From Acidobacteriota bacterium (GTDB lineage Bacteria > Acidobacteriota > Thermoanaerobaculia > UBA5066 > Gp7-AA6), in the NCBI GenBank assembly GCA_039933215.1, contig JBDTOO010000005.1:22990-86989 (forward strand): a stretch of DNA of 64,000 bases, written 5' to 3'. This document shows positions 1 to 64,000 of this stretch, one piece after another. The position numbers and the translations under genes are program-made. Below the pieces are notes generated by a model. That model saw nothing but the letters and a program-made list of their open reading frames with translations. It ran no database searches and was not told the origin of the DNA. The first letter of the stretch is position 1. Each line of letters begins with the position of its first letter.

Positions 1-1
1 C

Positions 2-322
2 GACGACTTCGGGACGGGTTACTCCTCCCTCTCCTACCTGAAGCGCTTCCCGGTCACCACGCTCAAGATCGACCGGTCGTTCGTGACCGACGTCGTCACG
101 AACTCCGCCGACGCGGGCATCGTGCGCGCGGTCGTCGCGATGGCTCACGGTCTCAAGTTGAACGTCATCGCGGAGGGCGTCGAGACCAAGGAGCAGTTCG
201 CGTACCTGCGCGAGAGCGGCTGCGACGCCCTGCAGGGCTACTGGTTCTCGCGGCCTCTCCCCGTGGACGCCGTCGACCTCCTCTTAAACGAGGAGCTCGA
301 GCGCTGGAGCGTGCACGCCTGA
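2..322 (+). CDS. EAL-domain c-di-GMP phosphodiesterase, C-terminal fragment (5' end outside window)
   Basis: Translation from nt 2 gives DDFGTGYSSLSYLKRFP...IAEGVETKEQFAYLRESGCDALQGYWFSRPLP, the conserved C-terminal motifs of EAL domains. Stop at 320-322. Confidence 0.8.
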   Translation, partial: DDFGTGYSSLSYLKRFPVTTLKIDRSFVTDVVTNSADAGIVRAVVAMAHGLKLNVIAEGVETKEQFAYLRESGCDALQGYWFSRPLPVDAVDLLLNEELERWSVHA

Positions 323-343
323 TCCGCCGGGAAGTCCGGGATC

Positions 344-380
344 AAAAAGAAAGCCCCCGTTTCCGGGGGCTTCGTCGTTT
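344..380. terminator. Bidirectional Rho-independent terminator between convergent genes
   Basis: A-tract AAAAAGAAA, then GC stem GCCCCCG / CGGGGGC with loop TTTC, then TTCGTCGTTT. Lies between the EAL gene stop (322) and the minus-strand gene stop (396). Confidence 0.55.
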
Positions 381-395
381 CGGGGCGGCCGAGGC

Positions 396-1247
396 TTACG
401 GGCAGGTCGAGAACGAAGACGTGTCCTGGATGGGCAGGAACGCCTGGTTCTGCGGATTGGAGTAGGTGCGAACCGCTCCCGTCTGGGTGTCGGTGACGGT
501 CAGGTTGACGAGCACGTTGGTGAGCCCGCCGGCGAACGTCCAGTAGCGGGAGTTCAATCCGCAGCCGTTCAAGACCTTGACGACGATCTCGACGTTCGAC
601 GAGGAGAAGAACCAGAAGTAGCCCGTGTCCGACGTGAGCTGGATAGGGGTCCCCGCGCCGGAGGCCGTCGTCGTCTGCCAGTTCGCCGACACGCGGAAGC
701 GGCTGTTCAGGCACATCGAGGTGGCGTTCGGCACGCACGCCGTGACAGCGCCGCACGACAGGGAGAGGAAGTAAGGCCCCCGATCCGCGATGTAGACCGC
801 GTTGGCGACAATCGTCCAAACACCTGTTGTCGGCAACGTGTAGATGATTTGCGCGTTCGTCCCGTCCGGGCCGCCGCCGCTATCGTCGTCGAGAGCGACG
901 GCCGTACCGGCGGGATTTCGCAGGATCAGATACGCGTCCAGAGCCGACGACGACATCGCGATCGTTACGGTCTGCCCTGCCGTTCCTTGAAACGTGTAGT
1001 TGTCGGCGCGAGTCTCGTCGCCGAGTTGGCAATCCTGGGAGTCCAGCGTGCCGTTGACCGATCCGCCGCACGTGATTCCCGACGTGGAGCAGGCGGTAGC
1101 GGAAAGCGGATGGACATTCTTGCTTCCGGCCTTGATCACTTTGCTGAGGGCGATCCCGGGCGACGCCTCCTGAGCGAACGCCGCCGCAGCTAATGCCAGC
1201 GCGAAGACCCCCGCGAGAGGGAGAACCCGGGGGAAAGGACGGATCAT
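396..1247 (-). CDS. Secreted protein: signal peptide + PPC-like beta-sandwich domain + conserved ~100-aa Cys-containing C-terminal domain (same domain as genes at 55.1-58.2 kb)
   Basis: True start is the ATG giving MIRPFPRVLPLAGVFALALAAAAFAQ (signal peptide). The upstream part of the 572-aa track ORF is antisense to PhzF. Middle region has DDDSGGGPDGTNAQ with D.Y.F / G.Y PPC-type motifs. C-terminus ...VKVLNGCGLNSRYWTF...TGAVRTYSNPQNQAFLPIQDTSSFSTCP aligns with the C-termini of the 55452 and 56873 genes. Confidence 0.75.
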   Translation of the reverse strand: MIRPFPRVLPLAGVFALALAAAAFAQEASPGIALSKVIKAGSKNVHPLSATACSTSGITCGGSVNGTLDSQDCQLGDETRADNYTFQGTAGQTVTIAMSSSALDAYLILRNPAGTAVALDDDSGGGPDGTNAQIIYTLPTTGVWTIVANAVYIADRGPYFLSLSCGAVTACVPNATSMCLNSRFRVSANWQTTTASGAGTPIQLTSDTGYFWFFSSSNVEIVVKVLNGCGLNSRYWTFAGGLTNVLVNLTVTDTQTGAVRTYSNPQNQAFLPIQDTSSFSTCP

Positions 1248-1402
1248 GTGCTCCTCCTGTCGGCTTTTCGAGGCGTGGACCGAGTGGATCTGGACGGAAC
1301 CGGCGCGAAGTCTACCCGCCGTCGGCGGCGGGCGCCACGGAAGAAAACGGGGGACTCGGAGGCGCTCGCGAGTCGCCCCTTCGAGCCGCCCCGGGGCGGG
1401 CT

Positions 1403-2212
1403 CTAGAGGAGCTCGCCCCGCGCGATGGTGACCGCCTGCCCGCCGAGGGATACCCGGTCCCCGCCGACGCGGACGAACACCGTGCCGCCGCGGCGGGAGG
1501 CCTGATAGCCGGTCAGTTCCGTCCGGCCGAGGCGGCCGGCCCAGTGGGGGCCCAGGCAGCAGTGGGCGGAGCCGGTGACGGGATCCTCGTCGATGCCGTA
1601 CGCCGGCGCGAAATAGCGGGAGACGAAGTCGTACCCGCGCCCGGAGGCCGGAGCGGTGACGATGACGCCGCGCGCCGGCCCCGCGGTCTCGACGATCCGG
1701 CGGAAATCCGGGGTGAGCGCGCGGACGTCGCTTTCGGAGGGAAGCTCGAAGAAGAAGTCGAACCGGTTGCGGCCGGCAAAGCGCGGCGAAGCGATCCCCA
1801 GCGCCTCGAGAAGACCGTCCGGCGGCTCGCAGGGGGAGGCGGGCTCGGCCGGGAAATCGAGCTGGATCTCGTGAGCGGCCGCCGCGTCGCGGCGACGGGC
1901 TGTCAGCCGCCCGCTCTTCGTCTCGAAAACGATCGGAGCGTCGGGCTTCTCGTAGCCCGCCTGCCACAGCACGTGGGCGGAGGCGAGCGTGGCGTGTCCG
2001 CACAGATCGACTTCGAGCGCGGGCGTGAACCATCGCAGAGGCCACACGTCGCCGGTGCGGCGGAGAAACGCCGTCTCCGAGAGGTTCATCTCGCCGGCGA
2101 CGCTCTGCATCCACGCGTCGGGTCTCTCGTCCGGCAGCACGCAGACCGCCGCGGGATTGCCTCCGAAGGGGCGCTCGGTGAAGGCGTCGACGTGGAAGAG
2201 CGGCACGCTCAT
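1403..2212 (-). CDS. PhzF-family phenazine-biosynthesis-like isomerase
   Basis: MSVPLFHVDAFTERPFGGNPAAVCVL...DLCGHATLASAHVL... is a typical PhzF/YHI9 family signature. Start ATG at 2210-2212; about 269 aa. Confidence 0.85.
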   Translation of the reverse strand: MSVPLFHVDAFTERPFGGNPAAVCVLPDERPDAWMQSVAGEMNLSETAFLRRTGDVWPLRWFTPALEVDLCGHATLASAHVLWQAGYEKPDAPIVFETKSGRLTARRRDAAAAHEIQLDFPAEPASPCEPPDGLLEALGIASPRFAGRNRFDFFFELPSESDVRALTPDFRRIVETAGPARGVIVTAPASGRGYDFVSRYFAPAYGIDEDPVTGSAHCCLGPHWAGRLGRTELTGYQASRRGGTVFVRVGGDRVSLGGQAVTIARGELL

Positions 2213-2330
2213 GACGACTCCTTTGTACCGGAGCGGCGCGGGCGTTCCTAGAGCCACATCGGGTCGAGGTGGATTGGGGCTTTTCGTCGCGCTCGCGCTC
2301 CTCCTGCTACCCTCGTCGGCCGTGTCCGCC

Positions 2331-3860
2331 ATGTCCGCCGAGCCGCCGCCTCGATTCGATCCGAAGCGCCGCCGCGCGGTGACGGTGGCCTTGATTCTCG
2401 TCAGCGCGCTCGCGTCGTTCGAGTCGACCGTCGTCTCGACCGCGATGCCGACGATCATCGGCGACCTCGGAGGCCTGCCGCTGTACGCCTGGGTCTTCTC
2501 CGTCTACCTGCTGACGTCCACGGTGGGGATGCCCGTGTACGGCCGCCTCGCCGACATCCACGGGCGCCGCCGCCTGCTGCTCGTCGGGATCGGCGTCTTC
2601 GTGACGGGCGCGATCGCCTGCGCCTTCGCGCGCACGATGCCGCAGCTGATCGGCGCCCGGGCGATCCAGGGGCTCGGCGCGGCCGGCATGTTGCCCGTGA
2701 CGCTCGCCGTCGCCGCCGACATCTACTCGATCGAGCAGCGCACGAAGGTGCAGGGGCTCTTCTCGGCGGTCTGGGGGTTCTCGAGCCTGATCGGACCGCT
2801 CCTGGGAGCGTTTCTCACGGTGCACTTCGGATGGCGGTCCATCTTCTGGATCAACATCCCGCTCGGCCTCTTCGCCTTCACGCTGGTGTGGATCCGCATG
2901 GTCGAGTCGCGCGCCCGGCGCTCCGACCCCGTCGACGTCGCCGGCAGCGCCGCGCTCGCGGTCGGCGTCTCCCTCGTTCTCCTGGGCGTGCTCCACACCC
3001 CGGCAGGCAGCCCGGGAGGGACGACCGCCGCGACGCGGCTGGCGCTTCTCGGAGGCGGCGTCGCCGCGCTCATCTTCTTCGGGTGGCTGCAGACCCGCCG
3101 CGAGCACCCGCTCATTCCGCCCGAGCTCTTCGCCCGGTGGGAAACCGCAGCCCCCTACCTCGCCGGCATCGTCATGGGGACCGCGATCTACGGCGTCGAC
3201 ACGTTCGTTCCGCTCTTCGTCCAGGGCGCCCGCGGCGGCACGGCGGGAGCGGCCGGGGCCGTCGTGACGCCGCTCATCTTCATGTGGGCCTTCTCTTCCG
3301 CCGTGGCGGCGAAGATCATCCTGCGCTACGGATTCCGGAAAACGGCGCGGCTCGGCGCGATCCTCGTCCTGATCGGTCTCGCGGGCCTCTGCGCCGGCGC
3401 GTGGTCGAACGCGGGCGTTGGGTGGATTTCCGCCGCGTGCGCGCTGATCGGCGGCGGCCTCGGCCCGTGCGCGATCGCCCAGGTCCTCGCGATCCAGCAC
3501 GTCGCGCCGGAGCCCCAGCGGGGTGTCGCCACGAGTCTCATCCCGTTCTTCCGGACCGTCGGCGGCTCGATCGGCGTCGGCGCTCTCGGGGGCGTGTTCG
3601 CCGCGGGCCTGTCGCTGCGTCTCGGCAGCGGGATGGATACGGCGAGCCGGCTCCTCGCCGGCGGGCCTCCGGGCGGAGGCGCGCCCGGCGCTCCGACGGT
3701 CGCCCCCGCCCTCTTCCGGCAGGCGATCGAGCGCTCGCTCCTGCCCGTGTTTCTGGTGCTTCTGGCGCTCGCCGCCGTCAACCTCTTTCTCGCCTCCGGC
3801 TTTCCCGAGGTAGGCGCCTCCGGGGAGCCGGCCCCGAAAGCGGCGGAGGGACTCGTCTGA
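2331..3860 (+). CDS. MFS transporter (DHA2-like drug:H+ antiporter family)
   Basis: About 14 predicted TM segments. Motifs GRLADIHGRRRLLLVG and IQGLGAAGMLPVTLAV. Start chosen at ATG 2331 (MSAEPPP); in-frame alternatives are GTG 2322 or ATG 2211. Confidence 0.85.
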   Translation: MSAEPPPRFDPKRRRAVTVALILVSALASFESTVVSTAMPTIIGDLGGLPLYAWVFSVYLLTSTVGMPVYGRLADIHGRRRLLLVGIGVFVTGAIACAFARTMPQLIGARAIQGLGAAGMLPVTLAVAADIYSIEQRTKVQGLFSAVWGFSSLIGPLLGAFLTVHFGWRSIFWINIPLGLFAFTLVWIRMVESRARRSDPVDVAGSAALAVGVSLVLLGVLHTPAGSPGGTTAATRLALLGGGVAALIFFGWLQTRREHPLIPPELFARWETAAPYLAGIVMGTAIYGVDTFVPLFVQGARGGTAGAAGAVVTPLIFMWAFSSAVAAKIILRYGFRKTARLGAILVLIGLAGLCAGAWSNAGVGWISAACALIGGGLGPCAIAQVLAIQHVAPEPQRGVATSLIPFFRTVGGSIGVGALGGVFAAGLSLRLGSGMDTASRLLAGGPPGGGAPGAPTVAPALFRQAIERSLLPVFLVLLALAAVNLFLASGFPEVGASGEPAPKAAEGLV

Positions 3861-4031
3861 TCCGTCCGCGTTTCCGGTGGCACGTCGCCTGCTCGATTTG
3901 CGCCATGGCCCCCGGGCCACCTCGGGCCGCTCTGGACAGATTTTGGAGTGCGCGGCGAGAGGCGTATGGTGGGTCCGTTTCGGAAGATCGAGCTCTCCGC
4001 CTCGCCGCCCCCGGGATGAGAGGAGGCTTCG

Positions 4032-4727
4032 TTGACCAGACGCTCTGACGACGACGACGACGACGACCGGCCGGCTGCCGCGTCGCGTCCCGCCTCGAAT
4101 CCGGAGCCGCGCGCGCCCGAATCCTCGGGGACTGCCGGGTGGGACCGGCGCACGTTCCTCGGCGTTTCGCTCGGCGCCATCCCCGTCGTGGGGTGGGCCG
4201 CGGCCGGAGCGCGAACCGTCCGCTCGCCGGCCGGAGTGGGAGGCCTGGAGCCGATTCCGATCGTGCTCCGGGTCAACGGCGCGGAGCACCGGATCTCGGT
4301 CGACGCGCGCGTGACGCTTCTCGAGGCGCTGCGCGAAGACCTCGGGCTGACGGGAACCAAGGAAGGCTGCGACCACGGACAGTGCGGCGCCTGTACCGTT
4401 CTCATCGACGGCAAACGGGTGCTCTCGTGCCTGACCCTCGCGGTCGCGGCGGGGGGGCGGGCGGTGACGACCGTGGAGGGCCTCTCGAAAGGGGAGGAGC
4501 TGCACCCCGTCCAGGCGGCGTTCCTGAAGCACGACGCCTTCCAGTGCGGCTATTGCACGCCCGGGCAGATCATGTCGGCGGTCGGGCTGCTCTCCGAGGG
4601 ATGCCCGTCCGACCCGGCGGCGATCCGGGAATGCATGAGCGGCAACATCTGCCGCTGCGGGGCCTATCCGAACATCGTCGCCGCCGTCGCCGAGGCCCGC
4701 GGGGCGGGCAACGGGGGCCGGTCATGA
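4032..4727 (+). CDS. paoA: Aldehyde oxidoreductase (2Fe-2S)-binding subunit with Tat signal (PaoA/YagT-like)
   Basis: TTG start 7 nt after AGGAGG. Twin-arginine motif RRTFLGV. Two 2Fe-2S cysteine clusters CDHGQCGACTV and CGYCTPGQ...CRCGAY. Gene order FeS-FAD-Moco-XdhC matches paoABCD. Confidence 0.85.
   Translation: MTRRSDDDDDDDRPAAASRPASNPEPRAPESSGTAGWDRRTFLGVSLGAIPVVGWAAAGARTVRSPAGVGGLEPIPIVLRVNGAEHRISVDARVTLLEALREDLGLTGTKEGCDHGQCGACTVLIDGKRVLSCLTLAVAAGGRAVTTVEGLSKGEELHPVQAAFLKHDAFQCGYCTPGQIMSAVGLLSEGCPSDPAAIRECMSGNICRCGAYPNIVAAVAEARGAGNGGRS
4048..4068 (+). repeat. (GAC)7 trinucleotide microsatellite inside paoA-like CDS (encodes DDDDDDD)
   Basis: gacgacgacgacgacgacgac read directly from the sequence, in frame, upstream of the Tat motif. 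Confidence 0.9.
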
Positions 4728-5722
4728 TCCCGTTCCGCTACGCCCGAGCGACGGCGGTCCAGGAAGCCGTGGCCGCCGTTTCGCGCGAGCCGCGGGCGGC
4801 CTATCTGGGGGGCGGCACGACGATCGTCGATCTCATGCAGCTCGAGGTCGTGAACCCCGCCACACTCGTCGACGTCAACGCGCTCCCGCTGTCGCGCATC
4901 GAGACGCTGCCCGGCGGAGGCGTGAGGATCGGCGCGCTCGTCCGCAACAGCGAACTCGCCAACGACGCGAACATCCGGCGCCGGTATCCCGTTCTCTCGG
5001 AAGCGATTCTGTCGGGCGCCTCCGCCCAGATCCGCAACATGGCGACCACGGCGGGTAACCTGCTCCAGCGGACGCGGTGCCAGTACTTCCGGGACGTCTT
5101 CTCCGCGTGCAACAAGCGGGAGCCCGGCTCCGGGTGCGCCGCGATCGGCGGATACAACCGCATCCACGCGGTCCTGGGAACGAGCGATCGGTGCATCGCG
5201 ACGTTCCCGGGCGACATGCCCGTGGCGCTGGCGGCCCTGGAAGCCGTCGTCCGGACCCGACGCCCCGACGGCGCCGAGAGGCAGATCCCCATATCCGACT
5301 TCTACGTGTCGTACGGGGACGACCCGGCAAAGGAGACCGTGCTCGCGCACGGTGAGCTCATCACCGCCGTGGACCTGCCGGCGTCCGGGTGGCTCGCGCG
5401 CTCGCACTACCTGAAGATGCGGGACCGGGCGAGCTACGAGTTCGCGCTGTCGTCGGCCGCCGTGGCGCTCGACGTCGAAGGCGGGAAGGTCCGCCAGGCG
5501 CGCGTCGCCCTGGGAGGCGTCGCGACGAAGCCGTGGAGATCGGCGGAGGCGGAAAAGGCGCTCACGGGAGCGGCCGCCGGGGAAGCGGCGTGGACCGCGG
5601 CGGCCTCGGCCGCGCTCGCCGGAGCGAAGCCTCAAAAGCACAACGCCTTCAAGGTCGAGCTCGCCCGGCGCACGCTGGCGCGGGCCCTCGCCACGGCCGC
5701 CGGCCGGGAGATCGCGTCATGA
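4724..5722 (+). CDS. paoB: Aldehyde oxidoreductase FAD-binding subunit (PaoB/YagS-like, CO dehydrogenase flavoprotein fold)
   Basis: MIPFRYARATAVQEAVAAV...AYLGGGTTIVDLMQL is a FAD-binding molybdopterin dehydrogenase motif. ATG 4724 overlaps the paoA stop (ATGA). Confidence 0.85.
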   Translation: MIPFRYARATAVQEAVAAVSREPRAAYLGGGTTIVDLMQLEVVNPATLVDVNALPLSRIETLPGGGVRIGALVRNSELANDANIRRRYPVLSEAILSGASAQIRNMATTAGNLLQRTRCQYFRDVFSACNKREPGSGCAAIGGYNRIHAVLGTSDRCIATFPGDMPVALAALEAVVRTRRPDGAERQIPISDFYVSYGDDPAKETVLAHGELITAVDLPASGWLARSHYLKMRDRASYEFALSSAAVALDVEGGKVRQARVALGGVATKPWRSAEAEKALTGAAAGEAAWTAAASAALAGAKPQKHNAFKVELARRTLARALATAAGREIAS

Positions 5723-7938
5723 GCGCTCACGTCGGAAAGCCCCTCGACCGCGTCGACGGCCGTTTGAAGATCACGGGCGGCGCGAAGTACGCCGCCGAGT
5801 TCCGCCCGAGGGGCCTCGTTCACGCCGTCGCCGTGCAGAGCACGATCGCGCGCGGCGCCATCGCTTCCATCGACACGGCGGCCGCATCGAAGGCGCCCGG
5901 CGTCCTCGCGGTGCTCACGCACGCCAACGCCCCGCAGCTGAAGTCGCTCAAGGAAGGCGATCCGTCGGGCGGCCACGCGGGCGAAGACCTTCCGCCGCTG
6001 TCGACCGACGAGATCCATTTCGCGGGGCAGACGATCGCGCTCGTGATCGCCGAGAAGCTCGAGCAGGCGCGGCGGGGCGCGGCTCTGGTGAAGATCGCGT
6101 ACCGCGAGGAGAAGCCCGTGCTCGAGATCGCGGAGGCCGAGGGCTCGGCGACGAAGCCCGCCAGGCACATGGGGCGGGACGTCCAGCACCAGCGCGGCGA
6201 CGCCGCGGCGGGCTTCGCCGCAGGCCCCGTGAAGATCGAGGCGACCTATACGACTCCCGTCGAAACGCACAACCCGATGGAGCTTTCGGCGACGATCGCG
6301 GAATGGCAGGGCGACCGCCTCATGGTGTGGGACGCCACGCAGGCGGTCATCGGCACGCGCGGGAACCTCGCGAAGGCATTCGGGGTGCCGAAGTCGAACG
6401 TCCGCGTCCTGTGCCCCTACGTCGGCGGCGGATTCGGCTGCAAGGGATCCCAGTGGACCCACACGTTCGCGGCCGCGATGGCGGCGCGGTTCGTTAAGCG
6501 GCCCGTCCGTCTCGTCGTGACCCGCGCGCAGATGTTCACGTCGGCCGGCCACCGGCCGCCCACGGTCCAGAAGCTCGCTCTCGCGGCCGCCCGCGACGGC
6601 AAGCTCACCGCCATCCGCCACGAGTCCACGACGCCGACCTCCCCCGTGACCGACTACATCGAGCCGTGCGGGAAGACGACGAGCGCGATGCTCTACGCGT
6701 GCGAGAACGCGGACATCCCGCACCGCCTCGTGCGCGTCAACGTGGCGGCGCCGACCTTCATGCGCGCGCCGGGGGAGTGTCCGGGCACCTTCGCGATCGA
6801 GTCGGCGATGGACGAGCTGGCCGTGGCGCTCGAAATGGACCCGGTCGAGCTGCGGTTGAAGAACCACGCCGATGCGAATCCCTCGGACGGCAGGCCGTTC
6901 TCGTCGAAGTGGCTGAAAGACTGCTACGCGGTCGGCGCCGAGCGCTTCGGGTGGAAGAATCGCACGCCGCAGCCGGGCTCGATGAAGGACGGCAACCTGC
7001 TCGTCGGCTGGGGCATGGCGACCGCCGTCTATCCGGGCAACCGCTGGCCGGCTTCCGCGATCGTGAAGCTGACGCCGGACGGACGCGCGCGCGTGCGCGC
7101 CGCCACGCAGGATCTCGGGACCGGCGCGTACACGATCTTCACGCAGGTCTCCGCGGACTCACTGGGTCTTCCTGTCGAGCGGATCACGTTCGAGCTCGGC
7201 GACAGCGACTTTCCGGAGGCGCCCGTCTCCGGCGGGTCGAACAGCTCGGCGAGCGTCTCCGAGGCGATCATCCAGGCCGCCGCGGCCGTGAAAGCGAAGC
7301 TCGCGGGGATCGCCGCCGCCGATCCGGGCTCGCCGCTCGCGGGATTGAAGCCGGAGGAGCTCGCGCTCGCGGACGGGCGTCTCGTCTCCGCGGCCACGCC
7401 CTCCCGAGGCGTTCCCATCCAGGATCTCGTCCGGAAGAGCGGCGAATCGGGGGTCGAGGCCTCCGCGTCCGTCAAGCTCGAGGACGAGAAGACGAAGAAG
7501 TACTCGATCCACTCGTTCGGGGCCCATTTCTGCGAGGTGAAGATCGACGCGTTCCTTCCGCGCGTGCAGGTGACTCGGTGGGTGTCCGCGATGGACATCG
7601 GCCGGGTCCTGAACCCGAAGACGAGCCGCAGCCAGGTCCTGGGCGGCGTGACGATGGGCGTCGGCATGGCGCTCATGGAGCACACGGCCTACGACCCGCG
7701 GACCGGCCGGCCCGTGACGGACAACCTCGCGGACTACGCGGTCCCGGTGAATGCCGACATCGGATCGATCGAGGTCCACTTCATGGACAAGCCCGACCCG
7801 GTGATCAACTCCCTGGGCTGCCGCGGGGTCGGAGAGATCGGCATCACGGGCGCCGCGGCGGCCGTCGCCAACGCCGTCTACCACGCCACGGGCAAGCGCA
7901 TCCGCGATCTCCCGATCACGCCGGACAAGCTCCTTTGA
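5719..7938 (+). CDS. paoC: Aldehyde oxidoreductase molybdopterin-binding large subunit (PaoC/YagR-like, xanthine dehydrogenase family)
   Basis: MSAHVGKPLDRVDGRLKITGGAKYAAEF...; GGGFG motif; about 739 aa. ATG 5719 overlaps the stop of the FAD subunit (ATGA). Confidence 0.85.
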   Translation: MSAHVGKPLDRVDGRLKITGGAKYAAEFRPRGLVHAVAVQSTIARGAIASIDTAAASKAPGVLAVLTHANAPQLKSLKEGDPSGGHAGEDLPPLSTDEIHFAGQTIALVIAEKLEQARRGAALVKIAYREEKPVLEIAEAEGSATKPARHMGRDVQHQRGDAAAGFAAGPVKIEATYTTPVETHNPMELSATIAEWQGDRLMVWDATQAVIGTRGNLAKAFGVPKSNVRVLCPYVGGGFGCKGSQWTHTFAAAMAARFVKRPVRLVVTRAQMFTSAGHRPPTVQKLALAAARDGKLTAIRHESTTPTSPVTDYIEPCGKTTSAMLYACENADIPHRLVRVNVAAPTFMRAPGECPGTFAIESAMDELAVALEMDPVELRLKNHADANPSDGRPFSSKWLKDCYAVGAERFGWKNRTPQPGSMKDGNLLVGWGMATAVYPGNRWPASAIVKLTPDGRARVRAATQDLGTGAYTIFTQVSADSLGLPVERITFELGDSDFPEAPVSGGSNSSASVSEAIIQAAAAVKAKLAGIAAADPGSPLAGLKPEELALADGRLVSAATPSRGVPIQDLVRKSGESGVEASASVKLEDEKTKKYSIHSFGAHFCEVKIDAFLPRVQVTRWVSAMDIGRVLNPKTSRSQVLGGVTMGVGMALMEHTAYDPRTGRPVTDNLADYAVPVNADIGSIEVHFMDKPDPVINSLGCRGVGEIGITGAAAAVANAVYHATGKRIRDLPITPDKLL

Positions 7939-7975
7939 AGCGGAAGCTTCGCGGGGAACGAAGCGTGCCCGGCCG

Positions 7976-9106
7976 ATGAGCGAGTGGGGAACGCTCGCGC
8001 GGCGGCTCCGGGCCGCGCAGGATCGGGGCGAGCCTGTCGTCGTGGCCATGGTCGTCGCGACGGACGGCTCGGCGTACCGGCGGGCCGGCGCGTGGATGAC
8101 CGTGGCGCCGGACGGCGGGCGGCACGGGCTGCTCTCCGGCGGGTGCCTCGAGGCCGATGTCGCCGAGCGCGCCGCCGAAGTCCTGGCGTCCGGCGTTCCG
8201 ACGACCGTCACGTACGACACCCGACGCCCCGGCGACGTCCTCTGGGGTTTCGGGATGGGATGCCAGGGCGTCGTGCGCATCCTGCTCGAGCCCCTCTCGG
8301 GGGCGAGCCTCGGGCGTGCCGCCGAGCTCTACGGCCGTCTCCAGAACCTCGAGGCGAACGCCGTGCTCGCGGTGGACATCGCGTCCGGTTCGCGCGTCCT
8401 CGTCGCGGGGTCGGCTCCCGGGGACGGGGAACCCGGCGCGCCGCCCGAAGCCGCCGGCCGCGCCCGGGAGATCCTGGCGACGGGCGCCGCCGTCCCCTCC
8501 ATCGAGGAGATCGGCGAACGCGAGTTCGCGTTCCTGCCTGTCGCACCGCGTCCCCGTCTCGTGATCTGCGGTGCCGGCGAAGACGCGGTGCCGCTCGCGC
8601 GTCTGGCGTGTGATCTCGACTGGTCGGTTCTCGTCGTCGACCACCGCGCCGCGCTCGCCCGGCCGGAGCGCTTCCCGGGCGCGGACGTCGCGCTGGTCGC
8701 CCGGGGGACGGATCTTCCGGCGCGGATCGGGGCGCGCGCTCGCACGGGCGCCGTCGTGATGTCCCACAACCTCGAGCGGGACGTGGAGTGGACCGCGGCG
8801 CTCCTTCCGCTCGATCTCGCGTACCTGGGCCTGCTCGGCCCGAAGCGGCGCGGCGAGCAGGTTCTCCGGACGGCCGCGCCTCTCGCTTCCGGTCCCGCCC
8901 GCGCGCGGCGCATCCTCGCTCCGGTCGGGCTCGACATCGCTTCCGAAACCCCCGGAGAGATCGCGCTCTCGATCGTCGCGGAAATCTCGGCGGTGCTCGC
9001 CGGCCGGAGCGGAGGACATCTCGCTGCGACCGAGGCTCCGATCCATCGCGAGAGCTCTGCGCCCGCGGACCCGCGGCCGAAGGCGGTCGACACCCCCTCC
9101 TCGTGA
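7976..9106 (+). CDS. paoD: XdhC/CoxI-family molybdenum-cofactor insertion chaperone (PaoD-like)
   Basis: N-terminal XdhC_CoxI region (VVVAMVVATDGSAYRRAGAWM) and C-terminal Rossmann region (RLVICGAGEDAVPLARLA). Located immediately downstream of the Moco subunit. Confidence 0.8.
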   Translation: MSEWGTLARRLRAAQDRGEPVVVAMVVATDGSAYRRAGAWMTVAPDGGRHGLLSGGCLEADVAERAAEVLASGVPTTVTYDTRRPGDVLWGFGMGCQGVVRILLEPLSGASLGRAAELYGRLQNLEANAVLAVDIASGSRVLVAGSAPGDGEPGAPPEAAGRAREILATGAAVPSIEEIGEREFAFLPVAPRPRLVICGAGEDAVPLARLACDLDWSVLVVDHRAALARPERFPGADVALVARGTDLPARIGARARTGAVVMSHNLERDVEWTAALLPLDLAYLGLLGPKRRGEQVLRTAAPLASGPARARRILAPVGLDIASETPGEIALSIVAEISAVLAGRSGGHLAATEAPIHRESSAPADPRPKAVDTPSS

Positions 9107-9753
9107 CGGGCGAGGCGGGCGCAGGGGTCGCGGTCGTCATCCTCGCGGCCGGAGGCTCCTCGCGCATGGGGCGGCCGAAACAGCTCCTTTCATGGCGCGG
9201 GAAGACGCTGCTCCGGGGGATCGCGGAGTCCGCCCTCGCCTCCCGTGCCTCGCGCGTGGTCGTCGTCGTCGGAAGCCGGTCGGAGCGGATCGGAAGAGAG
9301 CTCGACGGCCTGCCCGTCTCGACGATCGAAAACCCCACCTGGGAGGAGGGACTCGGGACGTCGCTCGCGGCGGGCGTGCGTTCGCTCGCGGGCGGATCGA
9401 CGCCGCCGGGCGCGATCGTCGTGCTCCTCGCCGATCAGCCGCTGGTGACGTCCGCGTCGATCGACCGTCTGATCGAGACGCACGACGCGACGGGGAGCCC
9501 GCTCGTCGCGTCGCTCCACGGGAGCGATCCCGGCGTCCCCGCCCTCTTCGCGGCGTCGTTCTTCGAGGCGCTTCTCGCGCTGCGCGGCGACCACGGCGCG
9601 AGAGAGATCCTGCGGGAGAACGCGGCCGCGGCGGTCCTGCTCGATCTGCCGGAAGCCCGGATCGACGTCGACACCGCGGCCGACTGGGAGAGGCTGTCGG
9701 GCGTCGGCGGGACGCCCGAAGACCCCGGGCCGGAGGGGCAGGCGCGGCGATGA
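9103..9753 (+). CDS. MobA-like NTP-transferase, probable molybdenum cofactor cytidylyltransferase (MocA-like)
   Basis: VAVVILAAGGSSRMGRPKQLL...LLADQP is a MobA/MocA nucleotidyltransferase signature. GTG 9103 overlaps the XdhC stop (GTGA). Confidence 0.75.
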   Translation: MTGEAGAGVAVVILAAGGSSRMGRPKQLLSWRGKTLLRGIAESALASRASRVVVVVGSRSERIGRELDGLPVSTIENPTWEEGLGTSLAAGVRSLAGGSTPPGAIVVLLADQPLVTSASIDRLIETHDATGSPLVASLHGSDPGVPALFAASFFEALLALRGDHGAREILRENAAAAVLLDLPEARIDVDTAADWERLSGVGGTPEDPGPEGQARR

Positions 9754-9868
9754 GCCGCCCCCCGCTTTTTTCCCCCATTCCCCGGCCGCCCTCCTCCGGC
9801 CCTAAAACCTTCCCCGGGCGGCGCCGTACCTCCTCTCCATCGCACCTGTCGTTTAACTGGAGGACCGC

Positions 9869-11014
9869 ATGAAGAGCCGTGTTCGTCCGCTTCTCGGGGC
9901 GCTCGTCCTGACTTCCGCCCTGGCCCGGCCCGGGCTGGCCGCCCAGGGGCTCACCTTTCCGCCGAACGGCGACAACCCGCAGGCCTCCGTGACCCAGGCG
10001 ATCGGTCCGGTGCGCGTGACGATCGACTATTCGAGCCCCCGCGTTGTGCGCGGATCGAACGACCGGCGCGGAAAGATCTGGGGCGAGCTCGTCCCGTGGG
10101 GACTGACCGACCTCGGCTTGAACGGCTGCGCGAGCTGCCCCTGGCGCGCCGGAGCCAACGAGAACACCACCTTCGCCGTCACGCATGACGTCCAGGTTCA
10201 GGGCCGGCCGCTTCCGGCGGGGACCTACGGCCTCCACATGATTCCCGGCAAGGATGAATGGACGGTCGTCTTTTCGAAGGACGCGAAATCGTGGGGCAGC
10301 TACTGGTACGACGCGAAGCAGGACGCTCTGCGGGTCACGGTGAAGCCGGGCAAGAGCGAATACCACGAGTGGCTCACGTACGAGTTCACGGAGCGGGAAC
10401 CCGCGAAGGCCACCGTCGCGTTGAAGTGGGAGGAGCTCCAGATCCCGATCTCGGTGTCCGTCGAAAACGTGAACCAGCTCTGGGTCGACAACCTGCGCAC
10501 CGATCTCCGGCAGTGGTCGGGGTTCTTCTGGCAGAACTGGCAGCAGGCGGCGGCGTTCTGCGCGCAGAACAAGATCAACCTTCCGGAGGCGATGAAGTGG
10601 GCGGAGCGTGCCGTCTCGGATCCCTATTCCGGCGGCCAGGAGAATTTCACGACGCTGTCGACGCTTTCGCGGCTGCAGGGGTTGAACGGCCGCGAGCAGG
10701 AGGCGGCGCGAACATTCGACAAGGCGATCAACCATCCGACGGCGCAGCCGCTCGAGATCCACGTCGCGGGACGGCAGCTCCTGACGGACGGCAGGAAAGC
10801 CGAGGCTTTGAAGGTGTTCCAGCTGAACGCGAAACGCTTCCCGAATCAATGGCCCGTCCACGTGGGACTGATGCGCGGCTACGCGGCGACGGGAGACCGG
10901 AAGCGGGCGATCGAAGAGGGCCGGCTCGCGCTCGCGCAGGCTCCCGACGCGTCTCAGCGCAAGAACCTGGAAACCGTCCTGAAGCAGCTCGAAGCGGGCC
11001 AGGAAATCAACTAG
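9869..11014 (+). CDS. DUF2911 domain protein with C-terminal TPR-like helical region, secreted
   Basis: Signal peptide. IWGELVPWG...WRAGANENTTF...GTYGLHMIPGKDEWTVVFSKDAKSWGSYWYDAKQDALRVTVKP matches the DUF2911 consensus. RBS GGAGG upstream. Confidence 0.75.
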   Translation: MKSRVRPLLGALVLTSALARPGLAAQGLTFPPNGDNPQASVTQAIGPVRVTIDYSSPRVVRGSNDRRGKIWGELVPWGLTDLGLNGCASCPWRAGANENTTFAVTHDVQVQGRPLPAGTYGLHMIPGKDEWTVVFSKDAKSWGSYWYDAKQDALRVTVKPGKSEYHEWLTYEFTEREPAKATVALKWEELQIPISVSVENVNQLWVDNLRTDLRQWSGFFWQNWQQAAAFCAQNKINLPEAMKWAERAVSDPYSGGQENFTTLSTLSRLQGLNGREQEAARTFDKAINHPTAQPLEIHVAGRQLLTDGRKAEALKVFQLNAKRFPNQWPVHVGLMRGYAATGDRKRAIEEGRLALAQAPDASQRKNLETVLKQLEAGQEIN

Positions 11015-11030
11015 GCTCCCGCGGAAAAAG

Positions 11031-12041
11031 TCAGGGCGTCCGGGGCGGGCGGGCCTTCAGGCCGAGCCGCGCGAGGAACGCGGCCTGGCCTTCCCCGTGC
11101 AGCTTCCAGTACTCCAGGCGGTCGCTCCCGAGAAGAGTCGCCTTCTCGCCGTCGCTCGTCTCCCATTCGACGATCCGATGGGGAGCGGCGGATTCCACGG
11201 CGAGTTTCCATACGGGCCCGCCCGCGATCTCGACGGTCCGGCGCTCCACGTCGAACGTGCCCGCGGGCACGACGAGCCGGGTGACCTCGCCGCCCCGGAC
11301 GAGCGTCGCCCGGAGCATCTCGACGGGACGGTGGCCGAGCCGGGCGGCCTCGATCGAGCGCACGAAGGGCACCTCCCGCCGCTCGCCGGGGGCCAGCCGG
11401 GGTGCCGCGAGTCCGCGAGCCCAGAGGAGGATCGCGTCTCCCGACAAGGCGTCATCCGGAACGGCGATCGCGCGGGCCTGATCCGCCTCCCCGTCGAAAT
11501 AGCTGTGCGACGCGAGCCGCGCCAATCCCCGGTCGAACAGGAGCTGGCTGTACACGTGGCCGCACCACTCCTGAGAGGAAAAGGAGACCTTCGTCGCGGC
11601 GCCCGCCGGGCGTCCGTTGACGGGAGCGAGCGAGACCCACGCGCTCGTGAGCAGGTTGTAGTCGTAGATGCCGGTGGAGAAGTCCTCGACGAGGTTCAGC
11701 TTCATCACGGGGAATTCGTCGGACTTCGGCCTCGGGGTCTCCGACTTGACGCGGAGTGAGTTCGAAAAGGTCTCCGTGACGAAGATCGCGATCGCGACGC
11801 CCTTCCTCTGCTCCCCATATCGCGGAAACGCGAGGTCGTAGCCGGCGAGCTCCGCCTTCCCGTCCCCCCAGTGCTTCCAGAACGCGTCTCCGAACTCGAG
11901 CGCCGCGCCCGCGGCCACGGATGCCGGCGGCCCGGAAGCCCGCGAGGGCTCCCCGCGCCGGGCGGCACCGGCGGCGAGGACGACGGCGAGGGCGCTCGCG
12001 GCGGCGGCGGCGATGATCGTGCGGCGAACGTGTCGATTCAT
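11031..12041 (-). CDS. Hypothetical secreted protein
   Basis: ATG start at 12039-12041, G-rich RBS-like tract (GGGGGAG) upstream. N-terminal signal peptide IIAAAAASALAVVLAAGAA. No recognisable family. Confidence 0.55.
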   Translation of the reverse strand: MNRHVRRTIIAAAAASALAVVLAAGAARRGEPSRASGPPASVAAGAALEFGDAFWKHWGDGKAELAGYDLAFPRYGEQRKGVAIAIFVTETFSNSLRVKSETPRPKSDEFPVMKLNLVEDFSTGIYDYNLLTSAWVSLAPVNGRPAGAATKVSFSSQEWCGHVYSQLLFDRGLARLASHSYFDGEADQARAIAVPDDALSGDAILLWARGLAAPRLAPGERREVPFVRSIEAARLGHRPVEMLRATLVRGGEVTRLVVPAGTFDVERRTVEIAGGPVWKLAVESAAPHRIVEWETSDGEKATLLGSDRLEYWKLHGEGQAAFLARLGLKARPPRTP

Positions 12042-12187
12042 GGTGCTCCCCCGGCTGTAGCGGACGCGGATCAGCGGACCCGCTCCAGACGATCATCTCC
12101 GATCCCGCCCGCCCGCCGGCGTCCCCCCTCGATGGGCGGGAGAATCCCCGCGGCGGGAGCGGGGCCGGTTTCCGATAGCATCCCCGC

Positions 12188-14053
12188 GTGCCGGCCATCG
12201 CATGCGTCCTCCTCCTTCTCGTATCCCCCATGACGGCTCCCGGGCCGCCCATTCCCGTGCCCGCCCCCATACCCGTGCCGGTGGCGGCGCCGACCGCCGC
12301 TCCGACGCCGTCACCGACCCCGGCCGGCCCGCGCACCGTCGCCCGAATCGTCGAGGAATACATCGAGCGCGACTTCGAGATGTTTCCGAGCCGCTCGACG
12401 GAGGCGGGACGCCACGAGCGCGACGAAGACCTCGAAGATCTGTCGAAGGAGAAGCGGGACCGGTGGGTCGCCTGGAACCGGAGCCTCGCCGGAGACCTGC
12501 GACGGGCCCTCCTCCGGCCGGGTGTCTCGCGCGACGACCGGCTCGACGCGGAGCTCGTGGGACGGGAAGCCGAGCGGCAGATCCAGGAGCTCGCGGTTCT
12601 CCGCCGTCCCGAACGGGATCCTCTCTACTGGACGAACATCGCCGCGAACGCGGCCGTGTTCCTCCTGGTCCGCGAGGACCTCCCGCTCCGACAACGCCTG
12701 GAAGCGGTCCGCAAGCGCGTCCGGCGGATCCAGCGGCTGGCGCGCCAGGCGGAGGAGACCCTCGGCGCAACGCCGCCGTCCGACATTCCGCCCGAGCTCT
12801 GCACGATCGCGGCGTCGCAGGCCCGAGCGTCGGCGGCCTTTTACCGCGACGGTTTTCCGAAACTGTATCCCGCCTACGACGCCGAAGCGCGCGCCGCGGC
12901 GATCATCGCGGAACGCTCTCTCGACCGGCTGGCCGCGTTCCTGGAGCAGCTGGCCGGCCGCGCGACGGCGTCGCCTCGCCTGCGGGAACGCTACGCGGAG
13001 ACCCTGCGGATCGCGACGGGGGAGAAAAGCCCGGCCGCGCTCCAGCGCCGCGCCGAGGCGGATCTCGCCGCGAAGAGGCGGGAGGCGGCCGCGTACGGCC
13101 GCTCGGTCTGGGGGGATGTGATGCCGGGAGAGGCGGCGCCCGAGGAAGACTCCCGGCTCCTGGCCCGGCTCTTCGCCCGCGTCGCGCAAGACGGAGCCGC
13201 GACGACCGAAGAGTTCGTGGACGACTATCGGAAGATCGTCGCGGACCTCGACAAGTTCCTTCACGAGCGGGACATCGTGACGCTGCCGGAGCCCCTGACG
13301 CTCCGGACGGATCGGTCGCCGGCTTATTTCGTCGGCCAGAGCGTGGGCGGGGTGTATCCCGCCGGCCCCTACGCCCCGGGGATGGACACGCTCTGGTATC
13401 TGCCCACGCCTCCCGACTCGGCGACCGACGAGGCGCGGAAGGGTTTCTTCCGCGACTTCAACCACCACTTCAACGTGATGATCACGTCGCACGAGATTCT
13501 TCCCGGCCACTATCTCCAGCTGAAGCGCGCGGCGCTTTTGCCGCGGAAGGTCCGCGCGCTCTTCCCCGACGGCGTCTACGTCGAGGGCTGGGGCACCTTT
13601 TGCGAGAGGCTGATGCTCGATCTCGGCTGGGGCGGGCCTCTCGACCGGCTCGCGCACCTGAAGAAGCAGATGGAGAACATCGCGCGCGCCATCGTCGACG
13701 TCCGTGTTCACACCGGCGAGATGAGCCGCGCGGACGTGATCCGGTTCGTGAAGGAGGACGCGCTGCAGGACGACCAGTTCGCGTCCAACATGTGGACACG
13801 CGCGATCACGAGCCCGACGCAGATCACGACGTATTACATCGGGTACGCCCAGGTGCGCGGGCTGTTCGAGGACGTCCGGAAGCAGCAGGGCGCGTCTTTT
13901 TCTCTCAAGGAATTCATGGACGGGATGATGGCGGACGGCCCGGTTCCCGTACGGCACTACCGGGAGCGGATGCGCGGCGCCGGTCGAGCCGGGGCCTCGA
14001 AGAAAGCCCGTCTCGGGCCCCTCCCTGGAATTCCGGCGCCCGCCCCCGGTTAG
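12188..14053 (+). CDS. DUF885 family protein (putative metallopeptidase-like), secreted, Pro-rich N-terminal linker
   Basis: GTG start. HEILPGHYLQ matches the DUF885 HExxPGH motif. About 620 aa, typical for the family. Confidence 0.75.
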   Translation: MPAIACVLLLLVSPMTAPGPPIPVPAPIPVPVAAPTAAPTPSPTPAGPRTVARIVEEYIERDFEMFPSRSTEAGRHERDEDLEDLSKEKRDRWVAWNRSLAGDLRRALLRPGVSRDDRLDAELVGREAERQIQELAVLRRPERDPLYWTNIAANAAVFLLVREDLPLRQRLEAVRKRVRRIQRLARQAEETLGATPPSDIPPELCTIAASQARASAAFYRDGFPKLYPAYDAEARAAAIIAERSLDRLAAFLEQLAGRATASPRLRERYAETLRIATGEKSPAALQRRAEADLAAKRREAAAYGRSVWGDVMPGEAAPEEDSRLLARLFARVAQDGAATTEEFVDDYRKIVADLDKFLHERDIVTLPEPLTLRTDRSPAYFVGQSVGGVYPAGPYAPGMDTLWYLPTPPDSATDEARKGFFRDFNHHFNVMITSHEILPGHYLQLKRAALLPRKVRALFPDGVYVEGWGTFCERLMLDLGWGGPLDRLAHLKKQMENIARAIVDVRVHTGEMSRADVIRFVKEDALQDDQFASNMWTRAITSPTQITTYYIGYAQVRGLFEDVRKQQGASFSLKEFMDGMMADGPVPVRHYRERMRGAGRAGASKKARLGPLPGIPAPAPG

Positions 14054-14073
14054 CGTTCCGGCAGGAGGCCCCG

Positions 14074-14403
14074 ATGCGGCGATTAATTTTTTTGTGCGTG
14101 GTGCTTCTGGTTCCGGGCTCGTTTCTTGGAGCGGCGGAGGTCTTCGGGACCATCAGCGAGAACGGAAAGCCCGTTCCCCGCGGCGTCGCCGTGAAGCTCG
14201 ATTGCGCGGGAGTGGCGGCTTCCGGCGCGACGGATGAGTTCGGCTCCTACAGCGTGAAAACGGCGTCGACGGGAGACTGCCGTCTGACCGTCGAGTACAA
14301 GAAGTCGACACCCTCTCTCAAGGTGGCGCTCTACGAGAAGCCGGCCCGCTACGATCTCGTCGTGAAGGACGCCGCGGGCAAGGTCACCGTCGCGAGGAAG
14401 TGA
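14074..14403 (+). CDS. Small secreted protein, carboxypeptidase-regulatory-like / Cna-B-type fold
   Basis: AGGAGG 6 nt upstream of the ATG. Signal peptide MRRLIFLCVVLLVPGSFLGAAEV. ...GTISENGKPVPRGVAVKLDCAGVAASGATDEFGSYSV... Confidence 0.5.
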   Translation: MRRLIFLCVVLLVPGSFLGAAEVFGTISENGKPVPRGVAVKLDCAGVAASGATDEFGSYSVKTASTGDCRLTVEYKKSTPSLKVALYEKPARYDLVVKDAAGKVTVARK

Positions 14404-15362
14404 TGGCCGAGGCGCCCGGCCCGCGTCACCGCGACGCGTGGGAGAAGTCCGACATCATCTTGAAGCCGGTCGGCGGCCTTCTCACCGCCGTCGCCGTTGC
14501 GGTGCTGGGTCTCTGGACTTCGAGCTATCTGCGGGAGCGAGAAGGCCGCGACGCGGCCCTGCGCGAGCGCATGCAGACGAGCGACACGAACGCGCGCCTC
14601 TATTCGGAGCTCACGAGCCGCCGCGAAGAGTCCGAGAGCGCGCTGCGCAAGGACATGTTCACGTCGATCATCAATTCGTTTCTGCGCGAGGGTCCCGCGA
14701 CGGCCGAGCAGAAGATGCTGAACCTCGAGCTGCTGGTCTATAACTTTCACGAGTCGCTGAACCTGAAGCCGCTCTTTCTTCACATTCAGAGAGAAGTGCG
14801 GGGCACCCCCCGGCAGGCCGAGTACCTCGAGAGGCTGCACCAGGTGGCGGAGCAGGTCATCCACAAGCAGATGCTCGTGATCGGCGACGGAGGCGAGACG
14901 TTCGACGCGACCATCGACACGAAGAATCTCGCGTTCCCGGACTCCGACTCTGAGACCGCCGCGTCCGCCATCGCGAGAGACCTGTCCGTCGACGGCATCC
15001 GGCGCAACGTGAAGCTCGAGATCGTCTCGGCCGACCCCGCGAACGAGGCGATCCAGCTCCGCATGACGATCCGCACCGCCGAGGCCGGCCGCGTCGAGAC
15101 GAGCGCGACGGACTTCTGGCTCGGACACTTCGACTTTCCGATGATCGACAACACGCGCCTGCCGCACGACCAGCGCCTCGCCGTCGTCCTGAACAATTTC
15201 GACGCGAAGCGGGGCGTCGCCGACGTCACGGCCGCGCTCTTCCCGGGCAAGTATGCCGCCCTGCGGGAAAAGCCGTACTACGACGAGATCCTGGCCAAGC
15301 TCCTCGCGGCGAACAGAACCGTAACGACCGAGCCAACGCCCGTCCCGACGCGGCAGCCGTAG
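14403..15362 (+). CDS. Hypothetical single-pass membrane protein
   Basis: ATG overlaps the stop of the upstream small gene (TGATG). One TM segment LLTAVAVAVLGLWTSSYL. No family recognised. Confidence 0.55.
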   Translation: MAEAPGPRHRDAWEKSDIILKPVGGLLTAVAVAVLGLWTSSYLREREGRDAALRERMQTSDTNARLYSELTSRREESESALRKDMFTSIINSFLREGPATAEQKMLNLELLVYNFHESLNLKPLFLHIQREVRGTPRQAEYLERLHQVAEQVIHKQMLVIGDGGETFDATIDTKNLAFPDSDSETAASAIARDLSVDGIRRNVKLEIVSADPANEAIQLRMTIRTAEAGRVETSATDFWLGHFDFPMIDNTRLPHDQRLAVVLNNFDAKRGVADVTAALFPGKYAALREKPYYDEILAKLLAANRTVTTEPTPVPTRQP

Positions 15363-15369
15363 ATCCGTC

Positions 15370-15545
15370 GCCCTTTGGGTCGCTGCGCGACCGTCGGGCT
15401 CCCGCATCGCGAACCTCCTCCCCGCGGAATCGCGCGGAGACTATTCGCGATGCGACCGGGGCACTCTCGAGGGTGTGCCGATCGTCGAGCTCGTCTGGAG
15501 CTCGAGCCGCGGCTCGGCTTAGCCTCGACCGCTCACGGCGGTACG
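15370..15545 (+). repeat. Intergenic repeat family 1, copy A (~170 bp, palindromic core CATCGCGAACCTCCTCC..GGAGACTATTCGCGATG)
   Basis: Near-identical to 29815-29985 (reverse complement). Core repeated at 50111-50166. Confidence 0.8.
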
Positions 15546-15649
15546 ACAACGCGGCGCTGGGCCATTGAGGTGCCAGGCACGCATTTCGGTCCGCCGGCCT
15601 TAGATCCGGGGGCGGAACCGATGGCGGGTCCGCCGGCGTATTGAGAGAT

Positions 15650-16300
15650 ATGAACATTGGAGTGCTGGGAACCGGGTCGGTCGGAGCGACGCTCGCCGGC
15701 AAGCTCGTGGCTCTCGGACATGCGGTCCGGATGGGAGCCCGGGAACACGGCAACGAGAAGGCCCGCGCGTGGGCGGATTCGGCCGGCGAAAACGCATCCT
15801 CCGGCGCGTTTGCGGACGCCGCCCGCTTCGGCGACGTCGTCTTCAACGCGACCGCGGGCGCCGGATCGGTCGAGGCCGTCCGGGCCGCCGGGAAGGAGAA
15901 TCTGAAGGGGAAGGTCGTCATCGACGTCTCGAATCCCCTCGACTTCACCCAGGGCATGCCGCCCCGCCTCTTCACGGCGGCGGCCGGCGATTCGCTCGCG
16001 GAGCGGATCCAGGCGGAGCTTCCCGAGTCGCGGATCGTCAAGACCCTGAACACGATCAACGCCAGCGTGATGGTCGACCCGTCGCGCGTCGGGGCAGAGA
16101 GCGACATCTTTCTCTGCGGCAACGACCCCGCCGCCAAAGAGGAAGTCGCCTCGCTCCTGAAGGAGTTTGGCTGGGAGAGCGTCGTCGACCTGGGTCCCCT
16201 GACCGCCGCGCGCGGGATGGAGGCCTACGTCCTCTTCTGGCTCCAGCTCTGGGGAGCCCTGAAAACCCCGGACTTCAACATCCGCATAGCCCGCAAATAA
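15650..16300 (+). CDS. NADPH-dependent F420 reductase-like NAD(P)-binding oxidoreductase (F420_oxidored family)
   Basis: MNIGVLGTGSVGATLAGKLVALGHAV... is a Rossmann GxGxxG motif. About 217 aa, typical for Npd-like proteins. An in-frame TTG at 15641 is a possible alternative start. Confidence 0.75.
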   Translation: MNIGVLGTGSVGATLAGKLVALGHAVRMGAREHGNEKARAWADSAGENASSGAFADAARFGDVVFNATAGAGSVEAVRAAGKENLKGKVVIDVSNPLDFTQGMPPRLFTAAAGDSLAERIQAELPESRIVKTLNTINASVMVDPSRVGAESDIFLCGNDPAAKEEVASLLKEFGWESVVDLGPLTAARGMEAYVLFWLQLWGALKTPDFNIRIARK

Positions 16301-16324
16301 CCCCGCCGCAGAGTCGCTGAGTCG

Positions 16325-16395
16325 CTGGGGTGCCAGGCACGCATTTCACCATTTCCGAGGCGCGAGTGGTGCCAGGCACGCATTTCGCCATTTCC
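16325..16395 (+). repeat. Two tandem copies of short hairpin motif GGTGCCAGGCACGCATTTC (third copy at 15567-15585)
   Basis: Direct sequence comparison. The motif contains the near-palindrome GTGCC-A-GGCAC. Confidence 0.7.
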
Positions 16396-16430
16396 GCAGA
16401 CGGGAAGCAGCGTTTTGCCCTACTCACCCA

Positions 16431-16553
16431 TCCGCTCGCAGCGTGAGGAGTCTCCCGACGAAGGAGGGAGGAGCCTCACGTTGCGGGAGCCGGAGCGTCA
16501 GCGGAGGCGACGTGCGAGGAGCCTCACGCTGCGGAAGCCGGAGCTGAGCGAGG
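16431..16553 (-). repeat. Intergenic hairpin repeat family 2 (core CGCAGCGTGAGGCTCCTCC ... GGAGACTCCTCACGCTGCG), inverted copy plus partial copy
   Basis: Reverse complement matches the units at 19236-19460, 29618-29716 and 32588-32672. Confidence 0.75.
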
Positions 16554-16701
16554 GGTCAGGCGTCCGGTCGAGCGCGCATCCGCGCGAGCCGGACGCCGGT
16601 GCCGCGCAGCGGCAGACCTCTCGCTCGGCGCAGGCGACGGTTATGCTGTTCCCTTGCAACAGCCGCCCGTCGGATCTCTCGGGGCCGGCGATCCGCCTCG
16701 G

Positions 16702-17814
16702 GTGGCGGTCGCGGTGCCCCCGCCTCCCGTCTTCTCCGTCACCCGGCTGACGCTCCACGTTCTCGGGCTCGTCCTCGCCCTCGCCGCCCTGCTCTGGATG
16801 CTTCGACGGCTCGAAGGGGTCCTTCTGCTCCTGATCGTGTCCATCTTCTTCGCGTACCTGATCGCTCCTCTCGTCTCGCTCATGCGGCGCCCGCTCGTCC
16901 TGCGCGGCCGGCCGCACGCCCTGCCGCTCCCCGCCGCGATCGCAGCGGTCTACGTCGTGATCTTCGGCGCGCTGGCGATCGCGGCCTGGCTTCTCCTGCC
17001 GGTCGTTACGGCCGAGTTCGAGCAGCTCGCCGCCGAGGCGCCGGCGCACCTCGCGAGCGCGCAGGCCCGCCTCCAGTCTCTGCAGCACTACGAGCGAACG
17101 CATCTCCCGAAAGGAATGCGCGACGCCGTGAACGCCGCGGTCGATCGCTCCATCCAGGGCGCGGCCGGCGCCGTTCAGGGCGCCGTCCTCCCGTTTCTCG
17201 GCACGGTCCTGGGCTATTTGCCGTGGCTCGTGCTCGTTCCGATCCTCGCGCTCTTCATGCTCAAGGACGCGGATCTCTTCCGCCAGGCGGCTCTCCGAGT
17301 CATTCCCCGCGGCCGCCTGCGCTGGCGCGGCGACGACTTCTTTCAGGACGTCAACGCCACGCTCGCCGCCTACGTGCGCGCGCAGCTCATCGCGTCGCTC
17401 TTCATCGGCGCCGCCTGCACCATCGGATTCGCCCTGATCGGCGTTCCCTACGCGGTGGTGCTCGGTATCGTCGCCGGCGTGCTCGAGTTCATTCCGCTGG
17501 CGGGCCCGTTGACCGTCGCGGCCCTCGCCATCCTCTTCGCGAGCTTCCATTCGCCGGGGCAGGCCGTCGCGGCCCTCGTTTTCCTAGGAGTGCTTCGGAT
17601 CATCGAGGACTACGTCGTGTATCCGAGAATCATCGGCCGCGGGATCCACCTGCATCCGCTGGCGATCATCCTGGCGATCCTCTGCGGCGTGGAGCTCGGC
17701 GGGCTCGCGGGGATCTTCCTCTCGATCCCCGTCGTGGCGATCGTGTCCGTGGCGTTCCGCCACTGGCGAGAGCACCGAGCCGAGGACGCCGGCCTCGCCA
17801 TCGCGAACTCCTAA
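16702..17814 (+). CDS. AI-2E family transporter (PerM/YhhT, UPF0118)
   Basis: Multi-TM protein. Conserved C-terminal region VLGIVAGVLEFIPLAGP...IIEDYVVYPRIIG. Start is uncertain: GTG 16702, GTG 16714 or TTG 16654 are all in frame. Confidence 0.75.
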   Translation: MAVAVPPPPVFSVTRLTLHVLGLVLALAALLWMLRRLEGVLLLLIVSIFFAYLIAPLVSLMRRPLVLRGRPHALPLPAAIAAVYVVIFGALAIAAWLLLPVVTAEFEQLAAEAPAHLASAQARLQSLQHYERTHLPKGMRDAVNAAVDRSIQGAAGAVQGAVLPFLGTVLGYLPWLVLVPILALFMLKDADLFRQAALRVIPRGRLRWRGDDFFQDVNATLAAYVRAQLIASLFIGAACTIGFALIGVPYAVVLGIVAGVLEFIPLAGPLTVAALAILFASFHSPGQAVAALVFLGVLRIIEDYVVYPRIIGRGIHLHPLAIILAILCGVELGGLAGIFLSIPVVAIVSVAFRHWREHRAEDAGLAIANS

Positions 17815-19205
17815 CGCTTCACGGCTCCCGCAGCTGCCGGGAGATATTTCTTCCGGATCTTCGCGACGACACCGACGTTACGGTCCGCGACTTCGGAGAT
17901 CTGGTACTCGATCGTGGCCCCGAGGAGAATCGCCGTCTCGGACGCCGTCAGACCGTAGTCCTGCTGAAGCCAGCCCGCGAGGTCCGACCCGGCGTCGCGG
18001 AAAGCCTGGTCGAGGGAGCCGGCGAGCCCCATCGCCATCAAGTGTTCCGCGTTCTCGACGCGGGGTCCCGGAATGCGCTTTTCGCGGAGCAGGTCGACGG
18101 AGAGCTCGACGTCCAGGGAGGTCTCGAGCGCGTTGCCGTTCAATTCTCCGTCGCCCTGGAGCGCGTGCCCGTCGCCGACGTAGATGAGCGCCCCCGGCTG
18201 ACCGACCTGCAGATACACCGTGGCTCCCTCGCGGACCTCGCTGAAGTCCATGTTGCCGCCGATACGGCCGGAGTCGCCCGTTCGAATTGGCGCCCCGCCG
18301 AAACCGGGAGCGACGGCGACGCAGCCGAGCATCGGCCGGACGGGGACGGCGAGCCCTTTCAGGCGTTCCGTCGGTTTCGCCGGCGACGCGGTGCCTTTGT
18401 CGAGGTCGAGACTCCAGACGACGCTCTTGAAATCATTTTCGGGATGCTCGCTCGCGTAGTCGGTCGTGAGCGCGCGGTCGACGATCCCGTCGTCGCTGAT
18501 CGCGGTGGCGCGGTTCAGCCGTAGCTTTCGAATGTGGATCGCGACGACGTCTCCCGGCATGGCCCCCTCCACGTAGAAGGGTCCGGTCTGGGGGTTGCCT
18601 CCGAGCACTCGCGTTCTCATCTTCTCGTCGACGCCGCCCGCGTCGACCGTCTTCGTTCGCACCACGTCGCCCGGCCAGATGCGGAGCACCGGCGGTATCG
18701 AGGCGGAAAAGACGCGGTGGAACTCGGACGGGTCGAAGTCGATCGTCCGCGGGCCCGAGGGACGCGCGGCGTCCGGCGGAATGCGCCGGGCGCGCCAGGG
18801 CGCGGGAGGCTCCTCGCCCCAGACTTCGGGGCCCGAGACCACGACGGTCCCGGAGATCGCCTCTCCTTCGACGCGGCCCGTATAAAGGGCCTTCTCTCCG
18901 CCCTCATTCACCTCGAAGCGGACGGCGCCTTTGTCCGAAGTGCCGGCGATCGGCAGCCGCTTGCCCCGCCGCGAGATCCAGCCGGTGATCCGCCCCTTGT
19001 CGATCTCGAGAGCCATCCGTTCGTGGCCCTCGTTTCCGAAGATGATCGTGGCGAGGTCCCACTCTCGGGCGGGAGCCGCCGGCGTGGCCGGGGGTGAAGC
19101 CTCCGGGGAGGCCGCCGCGGATGCGAAGGAAGCGAAGAGGGTCAGAGCGAGAGAAGGCGGGAGGGCTCGAACGAGCCTCGGGAGAAGTCGGCGAGAGTTG
19201 GGCAT
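17811..19205 (-). CDS. Acetamidase/formamidase family amidohydrolase (FmdA/AmdA), secreted
   Basis: GDGHALQGDGELNGNALE is the family-typical region. Signal peptide. Stop overlaps the end of the AI-2E gene. Confidence 0.8.
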   Translation of the reverse strand: MPNSRRLLPRLVRALPPSLALTLFASFASAAASPEASPPATPAAPAREWDLATIIFGNEGHERMALEIDKGRITGWISRRGKRLPIAGTSDKGAVRFEVNEGGEKALYTGRVEGEAISGTVVVSGPEVWGEEPPAPWRARRIPPDAARPSGPRTIDFDPSEFHRVFSASIPPVLRIWPGDVVRTKTVDAGGVDEKMRTRVLGGNPQTGPFYVEGAMPGDVVAIHIRKLRLNRATAISDDGIVDRALTTDYASEHPENDFKSVVWSLDLDKGTASPAKPTERLKGLAVPVRPMLGCVAVAPGFGGAPIRTGDSGRIGGNMDFSEVREGATVYLQVGQPGALIYVGDGHALQGDGELNGNALETSLDVELSVDLLREKRIPGPRVENAEHLMAMGLAGSLDQAFRDAGSDLAGWLQQDYGLTASETAILLGATIEYQISEVADRNVGVVAKIRKKYLPAAAGAVKR

Positions 19206-19235
19206 TTGGGTCCTCCGGTGTGCGGGGACTCTACT

Positions 19236-19460
19236 CCGTCGCCTCCGCGCTCGCTGCGCGACCGCTGCGGCTCCCGCAGCGTGAGGCTCCTCCGTCCGTC
19301 GCCTCCGCGGTCGCTTTGCGACCGCTCCGGCTCCCGCAGCGTGAGGCTCCTCCCTACCGTCGCCTCCGCGCTCGCTGCGCGAGCACTCCGGCTCCCGCCG
19401 CGTGAGGCTCCTCCCTCCCTTCGGTCGGGAGACTCCTCACGCGGCGAGCGGTCATCGAGG
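19236..19460 (+). repeat. Tandem array of three ~60-bp family-2 units ending in the hairpin partner arm
   Basis: Units CCGTCGCCTCCGCG(C/G)TCGCT(GC/TT)GCGACCGCT(G/C)CGGCTCCCGCAGCGTGAGGCTCCTCC begin at 19236, 19296 and 19357. They are directly abutting, so not CRISPR-like. Confidence 0.8.
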
Positions 19461-19641
19461 TCGCGGTCGTTCGATGCCTTCGGGCGTCTCGAGTGGGGGG
19501 TTTCCCCTTGGAGGGCCCTCACCGGCTTATTGCGCGCCCATGCCCCGATGGTCTGATTTTCCGATGGCCCCCTCGCCCGTCGTACATATCGGCGTGACCT
19601 TCCCTGGGGACCGGCGTCTCCACTTTCCAGGAGGGATCGCC

Positions 19642-20310
19642 ATGGCTCATCCGGCACCGCTTTTCCTCGGCTCCGTCTCGATGGCGGTCCTTCTGGGAGG
19701 CCTGGTCGCGGGCTCCGCCGAGGGAGCCGCTCCCCGCCGTCCCGCCGGCTCGCACCACCCCGTCCGCGAGCGGATGAATGCGTACGTGCTCTCGCAGGGG
19801 GACCACACGATGAGCTCCGACGCCTCCGTCGAGGAGATCGAGTCGCTGCGCGACGAATGGTCCGGCGACTTCCTCTGGGTCCGCCGCGGCGATCGGAAGT
19901 TTCTGATCCGCGACCTGCCCACCGTGAAAGAGGCCCGGACCTTCTTCGCTCCCATGCAGGCGCTCGATCCGGAGAGGCACGCCCTCGAGCGGCGCCAGCA
20001 GGCGATTCAGGAGGAAGAGAGGGACCTCGATCGGGAAGAGGAAGCGATCGAGGAGGAGATTCAGGACATGGACGATCGGGAAGACGACGATCGATCTCTT
20101 CCCGCGGCGGACCGCGATGATCTCGAGCGGCGGCTGCGCGACGTGAGAGCGAAGATGCGGGGCGTCGAGGACCGCGAACGGGCGCTCGACGCGGACGAAA
20201 CCGCGCTCGACCGGCGTTCGGACGCGCTCGAGGCGAAGGCGGAGGCCGCGCTCAGGGCTCTCATCGACCGGGCACTCGAGAAGGGTCTGGCCCGGCCGAT
20301 CGGCGACTAG
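19642..20310 (+). CDS. Hypothetical secreted protein with highly acidic coiled-coil C-terminal half
   Basis: RBS GGAGGGA upstream. Signal peptide MAHPAPLFLGSVSMAVLLGGLVAGSAEG. E/D/R-rich coiled-coil segment. Confidence 0.55.
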   Translation: MAHPAPLFLGSVSMAVLLGGLVAGSAEGAAPRRPAGSHHPVRERMNAYVLSQGDHTMSSDASVEEIESLRDEWSGDFLWVRRGDRKFLIRDLPTVKEARTFFAPMQALDPERHALERRQQAIQEEERDLDREEEAIEEEIQDMDDREDDDRSLPAADRDDLERRLRDVRAKMRGVEDRERALDADETALDRRSDALEAKAEAALRALIDRALEKGLARPIGD

Positions 20311-21965
20311 CGCGCGGGCCGCGGGCGCGCCTCGACCCGCCGGGCGAGTCCTGCGGCGGTCGAGCTCTCGAAAAATTCGCGCACCGGGATCTCGATCCCG
20401 AACGCGTCCCGGATGCGGGAGATCGCCCGGATGACCAGCAGGGAATCCCCGCCTCGGTCGAAGAAGTCGTCGTCGGCGGCCATTTGCGCCACGCCCAGGA
20501 TCCCGGCGAGCAGGGACGCGATCCGCCGCTCGACGGCGTCGTCCGGAAGCGGGCCTGCGAGCCCTGCCGCCTCCGCCGCGGGGACGCTGCCGGGGGCCGG
20601 GGCCGCCCCGCCCGACAGAAGATCGGTGAGCAGGCATTCCGGATCGGTGGCCACGCGCTCCGCGAGCGCTCGGAGTTCCTCCCCGAGGCGGACGACGTCG
20701 TCCGTTTCGAAGAGATCGGTCGCGTAGACGAAGCGCGCGCCGATCTCCCCGGCACCGGCGACGAGGTCCATCTCGAGATCCACCATCGCGACGCGGCTTT
20801 CCGCCGGCTCCACCCCGACGGTGAGAGGCCCGGATCCCGGGGGCCGGCGCGGGACGTTTCTGAAGTTCATCATCATCTGGAAGAGCGGCGGATGGTTCGC
20901 GCTCCGCTTCGGCTGGACCTCCTGGACGACGCGCTCGAAAGGGACGTCCTGATTCTCGTAGGCCTTGAGGGCCGCCGTCCGGACGCGGCGCAGGAGCCCT
21001 GAGAACGAAACGTCTCCGGACAGATCCGCGCGCAGGACGACGGTGTTGATGAAGCAGCCGATGAGGTTTTCCGTATCGACCTGCCCGCGTCCCGCCACCG
21101 GTACGCCGAGCAGAAAATCCCGGCGGCCGCTCCGGCGCGCCAGGAGCACCTGGAACAGCGCGAGCGCCGCCATGAAGATCGTCACGCCCTGGCTCCGCGC
21201 GAGAGCCTTCAGCCGGGCACTCAGCTCGACGCCGAACGAGACGTCTTCGAAGCCCGCCCCGAACGACTCCCGCGCCGGGCGCGGGCGCGCGGAGGGCAGG
21301 TCGAGGAGGACGGGAGCGCCGGCGAGCTTTCGTTTCCACCAGGCGAGCTGCCGCGCCGCCTCGGGCCGCCGCATCCGTTCCCTCTGCCGTCGGGCGTACT
21401 CGCGGTAGGGGAGGGACGGCTCGGGCAGCGCGGACGGGCGTCCCGCGGCGAAGGCCTCGGAAAGCGCCTCGATCTCCGCGACGAGGACCGTCATCGACCA
21501 GGCGTCGAAGACGGCGTGATGGACGTTCCAGAGGAGCCGGTGATCGTCTTCTTCCCATCGGACGAGCCGCGCTCGCCAGAGCGGTCCGCGGGCGAGATCG
21601 AACGGCCGGGCATCCTCCTCCTCCCGCTCGCGGAGCCGGCGCTCGCGCTCGGGCTCTGGCAGGCCGGAGAGATCCTCGAAGGGGAGCGCCACGTCCGCCG
21701 GCGCCGGGAGGACGATCTGCTCGAGCGAAGCGTCATTCCAGCGGATCACCGTCCGGAGCGGCTCGTGGCGGCGCACGATCTCCCGGAGGACGCCCGCGAG
21801 CGTCTCGAGCCGCAGCGGCCCGCGCAGGCGAAGACGGGAAGGGCGCTGGAAGACGCGGCTTCCCGGCTCCATCTGCTCGAAGAACCAGATCCGCTGCTGG
21901 GAAAACGACACGGGTCCGGTGTGGCTTCCGGAGGGAGACCCGGCGCGGGGGCCGGAGGCCGTCAT
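20307..21965 (-). CDS. NRPS-like condensation domain + peptidyl carrier protein (C-T didomain)
   Basis: C1 motif SFSQQRIWFF. C3 motif HHAVFDAWS (HHxxxD). PCP motif FFDRGGDSLLVIRAI. ATG overlaps the stop of the upstream A-T gene by 4 nt. Confidence 0.85.
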   Translation of the reverse strand: MTASGPRAGSPSGSHTGPVSFSQQRIWFFEQMEPGSRVFQRPSRLRLRGPLRLETLAGVLREIVRRHEPLRTVIRWNDASLEQIVLPAPADVALPFEDLSGLPEPERERRLREREEEDARPFDLARGPLWRARLVRWEEDDHRLLWNVHHAVFDAWSMTVLVAEIEALSEAFAAGRPSALPEPSLPYREYARRQRERMRRPEAARQLAWWKRKLAGAPVLLDLPSARPRPARESFGAGFEDVSFGVELSARLKALARSQGVTIFMAALALFQVLLARRSGRRDFLLGVPVAGRGQVDTENLIGCFINTVVLRADLSGDVSFSGLLRRVRTAALKAYENQDVPFERVVQEVQPKRSANHPPLFQMMMNFRNVPRRPPGSGPLTVGVEPAESRVAMVDLEMDLVAGAGEIGARFVYATDLFETDDVVRLGEELRALAERVATDPECLLTDLLSGGAAPAPGSVPAAEAAGLAGPLPDDAVERRIASLLAGILGVAQMAADDDFFDRGGDSLLVIRAISRIRDAFGIEIPVREFFESSTAAGLARRVEARPRPAR

Positions 21966-23794
21966 CCCGGAGCGGCCGCGGCGCCGGGTCCGGGCGGGGA
22001 CTTCGCCTCGACGAGCCGCGCGAGCTTCTCGATCGTCCCGGCCTCGAAGAGCTCGAGGAGAGACACTTCGACTCCGAGCCGCTCGTGGATCCGCGCGGCG
22101 ATCTGGGCGGCGAGGATCGAGTCACCGCCCGCCGCCACGAAGTCTTCCGCCGCATCCAACGGGTCCACCCGCAGGATCTCGGTCCACGTCCGCGCAATCT
22201 CCTGCTCGACCGCGCCTCGAGGCGGCCGCGGCTCCGAGGCGGAACCGGCAGCAGGAGAGGCGGATGTCACGCCGAGCTTCTCCGCGAGCCCGATGCGCTG
22301 GAGTTTGCCGGTCGGGCCCCTGGGGATCTCGGTCACGACGACGATGCGGCGGGGCACCTTGAAATCCGCCAGGTGCTTCGACGCGAATTCGCGGAGCTCC
22401 GACGGCGTCGCCCGGGCGCCCTCCTGGAGGACCACCGCCGCTCCCACCTCTTCGCCGAGACGCGGATCTGGGATCGCGAAGGCCACCGCCTGGGCGACCG
22501 CGGGATGCTCGAGCAGCACTTCGTCGATCTCGCGCGGCGAGATCTTCTCTCCGCCGCGGTTGATGATCTCCTTCAGACGCCCCGTCAGGGTCAGGTAGCC
22601 CTCGGCGTCGAGATGCCCCTGATCGCCCGTGCGAAACCACCCCCGAAGGTACGCGCTCGCATTCGCCGCGGGATTTCCGACGTAGCCCGCCGTGACGTTC
22701 GGCCCGCGGATGACGACCTCGCCCCGCACGCCCGGGCCCGCGAGCTCTCCCTTCTCGTCGAGAACCGCGATCTCCGGTCCCGCGGCGCGCCCGACCGTGC
22801 CGGGCTTGCGGGTCTCCGGGGGGAGAGGGTTGCTCGCCATCTGGTGCGAGGCCTCCGTCATACCGTAGGCCTCGACCACCGGAACGGCAAACGTGCTCTC
22901 GAGCTCGGACAGCACGGCCGGCGGCAGCGATGCGGAGGAGGACCGGACGAAGCGCAGGCGCCCCTTCACCGGTTCGCCCTTCGTCCCTCTCGCGCGCGCG
23001 AGGATCGCCTGGTGCATCGTCGGCACTGCCGTGTACCAGGTCGGCTCAAACTCGCGCATCCAGTCGAAGAACTTCGGGGACTGGAATCCCGGCGCGCACA
23101 CGACGCTTCCCCCGGCGCGAAGCGACGCGAGCAGAGCGGCCACGAGGCCGTGGATGTGAAAGAGAGGCATGACATTCAGGCAGCGGTCGGAGCTCGTGAG
23201 GGCGAGCGTCCGGACGATGTGGCCCGCCGAGGCTCGCAGGTTCGCGCCCGTCAGGGCGACGAGCTTGGGGCGGGACGTCGTGCCGGACGTGTGGAGGAAG
23301 AGGGCGGGGTCGCCCGGTTCGGAGGGGGATGTTGCCGCCGCGCCGGCTGGCGCCCCGGCGGCGGCGATCAGCCGGAACGCTCCCGCCTGCTCCCCGTCGG
23401 GCTCGAGCTCCAGGACCCGCACGCCGAGCCGACCCGCCGCACGCCGGGCCGGGGAGTCCCCGCCGGCCGGAAGCACGATCGCACGCGCGGCGAGGTCGGA
23501 CAGATAGAAGACGAATTCCTCTTCACGATACGCGGGGTTCAAGGGAGCGCTCCCCGCGACGGAAGAGATCGCCAGAAACGCGACCGCCATGTCGGGCCCG
23601 TCCGGAAGGCAGATCGCGATGCGATCGCCGCGGCCGATTCCCGAGGCGGAGAGGTCGGCGGCGACGCGGTCGATCCTCTCTCGGAGGCCGCCGCGCGTGA
23701 GGACCGCACGACCGGGCGCGAGGAGCGCGGGTTCGTCCGCGTCCCGAGGTGAGGGGTCCGGCAGGTAACGGTCCGAGGCGCGAACCTTCTTCAC
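21962..23794 (-). CDS. Adenylation (AMP-binding) domain + peptidyl/acyl carrier protein (A-T didomain; FAAL/NRPS-like)
   Basis: LHTSGTTSRPK (A3), YGMTE (A5), GWFRTGDQG...GRLKEIINRGGEKIS (A7/A8), PTGKLQR (A10), then PCP AAGGDSILAAQIAARI. GTG start. Confidence 0.85.
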   Translation of the reverse strand: MKKVRASDRYLPDPSPRDADEPALLAPGRAVLTRGGLRERIDRVAADLSASGIGRGDRIAICLPDGPDMAVAFLAISSVAGSAPLNPAYREEEFVFYLSDLAARAIVLPAGGDSPARRAAGRLGVRVLELEPDGEQAGAFRLIAAAGAPAGAAATSPSEPGDPALFLHTSGTTSRPKLVALTGANLRASAGHIVRTLALTSSDRCLNVMPLFHIHGLVAALLASLRAGGSVVCAPGFQSPKFFDWMREFEPTWYTAVPTMHQAILARARGTKGEPVKGRLRFVRSSSASLPPAVLSELESTFAVPVVEAYGMTEASHQMASNPLPPETRKPGTVGRAAGPEIAVLDEKGELAGPGVRGEVVIRGPNVTAGYVGNPAANASAYLRGWFRTGDQGHLDAEGYLTLTGRLKEIINRGGEKISPREIDEVLLEHPAVAQAVAFAIPDPRLGEEVGAAVVLQEGARATPSELREFASKHLADFKVPRRIVVVTEIPRGPTGKLQRIGLAEKLGVTSASPAAGSASEPRPPRGAVEQEIARTWTEILRVDPLDAAEDFVAAGGDSILAAQIAARIHERLGVEVSLLELFEAGTIEKLARLVEAKSPPGPGAAAAPG

Positions 23795-23846
23795 GGTGCG
23801 CAGAATACGATGCGCGATCCGTGCCCGCCGGAGAGACCTCGCCGTC

Positions 23847-26006
23847 TCAGCTCGCGGTGCGCGCCGGGGCAGGCGCGTTCTCCCGCGCGGCGCCGTCGAT
23901 GCCGAGCTGCCGGAGGAGAAAGGCCTGGTCGAAGGCGCGCTCCCGGAGCTTGTCGTACCGGCCCGACGAGCCGCCGTGTCCGCCCGCCATGTTGATCTTG
24001 AAGAGGAGCGGATTCCGGTCGGTCTTCATCGCCCGAAGCTTCGCGACGTACTTCGCCGGCTCCCAGTACATGACCTGGCTGTCGTCCCACGACGTCTTGA
24101 CGAGGATCGTCGGGTAGTCCTTCCCCGCGATGTTGTCGTACGGGCTGTATGACCGCATGTAGACGTACTGCTCCCGGATCTTGGGGTTGCCCCACTCCTC
24201 GAACTCGGGAACCGTCAGGGGAACCGACTCGTCGAGCATCGTGTTGATCACGTCCACGAACGGGACGTGGGAGAGCACGACCTTGAACAGGTCGGGTCTC
24301 ATGTTCGTCACGGCTCCCATCAGAAGGCCGCCCGCGCTTCCGCCTTCGATCGCCAGCCGATCCCGCGACGTGTAACGGTCCGCGATGAGCTGCTCGGCGG
24401 ACGCGATGAAATCCGTAAAGGTGTTCTTCTTCGACAGCATCCGTCCCTGGTCGTGCCACTTCTTGCCGAGATCGCCGCCGCCGCGGATGTGCGCGAGCGC
24501 GAGGACGAACCCGCGGTCCAGGAGGCTGATCTCGTTCGAGTCGAACTCGACGTCGGAGGGCGCGCCGTAGGAGCCGTAGGCGCCGAGGAGGAGCGGCGCC
24601 TTGCCGTCCGCGACGAAGCCCTTGCGGTAGACGATCGAGATCGGGATCTTCGTGCCGTCGGAGGCCGTGGCGTACCTCCGCTCCGAGGTGTAGCGGGAGG
24701 GATCGTAGCCGCCGAGGACTTCACGCCGCTTGAGGAGCGTCTTCTCGCCGGTGACGACGTCGTAGTCGTAGACCGACGGCGGCGTGGTGAACGACTCGTA
24801 GGCGATGCGCAGCCTGTTCGTGTCGAACTCGCGATTGTTCTCGGCTCCGGCCGAATAGATCGCCTCGGGGAACTCGAGGCGGCGCGTGGCGCCGGTCTTG
24901 AAATCGAGGATCGAGATCCGCGGAAGCGCGTCCTGGCGCTCGTACACGGCTCCCCATCCCGCGAAGAGGTCGAAGTCTTCGAGCATGACGTCGTCGCGGT
25001 GCGCGATGAGCTCCTTCCAGTTCTCGGGTCGCGGATCCGACGCGGGCGCGACGACGAGACGCTTGTTCCGGCCCCTGTCGTTGGTGAGGACGTAGAACAT
25101 GTCTCCGCGGTGGTCGACGAGGTACTCTCGGTCGTGGACCCGGGGCGCGACCATCCGGAGCGGCGCGGTGGGGGCTTCGGCCTTCAGGTATCGCACCTCG
25201 GATGTCGTCAGACTGCCCGATTCGAAGAAAAGGTACTCGCCGCTGCGGGAGCGGTGCACGCCGACGCCGAACATCTCGTCCTTCTCCTCGTGGAGGAGGG
25301 TGTCCCCTTTCGTGTCGGTACCCACGGAGTGCCGCCACAGCCGGTTGGGCCGCTTCGCGAGGTCCGTGGTCGCGTAGAAGATCGTCTTGTTGTCGGCCGC
25401 CCAGGCCACGGACCGCACGCGCTCGGCCGTGTCCGGCAGGACCCGGCCCGTCTTCAGGTCCTTGACGTGGAGGTCGTAGTCGCGAAAGCCTGTCTTGTCG
25501 GTCGTGTACGCGAGCGAGTTCCCGTCGTCGCTCACGCGCCAGGCCCCGACCGACATGAACTTCTCGCCTCGGGCGAGCTCGTTCACGTCGAGGACGATCT
25601 CCTCCGGCGCGTCGAGCGTCTTCTTGCGGCAGTAGATGGGATAGGCCTTCCCCTGCTCCGTCCGCGAGTAATAGAAATAGCCGCGGTCGCGGAACGGAAC
25701 GGAGAGGTCGGTCTCCTTGATGCGCCCGAGCATCTCGGCGTAGAGCGTCTTCTGAAGCGGCTCGGTCGGCTTCATGACCGCGTCCGTGTAGGCGTTCTCC
25801 GCTTCGAGATACGCGCGTACCTGGGGATCCTTCTTCTCGCGCATCCAGAAGTAGTCGTCCTGCAGGGTGTCGCCGTGGATCGTGATCGACCGCGCGATCT
25901 TTTTCGCGACCGGCGGTTTCGGCGGAGCGACGGACTCTTCGGCGTCAAGCACGGGCACGAGGACACTCATTGCGAGTGCCGTCACCAGAGCGGTTCGGCG
26001 GGACAT
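23847..26006 (-). CDS. Oligopeptidase B / S9A prolyl oligopeptidase family, secreted
   Basis: N-terminal propeller region DDYFWMREKKDPQVRAYLEAENAYT. Catalytic Ser motif GGSAGGLLMG. AGGAGG RBS. Signal peptide. Confidence 0.85.
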   Translation of the reverse strand: MSRRTALVTALAMSVLVPVLDAEESVAPPKPPVAKKIARSITIHGDTLQDDYFWMREKKDPQVRAYLEAENAYTDAVMKPTEPLQKTLYAEMLGRIKETDLSVPFRDRGYFYYSRTEQGKAYPIYCRKKTLDAPEEIVLDVNELARGEKFMSVGAWRVSDDGNSLAYTTDKTGFRDYDLHVKDLKTGRVLPDTAERVRSVAWAADNKTIFYATTDLAKRPNRLWRHSVGTDTKGDTLLHEEKDEMFGVGVHRSRSGEYLFFESGSLTTSEVRYLKAEAPTAPLRMVAPRVHDREYLVDHRGDMFYVLTNDRGRNKRLVVAPASDPRPENWKELIAHRDDVMLEDFDLFAGWGAVYERQDALPRISILDFKTGATRRLEFPEAIYSAGAENNREFDTNRLRIAYESFTTPPSVYDYDVVTGEKTLLKRREVLGGYDPSRYTSERRYATASDGTKIPISIVYRKGFVADGKAPLLLGAYGSYGAPSDVEFDSNEISLLDRGFVLALAHIRGGGDLGKKWHDQGRMLSKKNTFTDFIASAEQLIADRYTSRDRLAIEGGSAGGLLMGAVTNMRPDLFKVVLSHVPFVDVINTMLDESVPLTVPEFEEWGNPKIREQYVYMRSYSPYDNIAGKDYPTILVKTSWDDSQVMYWEPAKYVAKLRAMKTDRNPLLFKINMAGGHGGSSGRYDKLRERAFDQAFLLRQLGIDGAARENAPAPARTAS

Positions 26007-26093
26007 GGGGGCCTCCTGAAAACAGAGCCGCGATCATAGCAAGCGCTCCGGCGGGACATTCGCGGCTCCGGCGCGTCGCGGCCGGGAGGGGGC

Positions 26094-28346
26094 CTACCCC
26101 TGGAACGCGTACGAGAACTTCAGGAAGAGCTGCCGCCCGACGGGGACGAGGTCGTATCGGCCGGGCGGAGCTCCGGATCCCGGAGCGGGCGCGAGCGCAC
26201 GCGTGTCCCCGTACCCGAGAAAGAAAACGGTCTGCCAGTTGAGCTTGTAGGCAAAGAGGGCGGAGCCGTCGAAGTCGCCCGTCTTCCGCCCGACCGGGCT
26301 CGTGGAGAGGGTCGGGTCCCGCGTCGTCGCGACGTACTGGGCGATCGCGCGGAAAAACGCACGCGCGGTGAAGGTGTACGTCGCCTTCAGGCGCGCGACG
26401 TCGGCGGTGAAGAGGCGTCCGCCCTCGACGTTCAGCCACCGGCGGTCGCCGATGAAAGAGAGCTCGAGATGGTCCGTCGGCCGCGTCGTGACGGAGACGG
26501 ACAGGTCTCCGCCGTGCCCGGTCCGGCCGTCCTCGAAATCGATCTCGCTTCCGAGGTTTCCGTTGAAGATGATGCGGGTCAGCCGGCGGGACGGGTCGAC
26601 CGAGATGGACCAGACGGCCTGCGTGCGCTCGAGGACCCTGTCCCCGGTGCGCACCGCGTCGACGTCGACGCCGAGAAACCCGGCGAGGTTGAAGGCCCCG
26701 TTGAAATCGACGGCCGGGGAGAAGCGGCGGGACACGAGCCGGCCCGCACGGTCGGCCACGTAGTCCGCTCCGAGCCGCGCGAAGAGCCTCCGGAAGACGC
26801 CCTCGGGATAGAAGGTATAGCCGGCCTGCCCCGTCACCTGACGGATCCCGACCTGCGGGACGTAGCCGTCGTCCGCGCGGAACCCGTCGGCGAAGTCGCG
26901 GTACCGGACCTGCCACGCGAGCGTTCGCGTCTGATGGCTCCAGGCGGCGTCGAGCGCCCCGCCCGACAACGAGCGCCCGTCCCACTCGGCCGCGAGCTGC
27001 GGTCGGTCGGGGGTCTGCGTCTGGCTGTAGAGAAACTGCGCCGTCAACTGGTCGCGGTCGCTCGGGCGCCACTGCAAGTCCGGACCGAGGACGCGGTTGT
27101 GGCCCCCGCCGGAGACCTCGCGGTCGGTGGCGAGGAGCCCGGCGAAAGAGGGTCCGAAGTCGTGCCGCACGCGGGCGATCGCGGCAATCGAGCGGAAGTC
27201 CTGCGGAGCGGCGCCGGACGACTCCGCGCCCGGGAGGATGACGAGGCCTCCGCCCCGGTCTTCGCTCACGAGGAAGGTGTATGCGGAATCGCCATCCTTT
27301 CCCGTGAGGCGCCCGCCCCAGCGCGGCGACGTGATGGTACGGGTATACACGGCCTGGATGGGGGACTGCAGCAGGTCGACGCCTTCGAGAAAAAAGGGCC
27401 GCTTCTCCGGGTAGAAGAGCGCGAAGCGCTGGTTGACGGAGATCTGCGCGACGTCCGACTCGATCTGCGAGAAGTCGGGGTTGATCGTCGCGTCGATGAC
27501 CTTGTCCGGGTCCGGAGTCCATTTGACGTCTCCGCCCGCGTTGCCCCGCGGAGCCGGATAGGAGAAGTCCGAGCGGGGATCGGACCTGTCCTCCGGGCGT
27601 CCGTCGGCCTTTCCCGTCACGTAGGGCGCGGCGACGAAGTGGCCCGCGGAGGGAAGGCCCGAGAGGCCGGTGATCGTCCGCATGTGACAGATCAGGCAAT
27701 TGGATCCCCGGGGAATCGGGCTCGAGTGGAACGCATAGCGAAACTCGCGGGGGTAGTTGCGCCAGAAGAGGATCCCCCAGGACTGCGGGTCCTGCCTTCC
27801 GTAGCGCAGCGACGAGAACGGAATGCGGATCTCCGCCGTCCACCCTTGCGGCGTGACGCTGGCGGCCGAGTCGTAGAAGAAGTCCGGCGAGAAATCCTCC
27901 GTCTGGTTCGCTTCGTTCCAAACGGCGTCGCCCTGAATCCCCCGGGGGTTCACGCGGAACTCCACGGCCGACCGGCGGTCGTTGCGCGGATCGAGGAAGA
28001 CCGCCACGTTGTCGTCGGTCCCGAGGACCTGGTCCCGGTCGACGTACGGCGCCCGGATCTGAGGGGGCCGCGGGTCGTCGCATCGGATCCCGATGTACAG
28101 GGACTTCTCGTCGTATGCGAGGAGGACCGAAGTGCGGAACCGGGCGGGGAGGTTGTCGCCCGGCTGCGTCTCCCAGAAATCCTCCATGCTGGCGGCGCCC
28201 TGCCAGCCGGGATCGGACAGGCTGCCGTCGACGTGGATCGGTCCGGCAGTTCGGGAGATCGCGAGCGGCGGCGGGATCTCGGGAGTCTGAGACAGGAGCG
28301 GTGCGGAAGAGGCAAAGACGGCGAGCACGATCCCGACGCGGCGCAT
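26094..28346 (-). CDS. DUF5916 family protein with N-terminal CBM9-like carbohydrate-binding domain, secreted
   Basis: Start at MRRVGIVLAVFASSAPLLSQ (signal peptide). IHVDGSLSDPGWQGAA...LYIGIRCDDP matches the CBM9/DUF5916 pattern. About 750 aa. Confidence 0.7.
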   Translation of the reverse strand: MRRVGIVLAVFASSAPLLSQTPEIPPPLAISRTAGPIHVDGSLSDPGWQGAASMEDFWETQPGDNLPARFRTSVLLAYDEKSLYIGIRCDDPRPPQIRAPYVDRDQVLGTDDNVAVFLDPRNDRRSAVEFRVNPRGIQGDAVWNEANQTEDFSPDFFYDSAASVTPQGWTAEIRIPFSSLRYGRQDPQSWGILFWRNYPREFRYAFHSSPIPRGSNCLICHMRTITGLSGLPSAGHFVAAPYVTGKADGRPEDRSDPRSDFSYPAPRGNAGGDVKWTPDPDKVIDATINPDFSQIESDVAQISVNQRFALFYPEKRPFFLEGVDLLQSPIQAVYTRTITSPRWGGRLTGKDGDSAYTFLVSEDRGGGLVILPGAESSGAAPQDFRSIAAIARVRHDFGPSFAGLLATDREVSGGGHNRVLGPDLQWRPSDRDQLTAQFLYSQTQTPDRPQLAAEWDGRSLSGGALDAAWSHQTRTLAWQVRYRDFADGFRADDGYVPQVGIRQVTGQAGYTFYPEGVFRRLFARLGADYVADRAGRLVSRRFSPAVDFNGAFNLAGFLGVDVDAVRTGDRVLERTQAVWSISVDPSRRLTRIIFNGNLGSEIDFEDGRTGHGGDLSVSVTTRPTDHLELSFIGDRRWLNVEGGRLFTADVARLKATYTFTARAFFRAIAQYVATTRDPTLSTSPVGRKTGDFDGSALFAYKLNWQTVFFLGYGDTRALAPAPGSGAPPGRYDLVPVGRQLFLKFSYAFQG

Positions 28347-28426
28347 CGTCTCTTGTACGCGGTTCCGGCCTTCAAGGTTCGCCGGAGTGGCAGGATTCGT
28401 GAACACTCCGCGAGCGGGGGCGACGC

Positions 28427-29215
28427 ATGCCGGTATCCACCGAGGAAAAGCGAAAGCAGAAGTGGCCGGATTTCCTCTGGATCCTCCGGCACGCCGAGAG
28501 CGCCGGCAATCTGGCGCGCGACCGGGCGGAGAGCGCGGGGGAGCCGCGGATCGTGACGGGCTCGCGCGACGTGGACGTCCCGCTCTCTCCGCTCGGGGAG
28601 CGGCAGGCCGGCGCGGTCGGCCGGTGGTTCGGAGCTCTGCCTGCGGACGAGAGGCCGACCGCGATTCTCTCCTCTCCCTACGTCCGGGCTCTCGAGACGT
28701 CGAGGCGGCTGATCGAATCGTCGGGATGGACGGACCTGGTCGCGGTTCCCGACGAGCGTCTCCGCGAACGGGAGTTCGGGATCCTGGACGGGTTCACCCG
28801 CGCCGGGATCGAGGCGAGCTTTCCGGAGGAGGCGCTGCGGCGCGGTCCGCTCGGCAAGTTCTACTACCGGCCGCCGGGCGGGGAGAGCTGGTGCGACGTG
28901 ATCCTCCGGCTTCGGAGCGTGATCGGCACGCTGACCCGGGAGTACCGGGGCGAGCGCGTCATGATCGTCTGTCACACGGTCGTCGTGCTGTGCCTCCGGT
29001 ATCTCCTGGAGCGGCTCACGGAGGAGCGGCTTCTGGAGATCGACCGGACGCAGGAAGTGGCCAACGCCTCGATCACCTCCTATGCGTTCGATCCCGCGGC
29101 CGGGGACAAAGGGCGCCTCGTCCTGAAGCTCTTCAACTTCGTCGCTCCGATCGAGGGCGAGGGCGCGGCGGTCACCGCCGAGCCCCACGCGTCGCTCGAA
29201 GCCGCGCAGAAGTAG
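28427..29215 (+). CDS. Histidine phosphatase family protein (phosphoglycerate-mutase-like)
   Basis: LRHAESAGN is the RHG catalytic motif; ...SSPYVRALETS is also family-typical. Confidence 0.8.
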   Translation: MPVSTEEKRKQKWPDFLWILRHAESAGNLARDRAESAGEPRIVTGSRDVDVPLSPLGERQAGAVGRWFGALPADERPTAILSSPYVRALETSRRLIESSGWTDLVAVPDERLREREFGILDGFTRAGIEASFPEEALRRGPLGKFYYRPPGGESWCDVILRLRSVIGTLTREYRGERVMIVCHTVVVLCLRYLLERLTEERLLEIDRTQEVANASITSYAFDPAAGDKGRLVLKLFNFVAPIEGEGAAVTAEPHASLEAAQK

Positions 29216-29286
29216 CGCCGAGGGAGCGAACGCGTCCGACCGTAAACGAATCGCCGGGCCGGGCGTCTCTCTTTCAGGAGGTAGCC

Positions 29287-29616
29287 ATGCGATTCGAAAA
29301 ACAGATGGGTGTCATGGTAGCGGCCGGCGCGGTGTCTGCGTTCCTCTTCCTGAGCTCACCGGCGGAAGCGGCCGGGCGGATCCGGAAGAGGGCCGAGAAC
29401 CAGCAGGACCGCATCGCGCAGGGCGTGAAGTCCGGGGAGCTGACGGCACGCGAGACGTCGAGGATCGAGAGACGGGAGGCCCGCTTGAACCGTGAAGTGC
29501 GGCACATGCGGAAGGATGGAGAACTCTCTCCGCGGGAGCGCCGGAGGATCGAGCGCCAGCAGGACGCCCTGTCGCGGGGCATCTACCGGCAGAAGCACGA
29601 CCGCCAGGATCAGTAG
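29287..29616 (+). CDS. Small secreted protein with internal tandem ~21-aa repeat (GELtxREtsRIERrxA)
   Basis: AGGAGG 5 nt upstream. Signal peptide. Repeats GELTARETSRIERREARLNRE and GELSPRERRRIERQQDALSRG. Confidence 0.55.
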   Translation: MRFEKQMGVMVAAGAVSAFLFLSSPAEAAGRIRKRAENQQDRIAQGVKSGELTARETSRIERREARLNREVRHMRKDGELSPRERRRIERQQDALSRGIYRQKHDRQDQ

Positions 29617-29617
29617 A

Positions 29618-29716
29618 CCGTCGCCTGCACTTCGCTCCGGCTCCCGCAGCGTGAGGCTCCTCCCTCCCTCCCTTCGGTCGGGAGACTCCTCACGCTGCGA
29701 GCCGTCATCGAGGGTC
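29618..29716 (+). repeat. Intergenic hairpin repeat family 2 copy
   Basis: CTCCGGCTCCCGCAGCGTGAGGCTCCTCC...GGGAGACTCCTCACGCTGCGAGC, immediately after the stop at 29616. Confidence 0.8.
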
Positions 29717-29814
29717 TCGCGAATCGATGTTCTCAGGGTTCACGAGCGACGGGATCCCCCTCACCCTGACCCTCTCCCCCGGTGCGCGGGGGAGAGGGAA
29801 TGGCTTTCAAAACG

Positions 29815-29985
29815 GGCTCTGAGCGGTCGAGGCTAAGCCGAGCCGCGGCTCCTGGCTGAGACGGCCTCGACAAGCGGCACAACCCCAGAAGTGCCCTGGT
29901 CGCATCGCGAATAGTCTCCGCGCGATTCCGCGCGGAGGAGGTTCGCGATGCGGTCGGCCGACGGTCGCGCCAGCGACCCAAAGGC
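29815..29985 (-). repeat. Intergenic repeat family 1, copy B (inverted relative to copy A)
   Basis: Reverse complement aligns to 15370-15545 over about 165 bp with few mismatches. Confidence 0.8.
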
Positions 29986-29993
29986 CGACGGTA

Positions 29994-31472
29994 TTAGCGC
30001 CCCTTCCTCCCGCAGGCGGACTTGAACCCGAGCTCGCACGCCTTGCGGTAGAGCTCGGCCGCCCTCTTGCGGTCCCGTGCGACGCCTTTGCCTTTTTCGG
30101 AGGCGACACCCAGGTCGAAACAGCCCTCGCCGTCGCCGGCCTGGCACGCCTTCTCGAGAAAGGCCGCCGCCCTGGAAGGGTCGGCCGGCACGCCCGATCC
30201 CGCCGAGTAGACCGCCGCGGCGTTGAAGCAGCCGAATGCGTCGCCCTGCTCGCAGCCGGTCTCCGAGAGCTCCCGGCCTTTCGCGTAGTCCGTCTCGACG
30301 CCGTCGCCGGCGAGGTAGAGCCCTCCGAGCAGCGAGCAGCCGCGCGAACGGTTCTCGGCGGAGCCGGGATCGTCGGGGTCCGGCTTCCGGTCGCAGGCTT
30401 CGCGGAAGACTTCCGCCGCCTTCGCGGCGTCCTTCTCGACGCCGATTCCGTCGCGCCGGGCGCGGCCCGCGTTCAGACAACCGCCGAGGTTCGATGCCTG
30501 GCAGCTCGTCGCGCGGCATCCGCGCTCGTAGAGGGCGAAGGCGCGGGAGGCATTCTTCTCGACGCCGTTTCCGTGCTCGTAGTGGAAACCGAGGTTCGTG
30601 CAGGCCGTCGAGCTGCCGAGCTCGCACGCCTCGCGATACCGGGCGACGGCACGGGCGGTATCGCGAGGAACGCCCCGCCCGTCGTCCGACATCAGGCCCG
30701 CGTTGTAGCAACCGTGCGCATCGCCGAGGTCGCAGGCGCGGACATAGAGGGGCGTCGCGCGATGGTCGTCGCGGCGGACGATCTTTCCGGTGGCGTAGAG
30801 GAACGCGAGACTCGTGCAACCGCTCCCGCTTCCGAGGTCGCACGACTTCTGCAGCACGGGAACGGCGTCGCTCGCGAGGTCGGGTCGGTCCAGCAGATTG
30901 CGCCCCTCGTGAGAGCAGGCCCCCGCGGACCCGGCCCGGCAGGCGGCCTGGTAGATGTCGGCGGCTCTCTCCCGGTCGCCGCCGCGGTTGCGGGCCCAGA
31001 GAGTGAACGCGTGCCGGAAGCAGGCGGTCGGGCTTCCGTCGCGGCAGCCCTTTTCGTGGAACGTCTCCGCCTCGACGGGCACGACGACGGCGCTGACCGA
31101 CGCGCCGCCCCGCCGGACGACGACGGTCACCGGCTCGCAGGTGCGCACGTGGGCCGCCTGATCGAAGTCGCAGTCGCTCCTGATGGCCGCCGGGCCGATC
31201 TCGGAGACGACGTCGCCAAGCCGGATTCCCGCGGCGGCGGCTGGCCCGCCCGGCAGGACCTCGACGACGACGGCACCGGCGGCATCGTCCGGCAGCGCGA
31301 GCTTCTTCCGGACGGAGCGGGAGAGCGGCGCCGCTTCGAGCCCGAGCGTTCCCGACTCGCAGGAGGGCCGCTCGGGAGCGGCTTTCGGAGCCGTCCCGGA
31401 CGAGGCGCAGCCGGCGGCGGCCGCCGCGCCAATGCAGGCCAGCGTTCGAAGCCCGACGAAGAGGCGTCTCAT
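29994..31472 (-). CDS. Lipoprotein with PDZ domain and multiple Sel1-like repeats
   Basis: Lipobox-type signal (LACIGAAAAAGCAS). PDZ-like region GIRLGDVVSEIG. Repeated A..Y..AC..G...C.N.G.....G.GV..D units typical of Sel1 repeats. Confidence 0.75.
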   Translation of the reverse strand: MRRLFVGLRTLACIGAAAAAGCASSGTAPKAAPERPSCESGTLGLEAAPLSRSVRKKLALPDDAAGAVVVEVLPGGPAAAAGIRLGDVVSEIGPAAIRSDCDFDQAAHVRTCEPVTVVVRRGGASVSAVVVPVEAETFHEKGCRDGSPTACFRHAFTLWARNRGGDRERAADIYQAACRAGSAGACSHEGRNLLDRPDLASDAVPVLQKSCDLGSGSGCTSLAFLYATGKIVRRDDHRATPLYVRACDLGDAHGCYNAGLMSDDGRGVPRDTARAVARYREACELGSSTACTNLGFHYEHGNGVEKNASRAFALYERGCRATSCQASNLGGCLNAGRARRDGIGVEKDAAKAAEVFREACDRKPDPDDPGSAENRSRGCSLLGGLYLAGDGVETDYAKGRELSETGCEQGDAFGCFNAAAVYSAGSGVPADPSRAAAFLEKACQAGDGEGCFDLGVASEKGKGVARDRKRAAELYRKACELGFKSACGRKGR

Positions 31473-31600
31473 GGGGAGTCCGGATTATCGCAGGGACCGC
31501 TCCGGGACGCGTCCCCTTCCTCCGCCCGTTGGCGATAATCTGTCAGACAACCTGCGGCGCCTCGGGCCGGGCGGCCGCATCAGCCGAAAGGAACGCCTCC

Positions 31601-32584
31601 ATGTCGAATGTTCGAGGTCTCGCCGCGGTCGCCTGTCTCGTCCTGTCGGTCGCCCCCGCTTGCAAGGCGAAGCCCGCCGCCAGCGGTGGGAACGGGACGA
31701 CCGGAACGCAACCCGCCTCGCCGCCGGCCGCGTCCGCCCCCTCTTCCGCCGCGGCGACAGCGGCGCCCGCCGTCCCTTACACGTACGCGGCACCCGTGAA
31801 AGGCCATTTCAAGGACGTCAACGTCGGAGACTTCGACCTCGTCGACGGCGTGGCGTATCCCGCGAGCGACGGATCGGGGACCGTGGTCTACGTCGTGAAC
31901 AAGCCGATCGCCTCGCCGGTCGTTTCCGCGGCCGCATGCCCGATGACGCACGCGCGGTCGCTCACCGTGCTCCGGGACGCGGGGTGGCTCGAGCTCACCC
32001 TCGACAAGGCGGGCCGTTCGAAGTACTTCGGGAAAGGGACGCCGTTCTCGGGCTCCGGCCGGGAGGACGAGACGGGCGGTAACCGGTACTGGTCGAGCTC
32101 CCTCAAGTCGGCGGGCGGCCGCGCGGCGGGCCAGGTGAAGCACAGGGACCACGGCGGCTTCGAGTTCGACCTCGTGCTCTCCGCGCCGAAGATCGCGGAG
32201 GTGAGCGAGGGTGACCGCTCGAAGGGAACGCAGGGCGACGCAAAGGCTTCCGTCCCCTCGGAGGCCGACGTCGTCGCCGCGTATCAGAAGGTCCGCGAAG
32301 CCGCGCTGCGCAAGGACCTCGCGGGAGTCCTCGCGGCCCAGGGATTCGACGAGAAGGAGATCACCGCGATCCGCGGCCTCGCGGGCATCGACGCCGATCT
32401 CGCGGTCTTCGCAGACCGATTTCTCCAGCCGGGAACGACGGGGGAGTTCCAGAACGGTCCCGGCATCGGCGGCGTGACGGGGGTCGGCGCCAACTCCAAG
32501 GGCGCGAAGTTCCTGAACTACTACTCGTTCGCCCCCTGCGGCGACCGGCTCGTGCTCATCAGCATCGGCGAGAACCCGCAGTAA
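31601..32584 (+). CDS. Hypothetical lipoprotein
   Basis: Signal and lipobox AAVACLVLSVAPAC. No recognisable family. Confidence 0.6.
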   Translation: MSNVRGLAAVACLVLSVAPACKAKPAASGGNGTTGTQPASPPAASAPSSAAATAAPAVPYTYAAPVKGHFKDVNVGDFDLVDGVAYPASDGSGTVVYVVNKPIASPVVSAAACPMTHARSLTVLRDAGWLELTLDKAGRSKYFGKGTPFSGSGREDETGGNRYWSSSLKSAGGRAAGQVKHRDHGGFEFDLVLSAPKIAEVSEGDRSKGTQGDAKASVPSEADVVAAYQKVREAALRKDLAGVLAAQGFDEKEITAIRGLAGIDADLAVFADRFLQPGTTGEFQNGPGIGGVTGVGANSKGAKFLNYYSFAPCGDRLVLISIGENPQ

Positions 32585-32587
32585 GAA

Positions 32588-32672
32588 CGTCGCCTGCGCT
32601 TCGCTCCGGCTCCCGCGACGTGAGGCTCCTCCCTTCGCGACGCTCGGGAGACTCCTCACGTCGCGAGCGGAT
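32588..32672 (+). repeat. Intergenic hairpin repeat family 2 copy
   Basis: CGTCGCCTGCGCTTCGCTCCGGCTCCCGCGACGTGAGGCTCCTCC...GGGAGACTCCTCACGTCGCGAGC, immediately after the stop at 32584. Confidence 0.8.
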
Positions 32673-33019
32673 GGGAGTGATCGGCGGGAATGCTTCCTCG
32701 CCGCTCGGGGGAGAGGGTCGAAGTGAGGGGCTCTGTCGGATGCGACCCGCCGTTCCTCGCGCGCCGCATTCCCAGATGGCCCGATGGCCCGATGGCCCGA
32801 TGACCCGATCGCCGCCGATGGCCCGATTCCCCAGATCCTTCCCCCGGTGCGAGAAATGGTCACCTCCAGCCTTCATGGACGGACGGAATTCGCCACAGTG
32901 CCGCTCTCCTTCGCCTCCAACACGAGCATCCGCAATGGGATCGGCGTCCGCGTGTTCTGGCGCTCCGATTGCGTAGGAAGGATTTCAAATACAAAGGAAG
33001 CCAACCCGGTCATACGGTC

Positions 33020-34351
33020 ATGGTCTCTCCCATCTCGCTCCCGCTGCTTCGCCGATCCGGCAGCCTCTCGCTGACACTGATCGCCCTGTTCGCTCTGCGG
33101 TGCGCGTCCGCCCCCGCTCCCGAGGTTGAGAGCGCCGCCGTCCGATTCGTCGAGCAACGCGACCCGGTTCCCGCGGACGCGGAGAAGTCGGGCCCCGTCG
33201 AGTTCCGCAAGCTCCTCCTGAAGATGCCGCGGGACCACGTCGTGGGCTCCGTCCAGAAGGGCCACGCCTGCATCGGCCGGTCACCGCTCACCTGGAAGAG
33301 CGGCCCCGACTCCACCCCCGACGAGGATCTGGGGGACCTCCTCCTCGAGCAACTCTCGTCGGCGGGCTATCCCGTCGTACGGGATCGCAACACTCTCTTC
33401 GACGATCCGCACGCGCGGCGCGCCGAATACGTCATCGCGGGCGTGATCCGCGAGGTCAAGGCCAACGTCTGCTACCCCGATCCGAAGAGCGCCGCAACCG
33501 CGGCGGCCTCGCTGACGGTCGACTGGCAGATCTACTCGCACCGGACCAAGAGCGTGGAGCTCAAGGCGACGACGGAAGGCTCGATCGTTCTGAAGGCTCG
33601 GGAGGAGGCGGGGGCCCAGGCGATCACGGGCGCCTTCGTCTCGGCCGCCCGGAACCTCCTCGCCGAGGGAACCTTCCACGAGCTGGTCTCCGGAGGCGGA
33701 CATGACCGGCTCGCCCGGCCGGAGCGCGAGCCCATCCCGGTCGCATACGAGACGCTGCCCGCGCGGACGCTCGGCAACGTCGAGTCGATCGTGTCCGACT
33801 CACGCATGGGCGTCGTCACGGTGTTCGCCGGCGACTCCATGGGCTCGGGCTTCGTGATCTCCCGGGACGGCTTCGTTCTGACGAACCAGCACGTCATCGG
33901 GCAGTCGCGCGTCGTGCGGGTCCGCTTCGTCACCGGACGGGAGGCCAACGGTGAGGTCGTGCGCTCCGACCGGCTGCGCGACGTCGCCCTGATCAAGCTC
34001 GAGAGCGACATCTATCCATTCCTGCCTCTCGGAGAGTCGGACCGGATTCGTCCCGGCGCGGAAGTCTTCGCGATCGGCACGCCCCTCGCCGAGAACCTCG
34101 GCCAGACGGTGACGAAGGGAATCCTGAGCGGCTACGGCGAGGAGGACGGGCTCCGGATCCTCCGCAGCGACGTCGCCGTCCACCGCGGCAACAGCGGCGG
34201 CCCTCTTCTCGACCACGCCGGGATCGTCGTCGGACTCACCGTCAGCGGCTTCCTGATCATGCCCGAGGGCGTGGGCGTCGGACTCAACTCCTTCATCCCT
34301 ATCGAGGAAGCCCTGCACGCGCTCGTCATCCAGCGGCGCGAGGGGCGCTAA
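33020..34351 (+). CDS. Trypsin-like S1 family serine protease (HtrA-like protease domain, no PDZ), secreted
   Basis: Signal peptide. TNQHV (His), DVALIK (Asp) and GNSGGPLL (Ser) form the catalytic triad context. Confidence 0.8.
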   Translation: MVSPISLPLLRRSGSLSLTLIALFALRCASAPAPEVESAAVRFVEQRDPVPADAEKSGPVEFRKLLLKMPRDHVVGSVQKGHACIGRSPLTWKSGPDSTPDEDLGDLLLEQLSSAGYPVVRDRNTLFDDPHARRAEYVIAGVIREVKANVCYPDPKSAATAAASLTVDWQIYSHRTKSVELKATTEGSIVLKAREEAGAQAITGAFVSAARNLLAEGTFHELVSGGGHDRLARPEREPIPVAYETLPARTLGNVESIVSDSRMGVVTVFAGDSMGSGFVISRDGFVLTNQHVIGQSRVVRVRFVTGREANGEVVRSDRLRDVALIKLESDIYPFLPLGESDRIRPGAEVFAIGTPLAENLGQTVTKGILSGYGEEDGLRILRSDVAVHRGNSGGPLLDHAGIVVGLTVSGFLIMPEGVGVGLNSFIPIEEALHALVIQRREGR

Positions 34352-34383
34352 CACCCTCCCCCGTCCGAGGCGCACAATAGGTC

Positions 34384-35200
34384 GTGCGCTCGCCGCCCCA
34401 GGTCCTGGCCGGGTGGTTCGTCCGGTACATCAGCTGCCCGCGCGAGGAGTATCGCCGCTGGTTCTTCAACGACCCCGTCCGGCTGAAGAGCCGGATCCGT
34501 CCGGGAGACGTGGTTCTGGTCGACGGCGACCAGCGCGTGTCGCAGGCGATCAAGTACCTGACCATGTCGTCCTGGTCTCATAGCGGCATCTACATCGGGA
34601 GCGCGCTCTTGAAGGACCCCGTCCAGCGCGCCGAGGTCCGCCGCCGCTTCGGATCCGAATCGCGGTACCTGATCGTCGAAGCCCTTGTCGACGGCGGCGT
34701 GGTCGTTTCTCCGCTCGTCAAGTACATCGACTTCAACATCCGCGTCTGCCGTCCCGTCAAGCTCACCCGCGAGCAGATCGAGCCCGTGCTCGAGTACGCG
34801 ATCTCCAGGGTCGGATACACGTACGACCGGCGCAACGTCCGCGATCTCTTCCGCTACCTCCTTCCGTTCCAGCTCATCCCCACGCGCCTGCGCGAGGAAG
34901 CGCTCCAGTTCGGCAGCGGGGTAGATACGGAGACGATCTGCTCGTCGATGCTCGCGGAAGCGTTCGCGCGCGTCGGCTTCTCGATCATGCCCGTCGGCAT
35001 CCGGCGCCCTGCGGCGGAGCCCGGCCGGCTGCTGCGGTGGATCTTCCGACGGAAGAGCCGGCTTGCGCGAAGCGATCCCATGTCGACCCGGCACGCGACC
35101 CTTTGCGTCCCGAGGGACTTCGACCTCTCTCCCTTCTTCGACATCGTGAAATTCAACGAGCGGGAGCCGATCCGCTTCGACCACGTCCGGGAGGATGGAG
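34384..35200 (+). CDS. YiiX/YebB-like permuted papain-fold amidase (DUF830), 3' end undefined
   Basis: RIRPGDVVLVDGDQRVSQAIKYLTMSSWSHSGIYIG matches the YiiX family core. The frame has no stop until 38082 although a clear convergent gene occupies 35539-37509. The end coordinate is therefore an estimate; possible frameshift or pseudogene. Confidence 0.45.
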
Positions 35201-35221
35201 GGTTTCCGCGCGGAGGCTCGC

Positions 35222-35617
35222 ATGAAGAGGGGACCGATTCTTTCGGCCGCGGCGCTGCTCGCGGCTCTCGCGGCGATGTCCTGCGCTCCGGCTCCCGCGC
35301 CGAAGGTCTCTGGAGCGCAGGCGCCGCCGGACCGGGAGAGTGGGGCGGCGCGCGTCCGACAGGAGTTCCTCCATGCGTGGCGAGCCGACGAGAGCCGCGC
35401 CTGGGGCCACGACGAATGGAAGCCCTCGAGCGGCACGGTCCACGACCGAGGAAAGGGGAAAGAGGAAAGAGGAAAGAGGAAAGAGGGCAGGTTAGAGGTG
35501 CTCAGGCCGGCGCCCTCTCACATCTCTCCTCTCTCCCATCACTTCCCGACGAGCGGGAGCTCGATGAAGCTCGCGTGCGCGGGCGAGTGGTACACGCGCT
35601 GCACCGCCTTCCGGTAG
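35222..35617 (+). CDS. Possible small lipoprotein (low confidence; C-terminal third is antisense to CocE-like gene)
   Basis: GGAGG RBS before the ATG. MKRGPILSAAALLAALAAMSCAP is signal-like. Could instead be the shifted continuation of the YiiX-like gene. Confidence 0.25.
   Translation: MKRGPILSAAALLAALAAMSCAPAPAPKVSGAQAPPDRESGAARVRQEFLHAWRADESRAWGHDEWKPSSGTVHDRGKGKEERGKRKEGRLEVLRPAPSHISPLSHHFPTSGSSMKLACAGEWYTRCTAFR
35449..35537. repeat. Purine-rich heptamer microsatellite (GGAAAGA)n followed by partly complementary pyrimidine tract; possible bidirectional terminator
   Basis: GAGGAAAGGGGAAAGAGGAAAGAGGAAAGAGGAAAGAGGG ... CCCTCTCACATCTCTCCTCTCTCCC lies between convergent coding regions. Confidence 0.6.
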
Positions 35618-37509
35618 TCGCCCGGCTTCGCCCAGAAGATGTTGGGCACGAACGTCTGCGGGTTGCGGTCGTAGAGCGGAAACCAGCTCGACTGGACCTG
35701 GACCAACATCCGGTGGCCCGGCAGGAAGACGTGGTTCGCCGTCGGGAGCTGGAACCGGTAGAGCAGGGGCTCACCCGCGGCGAGCGGCTTCGCCGTTTCG
35801 AGGCTCTCGCGGTACCGCCCGCGGAAAATGTCCGCCGACACCATCAGCTGGTAGCCGCCCATCGCGGGCTCGTCCGCGACCTCGTCCGGATAGAGGTCGA
35901 TGACCTTGACGACCCAGTCCGAGTCGGTCCCGCTGGTCGACGCCACGAGGTTCGCGACCGGCTGGCCGCTGATCTTCACGGGCGATGTGAGGACGTCCGA
36001 CACGAAGACGAGGACGTCCGGCCGTCCGGAGGCCTCGCGCTGGTCGTCGACGAGCCATCGCGCCCAGGCGTCGCCCGACGCGTCCACCGGACGCGCCCGG
36101 TAGGGGACGGGCTTGGCGGGATCGGACACGTATTCGTCGAACTCGGGGGCGCCCGGGTCGGCGGCGGCCGTGAACGAGAGCTTCGAGCCCGCGGCGAGAA
36201 AGAGAGGCGTCGGGCGGACGGCGCAGTCCGCGGCCGCCGCGCATCCCGACGGCCACGACGAGAGGCGCCGCCACGCGTTCGTGCCCGTCTCGAAGGCGGT
36301 GACCGGCGCCACGTCCATCTTCGGTGCGCCGTCCTTGAGGAAGTGATCGAGAAACGGCCGCAGGACCTCGCGCCGGAAAGTCAGCGCCGTGTCGCTGCGA
36401 AAGCGGATCGCGCCGAGGCTGCTCCCGTCGTGGATCTCCTGGCCATGGTGCCACGGGCCGAGGACCAAAAAGACTCTGTCGTTGCCGGTGTCCTTCGGCT
36501 CGATCGCCTTGTAGACGGCGATGGCTCCGTAGATGTCCTCCTGGTCCCACAGGCTGTGGACGAGCAGCACCGGAACCGTCAGCGGAAGCGCCGCCAGCAC
36601 CCTGTCGACCGCCTGCTCGCGCCAGAAGGCGTCGTAGCTCGGATGCGCGAGGATCTTCCGCCAGAAGCCCACCTGCTCGAGCCCGTGCCGCCGGCCGAGA
36701 TCTCCGGCGGAGCCCGCCTGGAGGAACCCGTCGTAGTCGTCGTAGTGGGTGCGCCACCATTTCTCGTCGTTCTTGCGGGTCGCCTCCTGCTCCCAGATGT
36801 AGCTCATGCCCTGCGCGCGGAAGGCGCCGTTGTGGAACCAGTCGTCGCCCATCCAGCCGTCCACCATCGGGTTCATCGGGACGCTGACCTTCAGAGCGGG
36901 ATGCGGATGGACGAGCGCCATCAGAGGGAGAAACCCGTCGTAGGAGATCCCGAGGATGCCCACCCGGCCGTTGCTCTCCGGCACGTTCTTCACCAGCCAG
37001 TCGATCGTGTCCCACGTGTCGGTCGCGTGGTCGACGGGCGTCGGGTTCTGCGGTCCGCGCAGCGGGCGGTTCATCACGTAGTCGCCCTCGGAGCCGTGCT
37101 TGCCGCGGATGTCCTGCACGACGCGGATGTAGCCGCCCTCGACGATCACGTCGGTGGCGTTGTCGTAGCCGTTCAAGTTCGGGCCCAGGTGAGAGCTGTG
37201 CGCGCGGCTCGTCATGTCCGACGCGTCGTAGGGCGTCCGGGTCAAGAGGATCGGCGCGCCCTTCGCGCCCGCGGGCACGAGGATGACGGTGTGCAGCTTG
37301 ACGCCGTCGCGCATCGGGATCATCACGTCGCGCCGGACGTAGTCGAAGCCCGGAGTCGGTGTCTCGAGCTTTACCGGCGTCTCGCTCGGAAGGGCGGGGT
37401 AGGAGGCCGGCGGTTTCGCCGTCTTCTGCGCGGCGGCGGGAGCGGCGAGGGTCAGGGCGGCCGTGAAGGCGGCGAGTGCGGCCCGCCGCGAGTAAAGGGT
37501 CTCTCTCAT
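35539..37509 (-). CDS. CocE/NonD family hydrolase (X-Pro dipeptidyl-peptidase, S15), Tat/Sec-secreted
   Basis: Start at MRETLYSRRAALAAFTAALTLAAPAAAQ, with GAGGAGG RBS. GISYDG nucleophile motif. C-terminal beta-sandwich ending ...FIELPLVGK. Confidence 0.85.
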   Translation of the reverse strand: MRETLYSRRAALAAFTAALTLAAPAAAQKTAKPPASYPALPSETPVKLETPTPGFDYVRRDVMIPMRDGVKLHTVILVPAGAKGAPILLTRTPYDASDMTSRAHSSHLGPNLNGYDNATDVIVEGGYIRVVQDIRGKHGSEGDYVMNRPLRGPQNPTPVDHATDTWDTIDWLVKNVPESNGRVGILGISYDGFLPLMALVHPHPALKVSVPMNPMVDGWMGDDWFHNGAFRAQGMSYIWEQEATRKNDEKWWRTHYDDYDGFLQAGSAGDLGRRHGLEQVGFWRKILAHPSYDAFWREQAVDRVLAALPLTVPVLLVHSLWDQEDIYGAIAVYKAIEPKDTGNDRVFLVLGPWHHGQEIHDGSSLGAIRFRSDTALTFRREVLRPFLDHFLKDGAPKMDVAPVTAFETGTNAWRRLSSWPSGCAAAADCAVRPTPLFLAAGSKLSFTAAADPGAPEFDEYVSDPAKPVPYRARPVDASGDAWARWLVDDQREASGRPDVLVFVSDVLTSPVKISGQPVANLVASTSGTDSDWVVKVIDLYPDEVADEPAMGGYQLMVSADIFRGRYRESLETAKPLAAGEPLLYRFQLPTANHVFLPGHRMLVQVQSSWFPLYDRNPQTFVPNIFWAKPGDYRKAVQRVYHSPAHASFIELPLVGK

Positions 37510-37639
37510 GGATGCCTCCTCGAAGTGGAAAGGAGAATCTCCGGCGGAATCGGGTGCGGGAAGCATAGCAAGCGGCCGCGCTTCCCCCGCGAAGCCGGCG
37601 CTCCCGCGTCGGGGCTCCCCCGCGATAGGCTCTCGCGCG

Positions 37640-38557
37640 ATGCCCGATCAGATCGTCGTCCGAGGGCTGCGCAAGCAGTTTCCGAAAGTCCTGGCGGTCG
37701 CGGGCGTCGATCTGAACGTCGCCGCGGGCGAGGTCTTCGGGCTCCTCGGACCGAACGGCGCGGGCAAGACGACCACCCTCGAGATGATCGAGGGGCTGAC
37801 GCCGCCGGACGCGGGAGAGATCACGATCTGCGGCCTGCACTGGCGGGAAAGCCCCCAGGAGATCCGCGCGCGCATCGGCGTGCAGCTCCAGGCCACGAGC
37901 CTCTACAACAAGATCACGCCGCGGGAGGCCCTGGAGCTCTTCGGCGGCTACTACCCGAAGCGGCGGGGAACCGACGAGCTCTTAGAGCTCGTCCAGCTGA
38001 AGGACAAGGCGGACGCGTACCACGTCACGCTCTCGGGTGGTCAGGCCCAGAGGCTCGCGCTGGCTCTCGCGCTCGTCAATGATCCCGAGGTGGTCTTCTT
38101 GGACGAGCCCACGGCGGGCCTGGACCCGCAGGGCCGCCGCTCTCTCTGGGAAGTCGTGCGCGCCATGAAGGCCGAGGGACGCACGACGATGCTGACCACG
38201 CACTACATGGACGAGGCCGAAGCCCTCTGCGATCGCCTGGCGATCCTCGACCACGGGCAGATCCTGCGCTCCGGCACGCCGGCCGAGCTCATCGCGGGCC
38301 TCGGCATCCCGAGCGTCGTGGAGCTGACGTTCGAGGGCACGGCGCCCGATCCGTCCGCGTTCGCGGCGCGCCTCGACCGCGCGGTCGAAGCCCGCGGGGA
38401 CATCTGGGAGATTCCCACGCCGGATCCCAAGGCCCTCCTGCCGCGCCTCTTCGCGACGATCGAGAGCGAGCGCCTCGAGTACAACCAGGTGCACGTGCGG
38501 CGGGCGACCCTCGAAGACGTCTTCCTGCAGCTGACCGGCCGGAGGCTGCGCGAATGA
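37640..38557 (+). CDS. ABC transporter ATP-binding protein (ABC-2 exporter type)
   Basis: Walker A GPNGAGKTT, signature LSGGQAQRLALA, Walker B VVFLDEPTAGLD. Confidence 0.9.
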   Translation: MPDQIVVRGLRKQFPKVLAVAGVDLNVAAGEVFGLLGPNGAGKTTTLEMIEGLTPPDAGEITICGLHWRESPQEIRARIGVQLQATSLYNKITPREALELFGGYYPKRRGTDELLELVQLKDKADAYHVTLSGGQAQRLALALALVNDPEVVFLDEPTAGLDPQGRRSLWEVVRAMKAEGRTTMLTTHYMDEAEALCDRLAILDHGQILRSGTPAELIAGLGIPSVVELTFEGTAPDPSAFAARLDRAVEARGDIWEIPTPDPKALLPRLFATIESERLEYNQVHVRRATLEDVFLQLTGRRLRE

Positions 38558-39651
38558 GCGAGAACCATCCGATGGATCACCCGAATCCTTTTTGGCTGCT
38601 CTGGCGGCAGTTCCGCAGCGAGTGGCGCCTCTACGCGCGCGACCGCGGCGCGATGTTCTGGACGTTCCTCTTTCCGCTCCTGATGCTCTTCGGCTTCGGC
38701 GTGATCTTCCGGTCCGGCGGCCAGCCCTCGCTGACGCTCGTGCGCGTCGCCCCCGCGCAGGAGTCCCCGCGCGACAAGGCACTGCTCCGCGCGCTCGAGG
38801 AATCGCACCTGAAGGTCCTGACGCTCCCCGCAAAAGACGCGGAGGCGCGCTGGGCACGCGGCGAGACGACCGCGCAGCTCGAAAGCGACGGCGCCGGATA
38901 CCGGCTGCGGCTGAACAGCTACCTGATCGCCCAGGGCCAGCTCGCCGCGCAGGCAGCGAGCCAGGCGTTTCTCACGGCGCAGGCGCGGCTGAACGGGTCC
39001 CCGGAGCCAGAGCGCATCCCCGTCACGGTCGAGAGCCCCGGTCACGCGCACTCCGACAGCTACGCGGCGTTTCTCGTTCCGGGTTTGATCGGCCTGAATC
39101 TCCTGAGCATGGGGCTCTTCGCCGTCGGGATGGTGACCGTCGCCTACCGCGAGAAGGGCAAGTTCCGGAGGCTCGCGGTGACGCCGCTTCCGAAGTGGGT
39201 GTTTCTGCTCGCGCAGATCCTCCAGCGGGTGACGGTCGTCATGCTGCAGACGGCTCTACTGCTCGTCGCCGCCTGGCTCGGATTCCACATCGTCAACCAG
39301 GGTTCGTATCTCCTCTTCACGGCGATGATCGTCCTCGGAACTGCGACATTCCTCGCCATGGGCTTTGCTTTGTCGAGCTTCGCTTCCACGGTGGAAACCT
39401 ACGGCGCGATCTCGAACCTGGTGTTCTTTCCGATGATGCTCCTCTCGGGCGTCTACTTCCGCCTGGACAACGCGCCCGTGTGGATGCAGAAGGCCGTTTC
39501 GATCCTGCCGCTCTCGCCGTACCTGCGCGTCCTCCGCGGCATCTTCAACGACGGCTCGACGCTCGCGGGCCACACCGTGGGCCTGACCATCCTGGGAGTG
39601 TGGGCGGTCCTCTCCTTCATCCTCGCGGTCAAACGGTTTCGCTGGGTCTAG
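38554..39651 (+). CDS. ABC-2 family transporter permease
   Basis: ATGA overlap with the ATPase gene. Six TM segments in the C-terminal half. Confidence 0.85.
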   Translation: MSENHPMDHPNPFWLLWRQFRSEWRLYARDRGAMFWTFLFPLLMLFGFGVIFRSGGQPSLTLVRVAPAQESPRDKALLRALEESHLKVLTLPAKDAEARWARGETTAQLESDGAGYRLRLNSYLIAQGQLAAQAASQAFLTAQARLNGSPEPERIPVTVESPGHAHSDSYAAFLVPGLIGLNLLSMGLFAVGMVTVAYREKGKFRRLAVTPLPKWVFLLAQILQRVTVVMLQTALLLVAAWLGFHIVNQGSYLLFTAMIVLGTATFLAMGFALSSFASTVETYGAISNLVFFPMMLLSGVYFRLDNAPVWMQKAVSILPLSPYLRVLRGIFNDGSTLAGHTVGLTILGVWAVLSFILAVKRFRWV

Positions 39652-40379
39652 GCGTCCGCCCCTCGATATCCCGTTCTCTCGGACGAGCCGCGCGGGGCCG
39701 GGCGCGCTCCCTGCGGAGACACGGCGCGACGGGCGGGGCGGGAGACGGGAGGTGGCAGTCGCGCCTCCGCGAAATCGGCGCTGGAGCAGCGTGGCTTTTC
39801 GCCGGGTTGGTGTGCGCCGATTTCGAGGGTCTCCTCCGGGAGCGCACCCGACCCCGGGCTCCTATTCGGGCTTGAGTCTCCCGTCGCCGTCGCCGTTGGC
39901 TGCGGCACCCTCCGACTGCTTCTCCCGAGCGATATGCGCGTCCAGCCGCCGGGACCTGACCTGCGCCGAGCCCAAACATCTGGCCTTTCAGTCGGTCGCG
40001 GTAGCCAGCGGTGGTTCGCGCCCCGGGGGATGCCCCGGCTCGTCAGAGGAACCGCCGGCGCAGCGAGTTCCGACCAGGAGTGATCGCCCTTCCGAACAAG
40101 GGATCGACGGAGTAAATGACGGGTTGGTATACGGACGATCCCGTAGTCAATGGACCGGATTCCCAGCGAACCTCTTGGGGCGCTGGAGTGGGTGGGGTGA
40201 GGAATCAAAAGGCGTTAGTGTGGCCTAGCGGGGTCAGGCAGAAATCCTAATTTCCAACTCTTACTTCTGCGGTGACAGAGCGCTCCACACGCACCCAAGC
40301 CCTCTCCCAGCCCGGAGATTGGTTGATTCCGGCGAACTCATCCAGCCGTAGCGGTCGGGGCGCGACCGCGCATGCGACG

Positions 40380-42200
40380 TTAAAAACCTGGCGGCCGTTT
40401 TGCGGCGACGCCGAACGCGCGCTCCAGCGCGAGGCCGGCGCGGCCGATCGTTCCCTCGTCGAAGAGGCGCCCGACGAGCGTGACCCCGTGCGGCACGCGG
40501 CGCCCGGGATTCAAGACCGGCATCGGGTGCGCCGGGTCGGGGGCCCAGTCGCTGCGGGCCTGGCCGACCTCGACGAACCCCGCGGGCAGCGTCAACGACG
40601 GATGGCCGGTGAAGTTCGTGATCGTCAGGATCTCGTCACGCAGCGACGGGACGAGGAGCATGTCTACGCTCCGGAAGACGCGCACCATCTCGAGGGCGAC
40701 TTTCCGGCGAAGACGGTCGGCCTGCACGTAGTCGACCGCGGAGAGGAAGCGCGCCTGACGGAACGTGTTCGGCCACGCGTCCGGCACCTGCATGCGGAGC
40801 GCGTCGAGTCCGTGGGACAGCGTCAGGTCCTCGAACGCGGCGGCGGCTTCGGCTAAGAGGATCAGGTTCAGCGACCCGTAGGGCCAGTCGGGGAGCGAGA
40901 CCTCGACGGGAACCATCCCGAGGCGCCGGACGGTCTCGAGCGCGGCGCGGTCGACCTCGGTCGCCGGGCTCTCCGCCATCCAGGCGGGGAAGTAGCCGAC
41001 ACGCAGCCCCTTCACGCCGGCGCCCGCGTCGAAGTCGAGGCGGGACGGAACGCTCGAAACGTCCCCGGGGTCGGGACCGGAAATGGCCGCGAGAACGAGG
41101 AACGTGTCTTCGACGCCGCGAGCCATCGGACCCAGCTTGTCCATCGACCAGCAGAGCGTCATGGCGCCGGTTCGCGGGACCCGGCCGAACGTCGGGCGCA
41201 GGCCCGTGACGCCGCACCGCATCGAAGGATCGATGATGCTGCCCTCGGTCTCGCTTCCGATCGCGAAGCCCACGAGCGCCGCCGCCGTCGCCGCGCCCGG
41301 TCCCGCGCTGCTGCCTCCCGACCCTTCCTCGAGAAGCCACGGGTTCATCGTCTGGCCCCCGAACCACACGTCGTTCAACGCGAGCGCGCCGAGCGAGAGC
41401 TTCGCGACGAGTACCGCCCCGGCGCGATGCAGCCGGTCCACCACGGCCGCGTCGGCGGTGGGCACGCGATCGCGATACGGCTCCGCTCCCCAGGTCGTCC
41501 GGATCCCCTTCGTGTCGAGCAGGTCCTTCGTCCCCCAGGGGATGCCATGGAGAGGGCCCCGGTACTTTCCCGCGGCGATCTCGGCGTCCGCGCGGCGCGC
41601 CTGCTCGAGCGCGAGCTCGCGGGTCGGCGTGATGACGCAATGGAGCTTCGGATCGAAGCGGGCCATGCGGTCGAAATAGATCGACGTCAGCCGCTCCGAC
41701 GTGAGCGCCCGTGTCTCGATCCAGCGCGAGAGAGCGGTGACCGGCGCGAACGCGATGTCCTCGTCCCGCCGCGGTAGAGGCAGAGGCGGCGCGGCCGCCG
41801 CGCTCCGGACGAATCGGTTGCCGGCGGGCGCGCTCTCCGTGCCCGGGATCATCGGGTCCCATCGAGACGCCGGAGCCACGGAGTCTTCGATCGCGACGCG
41901 TCGCGGTCCGGCTCGCCGCTCCATGACGCCGGCCATGGAGCGGCTCCAGTTGCCCGCGGCCAGGGATCGGTCCGCCGGCGTCATCTCGATCCGCATGAGC
42001 TTGCCGGCCTCGACGAACGTGGCGGTGGTGACCTCGGGCCCGACGGGTGGCGCCGTCCCGAAGGCGGGAGGCGTCCCCGCGGCGGGCGCCGGCGTGGGAT
42101 GGGGCGGCGCGGTCTGCCCCTGTAACGCCGCGCGCCCCGCGGCGGCTCCGACGACCCCTGCGGCGGTGCGGGCCAGAAACTTTCGGCGGGATTCGGTCAT
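40380..42200 (-). CDS. Amidase-signature family amidase with Tat signal
   Basis: Start at MTESRRKFLARTAAGVVGAAAG. GGSSAGPGAATAA is the amidase signature (GGSS[GS]G). The longer track ORF upstream is not coding. Confidence 0.85.
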   Translation of the reverse strand: MTESRRKFLARTAAGVVGAAAGRAALQGQTAPPHPTPAPAAGTPPAFGTAPPVGPEVTTATFVEAGKLMRIEMTPADRSLAAGNWSRSMAGVMERRAGPRRVAIEDSVAPASRWDPMIPGTESAPAGNRFVRSAAAAPPLPLPRRDEDIAFAPVTALSRWIETRALTSERLTSIYFDRMARFDPKLHCVITPTRELALEQARRADAEIAAGKYRGPLHGIPWGTKDLLDTKGIRTTWGAEPYRDRVPTADAAVVDRLHRAGAVLVAKLSLGALALNDVWFGGQTMNPWLLEEGSGGSSAGPGAATAAALVGFAIGSETEGSIIDPSMRCGVTGLRPTFGRVPRTGAMTLCWSMDKLGPMARGVEDTFLVLAAISGPDPGDVSSVPSRLDFDAGAGVKGLRVGYFPAWMAESPATEVDRAALETVRRLGMVPVEVSLPDWPYGSLNLILLAEAAAAFEDLTLSHGLDALRMQVPDAWPNTFRQARFLSAVDYVQADRLRRKVALEMVRVFRSVDMLLVPSLRDEILTITNFTGHPSLTLPAGFVEVGQARSDWAPDPAHPMPVLNPGRRVPHGVTLVGRLFDEGTIGRAGLALERAFGVAAKRPPGF

Positions 42201-42393
42201 GGCGGTCCTCCGTGCTGCCGGGAATCCTAAGCCGGGCGGCCGAGGCGTTCGCTTCGCGAACGGCGGCCGCGAGAGCGCTCCGCTTGGAAAGTGAGGGCAC
42301 GAAGACGTTATCCGGCCCCTTTCGCTCGGGAATAGCGATTTTCTAGGTGGGAGGACCGCGGCAATGGTAGTTTCTGGCGCAAATCGGAGGTCC

Positions 42394-43293
42394 ATGGTGC
42401 GATTACCACGTCGTCCTCCCCTCGTCGTTTCCTCTTTTCTGCTCGCGGCCGGCTTCGGGGCGGCGGCGCTTGCCCAGGACGTCAAGGTCGCCGCCGGCAC
42501 CGTCGAAGACCAGCGGGCCTCGGATGCCCGGATGGGCGGCGTCACGGTCGAGCTCGCGCTCTCCGGCAGCTCGCTTCCGGAGGTCAAGGCGCTGCGCGTC
42601 CGGTTGAAGTCCGCCAAGGACGACCTCGGAGCGTCGCTCCTGCCGCCGGTGTCGGAGGGCAAGGTCGCCGAGTTCGAGGAGTTCTCGACGGACCGCCATC
42701 CGGGTCCGCACTTCTCGCTCGGGAGCCCCGCTCGCGACGCGACGAAGATCACGGTCTCCGGAGATCTCGAGCTCTTCATGCCGTCGCGCGACCCGGCCAC
42801 GAAGCAGAAGTTCGAGAAGATCCTCTCGCGCCTGGACAAGCCGCTCGCGAGCCCGGTGCTCAAGGCGGCGAAGGTCGAGATCACGCCCCTTTCGCCCGCG
42901 GCCTACAACGCGCGCGAGAAGGCGAGCCGCCCGACCAGGGAACAGATGATGGCCGAGGGGAAGAAGCACGGGGCGAGCGAAGAGGAGATCCAGGCCGCGA
43001 TCAAGATGATGGACGCCATCTCCGCCATCCAGGGCGACGCACCCGACGAGAAGACGGTCCTCGTGGCGACGAAGGACCCCGACGGCAAGATCATCTCGGT
43101 CGATCTCGTCGCCGCCGACGGCAGCGAGCTGCACGCCCCGAGCCGTGGAACGACCGGAGGAAACGAGGACAAGCTCATCCGCATCGACTTTTCCGAGAAG
43201 CCCCCCGCGGACGCCACGCTTCTCGTGACGCTGCGCACCGCGAAGTCGATCCTGACGATCCCGATCAACATGAAGGAGGTCGCGCTCCCGTGA
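42394..43293 (+). CDS. Hypothetical secreted protein, paralog A of a tandem pair
   Basis: GGAGG RBS. Signal peptide MVRLPRRPPLVVSSFLLAAGFGAAALAQ. C-terminus LLVTLRTAKSILTIPINMKEVALP parallels that of the next gene. Confidence 0.6.
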   Translation: MVRLPRRPPLVVSSFLLAAGFGAAALAQDVKVAAGTVEDQRASDARMGGVTVELALSGSSLPEVKALRVRLKSAKDDLGASLLPPVSEGKVAEFEEFSTDRHPGPHFSLGSPARDATKITVSGDLELFMPSRDPATKQKFEKILSRLDKPLASPVLKAAKVEITPLSPAAYNAREKASRPTREQMMAEGKKHGASEEEIQAAIKMMDAISAIQGDAPDEKTVLVATKDPDGKIISVDLVAADGSELHAPSRGTTGGNEDKLIRIDFSEKPPADATLLVTLRTAKSILTIPINMKEVALP

Positions 43294-44237
43294 AAAACAG
43301 ATCCTTCCGGGCGCTCTCTCTTCTGCTGTCCCTGTCCCTCGCCGCGTCCGCTTTCGCCGACCCGGCCGCGCCGAAGTCCGCGCCGAAGTCCGCCGCGGCC
43401 GCCGCCGGCCCCCGGTTGGAGGTCGGCGTGGAGTCTCTTCTCGACCGCCGGTCTACGGGCACGTTCCCGTCGCCGAGCCTCACGGTGAGCCTGACGCTGC
43501 AGGGCGCCGACGCGGCGTCCGTCATCTCCGTCCGTCCGAAAGTCACGAAGGCGGCGGACGACACGGGGAAGAATCTGATCCTGCCCGAAGGCACCGGGAT
43601 GCAGCGAGGCGCGGACGGCTGGCAGTCGTCCCTCGGCGGCCACGGCGCACCCACGCCCCAGCTCGACCTCGCGAACCCCGCGCGCCAGGCGAAGACCGTC
43701 ACGGCGATCGAAGGGGTCCTCGAGGCGTACATGCCCGCCCGCGATCCCGGAGCGACCGTGAAGATCGACCGGATTCTCGGAAGGAAGGACAAGCCGGCGG
43801 CGGCGATCCCGGGGCTGGCGAGCCAGCGCATCCAGCTCCGCGTTCTCTCGAAAGCCGGGCTCGAGAAGGAGAAGAAGGCCGCCGAGGCGAAGAAGGCGGC
43901 GGCCGAGAAGAAAAAGGGGAAGAAGGAAGGGCTCGAGGGAATGGCCGACGCCCTGACCGAGTCGCTCGTGAGCGCGCTCGGAATGCTCTTCATGACCGCG
44001 GGCGAGAACGACCTCATCCTGCGGGTCGACGACCCGGGCAAGAAGGTCTTTTCCCTCGACCTCGCGTCGCCCGACGGCAAGCCGATCTCCTCCTATGGCT
44101 CCACCGACATGGAGGGGTACCGGATCATGCGGCTGCTCGAGCCCCTGCCGGCCAACGCGACGCTCCAGGTTCGGCTGAAGACGGCGAAGTCCTTCGCCCA
44201 GGTTCCCTTCGCGCTCGCGAACGTGAAGCTTCCGTAG
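43290..44237 (+). CDS. Hypothetical secreted protein, paralog B of a tandem pair (Lys-rich linker)
   Basis: GTGA overlap with the upstream gene. Signal peptide. C-terminus LQVRLKTAKSFAQVPFALANVKLP. Same architecture and length as paralog A. Confidence 0.6.
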   Translation: MKNRSFRALSLLLSLSLAASAFADPAAPKSAPKSAAAAAGPRLEVGVESLLDRRSTGTFPSPSLTVSLTLQGADAASVISVRPKVTKAADDTGKNLILPEGTGMQRGADGWQSSLGGHGAPTPQLDLANPARQAKTVTAIEGVLEAYMPARDPGATVKIDRILGRKDKPAAAIPGLASQRIQLRVLSKAGLEKEKKAAEAKKAAAEKKKGKKEGLEGMADALTESLVSALGMLFMTAGENDLILRVDDPGKKVFSLDLASPDGKPISSYGSTDMEGYRIMRLLEPLPANATLQVRLKTAKSFAQVPFALANVKLP

Positions 44238-44338
44238 ATCCGGGCTTCTTTCCCGGGCCGGACGCCGGCCCGGCCCGGGTGGCCCCGGAGCTCGCGAATA
44301 CCGGCGCGTCCGCCCGGGTTGGGGCTCCCGGACGTGAG

Positions 44339-44983
44339 ATGTCGACCCCGGAACCCCCGCCCTCTCCCCGGATTGCCTCTGCGGCGATCGGCGGCCGGCC
44401 GGTGAGAGATCGTCCGATTCTTCAGGCGGTGCTGATCGCGGCCGCCGCCGGCGTCTGCGCGATCGTTTCGAACGCGGCCGCCGGGCCGCAGCGGCGCGTC
44501 GCGTGGCGCGGGGCCATTTCGCCCCCGGCCGTCCCGAGCCCGGCGCCGGCGTCCGTTTCCGGCGCCTCCGCCGTCCCGGCCGCGCCCGCGGCCTCGCCGG
44601 CGTCGTCCGCATTCGCGCCGCACGCCGACACGGCGTGGGTCGAGATCTCCGGCGCGGACGCGTCGGCGCTCCATGCCCGCGGGGGAGTCCCCTTCCTCGA
44701 CGCGCGCCGGACGGCGGTGTATCGCGACGGGCACATCCCCGGAGCGCGACCGTTCTCCGTCTGGGAGGCGGACGCCGACGAAAAGGTCCGCGCGTTCTTC
44801 GCCGAGGGGCACGAGCCGTCCGCGCCGATCGTCGTCTACTGCAGCGGCGGCGACTGCGAGGACTCGCACATGCTCGCCCAGAAGCTCTACCTCGCGGGCT
44901 TCGACGCCGTCTTCGTCTACAAGGACGGATTTCCGGACTGGCGGAAACGCGGCCTCGGAACGGCGAAGGGCGCGAACCCGTGA
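44339..44983 (+). CDS. Membrane-anchored rhodanese-domain protein (sulfurtransferase-like)
   Basis: One TM segment. Rhodanese active-site loop context VVYCSGGDCEDSHMLAQKLYLAGFDAVFVYKDGFPDW. An in-frame GTG at 44279 is an alternative start. Confidence 0.7.
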   Translation: MSTPEPPPSPRIASAAIGGRPVRDRPILQAVLIAAAAGVCAIVSNAAAGPQRRVAWRGAISPPAVPSPAPASVSGASAVPAAPAASPASSAFAPHADTAWVEISGADASALHARGGVPFLDARRTAVYRDGHIPGARPFSVWEADADEKVRAFFAEGHEPSAPIVVYCSGGDCEDSHMLAQKLYLAGFDAVFVYKDGFPDWRKRGLGTAKGANP

Positions 44984-45456
44984 GGGGCGGATCCTCGAAG
45001 ATCCTCGCGCATCCGTGGCTCTCGATCGCGGTCCGCGTCGCGCTCGGCGGGATCTTCGTCGCCGCCGCGATTCCGAAGATCGCCGACCCTCCTTCGTTCG
45101 CGCACATGATCTACAACTACCGGCTGCTTCCCGGCGGCCTCGTCGGCGCGGCGGCTCTCTGGATGCCCTGGGTGGAGCTCCTCGCGGGACTCGCTCTCGT
45201 CGCGGGCGTGTGGCGGCGCGGAGGAGCGCTCTTAGCCGGCGGGCTCCTCGTGCTCTTCGTCGCGGCGGTCGGAATCAACCTCGCGCGGGGCCACGCGATC
45301 GACTGCGGCTGCTTCGACGTCCGGGACGCCGGCAAGACGGAAGCCGCGCGGTTCGCGGACATGCGTTGGGTTCTCGTGCGCGACGCCGGGATGCTGCTTC
45401 TCGCCGCCCAGGCGTTCTTCCTCGCTCGGCGCGAGCGCAGCCGCCAGAGAATCTAG
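44980..45456 (+). CDS. DoxX/MauE family membrane protein
   Basis: GTGA overlap with the rhodanese gene. Four TM segments. DCGCF motif typical of MauE/DoxX. Confidence 0.7.
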   Translation: MRGGSSKILAHPWLSIAVRVALGGIFVAAAIPKIADPPSFAHMIYNYRLLPGGLVGAAALWMPWVELLAGLALVAGVWRRGGALLAGGLLVLFVAAVGINLARGHAIDCGCFDVRDAGKTEAARFADMRWVLVRDAGMLLLAAQAFFLARRERSRQRI

Positions 45457-45535
45457 AGCGCCGCCGGGGGTCGCGGGCGACCCTGGCGCGCTCCGTGTCA
45501 TGATCGGCGGCATCGTGACGCTCCTTCTTCGCTCC

Positions 45536-46549
45536 ATGTCATCTCCCGGCCGGCGCCCGCTCGCGCTTCTCCTGGGCGTCCTCGCCGCGGGAGCTCTTTC
45601 GTGCGCAACGGGCGGCGGCTCGAAGCCCGCCGGCGGGAGCACCGACAACCCACCCGCTGAGGCCGCCGGAAAGGAGCGCACGGTCGCGCAGCTTGCAGCC
45701 TCCCTGAAGGACCCGGACTTGAACGTGCGGCTCGCCGCGGTCGAGGAGCTCGGCCATCGCGCCGCGACCTCCGACGACGCCGTGGCCGCGGTCGTCGGAG
45801 CGTTCTCCGACGAGGCTCCGCTCGTGCGCCGGTTCGCGGCGGGAGGGCTCGCGGGCATTCCGGCTCCCTCGACCAGGACCGTCCTGGCTCTCGCGCGGCT
45901 CCTGAAGGATCCCGAGAACGAGCCCCGCGAGAGCGCGGCGCGGACTCTCGCGGCTCTCGCCCCGCATTCCCCGGCCGATGCCGTGGCGGAGCTCGCCGCG
46001 GCGCTCGCCGCCGCCGGCGCGGATTCTCAGGAGACCGTCCGGTCCTACGCCCTGGCGGCGCTCGGCGGCCTCGGTGCCCGCGGCGCGGGCTTCCCCGCCG
46101 TCAAGGCCGCGCTCGAGCGGGGCCTCGCCGATCCGAACGAGGAGGTTCGCGGCGCGGCCGCGGCGGCCGCGGGCGAAATCGGGTTGGCGGCCCCGTGGAC
46201 CATCGGACTGCTGACCAGGGCGCTGGCGGATCCGGTCCACGACGTCCGCAAGCAGGCGGTCATCGCGCTCGAGAAGATCGGCCCTCCCGCGGCGCCGGCG
46301 ACGAAAGCCATCGCGCGTCTCCTGCGCGGCGAACAGATCTACCTGAGAGTCTACGCCGCCGACGCCCTGACCTCCATCGGCCCGGGGGCCCGCGCCGCGC
46401 TGCCGGACCTCAAGGCGATGGTGAAGCGGGGCTGGAAGAGCCTTGAAGACTCGAAGGAAATGGAAGCGAAGGACCTCCCCGAGGCCGTCGCGCGCGCCAT
46501 CCGGTCGATCGAGGCGAAAGGCCCCGCGAAGGACAACAAGAAATCCTGA
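45536..46549 (+). CDS. HEAT-repeat (PBS-lyase-type) lipoprotein
   Basis: Lipobox LAAGALSC. Repeated units V(R)xxAxxALGxIG. Confidence 0.7.
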   Translation: MSSPGRRPLALLLGVLAAGALSCATGGGSKPAGGSTDNPPAEAAGKERTVAQLAASLKDPDLNVRLAAVEELGHRAATSDDAVAAVVGAFSDEAPLVRRFAAGGLAGIPAPSTRTVLALARLLKDPENEPRESAARTLAALAPHSPADAVAELAAALAAAGADSQETVRSYALAALGGLGARGAGFPAVKAALERGLADPNEEVRGAAAAAAGEIGLAAPWTIGLLTRALADPVHDVRKQAVIALEKIGPPAAPATKAIARLLRGEQIYLRVYAADALTSIGPGARAALPDLKAMVKRGWKSLEDSKEMEAKDLPEAVARAIRSIEAKGPAKDNKKS

Positions 46550-46578
46550 CGCGCCTCCCCGGCGCTCGGTTCAGAAGC

Positions 46579-47193
46579 TCAGCAGTTCTCGTACTTCCAG
46601 TTCCGCCTCTTCCCTTCCGCCAGCCATTCGAGCGCCGTTTCGAGGCGCTTCTGCCGGGTCTCCGGCCGCCTGGCCTCCGTGATCCACTCGACGTACTCGT
46701 TGCGGTGGCTCGGAGCAAACGCCTGGAAGGTCTTCGCGGCCGGCTTGTTCTTCTTCAGCCCCGCCGCGAGGTCCGGCGGGACCGGGGCCGGCGTGGCGGG
46801 CTGTCGCGCCCTGGGCGGGCGCGCGGGAACGTCCGACTCGGTCAACGCGGTCGCCTTTCGGATGTAGCCGGACATTTTCGCGTCCGACGGCAGGTCGCCG
46901 AGGCCGGTCAGGCGCCCGAAGCTGCCCATCGCGGATTCGGCTTCCTCACCGCCGGCGCGGAGCACTTCGACCATGCCGCCGTGCCAGAAGCCGAACGTGC
47001 AGTGCTCCTTGAAGGCGGCCATCCCGCAGAGGATCTTGCCGCGATGGATGAAGGACGGCATGCCCCACTTCAACGTCTCTTCGACTTCGGGAGAAGCCTT
47101 GTGCACGAGCTCGCGCAGGCGGCGCAGGATCGGTTTCGCGAAGGGCGCCGATTTCGCGATGTATGCGTCGACCCGGGGATCGGTGTTCTTCAT
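46579..47193 (-). CDS. DUF1801 (YdhG-like) + YdeI/OmdA-like two-domain protein
   Basis: DAYIAKSAPFAKPILRRLRELVHKASPEVEETLKWGMPSF matches DUF1801. C-terminal region NEYVEWITEARRPETRQKRLE is YdeI-like. Strong RBS GGAGGAGG. Confidence 0.75.
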   Translation of the reverse strand: MKNTDPRVDAYIAKSAPFAKPILRRLRELVHKASPEVEETLKWGMPSFIHRGKILCGMAAFKEHCTFGFWHGGMVEVLRAGGEEAESAMGSFGRLTGLGDLPSDAKMSGYIRKATALTESDVPARPPRARQPATPAPVPPDLAAGLKKNKPAAKTFQAFAPSHRNEYVEWITEARRPETRQKRLETALEWLAEGKRRNWKYENC

Positions 47194-47252
47194 GCGTCCT
47201 CCTCCGTGTGCACTCATTTCCCGGCCGGCAGGCTGCTAGAGTGACACCTCAT

Positions 47253-48563
47253 ATGCCAGCCGAAATCGGCGCGGGAAGCAACCCGTCCCGGGTGGTCATC
47301 CTCGGCATCGAGCACCCGCGCGGCGTGGCGGCGATCCAGTCCCTGGGGCGAGCGGGTCTCCGGGTCGTCGGCGTGGATCACGACCCGACCGCGCTCGGCT
47401 TTCACTCGCGGTACCTGAAGGCGAAGTATCGGGTCGAGAAGGACCCGCAAGAGACGCTGAGTTTCCTCGATGAGCTCGGCCGCGACGGCGGCGGGATGCT
47501 CATGGCGACCAACGACGACTATCTGATGCTGGTGGCGAAAAACCACGAGCGCCTCTCCCGGAGCTTCGTCCTGACCACGCCGCCCTGGGAGACGCTCGAG
47601 CCGCTCATGGACGTCAGCCGGTGCTATCGGATGGCGCAGGAGATCGGTATCCGCACCCCGAACTTCTACAAAGCGCAAACGGAAGCGGAGCTGCGGACCA
47701 TCGTCCAGAACCTTGACCTCGAGCGGCACGAGTTCATCCTGAAGACCACGGCGGGCACCGCTCCGGCCGACGCCCGGACCGGCCGGTACACGCGCGTCGC
47801 CCCGGAAGACCGGGAGGGGATCGAGAAGGTCTGCCTGGAGATCTTCGCGCGGGCGGGGGAGTTCCCCACGATCATGCAGGTGGTCCCCGGCACCGCGGAC
47901 CGCTGCGTGGGGGTCTGCATGGCGGTCGGCCCCGATCACGAGTCCCGCGCCGTCTATTCGGTCCGGCGGTTGAAGCTCCACACGTATTCGAAGGGCGGGA
48001 AGTTCGTCCATCCCTACGAGATGGGCGCCAACGTCTTCTGCGAGAGCCGCCACGACGAAGAAGCGATCGACGCGGCGACGCGGTTTGTCCGTCACGCCGG
48101 GTATTACGGGCCGATGGCGCTCGAGTTCCGGCGCGACCCGACCGACGAGAGCCTCGTGCTCATCAAGGCGGACGTGCGCTTCGTCCGCGCGACGAACCTC
48201 TCGACGGCGATCGGACGGGATCTGCCGACGGCGGTGCACGACGCGTTTTCCGGGCGTCCCGCTCCGCCGCCGCGCCCCTACCCGGACGGGGTCGCCTGGG
48301 TCTGGCTCTCCGCGTACATCGAGACGCTCTGGAACAAGCGGTCCGATCGCAGCCTCCGGCGCGAGCTCTTCGCGCTGTGGAAGAACCTGCGCCTCATCCG
48401 GGCCGCGGCGTTTCTCGACCGCCGCGACCTGCGCCCGTTTCTCGTGAGTCTCCGCCGATGCGGCCGCGACTGGTTTCGCTGGCGCGTGTCCGGCCTGAAA
48501 CAGCGTTTCGGCGCCGGCAAGCCGTCCGTCGGTCCGGGCGAAGGGGAGCGAGCCCCCGGATGA
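47253..48563 (+). CDS. ATP-grasp superfamily protein (predicted carboxylate-amine ligase)
   Basis: N-terminal pre-ATP-grasp region RVVILGIEHPRGVAAIQSLGRAGLRVVGVDH. Central ATP-grasp fold. Confidence 0.65.
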   Translation: MPAEIGAGSNPSRVVILGIEHPRGVAAIQSLGRAGLRVVGVDHDPTALGFHSRYLKAKYRVEKDPQETLSFLDELGRDGGGMLMATNDDYLMLVAKNHERLSRSFVLTTPPWETLEPLMDVSRCYRMAQEIGIRTPNFYKAQTEAELRTIVQNLDLERHEFILKTTAGTAPADARTGRYTRVAPEDREGIEKVCLEIFARAGEFPTIMQVVPGTADRCVGVCMAVGPDHESRAVYSVRRLKLHTYSKGGKFVHPYEMGANVFCESRHDEEAIDAATRFVRHAGYYGPMALEFRRDPTDESLVLIKADVRFVRATNLSTAIGRDLPTAVHDAFSGRPAPPPRPYPDGVAWVWLSAYIETLWNKRSDRSLRRELFALWKNLRLIRAAAFLDRRDLRPFLVSLRRCGRDWFRWRVSGLKQRFGAGKPSVGPGEGERAPG

Positions 48564-48624
48564 GAGCTCGTCTTCGGGGGACTCCGCCATCGCGCTGCGG
48601 GAGCCCGAGCGGAGGGGAGGCGGC

Positions 48625-49743
48625 GTGAGATTCGAGACCATCGCGGTCCATGCGGGCGGCGAGCCCGATCCCGACACCGGCGCCATCGCCCCTCCGATCC
48701 ACCTGTCGACGACCTTCGAGCACGGTCCGGCCGGGCAGACGCCGCACGGCTACATGTACATCCGCGAGAGCAACCCGACGCAGACCCGTCTGGAAGACGC
48801 GCTCGCCGCCATCGAGGGGGGCGAGGCCGCGCTCGTGTTCGCGTCCGGGCTCGCCGCCGGTGCGGCGTACCTGCAGGCGTTCCCCGAGGGGACGCACGTC
48901 GTTCTGCACCAGGACATCTATTACGACTTCCGGACGATCGCGAAGGAGTACTTCCCCCGCTGGGGGATGGAGGCGACGATCGTCGACATGACGGACCTCG
49001 ACAAGGTGCGCGGCGCCATTCGGCCGGAGACGCGGCTCATCTGGACGGAGACGCCGACGAACCCCCTGATCGGCCTCGTCGACATTCCCGCCGTGGCCGC
49101 GATCGCCAGGGACGCCGGCGCCCGCCTCATCGTGGACGGGACGTTCGCGTCGCCCGTCCTCCAGCGGCCGCTCGATCTGGGCGCGGACGCCGTCGTGCAC
49201 TCGACGACGAAGTACCTCGGCGGGCACAGCGACGTGCAGGGCGGCGCCCTCGTCTTCCGCCGCCGCGACGATCTCGTCGCCCGGGTCCTGCACACCCGCC
49301 ACGTGCTCGGCGCCGTGGCCTCCCCGTTCAACTCGTGGCTGGTGCTCCGCGGCCTGCGCTCCCTCGCCTGCCGCGTCGAGCGCCACTCTTCGAACGCGCT
49401 CGCCGTGGCGCGCGCCCTCGAGGCCCACCCGGGTGTCGAGGCGGTCCATTACCCGGGGCTGTCGTCCCATCCCGGCCACGAGATCGCGCGGCGCCAGATG
49501 AAGGCCTTCGGCGGCATGCTCTCGCTCCGGATCGCGGGCGGCCGCGAGCGAGCGATCGAGGTGGCGTCCCGCGTGAATCTGTTCTTGAACGCCACCAGCC
49601 TCGGCGGCACGGAGAGCACGATCGAGCATCGCGCTTCCTCCGAGGGGCCGGCTTCGACCGTTCCGCAGAACCTGCTCCGGGTGTCCGTGGGTCTCGAGCA
49701 CCCGGACGACCTGATCGAGGACCTCGTGCAGGCGCTCGGCTAG
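48625..49743 (+). CDS. Cys/Met-metabolism PLP-dependent enzyme (cystathionine gamma-synthase/beta-lyase family)
   Basis: GTG start. ETIAVHAGGEPDPDTGAIAPPIHLSTTF and HSTTKYLGGHSD (PLP-lysine region). Confidence 0.85.
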   Translation: MRFETIAVHAGGEPDPDTGAIAPPIHLSTTFEHGPAGQTPHGYMYIRESNPTQTRLEDALAAIEGGEAALVFASGLAAGAAYLQAFPEGTHVVLHQDIYYDFRTIAKEYFPRWGMEATIVDMTDLDKVRGAIRPETRLIWTETPTNPLIGLVDIPAVAAIARDAGARLIVDGTFASPVLQRPLDLGADAVVHSTTKYLGGHSDVQGGALVFRRRDDLVARVLHTRHVLGAVASPFNSWLVLRGLRSLACRVERHSSNALAVARALEAHPGVEAVHYPGLSSHPGHEIARRQMKAFGGMLSLRIAGGRERAIEVASRVNLFLNATSLGGTESTIEHRASSEGPASTVPQNLLRVSVGLEHPDDLIEDLVQALG

Positions 49744-49790
49744 AGGGTCTCCCCGGTGCTGTATCCTGCCGCCGGCGTCAGGAGGGCACC

Positions 49791-50069
49791 ATGCACTTTT
49801 CCCTTCCGGGTCTCCTCGTGCTCCTGGTCGTGGCGGCGATCTGCGGCGCCATCGGGCGGGCGATCGGCGGCGGGACGTCGGGCGGATTCATCGTCTCGAT
49901 CGTCATCGGGTTCGTCGGCGCGCTTCTCGGAAGCTGGCTTGCGACGAAGATGCACCTGCCCGAGCCGTTCGTGATCACGATCGACCGCCATCCGTTTCCG
50001 ATCCTCTGGTCGATCATCGGCGCCGCGCTCTTCGTCGCCATCGTGCACCTGATATCCGGGAGAGACTAG
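49791..50069 (+). CDS. GlsB/YeaQ/YmgE family stress-response membrane protein
   Basis: GGAGGG RBS. About 92 aa with three TM segments and conserved G-rich region IGRAIGGGTSGGFIVSIVIGFVGALLGSWL. Confidence 0.8.
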   Translation: MHFSLPGLLVLLVVAAICGAIGRAIGGGTSGGFIVSIVIGFVGALLGSWLATKMHLPEPFVITIDRHPFPILWSIIGAALFVAIVHLISGRD

Positions 50070-50070
50070 A

Positions 50071-50170
50071 CGTCGCCTCCCGGGTCGCGCTGCGGCGCGA
50101 CCCGGGAGGCTCCCGCATCGCGAACCTCCTCCGCGCGGAATCGCGCGGAGACTATTCGCGATGCGAGCGG
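50071..50170 (+). repeat. 15-bp perfect stem-loop followed by partial family-1 repeat core (copy C)
   Basis: CCTCCCGGGTCGCGC-TGCG-GCGCGACCCGGGAGG, then CTCCCGCATCGCGAACCTCCTCCGCGCGGAATCGCGCGGAGACTATTCGCGATGCGA. Confidence 0.75.
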
Positions 50171-50201
50171 ATGTTACGGATCGGCGGAAGTTGAGAGGTC
50201 G

Positions 50202-50229
50202 CCTCTCCTCTCTCCTCTTTCCTCTTCTC
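50202..50229. repeat. Polypyrimidine/polypurine low-complexity tract abutting the stop of the minus-strand amidohydrolase gene
   Basis: CCTCTCCTCTCTCCTCTTTCCTCTTCTC. The reverse complement resembles the GAGGAAAGAGG tract at 35449-35487. Confidence 0.6.
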
Positions 50230-52281
50230 TCAACGGCGAGGCGCTGCCTCCTGGACCGTCGGCATCGCCGTCACGAACGGCGCGATGCCGAGCTCCCGGT
50301 CGAGGGCGGCGGGCGACACGACCTTGCCCTGCGTGATCACCAGGGCCACCTTCCGGATGTCCCCGATCGTCGTCGTCGGGTCGCCGTCGAAGAGCACGAG
50401 GTCGGCGAGCTTGCCCGATGTGATCGAGCCGCGGTCGGCGAGCGTCCGGGTGTATTTCGCGCCGTTCCACGTCGCCACCTGAAGAGCCTGCGCGGGCGTC
50501 AGCCCGGCCTGGACGTACAGCTCGAGCTCCCGCTGCAGGGTGAACCCCGGCAGCTCGTCGGTCCCCGCGACGATCGGGATCCCCGCCCGGTACAACCGGC
50601 CGACGAACTCGATCAGCTTCGCGTACGACTTCTCGTAGCGCGCGGCCGTCGCCGCGTCCGGGATCTTCATCTGGCCGACGCGGCGGGAGCGCTGCACGTC
50701 GATCGGCAGGTGGTCGAACACGGCGGCGTAGGCCTGCGGTATCTCTCCGTCGCGCTGGCGCAGGAAGTCGAAGGTCGTGAGGGTCGGGTCGATGACCGTC
50801 GGCTCCTTTTTCAGGAGCGCGATGAAGTCCTGGACCGGCTTCGAGTCGAAGTCGAGGCCCGCGGTCTTCTCCGCAACCAGGTAGAAGCGCTCGAGCGTGC
50901 GCGTGTCGGTCGTCGGAGTGACGAAGAAGTTCAGCATCACCTGGTTGATGTGCTGGATCTCGTCAAATCCCTGCTCGACCACCTCGCTCGCGCGCATGAA
51001 CGCCGGCACGTGCCCGCTGACCCGCATGCCTCGGCTGTGCGCGTAGGCGACCGTGTCGCGCACGAGCTCCTTTGGAAACGAGTTGTAGATCTTCATCTGC
51101 GGGTAGCCGCGCTCGGCGTACCAGTCGACGGCGTCCTTCGCGCCCTGCAGGTCCTTGACGACGAAGCCACCGCGGGAGGCGAAGGGACTCTCGCCCTCGA
51201 GGTACCCCGCCGGGACGATGTGCGGGAAGAGCAGCTTCCCCGAGGCCCGGTCGTCGATCATCTGCTGCAGCGTCGGATTGTCGCTGCCCATGTCGCGGAT
51301 CGTGGTTACGCCGGCGGCGAGGTCGAGGCCGCCCGACCAGCGGTCGACGTGCGAATGCATGTCGAAGAGGCCGGGAAGCATCACGCGTCCCCCGGCGTCG
51401 ATCTCGTTGTCCGCTCCGCGGACCGGGGATCCGGCCGGGAGGATCGCCGTAATGCGGCCGCGCAGCACGTAGACGTCGGAGGGGGCGCCCAGCCGCGCGT
51501 TCTCGCTGTCGAAGACTCGGGCGTTGCGGATCACCGTCAGGCCGGGAAGCGGCTTCATGAGCCGCGAAGCCATGTCCGCGAGGAGCGCGGCCTCGGCCTG
51601 TTTCTGCCGCGTCTCGAGCGTGCCGCGAGTGTCCTCCCATCCTTCCTCGATGCCGGCGGCGAAGCCGGGCGCGATGGATGCGAAGAGCCTCGGCTTCTCG
51701 CCCGTCGTCGCCCAGTAGAACGACGGCGTCAGCCCCTGGCCGGATTGCGCGACGAGCTGCACGCGCTGGCTCCTGCCGCCCTGCGAGACCTCGACTTCGT
51801 CCAGCCTGCGCTGCGTGAGGGTGCCGGACGGGAGGAGGGGCAGCTTGCCGTCCGGCCGCGCCGCGATCGCGGCGATCGAGACCGAGGCGACGTCGCCCGA
51901 GCCGTTCAGCGGCACGTACATGGCCGGCCCGGAGACGCGACGCTCGCCCTTCTCCGAGGAGGAGCTCCAGACGGCCCGATCGCCCGTTTTCGCGAAGTGT
52001 TCGTCCACCGGGTTGCCGTACGTGGACGTGCCCTTCACGCGGTATTCGGCGTAGGTGCCGTCGGGCGCGAGGCGGTATTCCTCGTCGAGCTCCGGCCCGC
52101 GGCCGTTGTCCTTGAAGATGAAATGGACGCGGACGCGGCCGCCCGATTCGTAGGTCGTGACCTGTTCGCCGGCCTTCGACCCGTCGGCCGTGTAGATGAC
52201 GTATCGGATCCGTTCCGCCGCCTGCGCGGAGGCCGCGGCGGCGAGCGCGCCAAGAAGCGCCAGGGCCCGTGCGATTCGCAT
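50230..52281 (-). CDS. Metal-dependent amidohydrolase family protein, secreted
   Basis: Signal peptide. MLPGLFDMHSHVD is the HxH metal-binding motif. ...VAGTDELPG... Confidence 0.8.
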   Translation of the reverse strand: MRIARALALLGALAAAASAQAAERIRYVIYTADGSKAGEQVTTYESGGRVRVHFIFKDNGRGPELDEEYRLAPDGTYAEYRVKGTSTYGNPVDEHFAKTGDRAVWSSSSEKGERRVSGPAMYVPLNGSGDVASVSIAAIAARPDGKLPLLPSGTLTQRRLDEVEVSQGGRSQRVQLVAQSGQGLTPSFYWATTGEKPRLFASIAPGFAAGIEEGWEDTRGTLETRQKQAEAALLADMASRLMKPLPGLTVIRNARVFDSENARLGAPSDVYVLRGRITAILPAGSPVRGADNEIDAGGRVMLPGLFDMHSHVDRWSGGLDLAAGVTTIRDMGSDNPTLQQMIDDRASGKLLFPHIVPAGYLEGESPFASRGGFVVKDLQGAKDAVDWYAERGYPQMKIYNSFPKELVRDTVAYAHSRGMRVSGHVPAFMRASEVVEQGFDEIQHINQVMLNFFVTPTTDTRTLERFYLVAEKTAGLDFDSKPVQDFIALLKKEPTVIDPTLTTFDFLRQRDGEIPQAYAAVFDHLPIDVQRSRRVGQMKIPDAATAARYEKSYAKLIEFVGRLYRAGIPIVAGTDELPGFTLQRELELYVQAGLTPAQALQVATWNGAKYTRTLADRGSITSGKLADLVLFDGDPTTTIGDIRKVALVITQGKVVSPAALDRELGIAPFVTAMPTVQEAAPRR

Positions 52282-52370
52282 CGTTTCCCCCTATCCTCGT
52301 ATGAGGAAGATGATACGTGCGGCGCGCGCGCGGGTTTAGAGAGGCGCGGCCGCGGCGGAGGGAACGAGCG

Positions 52371-52790
52371 ATGCTCCACGTGACGCCGGCGATCGTCGTT
52401 CGCGAGGACGAGCTCGACGAACGGTTCGTCCGCGCATCGGGGCCCGGAGGTCAAAACGTCAACAAGGTCGCGACGGCGGTCGAGCTTCGCTTCGACGTGG
52501 CCGCTTCTTCGCTGCCCGCCGACGTCCAAGCCCGGCTCGCCGCGCTCGCCGGCAAGCGAATGACGGCCGAGGGCCTCCTCGTCATCGACAGCCGCGAGCA
52601 CCGGACGCAGGCGCGAAACCGGGCGGAAGCCCGGGCGCGGCTGGTCGATCTCCTGCGCCGCGCCGCCGTGAAGCCCCGGACGCGGCGGAAGACGAAGCCC
52701 TCGAAAGCGGCCCGGGAGCGCCGTCTGACGGCCAAAGTCCAGAGGGGGCACGTCAAATCGGGCCGCGGACGGGTGCGAACCGAGGACTGA
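52371..52790 (+). CDS. arfB: Alternative ribosome-rescue factor ArfB (peptidyl-tRNA hydrolase, YaeJ-like)
   Basis: GPGGQNVNKV is the GGQ motif. Basic C-terminal tail. About 139 aa. Confidence 0.85.
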   Translation: MLHVTPAIVVREDELDERFVRASGPGGQNVNKVATAVELRFDVAASSLPADVQARLAALAGKRMTAEGLLVIDSREHRTQARNRAEARARLVDLLRRAAVKPRTRRKTKPSKAARERRLTAKVQRGHVKSGRGRVRTED

Positions 52791-52870
52791 GGCTTCGCCG
52801 CCGGAGCGGATTTGCGGCTCCGCACGCCGCCGCCCGGCATATGGTGGCGCAAACAGGAGGCTCGACTTCT

Positions 52871-54847
52871 ATGCCGACACCGATTTTCTTCCGGAGGTCC
52901 GTCCGCGCGGCCGCGCTCTTCGTGGCGCTCGCCGTCCCCGGCCGACTGCCCGCCGAGCTGCCGCCCGTGATCTCCCGCGACGTCCTCTTCGGCAACCCCG
53001 AGAAGGCGCAGCCCCGGCTCTCGCCGGACGGCCAGCGCCTGGCGTGGGTCGCGCCCGACAAGAAGAACGTCCTGCAGGTCTGGGTCAAGACCGTGGGCAA
53101 GGACGACGACAAGATGATCACGGCCGACAAGAAGCGCGGCATCCGGCAGTACTTCTGGGCGCAGGACAACAAGACTCTCCTCTACATCCAGGACAACGAC
53201 GGCGACGAGAACTTCCACGTCTTCGGCGTCGACCTCGCGTCGAACAACGTTCGCGACTACACGCCCTACCAGGGCGTGCGGGCGGGCGTCGCGGACATCA
53301 GCCAGGACTTCCCGAACGAAGTCCTGCTCCAGATGAACCTGCGCAACCGGCAGCTGATGGACGTGCACCGCTTGAACCTCGCGACCGGCGCGCTGACGCT
53401 CGACACCGAGAATCCGGGCGACGTGGCCGGCTGGGGCGCCGACTCCCGGTTCCAGGTTCGCGCGGCCGAGGTGAACACGCCGGACGGCGGCACGGAGATC
53501 CGCGTCCGCGACGACGCGAAGTCCCCGTGGAAATCCCTGCTCAAGGTCGGCCCGGACGAGATCGTCGGGTTCGAGGACTTCGCCCAGGACGGCAAGTCGG
53601 CGTACCTCATGTCGTCCGTCGGCACCGACACGGCCCGTCTCGTCCAGCGGGACCTGGCGACCGGCTCCGAGAAGGTCCTGGCGGCCTCGCCCGAGGTGGA
53701 CGCCGGCGCGGTCCTGATCCAGCCGAAGTCCCACGTGGTCCAGGCCGTTTCCTTCGAGCCCGGCCGCTCCACGTGGAAGGTCCTCGACCCTTCCGTGCAG
53801 GGAGACTTCGATGGGATCCGCAAGTTGAACACGGGCGACTTCAGCGTCGTCAACCGCACGGCAGCCGACGACGCCTGGCTCGTCGCCTTCACGTCGGACC
53901 GGGGGCCCGTCTCCTGGTACAAGTGGGATCGCACGGCGAAGAAGGGCACGCTCCTCTTCACCGCGCAGCCGAAGCTCGAAGGCCTTCCCCTCGCCGAGAT
54001 GAAGCCGGTCGTGATCCCGGCGCGCGACGGGTTGAAATTGAATTCCTACCTGACGCTTCCGGTCGGCGTCGCGCCGAAGGCGCTTCCTCTCATCCTGTTC
54101 GTCCACGGCGGTCCCTGGGGCCGGGACACGTGGGGATACAACGGCACGACGCAGTGGCTGGCGAATCGCGGCTACGCGGTCCTTCAGGTGAACTTTCGCT
54201 CGTCCACCGGCTACGGCAAGAAGTTCCTGAACGCCGGAAACCGCCAGTGGGGGCTCAAGATGCAGGACGACGTCGTCGACGCGGCGAAGTGGGCGGTCCA
54301 CCAGGGGGTCGCGGACCCGAAGAGGATCGCTGTGTACGGCGGCTCCTACGGCGGCTACGTCGCGCTCGAAGCGGCGACGCGCAACACGGACGTCTTCGCC
54401 TGCAACGTCGACATCGTCGGGCCCTCGAACATCAAGACGCTGATCGCGTCGATTCCTCCCTACTGGAAGCCGATCCGCGCGAAGTTCGATTCGCGCATGG
54501 GCAACGTCGACGATCCCAAGGACGCCGATCTCATCAAAAACGCCTCGCCGCTCTTCCAGGCGGACAAGATCACCCGGCCGCTGCTGATCGGCCAGGGAGC
54601 CAACGACCCGCGCGTCAACGTGAAGGAGTCCGAGCAGATCGTCGACGCCATCGAGAAGAACAAGGGCAACGTGACCTACGTGCTGTACTCGGACGAGGGC
54701 CACGGGTTCGCGCGCCCCGAGAACCGGATCGACTTCAACGCCCGCGCGGAAAAGTTCCTCGGAAGCTGTCTCGGCGGCCGCTTCGAGCCGATGGAGGGGG
54801 AGAAGATCCCCGGCTCGACCGCGGTGGTGAAGGTCGTCGGCAAGTAG
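52871..54847 (+). CDS. S9 family serine peptidase (dipeptidyl aminopeptidase / acylaminoacyl-peptidase type), secreted
   Basis: Signal peptide. N-terminal propeller. Catalytic GGSYGG and C-terminal ...DEGHGF. Confidence 0.85.
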   Translation: MPTPIFFRRSVRAAALFVALAVPGRLPAELPPVISRDVLFGNPEKAQPRLSPDGQRLAWVAPDKKNVLQVWVKTVGKDDDKMITADKKRGIRQYFWAQDNKTLLYIQDNDGDENFHVFGVDLASNNVRDYTPYQGVRAGVADISQDFPNEVLLQMNLRNRQLMDVHRLNLATGALTLDTENPGDVAGWGADSRFQVRAAEVNTPDGGTEIRVRDDAKSPWKSLLKVGPDEIVGFEDFAQDGKSAYLMSSVGTDTARLVQRDLATGSEKVLAASPEVDAGAVLIQPKSHVVQAVSFEPGRSTWKVLDPSVQGDFDGIRKLNTGDFSVVNRTAADDAWLVAFTSDRGPVSWYKWDRTAKKGTLLFTAQPKLEGLPLAEMKPVVIPARDGLKLNSYLTLPVGVAPKALPLILFVHGGPWGRDTWGYNGTTQWLANRGYAVLQVNFRSSTGYGKKFLNAGNRQWGLKMQDDVVDAAKWAVHQGVADPKRIAVYGGSYGGYVALEAATRNTDVFACNVDIVGPSNIKTLIASIPPYWKPIRAKFDSRMGNVDDPKDADLIKNASPLFQADKITRPLLIGQGANDPRVNVKESEQIVDAIEKNKGNVTYVLYSDEGHGFARPENRIDFNARAEKFLGSCLGGRFEPMEGEKIPGSTAVVKVVGK

Positions 54848-54989
54848 GCCGTCCCGCTTACACGTTCGCCCTCTCTCCGCCGGGGGAGAGGGCGATTTTC
54901 TTTTCGCGGGATCCTTCCGACCTCTCGAGCGCGGCCGACACCTCCGCCTTCTGAGCGGCGCCGACCACGTCCGGTTGCTCTCAACGGGC

Positions 54990-55045
54990 AGACTCCGAAG
55001 GAGGTGTCCTGGATCGGCTGGAACGCGTCCCCGTGTATTGGTGTG
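54990..55045 (-). pseudogene. Degenerate remnant of the conserved C-terminal-domain coding sequence (no complete ORF)
   Basis: GTGTCCTGGATCGGCTGGAACGCGTCCCC resembles the motif GTGTCCTGGATGGGTTGGAACGGCGTGCC found at the 3' ends of all CTD genes. Translation ...DAFQPIQDTSFGVCPL. Confidence 0.35.
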
Positions 55046-55073
55046 TGTCCTCCTGCGGACAACACGGACGCGT

Positions 55074-55418
55074 TCACGGGAGAGTCGCGAGGCCGGCGGC
55101 CGGGCAACTCGAGAACGCGCCCGTGTCCTGGATGGGTTGGAACGGCGTGCCGAGCGGGTTCTCGTAGGTCTTGATGGCACCGGTGTCGCGGTCGACGACC
55201 GTCAGCTCGATCCTGCCGATCTTCGGGGCGGCGATTTCATTGAACCAGAGCGCGCCGTCCGGCCCGACCGTGATCCCGCCCGGGCGACTCCCTTGCGTGG
55301 GAAGGTTGAAATACGTCAGCGTCTGGGCCGGTAGGAGCGTGGCGACGCCCGCCCCGACGAGAGCAAGAAAAACGATCACGATTCCAGAATTCGCCCGCGC
55401 TCCCGACCCGTGATGCAT
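55074..55418 (-). CDS. Truncated paralog: signal peptide + single Vgb-like blade + last ~35 aa of the conserved C-terminal domain
   Basis: MHHGSGARANSGIVIVFLALVGAGVATLLPAQT...GPDGALWFNE...LTVVDRDTGAIKTYENPLGTPFQPIQDTGAFSSCP. Probably a deletion derivative. Confidence 0.45.
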   Translation of the reverse strand: MHHGSGARANSGIVIVFLALVGAGVATLLPAQTLTYFNLPTQGSRPGGITVGPDGALWFNEIAAPKIGRIELTVVDRDTGAIKTYENPLGTPFQPIQDTGAFSSCPAAGLATLP

Positions 55419-55451
55419 GGGATCCTTCCTTTCAATCGGACCAAGGGCGAT

Positions 55452-56819
55452 CTAGGGGCAACTCGAAAAGGCCTCGGTGTCCAGGACGGGTTGGAACGGC
55501 GTGCCGTTCGGGTTCTCGAAGGCCTTGACCGCCCCCGTTTCCCTGTCGACGACCGTGACGACGACGCCGACGTTCGTGAGCCCCGTCACGAACACCCACG
55601 TGCGGTTGTTGACGGCACAACCGTTCAGGACCTTCGCCACGACTTCGACGTTCTGCGAGTCGAAGAATGTGAAGTAGCCGGCGTCTTCCGTGAGAGCGGC
55701 AGCCTGTCCCGGTCCGCTCGCCGACGCGGTCGTCCACCGGGCGGTGACCGCAAAACGATTTCCGCTCAGGCAGAGGGTCGTGACATCCGGGGTGCAGAGT
55801 CCAAGGCCGGTGGTGTATTCGAAGACTCCCTCGGATGTCGCGGCAAAGAGCCTCGCCGGGTTCAGGGGGTCGATGACGAGGGTATTGACGCTCTTCCCGG
55901 GTAAGCCTTCCATGCTCATTGCCGTCCAGCTATTGCCGCCGTCTCTGGTTCTATAGAGGCCTACGACTGTGGTGGCGTAGAGGTTCGCCGGGTTTCGAGG
56001 ATCGATCGCGAGCGCTCCGATCGCACCCGTTCCGGGCAGACCTGCGTTGACCGCAGTCCAGTTCTGTCCGGCGTCCCTGCTTCTGAACACCCCCATGCTC
56101 GTGCCCGCGTAGAGCGTCGCGGGTGCCAGCGGATCGATGACGAGATCAAAGACGGCCAGGCCGTTCAGCCCGACGCTCGACCAGGTGTGACCGGAGTCGA
56201 TGGTCCTGTAGAGACCCTGGTTCCAGAACGTCCCGGCGTAGAGAGTGGCCGACCTCGTCGGATCGACGGTGAGCACTGCGATGTCGGGAGGATTTTGAGC
56301 CATCCCGCTGGATCGCCAGCTCAGCCCGTTGTCCGTGCTCCTGAAGACGCACGGTCCGTCGCACCCGTATTCGTTAGTGCCCACATAGATGGTGGACGGG
56401 TTACCGGGGCTGATAACGAGTGCCGTGACGTCGAAATTGGGAAGTCCCCTGCTGGCCCAGGTCCAGCTGACACCGTCGTTGACGCTTCGAAAAACCGCTC
56501 TGTTCGTAGCGGCATAGAGGTTCCCCGGCCTGGCCGGATCGACAGCGAGTGCCCGTACGGACGCCTCAGGAGTTGCGTCGGAATGGATGAAATTCCATGT
56601 GCTGCCGCTGTCGGTGCTCTTGAACAGCCCCTGGTTGCTGAACGCGTAGAGAATGGACGGGGTCGTCGGATCGATGGCCAAAGCCCCGATGGAATCCCCT
56701 GCCGGTCCGTGCGTGGTCCAGGTGTTGATGCCCGCGGTGGCTTTCCCTCCGGTGAGGAAAAGCAGAACCAAGACCCTCGAGAGAATGGAGAGGAGCGAGG
56801 TTCCAGTCTTTCGGTTCAT
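55452..56819 (-). CDS. Secreted BNR/Asp-box repeat beta-propeller protein with conserved Cys-containing C-terminal domain
   Basis: Start MNRKTGTSLLSILSRVLVLLFLTGG, with GGAGG RBS. Six S-x-D-x-G-x-T-W-type units: STDSGSTW, SVNDGVSW, STDNGLSW, TIDSGHTW, SRDAGQNW and TRDGGNSW. C-terminal domain LCTPDVTTLCLSGNRFAVTARW...VKVLNGC...TPFQPVLDTEAFSSCP. Confidence 0.8.
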   Translation of the reverse strand: MNRKTGTSLLSILSRVLVLLFLTGGKATAGINTWTTHGPAGDSIGALAIDPTTPSILYAFSNQGLFKSTDSGSTWNFIHSDATPEASVRALAVDPARPGNLYAATNRAVFRSVNDGVSWTWASRGLPNFDVTALVISPGNPSTIYVGTNEYGCDGPCVFRSTDNGLSWRSSGMAQNPPDIAVLTVDPTRSATLYAGTFWNQGLYRTIDSGHTWSSVGLNGLAVFDLVIDPLAPATLYAGTSMGVFRSRDAGQNWTAVNAGLPGTGAIGALAIDPRNPANLYATTVVGLYRTRDGGNSWTAMSMEGLPGKSVNTLVIDPLNPARLFAATSEGVFEYTTGLGLCTPDVTTLCLSGNRFAVTARWTTASASGPGQAAALTEDAGYFTFFDSQNVEVVAKVLNGCAVNNRTWVFVTGLTNVGVVVTVVDRETGAVKAFENPNGTPFQPVLDTEAFSSCP

Positions 56820-56872
56820 GAGAGACCTCCAATGAATTGCGGAAGAGGCGTTGTCCCGGCGAGCTCGACGCT

Positions 56873-58207
56873 CTAGGGACAGCTCGCGAAGGCGCCCGTG
56901 TCCAGGATCGGCGGGAACGGTGTGCCGGGCGAATTGGAGTAGCTGCGGGCCGCGCCGGTCTCCACGTCGACGACAGTCAGGACCACGTAGACGTTCGTGA
57001 GCCCCGCCGCGAACACCCAGGTGTGCGAATTGATGCTGCAGCCGTTCAACACCTTCACGACGATCTCGACGTTGTTCGGGCCGAAGAAGGTGAAGTAGCC
57101 GGCATCCGGCGTGATGGCGACCGCCTGCCCGGAACCGATCGTCCCGTTGGCGATCCACTGGGTCGTGACCGCGAACCGTCCGCCGCGCAAGCAGAGTGTC
57201 GTCGCGTCCGGCACGCAGGCATTCGTCCCCTCCGACGTGATCCGCACGAGCTGGTTCCCCGCAGCGAGCCAGACATGGCGGTCCGGTCCCAGGACGAGGG
57301 GGCCGCTGGGCGCGCCGATCCCCCCGGAGATCGGGATCTCCGTGACGACGCCATCGGGTGAAATCCGGCCGATCCTTTCCGTCTGGTCCTCCGTGAACCA
57401 GAGGTTGCCGTCCGGGCCCGCGACGATATGGGAACCGGCGGCGCCGGACGGTACGGGGAATTCGGTGATGGCGCCGGCCGGGGTGATTCGACCGATCGTG
57501 GGCGCCGCTTCCGTGAACCAGAGGTTGCCGTCCGCGCCCAGCGAGAGGTCCTTGGCCCAATTCTCGTCTCGGATGGAAAATATTCTTGTATGGCCCGCGG
57601 CGTCGATCCGTCCGATGGCGGCCCCGTAGTATTCGCTGAACCAGACGTGACCATCGGAACCGGCGGCGATCCTAGAAGGGTCGGCGTGGGTCACGGTGAA
57701 TTCGGTGATGACTCCGGCCGGCGTGATCCGGCCGATCCTCGAGCTCGACCTCTCGGTGAACCAGACATTGCCGTCGGGGCCCGCCGCGATCGCCAACGGA
57801 AATCCGTCCGTCGTCGGGATCGAAAACTCGGTGACGACCCCGGCTGTGGAGATCCGTCCGATGGCCCCGCGGACCTCGGTGAACCAGAGATTTCCGTCCG
57901 GGCCGGCGGCGATGCCGCCGAGCTCGGTAACTCGATCGGGTGTGGAGAATTCCGTCACATCACCCGCCATGGTCATGCGCCCAATGCGGCCTCGGTTTCC
58001 GACGTACCAGAGGTTGCCGTCCGGGCCGGCCGCGAGGCCGATCACGGAGCCGGGAATCGGGAATGCCGTGAAAGTCTCCGCAGAAGCGGCGGCGGCGAAG
58101 CCGGCAGCCAGAGCGGCAAAGGCGGAGACCAGGACTCGGAAGCGGCGGTTGCCGCCGCGCTTTGCCACCCGGGTTTCATCCGCTCCGCTTTTCGTGGCGC
58201 AATTCAT
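56873..58207 (-). CDS. Secreted Vgb/streptogramin-lyase-like 7-blade beta-propeller protein with the same conserved C-terminal domain
   Basis: Start MNCATKSG...RFRVLVSAFAALAAGFAAAASA. Repeats GPDGNLWYVG, GPDGNLWFTE (three times), GPDGNVWFTE, GSDGHVWFSE and GADGNLWFTE. C-terminal domain ACVPDATTLCLRGGRFAVTTQW...VKVLNGC...TPFPPILDTGAFASCP. Confidence 0.8.
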   Translation of the reverse strand: MNCATKSGADETRVAKRGGNRRFRVLVSAFAALAAGFAAAASAETFTAFPIPGSVIGLAAGPDGNLWYVGNRGRIGRMTMAGDVTEFSTPDRVTELGGIAAGPDGNLWFTEVRGAIGRISTAGVVTEFSIPTTDGFPLAIAAGPDGNVWFTERSSSRIGRITPAGVITEFTVTHADPSRIAAGSDGHVWFSEYYGAAIGRIDAAGHTRIFSIRDENWAKDLSLGADGNLWFTEAAPTIGRITPAGAITEFPVPSGAAGSHIVAGPDGNLWFTEDQTERIGRISPDGVVTEIPISGGIGAPSGPLVLGPDRHVWLAAGNQLVRITSEGTNACVPDATTLCLRGGRFAVTTQWIANGTIGSGQAVAITPDAGYFTFFGPNNVEIVVKVLNGCSINSHTWVFAAGLTNVYVVLTVVDVETGAARSYSNSPGTPFPPILDTGAFASCP

Positions 58208-58254
58208 TTTCAGTTCCTTTCGATTTCGGAAAGACGGTCCATGTGTGGGGCGGG

Positions 58255-58704
58255 CTAGTTCACCGTCACGGAAAAATTGCCGCAGCCCTTCCCGGAGGGG
58301 GTTCGAACGCACGGCGTATACGGCCCCGGCGGGACATTCCCCGGAACCACGATTCCCACGCGCGTGCCGTTGAAGACGGATTCCTGGACGCTCATTTCGA
58401 ATACCGAAGCTCCCGCCTCGAAGGTGGCGACCGGGTCCGGAAACAAGTTTTTTCCACGGATGATCCAACCGGCGCGCGGGTAATAGTTCCTCGTCGGCTC
58501 CGCGGACGTGACCATCGGCACGCCGGAAGCGGGTGGTGGAAGACCCGGAATTGATGTGACCTCGCTATGCGGCTGGGTCGGAGCATACGGGTCGTCTTTG
58601 CAGGCAGAAACCAGAATTGCCGACGCGGCCAGGATCACCAGCGCCGCTCTGGCCAGGACGGCTCTCCCCTTTGGGACGGTTGCCATTTCGGGCACGGAAC
58701 GCAT
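58255..58704 (-). CDS. Small lipoprotein, possible IPT/TIG-like beta-sandwich
   Basis: AAGGAG RBS. Lipobox ILVSAC. ...SAEPTRNYYPRAGWIIRGKNLFPDPVATFEAG... Confidence 0.55.
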   Translation of the reverse strand: MRSVPEMATVPKGRAVLARAALVILAASAILVSACKDDPYAPTQPHSEVTSIPGLPPPASGVPMVTSAEPTRNYYPRAGWIIRGKNLFPDPVATFEAGASVFEMSVQESVFNGTRVGIVVPGNVPPGPYTPCVRTPSGKGCGNFSVTVN

Positions 58705-58715
58705 TCGAGACTCCT

Positions 58716-58745
58716 TTCGGACGATCGCTTTTCGGCGTCCGATCG
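58716..58745. promoter_or_regulatory. Inverted repeat TCGGACG-N12-CGTCCGA in the 92-bp divergent intergenic region
   Basis: tcggacgatcgcttttcggcgtccga lies between the lipoprotein start (58704) and the regulator start (58797). Candidate operator; function not established. Confidence 0.3.
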
Positions 58746-58796
58746 TGAATCGGCGGCCTCGGGGATGTCCTTGTAGAATCCTCAGAAAGTCCTCAA

Positions 58797-59426
58797 ATGC
58801 GATTCGATCTGGGAACCGTCACGCTCGACACGGATCGCCACCAGGTGTTTCGCGGCGCCCAGCCCCTGCACCTCTCCACGAGGGCTTTTCAGCTGCTGTC
58901 GATGCTCGTGGAGAACCGCCCGCGCGCTCTTTCGAAGGACGAGCTGCAGCGAGCGCTCTGGCCGGAGACGTTCGTGTCCGACACGAGCCTCACGACTCTC
59001 ATCAACGAGATCCGCTCGCTGCTCTCCGAGACCGCGAAGGACGCCCGACTCATCCGCACCGTGCACGGCTACGGCTACGCCTTCGAGGGCGCGACCTCTC
59101 CGGCGCCGCCTCCCGGGTGCCGCCTGATCTGGGGCGAGCGAGAGGTACCGCTCGCAGAAGGCGAGAACATCCTCGGACGCGACCCGGGCGCCCGCGGCTC
59201 CATCCCCGACGCTTCCATTTCTCGCCGCCATGCCCGGATCACGGTCCACGGCGACACGGCGACGCTCGTGGACCTGATGAGCAAGAACGGCACATGGGTC
59301 GGAGACCACCGTGTGACGGAGCCGATCGCGTTATCCGACGGCGACGCCGTGCGGTTGGGTCTCGTCCGTCTGGTCTTCCGCGCGGCGTCGGAAACCTCTT
59401 CTTCCACGACCAAGACCGTCCGCTGA
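58797..59426 (+). CDS. One-component regulator: OmpR/PhoB-type winged-helix DNA-binding domain fused to C-terminal FHA domain (no receiver domain)
   Basis: N-terminus LSTRAFQLLSMLVENRPRALSKDELQRALWPETFVSDTSLTTLINEIRSLL...IRTVHGYGYAF is the trans_reg_C family. C-terminus ...ENILGRDPGA...ISRRHARITVHGDTATLVDLMSKNGTWVGDHRV is an FHA domain. Confidence 0.8.
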   Translation: MRFDLGTVTLDTDRHQVFRGAQPLHLSTRAFQLLSMLVENRPRALSKDELQRALWPETFVSDTSLTTLINEIRSLLSETAKDARLIRTVHGYGYAFEGATSPAPPPGCRLIWGEREVPLAEGENILGRDPGARGSIPDASISRRHARITVHGDTATLVDLMSKNGTWVGDHRVTEPIALSDGDAVRLGLVRLVFRAASETSSSTTKTVR

Positions 59427-59532
59427 GAAAGGCAGTCAGTCACGCGACGGCTGCAGGCCGTGGTGAGAATCGCACCCGATTGACAGGCTACTTTCCCGGA
59501 AACAGAATGACGTTACCGTCTCCGGAGACCCC

Positions 59533-62301
59533 ATGAGGTTCGAGCGGGCGTCCGCGGTGGTGCTGTTCAGCGTGTGGGTTATGGCGGCTCGCGCGGCAGC
59601 TCAGGCCCCGTCGCCGACCGGGAATCTCTACGGCACCGCTCTTGACGCTCAAGGCCATTCGGTGATCGGCGTCACCGTGGCGCTCACAGGATCGGGCGCG
59701 GTGCAAACCGCGCAGACCGGTGCGAACGGCGATTTCCACTTCTTGAACCTTTCGCCGGGCGCATACGCCGTGCGACTCGATCGGACGGGATTCGAAACGG
59801 TGCGCCGAGACGTGACCGTCGTTCTCGGTAAGAGCTCGGTGATCTCGATCACGATGCCCGTCGCGGGCGCGGTGGAGGACGTCACGGTCCATGGGGACGC
59901 GCCCGCTCTGGACAACCGCAAGATCCAGACGGGCGCGACTTTCGGCCAAAAGGAGCTCGAGAGTATCCCCACGACACGGGATCCGTGGGCCATCCTCCGT
60001 CAGGTACCCGGCGTCCTGATCGAAACTGTGAACGTGGGAGGCAACCCGCATGCGAGACAGCCCCTCTTCGTCGGTAAGGGCGCTCACCCGGATCAGAACA
60101 GCTACAACCTCGACGGTGTCGCGATCAGCCTTGGAGGGATCTCTCCGCTCTTCTTCGACTTCGATTCTTTGAGCGACATCGAGGTCGCGACCGGCGGCTC
60201 CGACCCGTCGCTCGCCACCCCTGGCGTGACAATCAACCTCGTTACCAAGCGCGGCACCAACCGGCTCAAGGGCTCGGCTCGCGTTCTGTACACCGGTGGC
60301 GCCGGGTGGGATTTCGGAATCGAGGCCGGTGGCTCGCCCTGGAAAGACCATTTGTGGGTCTGGGGCGCCGCCGCGCGGAACTCTTACCTGGGCCACACAT
60401 TCTTCTCGAACACGGGCGAGGCCGTCCGGAGCCAGGAGACGCTCGAGCACTGGAACGCGAAGTTGAACGCGCAGCTCCTGCCGGACAACGCGCTCGCTCT
60501 CACCTACACCGATTTCAAGAGGCTCAATCTGGGCCTCGCCAGCCCGGACTTTTCCAGAGCCTCGACCGGAGACAATGTTCGCCCGGGGAAGTCTTACAGA
60601 GTGGAGGACTCACAGGTCCTGTCCGCGCGGCTTTTCGCCTCCCTCTATGTCTCGTATGTAACGGCCGTTTCGACGGCGAAGCCCGAGGGAGGAATCGACG
60701 AGCAGGCGGAGCAGGACATCGATCTCATCTGGCAGCGGAGCTATTGGTCCCGCCGGTTCCGGGATTCGCAGCAATCGACCGGAACCAGTGCGTCGGCCTT
60801 CTTCGACACGGGCGGCCTGCGTCACGAGCTGAAGTTCGGATTCGGATTCAGGCATACCCGATCCGACGAGGCGTTGAGCTGGCCCGGGGACGGGCTCGTT
60901 GGCTACGCGTTTTACCGCCAGGTCGGGATCACGCGCCGGCAGGATCAAAAATCCGAGGTGAATCACTACTTCGCGTTCTTCGGTGACACGGTCCAGGCGG
61001 GCAACCTCACGCTGAATTTCGGCGCCCGGTTCGACTACCAGCAGGGGAGGAATCTGGCGGCGTCGGTTCCGGCCAATCCGGTCTTTCCAGAGCTACTACC
61101 GGCCGTCCAATACGACGGCGATTCGAATTACCCGATCACGCGGCGGCAAATTCAGCCCAGGGTCGGGGCGACGTACGCCCTTGGCCGACACCGCACGCTG
61201 CTCCGCGCCTCCTATTCCCGATTCGCCGACCAGCTGAGCAGCACCCCGGTCCGGTTCATCAGTGCATTCCCGGACATCGCGGCCCTCTACTACAGCTGGA
61301 ACGACGCAAACGGAAACGACCGCGTCGAACGGGACGAGGTGAACCTCTCCGACCCCCAGGGCTTCGTCGGTGTCGACCCGAACGATCCAGGATCCTCCGC
61401 CTCCGTCAATCGGATCGCGAGCGGCTTCGAGCCCCCTGTCACGGACGAGTACATCCTCCAGGTCGAACGGCAGATCGCATCCGACTTGTCGGGCTCTGTT
61501 TCGTACACCTACCGCAAATCCCGCAACCCTCTATTTTTCGACCTGATCGGAACGAGCGCCGACAGCTATCGATATCTCGGCAATGCGACGGGTACGTTCA
61601 CCGATGGCGCCGGATTCGTCGTCAACTTCAGCGAGCCTTATTACGGACTGACGGACCCACCTCCCGTGGGAACCGAGCTCCGGAATCGTCCGGATGCCAA
61701 CGAGACGTACGAGGGGGTGGAGCTCCAGCTGCTCAAGTCGTTCTCCCACGGCTGGATGGCTCGATTGAGCGCCTCCTTCAACGACTGGCGACAACACGTC
61801 GGCCCGCGCGCGATCTTCAATCCGAACAACGAGACCCCGGGCACCAATGCCAACGGTCCGACGGGCGAGGGAGTCATCAACTCGAAGTGGCAATTCAATG
61901 TGAGCGGTATGGTCGCGCTTCCGCTCGGAATCGAAGCCGGCCTGAATCTGTTCGGCCGCCAGGGCTTTTCGATTCCCTACTGGGTGGAAGTGGTGACCGG
62001 GGATTCGAACTTCAACAGGCCCGGCATTCAGATCGGACAGGCGACGCGCTATAGAGCGCCCGATCTCTACGATCTCGATCTCCAGATTGCGAAGGTGTTT
62101 CGGATCGGATCGTTAACCGTGACTCCGCAAATCGCGTGCTTCAATTTGCTGGACAGCCGCACCGTACTGCAACGCGATGGGTTCGTCGGGACATACGATC
62201 CCCAGGAGACCCCGGACTTCCGGAAGAATGAGAGTTTCAACGCGCCGATCGAGGCTTTGAGCAAGCGCGTCTTCCGCGGCGGCGTGCGGATCGAGTTCTA
62301 A
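59533..62301 (+). CDS. TonB-dependent receptor-like outer-membrane protein with N-terminal carboxypeptidase-regulatory-like domain
   Basis: Signal peptide. GTALDAQGHSVIGVTVALTGSGAVQTAQTGANGDFHFLNLSPGAYAVRL is CarbopepD_reg. Long beta-barrel region ending with aromatic residue ...GGVRIEF. Confidence 0.8.
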   Translation: MRFERASAVVLFSVWVMAARAAAQAPSPTGNLYGTALDAQGHSVIGVTVALTGSGAVQTAQTGANGDFHFLNLSPGAYAVRLDRTGFETVRRDVTVVLGKSSVISITMPVAGAVEDVTVHGDAPALDNRKIQTGATFGQKELESIPTTRDPWAILRQVPGVLIETVNVGGNPHARQPLFVGKGAHPDQNSYNLDGVAISLGGISPLFFDFDSLSDIEVATGGSDPSLATPGVTINLVTKRGTNRLKGSARVLYTGGAGWDFGIEAGGSPWKDHLWVWGAAARNSYLGHTFFSNTGEAVRSQETLEHWNAKLNAQLLPDNALALTYTDFKRLNLGLASPDFSRASTGDNVRPGKSYRVEDSQVLSARLFASLYVSYVTAVSTAKPEGGIDEQAEQDIDLIWQRSYWSRRFRDSQQSTGTSASAFFDTGGLRHELKFGFGFRHTRSDEALSWPGDGLVGYAFYRQVGITRRQDQKSEVNHYFAFFGDTVQAGNLTLNFGARFDYQQGRNLAASVPANPVFPELLPAVQYDGDSNYPITRRQIQPRVGATYALGRHRTLLRASYSRFADQLSSTPVRFISAFPDIAALYYSWNDANGNDRVERDEVNLSDPQGFVGVDPNDPGSSASVNRIASGFEPPVTDEYILQVERQIASDLSGSVSYTYRKSRNPLFFDLIGTSADSYRYLGNATGTFTDGAGFVVNFSEPYYGLTDPPPVGTELRNRPDANETYEGVELQLLKSFSHGWMARLSASFNDWRQHVGPRAIFNPNNETPGTNANGPTGEGVINSKWQFNVSGMVALPLGIEAGLNLFGRQGFSIPYWVEVVTGDSNFNRPGIQIGQATRYRAPDLYDLDLQIAKVFRIGSLTVTPQIACFNLLDSRTVLQRDGFVGTYDPQETPDFRKNESFNAPIEALSKRVFRGGVRIEF

Positions 62302-62365
62302 CGCCCTCGGCGTCATCGCCGCCGGGAATACATCCTTCGGACTAGAATCCCCCGACGGCTATTCG

Positions 62366-64000
62366 ATGACATTGCCCTCCGGGACGCGGCTTGGCCCCTA
62401 CGAAATCCTCGCCCCGCTCGGTGCGGGTGGCATGGGCGAGGTCTACCGGGCACACGACACGCGCCTCGTGCGAGAGGTCGCCATCAAGGTCCTGCCGGAC
62501 GAGTTCGTCCCCGACGCGTCTCGCCTCAAGCGTTTCGAGATCGAGGCGCGCGCGGCTTCCGCCCTGAATCACCCGAACATCGTCACGGTCTACGACATCG
62601 GCACTTCGAATTCGATCTCCTACATCGCGATGGAGCGCGTCGAGGGCGAGACCCTGAGAAAGCTCATCGAGGGCGGTCTTCGACTGCGGAGGATGCTTTC
62701 CATCGCGGCACAGATCGGCGACGGTCTGGCGAAGGCTCATGAGGTCGGGATCGTTCACCGGGACCTGAAGCCCGAGAACGTGATGGTGACGAAAGAGGGG
62801 CTCGTCAAGATCCTGGATTTCGGCCTCGCGAAGCTGACCCGAGCGGGTGTCGGAAGCGACGAGGGAGCGTATCTGCTCACGGAGAGCCTCACGGGCCCGG
62901 GTGTGTTGATGGGAACGATCGGCTACATGTCTCCCGAGCATGCGAGCGGCGGGGTGCTGGACTTTCGGTCCGACCAGTTTGCGTTCGGCTCGATCCTCTA
63001 CGAGATGGTGAGCGGCAAGCGGGCGTTTCAGAAGAAGACGGGCGTCGAAACCCTGGCGTCGATCCTCAACGAAGACCCTCCGCCCCTTTCCGCCGCAGCT
63101 CCGAATGCGCCCGCACCCTTGAGATGGATCGTCGAGCGCTGTCTCGCCAAGAGCCCCGGTGAACGTTACGCGGCGACTCGGGATCTGGCGCGAGACCTCG
63201 CCACGCTCAAGGACCACGTGGCGGACATCAGCTCCGACGGGCTCCGGCCGGTGAGCCCTGCCAGTCGGGCTCCCGCCCGCCGCGGCCGGCGCGGCGCTCT
63301 TCTCGGCGCTCTGGGTATCGTGGCTGTGGGAGCGGGAGTCCTGCTGGCGCCCTGGCTCAAGCGGAGCGGAAGAGAGGAGCTGCCGACCTGGAGCCAGGTC
63401 GGGTTCCGGCGCGGCGTGGTCTGGTCCGGGCGTTTTGCGCCCGACGGCCAGACAATCGTCTACAGCGCGTCCTGGGATAGCGACCCGATGCGCCTGTTCT
63501 CGACGCGCCCGGGATCCAGCGAGACCCGCACCCTCGACCTGCCGCCGGCCAAGCTCCTCGCCATCTCGCCGTCGAGCGAAATCGCCTTTCTCCGCGATCC
63601 CCGTTTCTTCACCTTCTCCTACCAGCCCGGCACTCTCGTGAGGGCCGGGCTGGAAGGGGGGACGGGAAGGGACGTCCTCGAAAACGTCGTGACCGCGGAC
63701 TGGTCTCCTGACGGCACGCAACTGGCCGTCGCCCGCGATGTCGGCGGAAAGACCCGGCTGGAATACCCCCTCGGCAAGAAGATCTACGAGACCGACCAGA
63801 GGATCAGCAACCTGAGGATTTCCCGGGACGGTAACTGGATCGCCTTCATGCAGCAGGGGATATCCGTCGTGGCCGTCCGGGCGTTGGATGGTCTGAAACG
63901 AGTTCTGTGGGAGGGGGAGTTTTCCGGCGCATCGGGACTCGCGTGGTCAGCGGACGGACGGGAGATCTGGTTTACACCACAGAAACAGGTTCGCGACAGC
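62366..64000 (+). CDS. Ser/Thr protein kinase with C-terminal TM segment and TolB-like beta-propeller (3' end outside window)
   Basis: GPYEILAPLGAGGMGEVYRAHDTRLVREVAIKVL (Gly loop and VAIK), HRDLKPEN, DFGLA, GTIGYMSPE. TM segment ALLGALGIVAVGAGVLLA, then TolB-like ...DGQTIVYSASWDSD.... No stop before 64000. Confidence 0.85.
   Translation, partial: MTLPSGTRLGPYEILAPLGAGGMGEVYRAHDTRLVREVAIKVLPDEFVPDASRLKRFEIEARAASALNHPNIVTVYDIGTSNSISYIAMERVEGETLRKLIEGGLRLRRMLSIAAQIGDGLAKAHEVGIVHRDLKPENVMVTKEGLVKILDFGLAKLTRAGVGSDEGAYLLTESLTGPGVLMGTIGYMSPEHASGGVLDFRSDQFAFGSILYEMVSGKRAFQKKTGVETLASILNEDPPPLSAAAPNAPAPLRWIVERCLAKSPGERYAATRDLARDLATLKDHVADISSDGLRPVSPASRAPARRGRRGALLGALGIVAVGAGVLLAPWLKRSGREELPTWSQVGFRRGVVWSGRFAPDGQTIVYSASWDSDPMRLFSTRPGSSETRTLDLPPAKLLAISPSSEIAFLRDPRFFTFSYQPGTLVRAGLEGGTGRDVLENVVTADWSPDGTQLAVARDVGGKTRLEYPLGKKIYETDQRISNLRISRDGNWIAFMQQGISVVAVRALDGLKRVLWEGEFSGASGLAWSADGREIWFTPQKQVRDS

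Follow-up and report, generated by a model that had tools for sequence, protein, structure and literature searches.

A predicted winged-helix/FHA regulator and its candidate Ser/Thr kinase partner in an Acidobacteriota genome

Genes and features of the locus

The window (the whole 64-kb stretch of DNA that was analysed) contains a gene for a 209-aa protein with a winged helix and an FHA domain, which is followed on the plus strand by a receptor-like gene and a membrane Ser/Thr kinase gene. A putative operon on the minus strand diverges from the regulator gene. The features considered here are listed by position.

55452-58704, minus strand: divergent putative operon of three genes, with gaps of 47 and 53 nt
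55452-56819, minus strand: BNR/Sortilin propeller and CTD gene (Pfam Sortilin-Vps10, 5.2e-19)
56873-58207, minus strand: Vgb-lyase-like propeller and CTD gene (Pfam Vgb_lyase, 1.1e-80)
58255-58704, minus strand: lipoprotein-like gene, 149 aa, with a lipobox LVSAC read from the sequence
58717-58742, no strand assigned: inverted repeat TCGGACG-N12-CGTCCGA, arms at 58717-58723 and 58736-58742
58740-58753, plus strand: box A, reading CGATCGTGAATCGG here and CGATCCTGGnCCGG as a consensus, with repeat 1 following about 14 nt downstream
58767-58799, plus strand: three tandem 11-nt direct repeats, GTCCTTGTAGA / ATCCTCAGAAA / GTCCTCAAATG, a predicted operator with the ATG inside the last repeat
58774-58779, plus strand: -10-like hexamer TAGAAT with TG in front of it, within repeat 1, 17 nt ahead of the ATG
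58797-59426, plus strand: wHTH-FHA regulator gene, 209 aa (Pfam Trans_reg_C and FHA)
59403-59414, plus strand: codons of the tail motif S203-T204-T205-K206, a candidate phospho-acceptor (family consensus [ST]-T-x-[TS])
59533-62301, plus strand: TonB-dependent-receptor-like outer-membrane protein gene, 922 aa (CarboxypepD_reg, 1.6e-14)
62331-62348, plus strand: kinase promoter region, with a single repeat-like unit CATCCTTCGGA, then C, then TAGAAT (62343-62348)
62366-64000, plus strand: Hanks-type Ser/Thr kinase gene with a TM segment and a PD40/TolB-like propeller, truncated by the end of the window

The regulator is composed of two domains. Its winged helix belongs to Trans_reg_C (Pfam, residues 22-96, 58860-59084, E 4.8e-18) and its C-terminal half contains an FHA domain (Pfam, residues 125-188, 59169-59360, E 1.3e-17). 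No Response_reg domain is matched by Pfam in the 209 residues, and the winged helix begins at residue 1. The original prediction of an OmpR/PhoB-type DNA-binding domain joined to a C-terminal FHA domain, with no receiver, is thus borne out by the Pfam matches. Pfam also gives no BTAD match, and only about 10-12 residues link the winged helix to the FHA domain, which places the regulator outside the SARP/EmbR family. The AF2 model of the protein has a mean pLDDT of 84 and includes two folded domains. In sequence comparisons the DNA-binding fold is matched by PhoB (E 1.8e-8) and DrrD (1.2e-8). The best structural matches are the FHA domains of FhaA, GarA and EmbR, with a TM-score of about 0.8 over the FHA part. 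The FHA residues that bind phosphothreonine (G127, R128, S142, R143, H145, N164 and G165) are invariant in alignments of 64 and 134 sequences. The regulator is identical to P0001, a protein from an Acidobacteriota MAG that is named winged helix-turn-helix domain-containing protein at NCBI.

The protein ends in a tail that is predicted to be disordered, since residues 199-209 have a pLDDT of about 30 in the AF2 model. T204 is kept in 128 of 134 aligned family proteins (96%); S or T also stands before it in 112 of the 134 and at position 206 in 114, and the positions flanking this S-T-x-T motif are variable. This disordered tail is likely to be the phospho-acceptor of the regulator. FHA domains usually prefer ligands of the form pT-x-x-[ILV]; the T204 tail fits this preference weakly, because the residue at +3 is not consistently hydrophobic in the family alignment.

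The kinase has a Pkinase domain (Pfam, E 1.5e-44) and PD40 repeats, and the hydrophobic segment ALLGALGIVAVGAGVLLAPWL can be read from its translation. The PD40 beta-propeller follows this membrane segment and is by inference periplasmic. Full-length orthologs are 826-872 aa long, that of the window kinase being 826 aa. HRDLKPEN, DFG and SPE, the marks of a Hanks kinase, are conserved in 31 regulator-linked kinases, as are two activation-loop residues, T176 (97%) and T184 (100%). A Thr-rich juxtamembrane region, suggested earlier as a source of phospho-sites, is not evident: between about residue 275 and the membrane segment no Thr reaches 60% conservation in the 31 kinases. The conserved candidate phospho-sites are T176 and T184 of the kinase and the S-T-x-T tail of the regulator.

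Between these two genes lies the receptor-like gene, so that the predicted order of regulator, TonB-receptor-like gene and membrane kinase with a propeller is present in the window. The Plug match of the receptor-like protein (21.9 bits) is below the Pfam cut-off of 23.9; a barrel is detected only in an ortholog of 63% identity, which matches OMP_b-brl_4 at 1.4e-25. No other neighbour of the regulator is as persistent as this gene. Of the 13 orthologous loci, 7 have its ortholog (60-64% identity where measured), or a protein of the same domain architecture, beside the regulator. The gene is preceded by a sigma70-like promoter of its own (TTGACA-17-CAGAAT, 59480-59508), which is without the repeat module. 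On the other side, both propeller-CTD proteins appear by eye to have N-terminal signal peptides.

The regulator family and its kinases

A search at E<=1e-30 gives 1,772 representatives of clusters with the wHTH-FHA architecture; clustered at 50% identity, the family thus counted has no fewer than 1,772 members. Among the best 150 matches most are 205-240 aa long and align from end to end. At least 516 loci occur in representative genomes, nearly all of them from Acidobacteriota, and among the best 80 matches six MAGs carry two loci each. Our literature search found no paper on this family, although one may exist.

Genes of this family are associated with kinase genes. In 38 of 139 family loci a kinase gene on the same strand starts 0-400 bp downstream of the regulator. 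This corresponds to 0.74 kinase starts per kb against a background of about 0.02 (0.01-0.03) at 5-10 kb away, an excess of about 35-fold. Divergent kinase starts within 1 kb upstream of the family genes number 14 (0.12 per kb). The linked Hanks kinases are of the same PD40-propeller type. The linkage between wHTH-FHA genes and kinases is therefore far above background in the conserved-neighbourhood analysis.

The particular kinase of the window is also retained. Of the 13 loci that are informative, 9 have its ortholog within 10 kb of the regulator ortholog, despite rearrangement, and these kinases are 69-77% identical in the propeller region. At least four gene orders occur among the loci that retain the linkage; the two genes may be directly adjacent, and a 4-nt overlap is also seen. 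In the remaining four loci (L002, L168, L088 and L095) no kinase is within reach, and in L002 and L168 there is none within 10 kb. The identity matrices of regulators and adjacent kinases are correlated (Mantel r=0.59, p<=2e-4), a correlation that is confounded by species phylogeny. Kinases are abundant in these genomes, at about one start per 25-50 kb per strand, so cross-talk is possible. Taken together, the adjacent starts and the retained ortholog give comparative support to the proposal that this kinase and this regulator are partners.

A direct-repeat module upstream of the regulator

A conserved module of about 62 nt ends at the start codon of the regulator and consists of box A followed by three 11-nt repeats. 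The repeats are near-invariant across 16 orthologous regulator upstream regions, whose flanks are unalignable. Within the 64-kb window the triple repeat occurs once, at the regulator gene; no second module was found in the window by a strict triple-TCCT pattern, by a 30-mer allowing 3 mismatches or by tandem scanning with a PWM, and about 410 kb of shuffled DNA gave zero PWM matches. Upstream of family genes the sequence strongly resembles itself when shifted by 11 nt (z=13.3, and 11.8 for paralogs alone), and this periodicity was not found in low-GC control windows. Paralog subfamilies have their own variants of the repeat alongside their own variants of helix 3 and the wing. OmpR/PhoB-type domains characteristically read direct repeats, and we predict that the triple repeat at 58767-58799 is the operator of the regulator.

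Box A stands at a constant distance from the repeats in the copies at regulator genes, at kinase genes and facing Vgb genes (alignment A3), and it overlaps the 3' arm of the inverted repeat. Two assignments of box A were dropped by eye. It lacks the TTGC -12 element, which argues against a sigma54 or ECF promoter, and its TCCT-to-TCCT distance is 24-25 nt and not the 22 nt of a fourth in-phase repeat. There is no Shine-Dalgarno sequence upstream of the regulator, and a leader of about 10 nt is accordingly assumed. Transcription is predicted to begin some 7 nt beyond TAGAAT, close to 58786 for the regulator gene and to 62355 for the kinase gene. The spacer and leader have no Rfam match at E<=1. 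Enrichment of 5-mers against the whole-locus background returned only AT-rich promoter words and was uninformative.

The module, or a part of it, also occurs at kinase genes. In the regulator gene, the window kinase gene and four kinase orthologs alike, TAGAATCC precedes the ATG by exactly 17 nt. The window kinase promoter retains only one repeat-like unit, and kinase orthologs that are transcribed separately have the full triple repeat at the kinase promoter or further upstream. Five orthologous loci (L001, L083, L084, L091 and L166) carry the module ahead of the kinase gene, in spacers from which secreted-propeller genes are transcribed in the other direction. In L091 and L093 the regulator gene is 5 nt behind the kinase gene, and the module is in front of the kinase instead. 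At the kinase promoters of L001, L083 and L091 the repeats end 8 nt upstream of the -10 element. Kinase-promoter repeats are at least 32 nt upstream of the ATG, and their distances to the -10 element and the ATG differ from those of the regulator copy.

Propeller genes of the Vgb or BNR/Sortilin type face module-bearing spacers in L001, L083, L084, L090, L091 and L166, and in L083 a copy of the module faces a Vgb-CTD gene. Among orthologs the module is common to the regulator promoter, the kinase promoter and propeller-facing spacers, in keeping with the suggestion that the regulator governs the secreted propeller genes. In the window it is present only at the regulator gene.

A predicted route from kinase to promoter

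Judged from sequence, the 209-aa regulator on balance probably provides the DNA-binding output in a two-part signalling system headed by a Ser/Thr kinase. In such a pair a Hanks kinase would replace the histidine kinase, and the FHA domain with a phospho-acceptor tail would replace the receiver. The kinase propeller may sense a periplasmic or envelope ligand, upon which the kinase would autophosphorylate its activation loop in the region of T176. Docking would follow the precedent of EmbR and PknH, with the FHA domain of the regulator engaging the kinase, and the kinase would then phosphorylate the regulator tail at T204. Since T204 is only about 8 residues away from the last FHA strand, the phosphorylated tail would more likely be bound in trans, by the FHA domain of another regulator molecule; this argument draws on linker length and textbook FHA geometry. 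Reading in trans could build head-to-tail oligomers that match the head-to-tail 11-bp repeats, comparable to the receiver dimerisation of PhoB and OmpR, and the oligomer would bind the repeats. At the regulator promoter the -10 element, the leader and the transcription start that is predicted all lie within the repeats, a geometry suited to repression. At the separately transcribed kinase promoters of L001, L083 and L091 their position 8 nt upstream of the -10 element would be a pho-box-like geometry for activation. The outcome would be feedback on the kinase-regulator pair and co-regulation of the divergent propeller genes and possibly of the TonB-receptor-like gene.

Several known systems resemble parts of this arrangement. 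Pho boxes are direct repeats upstream of the -10 element, and the repeats at the kinase promoters are likewise just upstream of -10. The regulator shares the DNA-binding fold of the OmpR/PhoB regulators, and its predicted operator has the same head-to-tail repeats with an 11-bp period. It differs from them in having no receiver and no phospho-Asp chemistry, the proposed input being Ser/Thr phosphorylation read by the FHA domain.

A close comparison is with Mycobacterium tuberculosis EmbR. The FHA domain of EmbR is needed for docking on the receptor-type kinase PknH and for phosphorylation by it, and phosphorylation raises promoter binding (PMC4601284). EmbR and the regulator share an N-terminal OmpR-type winged helix, a C-terminal FHA domain and a neighbouring Hanks kinase, and their FHA domains match in sequence (E 6.8e-9) and in fold. 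In EmbR, however, a BTAD/TPR-like domain of about 170 aa lies between the two modules in place of the short linker, and whole-chain superposition is poor, with an rmsd of 18 Å. EmbR, from another phylum, has no described counterpart to the S-T-x-T tail, the triple 11-bp operator or the PD40-propeller kinase. The 209-aa protein appears to be a new variant of EmbR/PknH logic.

GarA and OdhI also combine an FHA domain with a short disordered tail carrying a conserved Thr (ETTS) in a Hanks-kinase pathway, and their FHA domains match that of the regulator (E 1e-8, and by fold). Their tail is at the N-terminus and has the length needed for folding back in cis, whereas that of the regulator is C-terminal and close to the domain, and their output is enzyme inhibition rather than DNA binding. 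In the FHA-GGDEF protein DgcB of Bdellovibrio, the FHA domain takes the protein's own phosphorylated tail as its ligand, and the output domain is switched in this way (PMC6733907). The FHA fold of DgcB matches that of the regulator, but its output is a diguanylate cyclase and its tail is N-terminal. EspM of M. marinum and M. tuberculosis is an FHA and HTH factor which binds a region of divergent promoters, that of its own gene among them (PMC7002343). Like the regulator it is an FHA-bearing bacterial transcription factor; its FHA domain is N-terminal, its DNA-binding domain is of another kind, it is 363 aa long and no kinase partner has been defined. The eukaryotic FOXK/Fkh proteins, in which a phospho-Thr reader is fused to a forkhead winged helix, are an analogy only, as this winged-helix class is unrelated and of independent origin.

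Other explanations of the locus were weighed against a phosphorylation-controlled regulator. It is unlikely that the protein is a constitutive autorepressor which uses its FHA domain for phospho-independent oligomerisation or partner binding, with the kinase gene as a target or neighbour and not an upstream controller. FHA domains are documented to interact independently of phosphorylation and to mediate oligomerisation, as discussed for EspM (PMC7002343). The overlap of the repeats with the regulator's own -10 element and leader would suit simple autorepression, and the module at the kinase promoter would make the kinase gene a target at the least. Against this, the canonical residues contacting phosphothreonine are invariant in the 134 family proteins, the tail Thr is 96% conserved inside an otherwise variable, disordered segment, and the dominant arrangement is operon-like adjacency to an active-looking kinase with HRD, DFG and an activation-loop Thr.

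That the repeat module instead belongs to the promoter or leader as such, or is bound by another factor, is quite unlikely. A good extended -10 (TGTAGAAT) is inside the module and the module abuts the start codon, so constraints of promoter function and near-leaderless translation could explain part of its conservation; box A, moreover, has no assigned reader. The different distance of the kinase-promoter repeats from the -10 element and the ATG nevertheless argues that the module is not a fixed leader element. Also against this reading, the 11-nt periodicity is specific to family upstream regions and matches the helical-repeat spacing of PhoB and OmpR sites, paralog subfamilies that differ in the repeats differ in recognition helix and wing as well, and Rfam has no match.

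We regard it as improbable that other Ser/Thr kinases control the regulator and that its proximity to the window kinase is incidental. The high background density of kinases, the 2.8-kb receptor gene between regulator and kinase in the window, and the L002 and L168 orthologs would agree with such an account, but it leaves unexplained the persistence of one orthologous kinase within 10 kb through four or more gene orders and the cis-module common to both genes.

Binding of the regulator as a symmetric dimer to TCGGACG-N12-CGTCCGA, the operator first proposed, is highly improbable: the sequence does exist in the 92-bp spacer between the regulator and the divergent lipoprotein-like ORF, as had been described, and its 3' arm overlaps the semi-conserved box A, but a perfect inverted repeat of at least 7 nt with a loop of 3-20 nt arises in 14.7% of dinucleotide-preserving shuffles of the spacer, this one is absent from all 14 orthologous upstream regions checked, and direct repeats are the established target of OmpR/PhoB-type domains.

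The preferred reading, a regulator controlled by its cognate kinase, gives a predicted kinase-to-promoter route through T204 to the TCCT-core repeats at 58767-58799, with the secreted beta-propeller proteins and the TonB-receptor-like transporter as candidate targets. A role in sensing and in uptake or processing of an extracellular polymer-derived ligand is speculative. If the route is confirmed, the pair would also offer a compact phospho-Thr-responsive transcription switch for synthetic biology.

To our knowledge, soil Acidobacteriota are rich in Ser/Thr kinases and the route by which their signals reach genes is essentially unknown. As a tentative generalisation, which we would sooner doubt than accept, the family may form a phylum-wide, multi-paralog 'Ser/Thr two-component system' of the Acidobacteriota. 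Each propeller kinase would have a dedicated regulator of about 210 aa, the FHA domain and phospho-tail would replace the receiver, the tail would be read in trans to give head-to-tail oligomers on 11-bp repeats, and paralog-specific operators would insulate the pathways. Confirmation of the route would mean that in these bacteria the OmpR/PhoB DNA-binding module has been rewired on a large scale, from His-Asp to Ser/Thr-FHA signalling.

Domain architecture of the regulator and spread of its family

The regulator, a winged-helix (wHTH) protein with a C-terminal FHA domain, lies across a 92-bp spacer from divergent genes for a lipoprotein-like ORF, a Vgb-lyase-like propeller and a BNR/Sortilin propeller. 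The features discussed are as follows.

50230-52281, minus strand: secreted amidohydrolase, just outside the cluster
52317-52790, plus strand: RF-1-domain protein with a GGQ motif (ArfB-like), just outside the cluster
52841-54847, plus strand: S9 prolyl-oligopeptidase-family protein, just outside the cluster
58740-58753: second conserved box (box A), CGATCCTGGnCCGG, about 14 nt upstream of the repeats
58767-58799: three head-to-tail repeat units, GTCCTTGTAGA ATCCTCAGAAA GTCCTCAAATG, with a TCCT core and an exact 11-nt period
58797-59426, plus strand: regulator, 209 aa; Pfam Trans_reg_C winged helix at residues 22-96 (E 4.8e-18) and FHA at 125-188 (E 1.3e-17)
59533-62301, plus strand: receptor-like gene, 922 aa; CarboxypepD_reg, a Plug match below cut-off, and an ortholog that matches OMP_b-brl_4
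62366 to past the window end, plus strand: Hanks kinase; Pkinase (1.5e-44), one hydrophobic segment, then PD40 repeats

The original prediction had the gene coordinates and domains right, and Pfam finds no receiver domain in the 209 residues. The regulator is identical to an NCBI protein from an Acidobacteriota MAG named just 'winged helix-turn-helix domain-containing protein', and no NCBIfam model scores above cut-off. The first half is nearest by sequence to PhoB/OmpR-type DNA-binding domains; the nearest solved structures are the FHA domains of mycobacterial FhaA, GarA and EmbR and of Bdellovibrio DgcB. In an AlphaFold2 model built on 64 homologs (mean pLDDT 84) the winged helix (1-97) and FHA sandwich (108-196) are folded, with a linker of about 10 residues between them, and the tail (199-209) is predicted to be disordered (pLDDT about 30).

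Among 134 family members the FHA residues that contact phospho-threonine (G127-R128, S142-R143-x-H145 and N164-G165) are invariant. Eight residues past the last FHA strand the tail carries an [ST]-T-x-[TS] motif, in which T204 is conserved in 128 of the 134 aligned sequences, the rest of the tail being variable. GarA and OdhI carry an ETTS motif in their tails. The conservation pattern of T204 is that expected for a phospho-acceptor of this kind, or of the kind in DgcB, where the phospho-tail is self-derived (PMC6733907).

Searched with a profile, 1.84 billion cluster representatives gave 1,772 matches at E<=1e-30, of which the best 150 are mostly 205-240 aa long and aligned end to end. When each species was represented by a single genome, a scan gave at least 516 family loci; the best 80 are nearly all from Acidobacteriota (Thermoanaerobaculia, Vicinamibacteria and Holophagales), and six MAGs among them have two loci each. 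These counts and repeated loci point to a large paralogous family rather than a single fusion event. One contig labelled 'uncultured Bifidobacterium sp.' (CAZOAZ010000020.1) carries an Acidobacteriota-type wHTH-FHA gene and a convergent PD40 kinase, and is probably mis-binned.

The two propellers have in common a C-terminal domain (CTD) of some 115 aa that is unannotated and has no match in Pfam. It is Cys-bounded (…TLCL..RF.V…VKVLNGC…GLTNV…TG…GTPF.P..DT.AF..CP), and the copies in Vgb-lyase-like and BNR propeller proteins are 55-64% identical to each other. On the minus strand of the window it is found at 56873-57220, 55452-55799 and 399-740, with a remnant at 55101-55211; it recurs beside wHTH-FHA genes at other loci, and is present in L007, L022 and L083. 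A 114-aa ORF at the end of the propeller operon (55074-55418, minus strand) consists of a truncated Vgb-lyase blade and the last third of a CTD and is probably a gene remnant. Third-position GC is 0.73-0.84 in the cluster genes (55452-64000) and 0.92-0.93 in the S9 peptidase and amidohydrolase neighbours (50230-54847), which could reflect lower expression or a different history. No link of these neighbours or the RF-1-domain gene to the regulator is evident.

Linkage of the regulator to propeller kinases

Linkage was counted across the family in 139 fetched loci, each with a full-length member. A same-strand kinase-domain gene starts 0-400 bp downstream of the regulator in 38 of these, a density of 0.74 kinase starts per kb, whereas at a distance of 5-10 kb it is 0.01-0.03 per kb; a divergent kinase lies within 1 kb upstream in 14 further loci. 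The linked kinases (840-880 aa) share the plan of kinase domain, membrane segment and PD40/Tricorn propeller, with conserved catalytic motifs and conserved T176/T184 in the activation loop. Between regulators and their adjacent kinases the identity matrices are correlated (Mantel r=0.59, p<=2e-4, 28 pairs), a figure to which species phylogeny contributes.

Conserved linkage to the kinase, on which the original prediction had staked the pairing, is also present among orthologs (regulators 64-80% identical): of the 13 loci that are informative, 9 have the ortholog of the window kinase within 10 kb of the regulator, with at least four arrangements of the genes.

Gene orders at ortholog loci
Window and L084: regulator, receptor, kinase (L084 with a minus-strand BNR gene between receptor and kinase)
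L091 and L086: kinase, then regulator directly
L001 and L083: kinase, 1-2 kb, regulator
L167: regulator and kinase with a 4-nt overlap, plus a second kinase
L169: kinase, opposite-strand receptor, divergent regulator

Genes that stay close together through rearrangement make a better case for functional coupling than frozen synteny does. Of the 13 loci, 7 have a receptor-like gene near the regulator and 8 have BNR or Vgb propeller genes there. L002 has no kinase, receptor-like or propeller gene within 10 kb of the regulator, L168 keeps the receptor-like gene and has no kinase, and L088 and L095, whose contigs are shorter, have no kinase on them.

Giant alpha-2-macroglobulin-like genes (MG2/A2M, 1,000-2,000 aa) are also found near the regulator in L167-L169, orthologs at a greater distance (64-67%), together with an M1 peptidase and YceI, which in L168 stands directly after the regulator in the position of the kinase. 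In the long-read MAG contigs L083 and L166 the kinase, BNR and receptor genes are broken into several called genes, which look like assembly frameshifts and not real pseudogenes.

A predicted operator of 11-nt repeats

The inverted repeat TCGGACG-N12-CGTCCGA, which the original prediction had pointed out, exists in the spacer but is at chance level, with an equal or better repeat in 14.7% of dinucleotide shuffles, and no orthologous spacer contains one of this type. The 33 nt up to and including the ATG are near-identical across 16 orthologs, while the remaining spacer is unalignable. OmpR/PhoB-type domains read tandem direct repeats at the helical-repeat period, and we therefore assign the 11-nt repeats to the regulator as its predicted operator.

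The module of box A and the repeats occurs once in the 64-kb window, and a position-weight-matrix scan of shuffled sequence gave no matches. At orthologous loci a second copy is found upstream of the kinase wherever this is a separate transcription unit. This copy stops 8 nt upstream of a conserved GCTAGAATCC in L001, L083 and L091. L084 and L166 have it within the spacer between the kinase and a divergent BNR gene, whose start codon is 54 nt away in L084. A third copy, in L083, faces a Vgb-CTD gene. The regulator of L091/L093 comes 5 nt after the kinase without its own promoter and the module is in front of the kinase, so that the module tracks the transcription units of the pair.

Across the family, self-similarity in the 55 nt before the start codon peaks sharply at an 11-nt shift (0.341 against 0.258 +/- 0.006 in shuffles, z=13.3; z=11.8 for 96 paralogs alone), with a weak echo at 22 nt. 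Control windows of low GC taken from these loci have no 11-nt peak (0.236). Paralog subfamilies have their own units, for example GTCCTCGCGGA GTTCTCATGAA ACTCTAATTCC or GTCATTCGTGA ATCCTTCGGAA TTCCTGATTTT, which accompany their own recognition-helix and wing variants. The regulator leaders of L088 (2318-2364), L089 and L144 have a heptamer amplification, CCTCAAA CCTCAAA CCTCAAATG, after the third repeat.

TAGAATCC is found exactly 17 nt before the ATG of the regulator (58774-58799) and kinase (62343-62368), and likewise before the kinase in L001, L083, L084 and L091. Neither gene has a Shine-Dalgarno sequence. This suggests a -10 element with a leader of about 10 nt, and that the pair has a conserved design in which both transcripts are near-leaderless. 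At the regulator the -10-like hexamer is inside repeat 1, and repeats 2 and 3 cover the predicted start site and leader, which would be a repressor-type position. In L001, L083 and L091, where the kinase is transcribed from a separate promoter, all three repeats are at roughly -53 to -21, a placement that would suit a pho-box-like activator. The window kinase promoter has one repeat-like unit left (62331-62341) and the receptor-like gene has an ordinary TTGACA-17-CAGAAT promoter, so the sole strong site here is the regulator/propeller-operon spacer. The divergent lipoprotein/Vgb-CTD/BNR-CTD operon begins 36 nt from box A and thus appears placed for co-control from this site, as do those propeller genes in L001, L083, L084, L090, L091 and L166 that face a spacer with the module.

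A model for the system and its relation to known regulators

We propose that the propeller-bearing kinase would sense a periplasmic or envelope cue, and that the regulator would dock on the phosphorylated kinase through its FHA domain and be phosphorylated at T204. A second regulator molecule may then read the phospho-tail with its FHA domain. In FHA domains the binding loops are at the far end of the sandwich, which the 8-residue linker seems too short to reach within one molecule; the tail may instead be read in cis, with an auto-inhibitory effect as in GarA. Were the tail read in trans, a head-to-tail oligomer could bind the three head-to-tail repeats, feed back on the regulator and kinase genes and control the secreted propeller genes. 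Substrate-sensing uptake loci in Bacteroides are governed by hybrid two-component sensors with periplasmic propellers. With a TonB-receptor-like transporter, secreted BNR/Sortilin and Vgb-lyase-like propellers and a propeller-type sensor, the gene content here resembles that of such loci.

The proposed logic of the pair matches that of EmbR/PknH in M. tuberculosis, in which an OmpR-type winged-helix and FHA protein is phosphorylated in an FHA-dependent manner by a receptor kinase and promoter binding increases (PMC4601284). The regulator is not a member of the SARP/EmbR family, however, because the BTAD domain is absent, nor of the response-regulator family, because the receiver is absent. EspM is another FHA-bearing bacterial transcription factor (PMC7002343), and FHA-forkhead factors are a eukaryotic analogy. 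In the literature searched we found no description of the wHTH-FHA family, whether of a very large group of Acidobacteriota proteins with this minimal architecture of two domains, of operon-type pairing between such regulators and PD40-propeller kinases, of the conserved S-T-x-T tail or of a triple 11-bp predicted operator common to regulator and kinase promoters. The wHTH-FHA/kinase system yields several sharp and cheap experimental tests.
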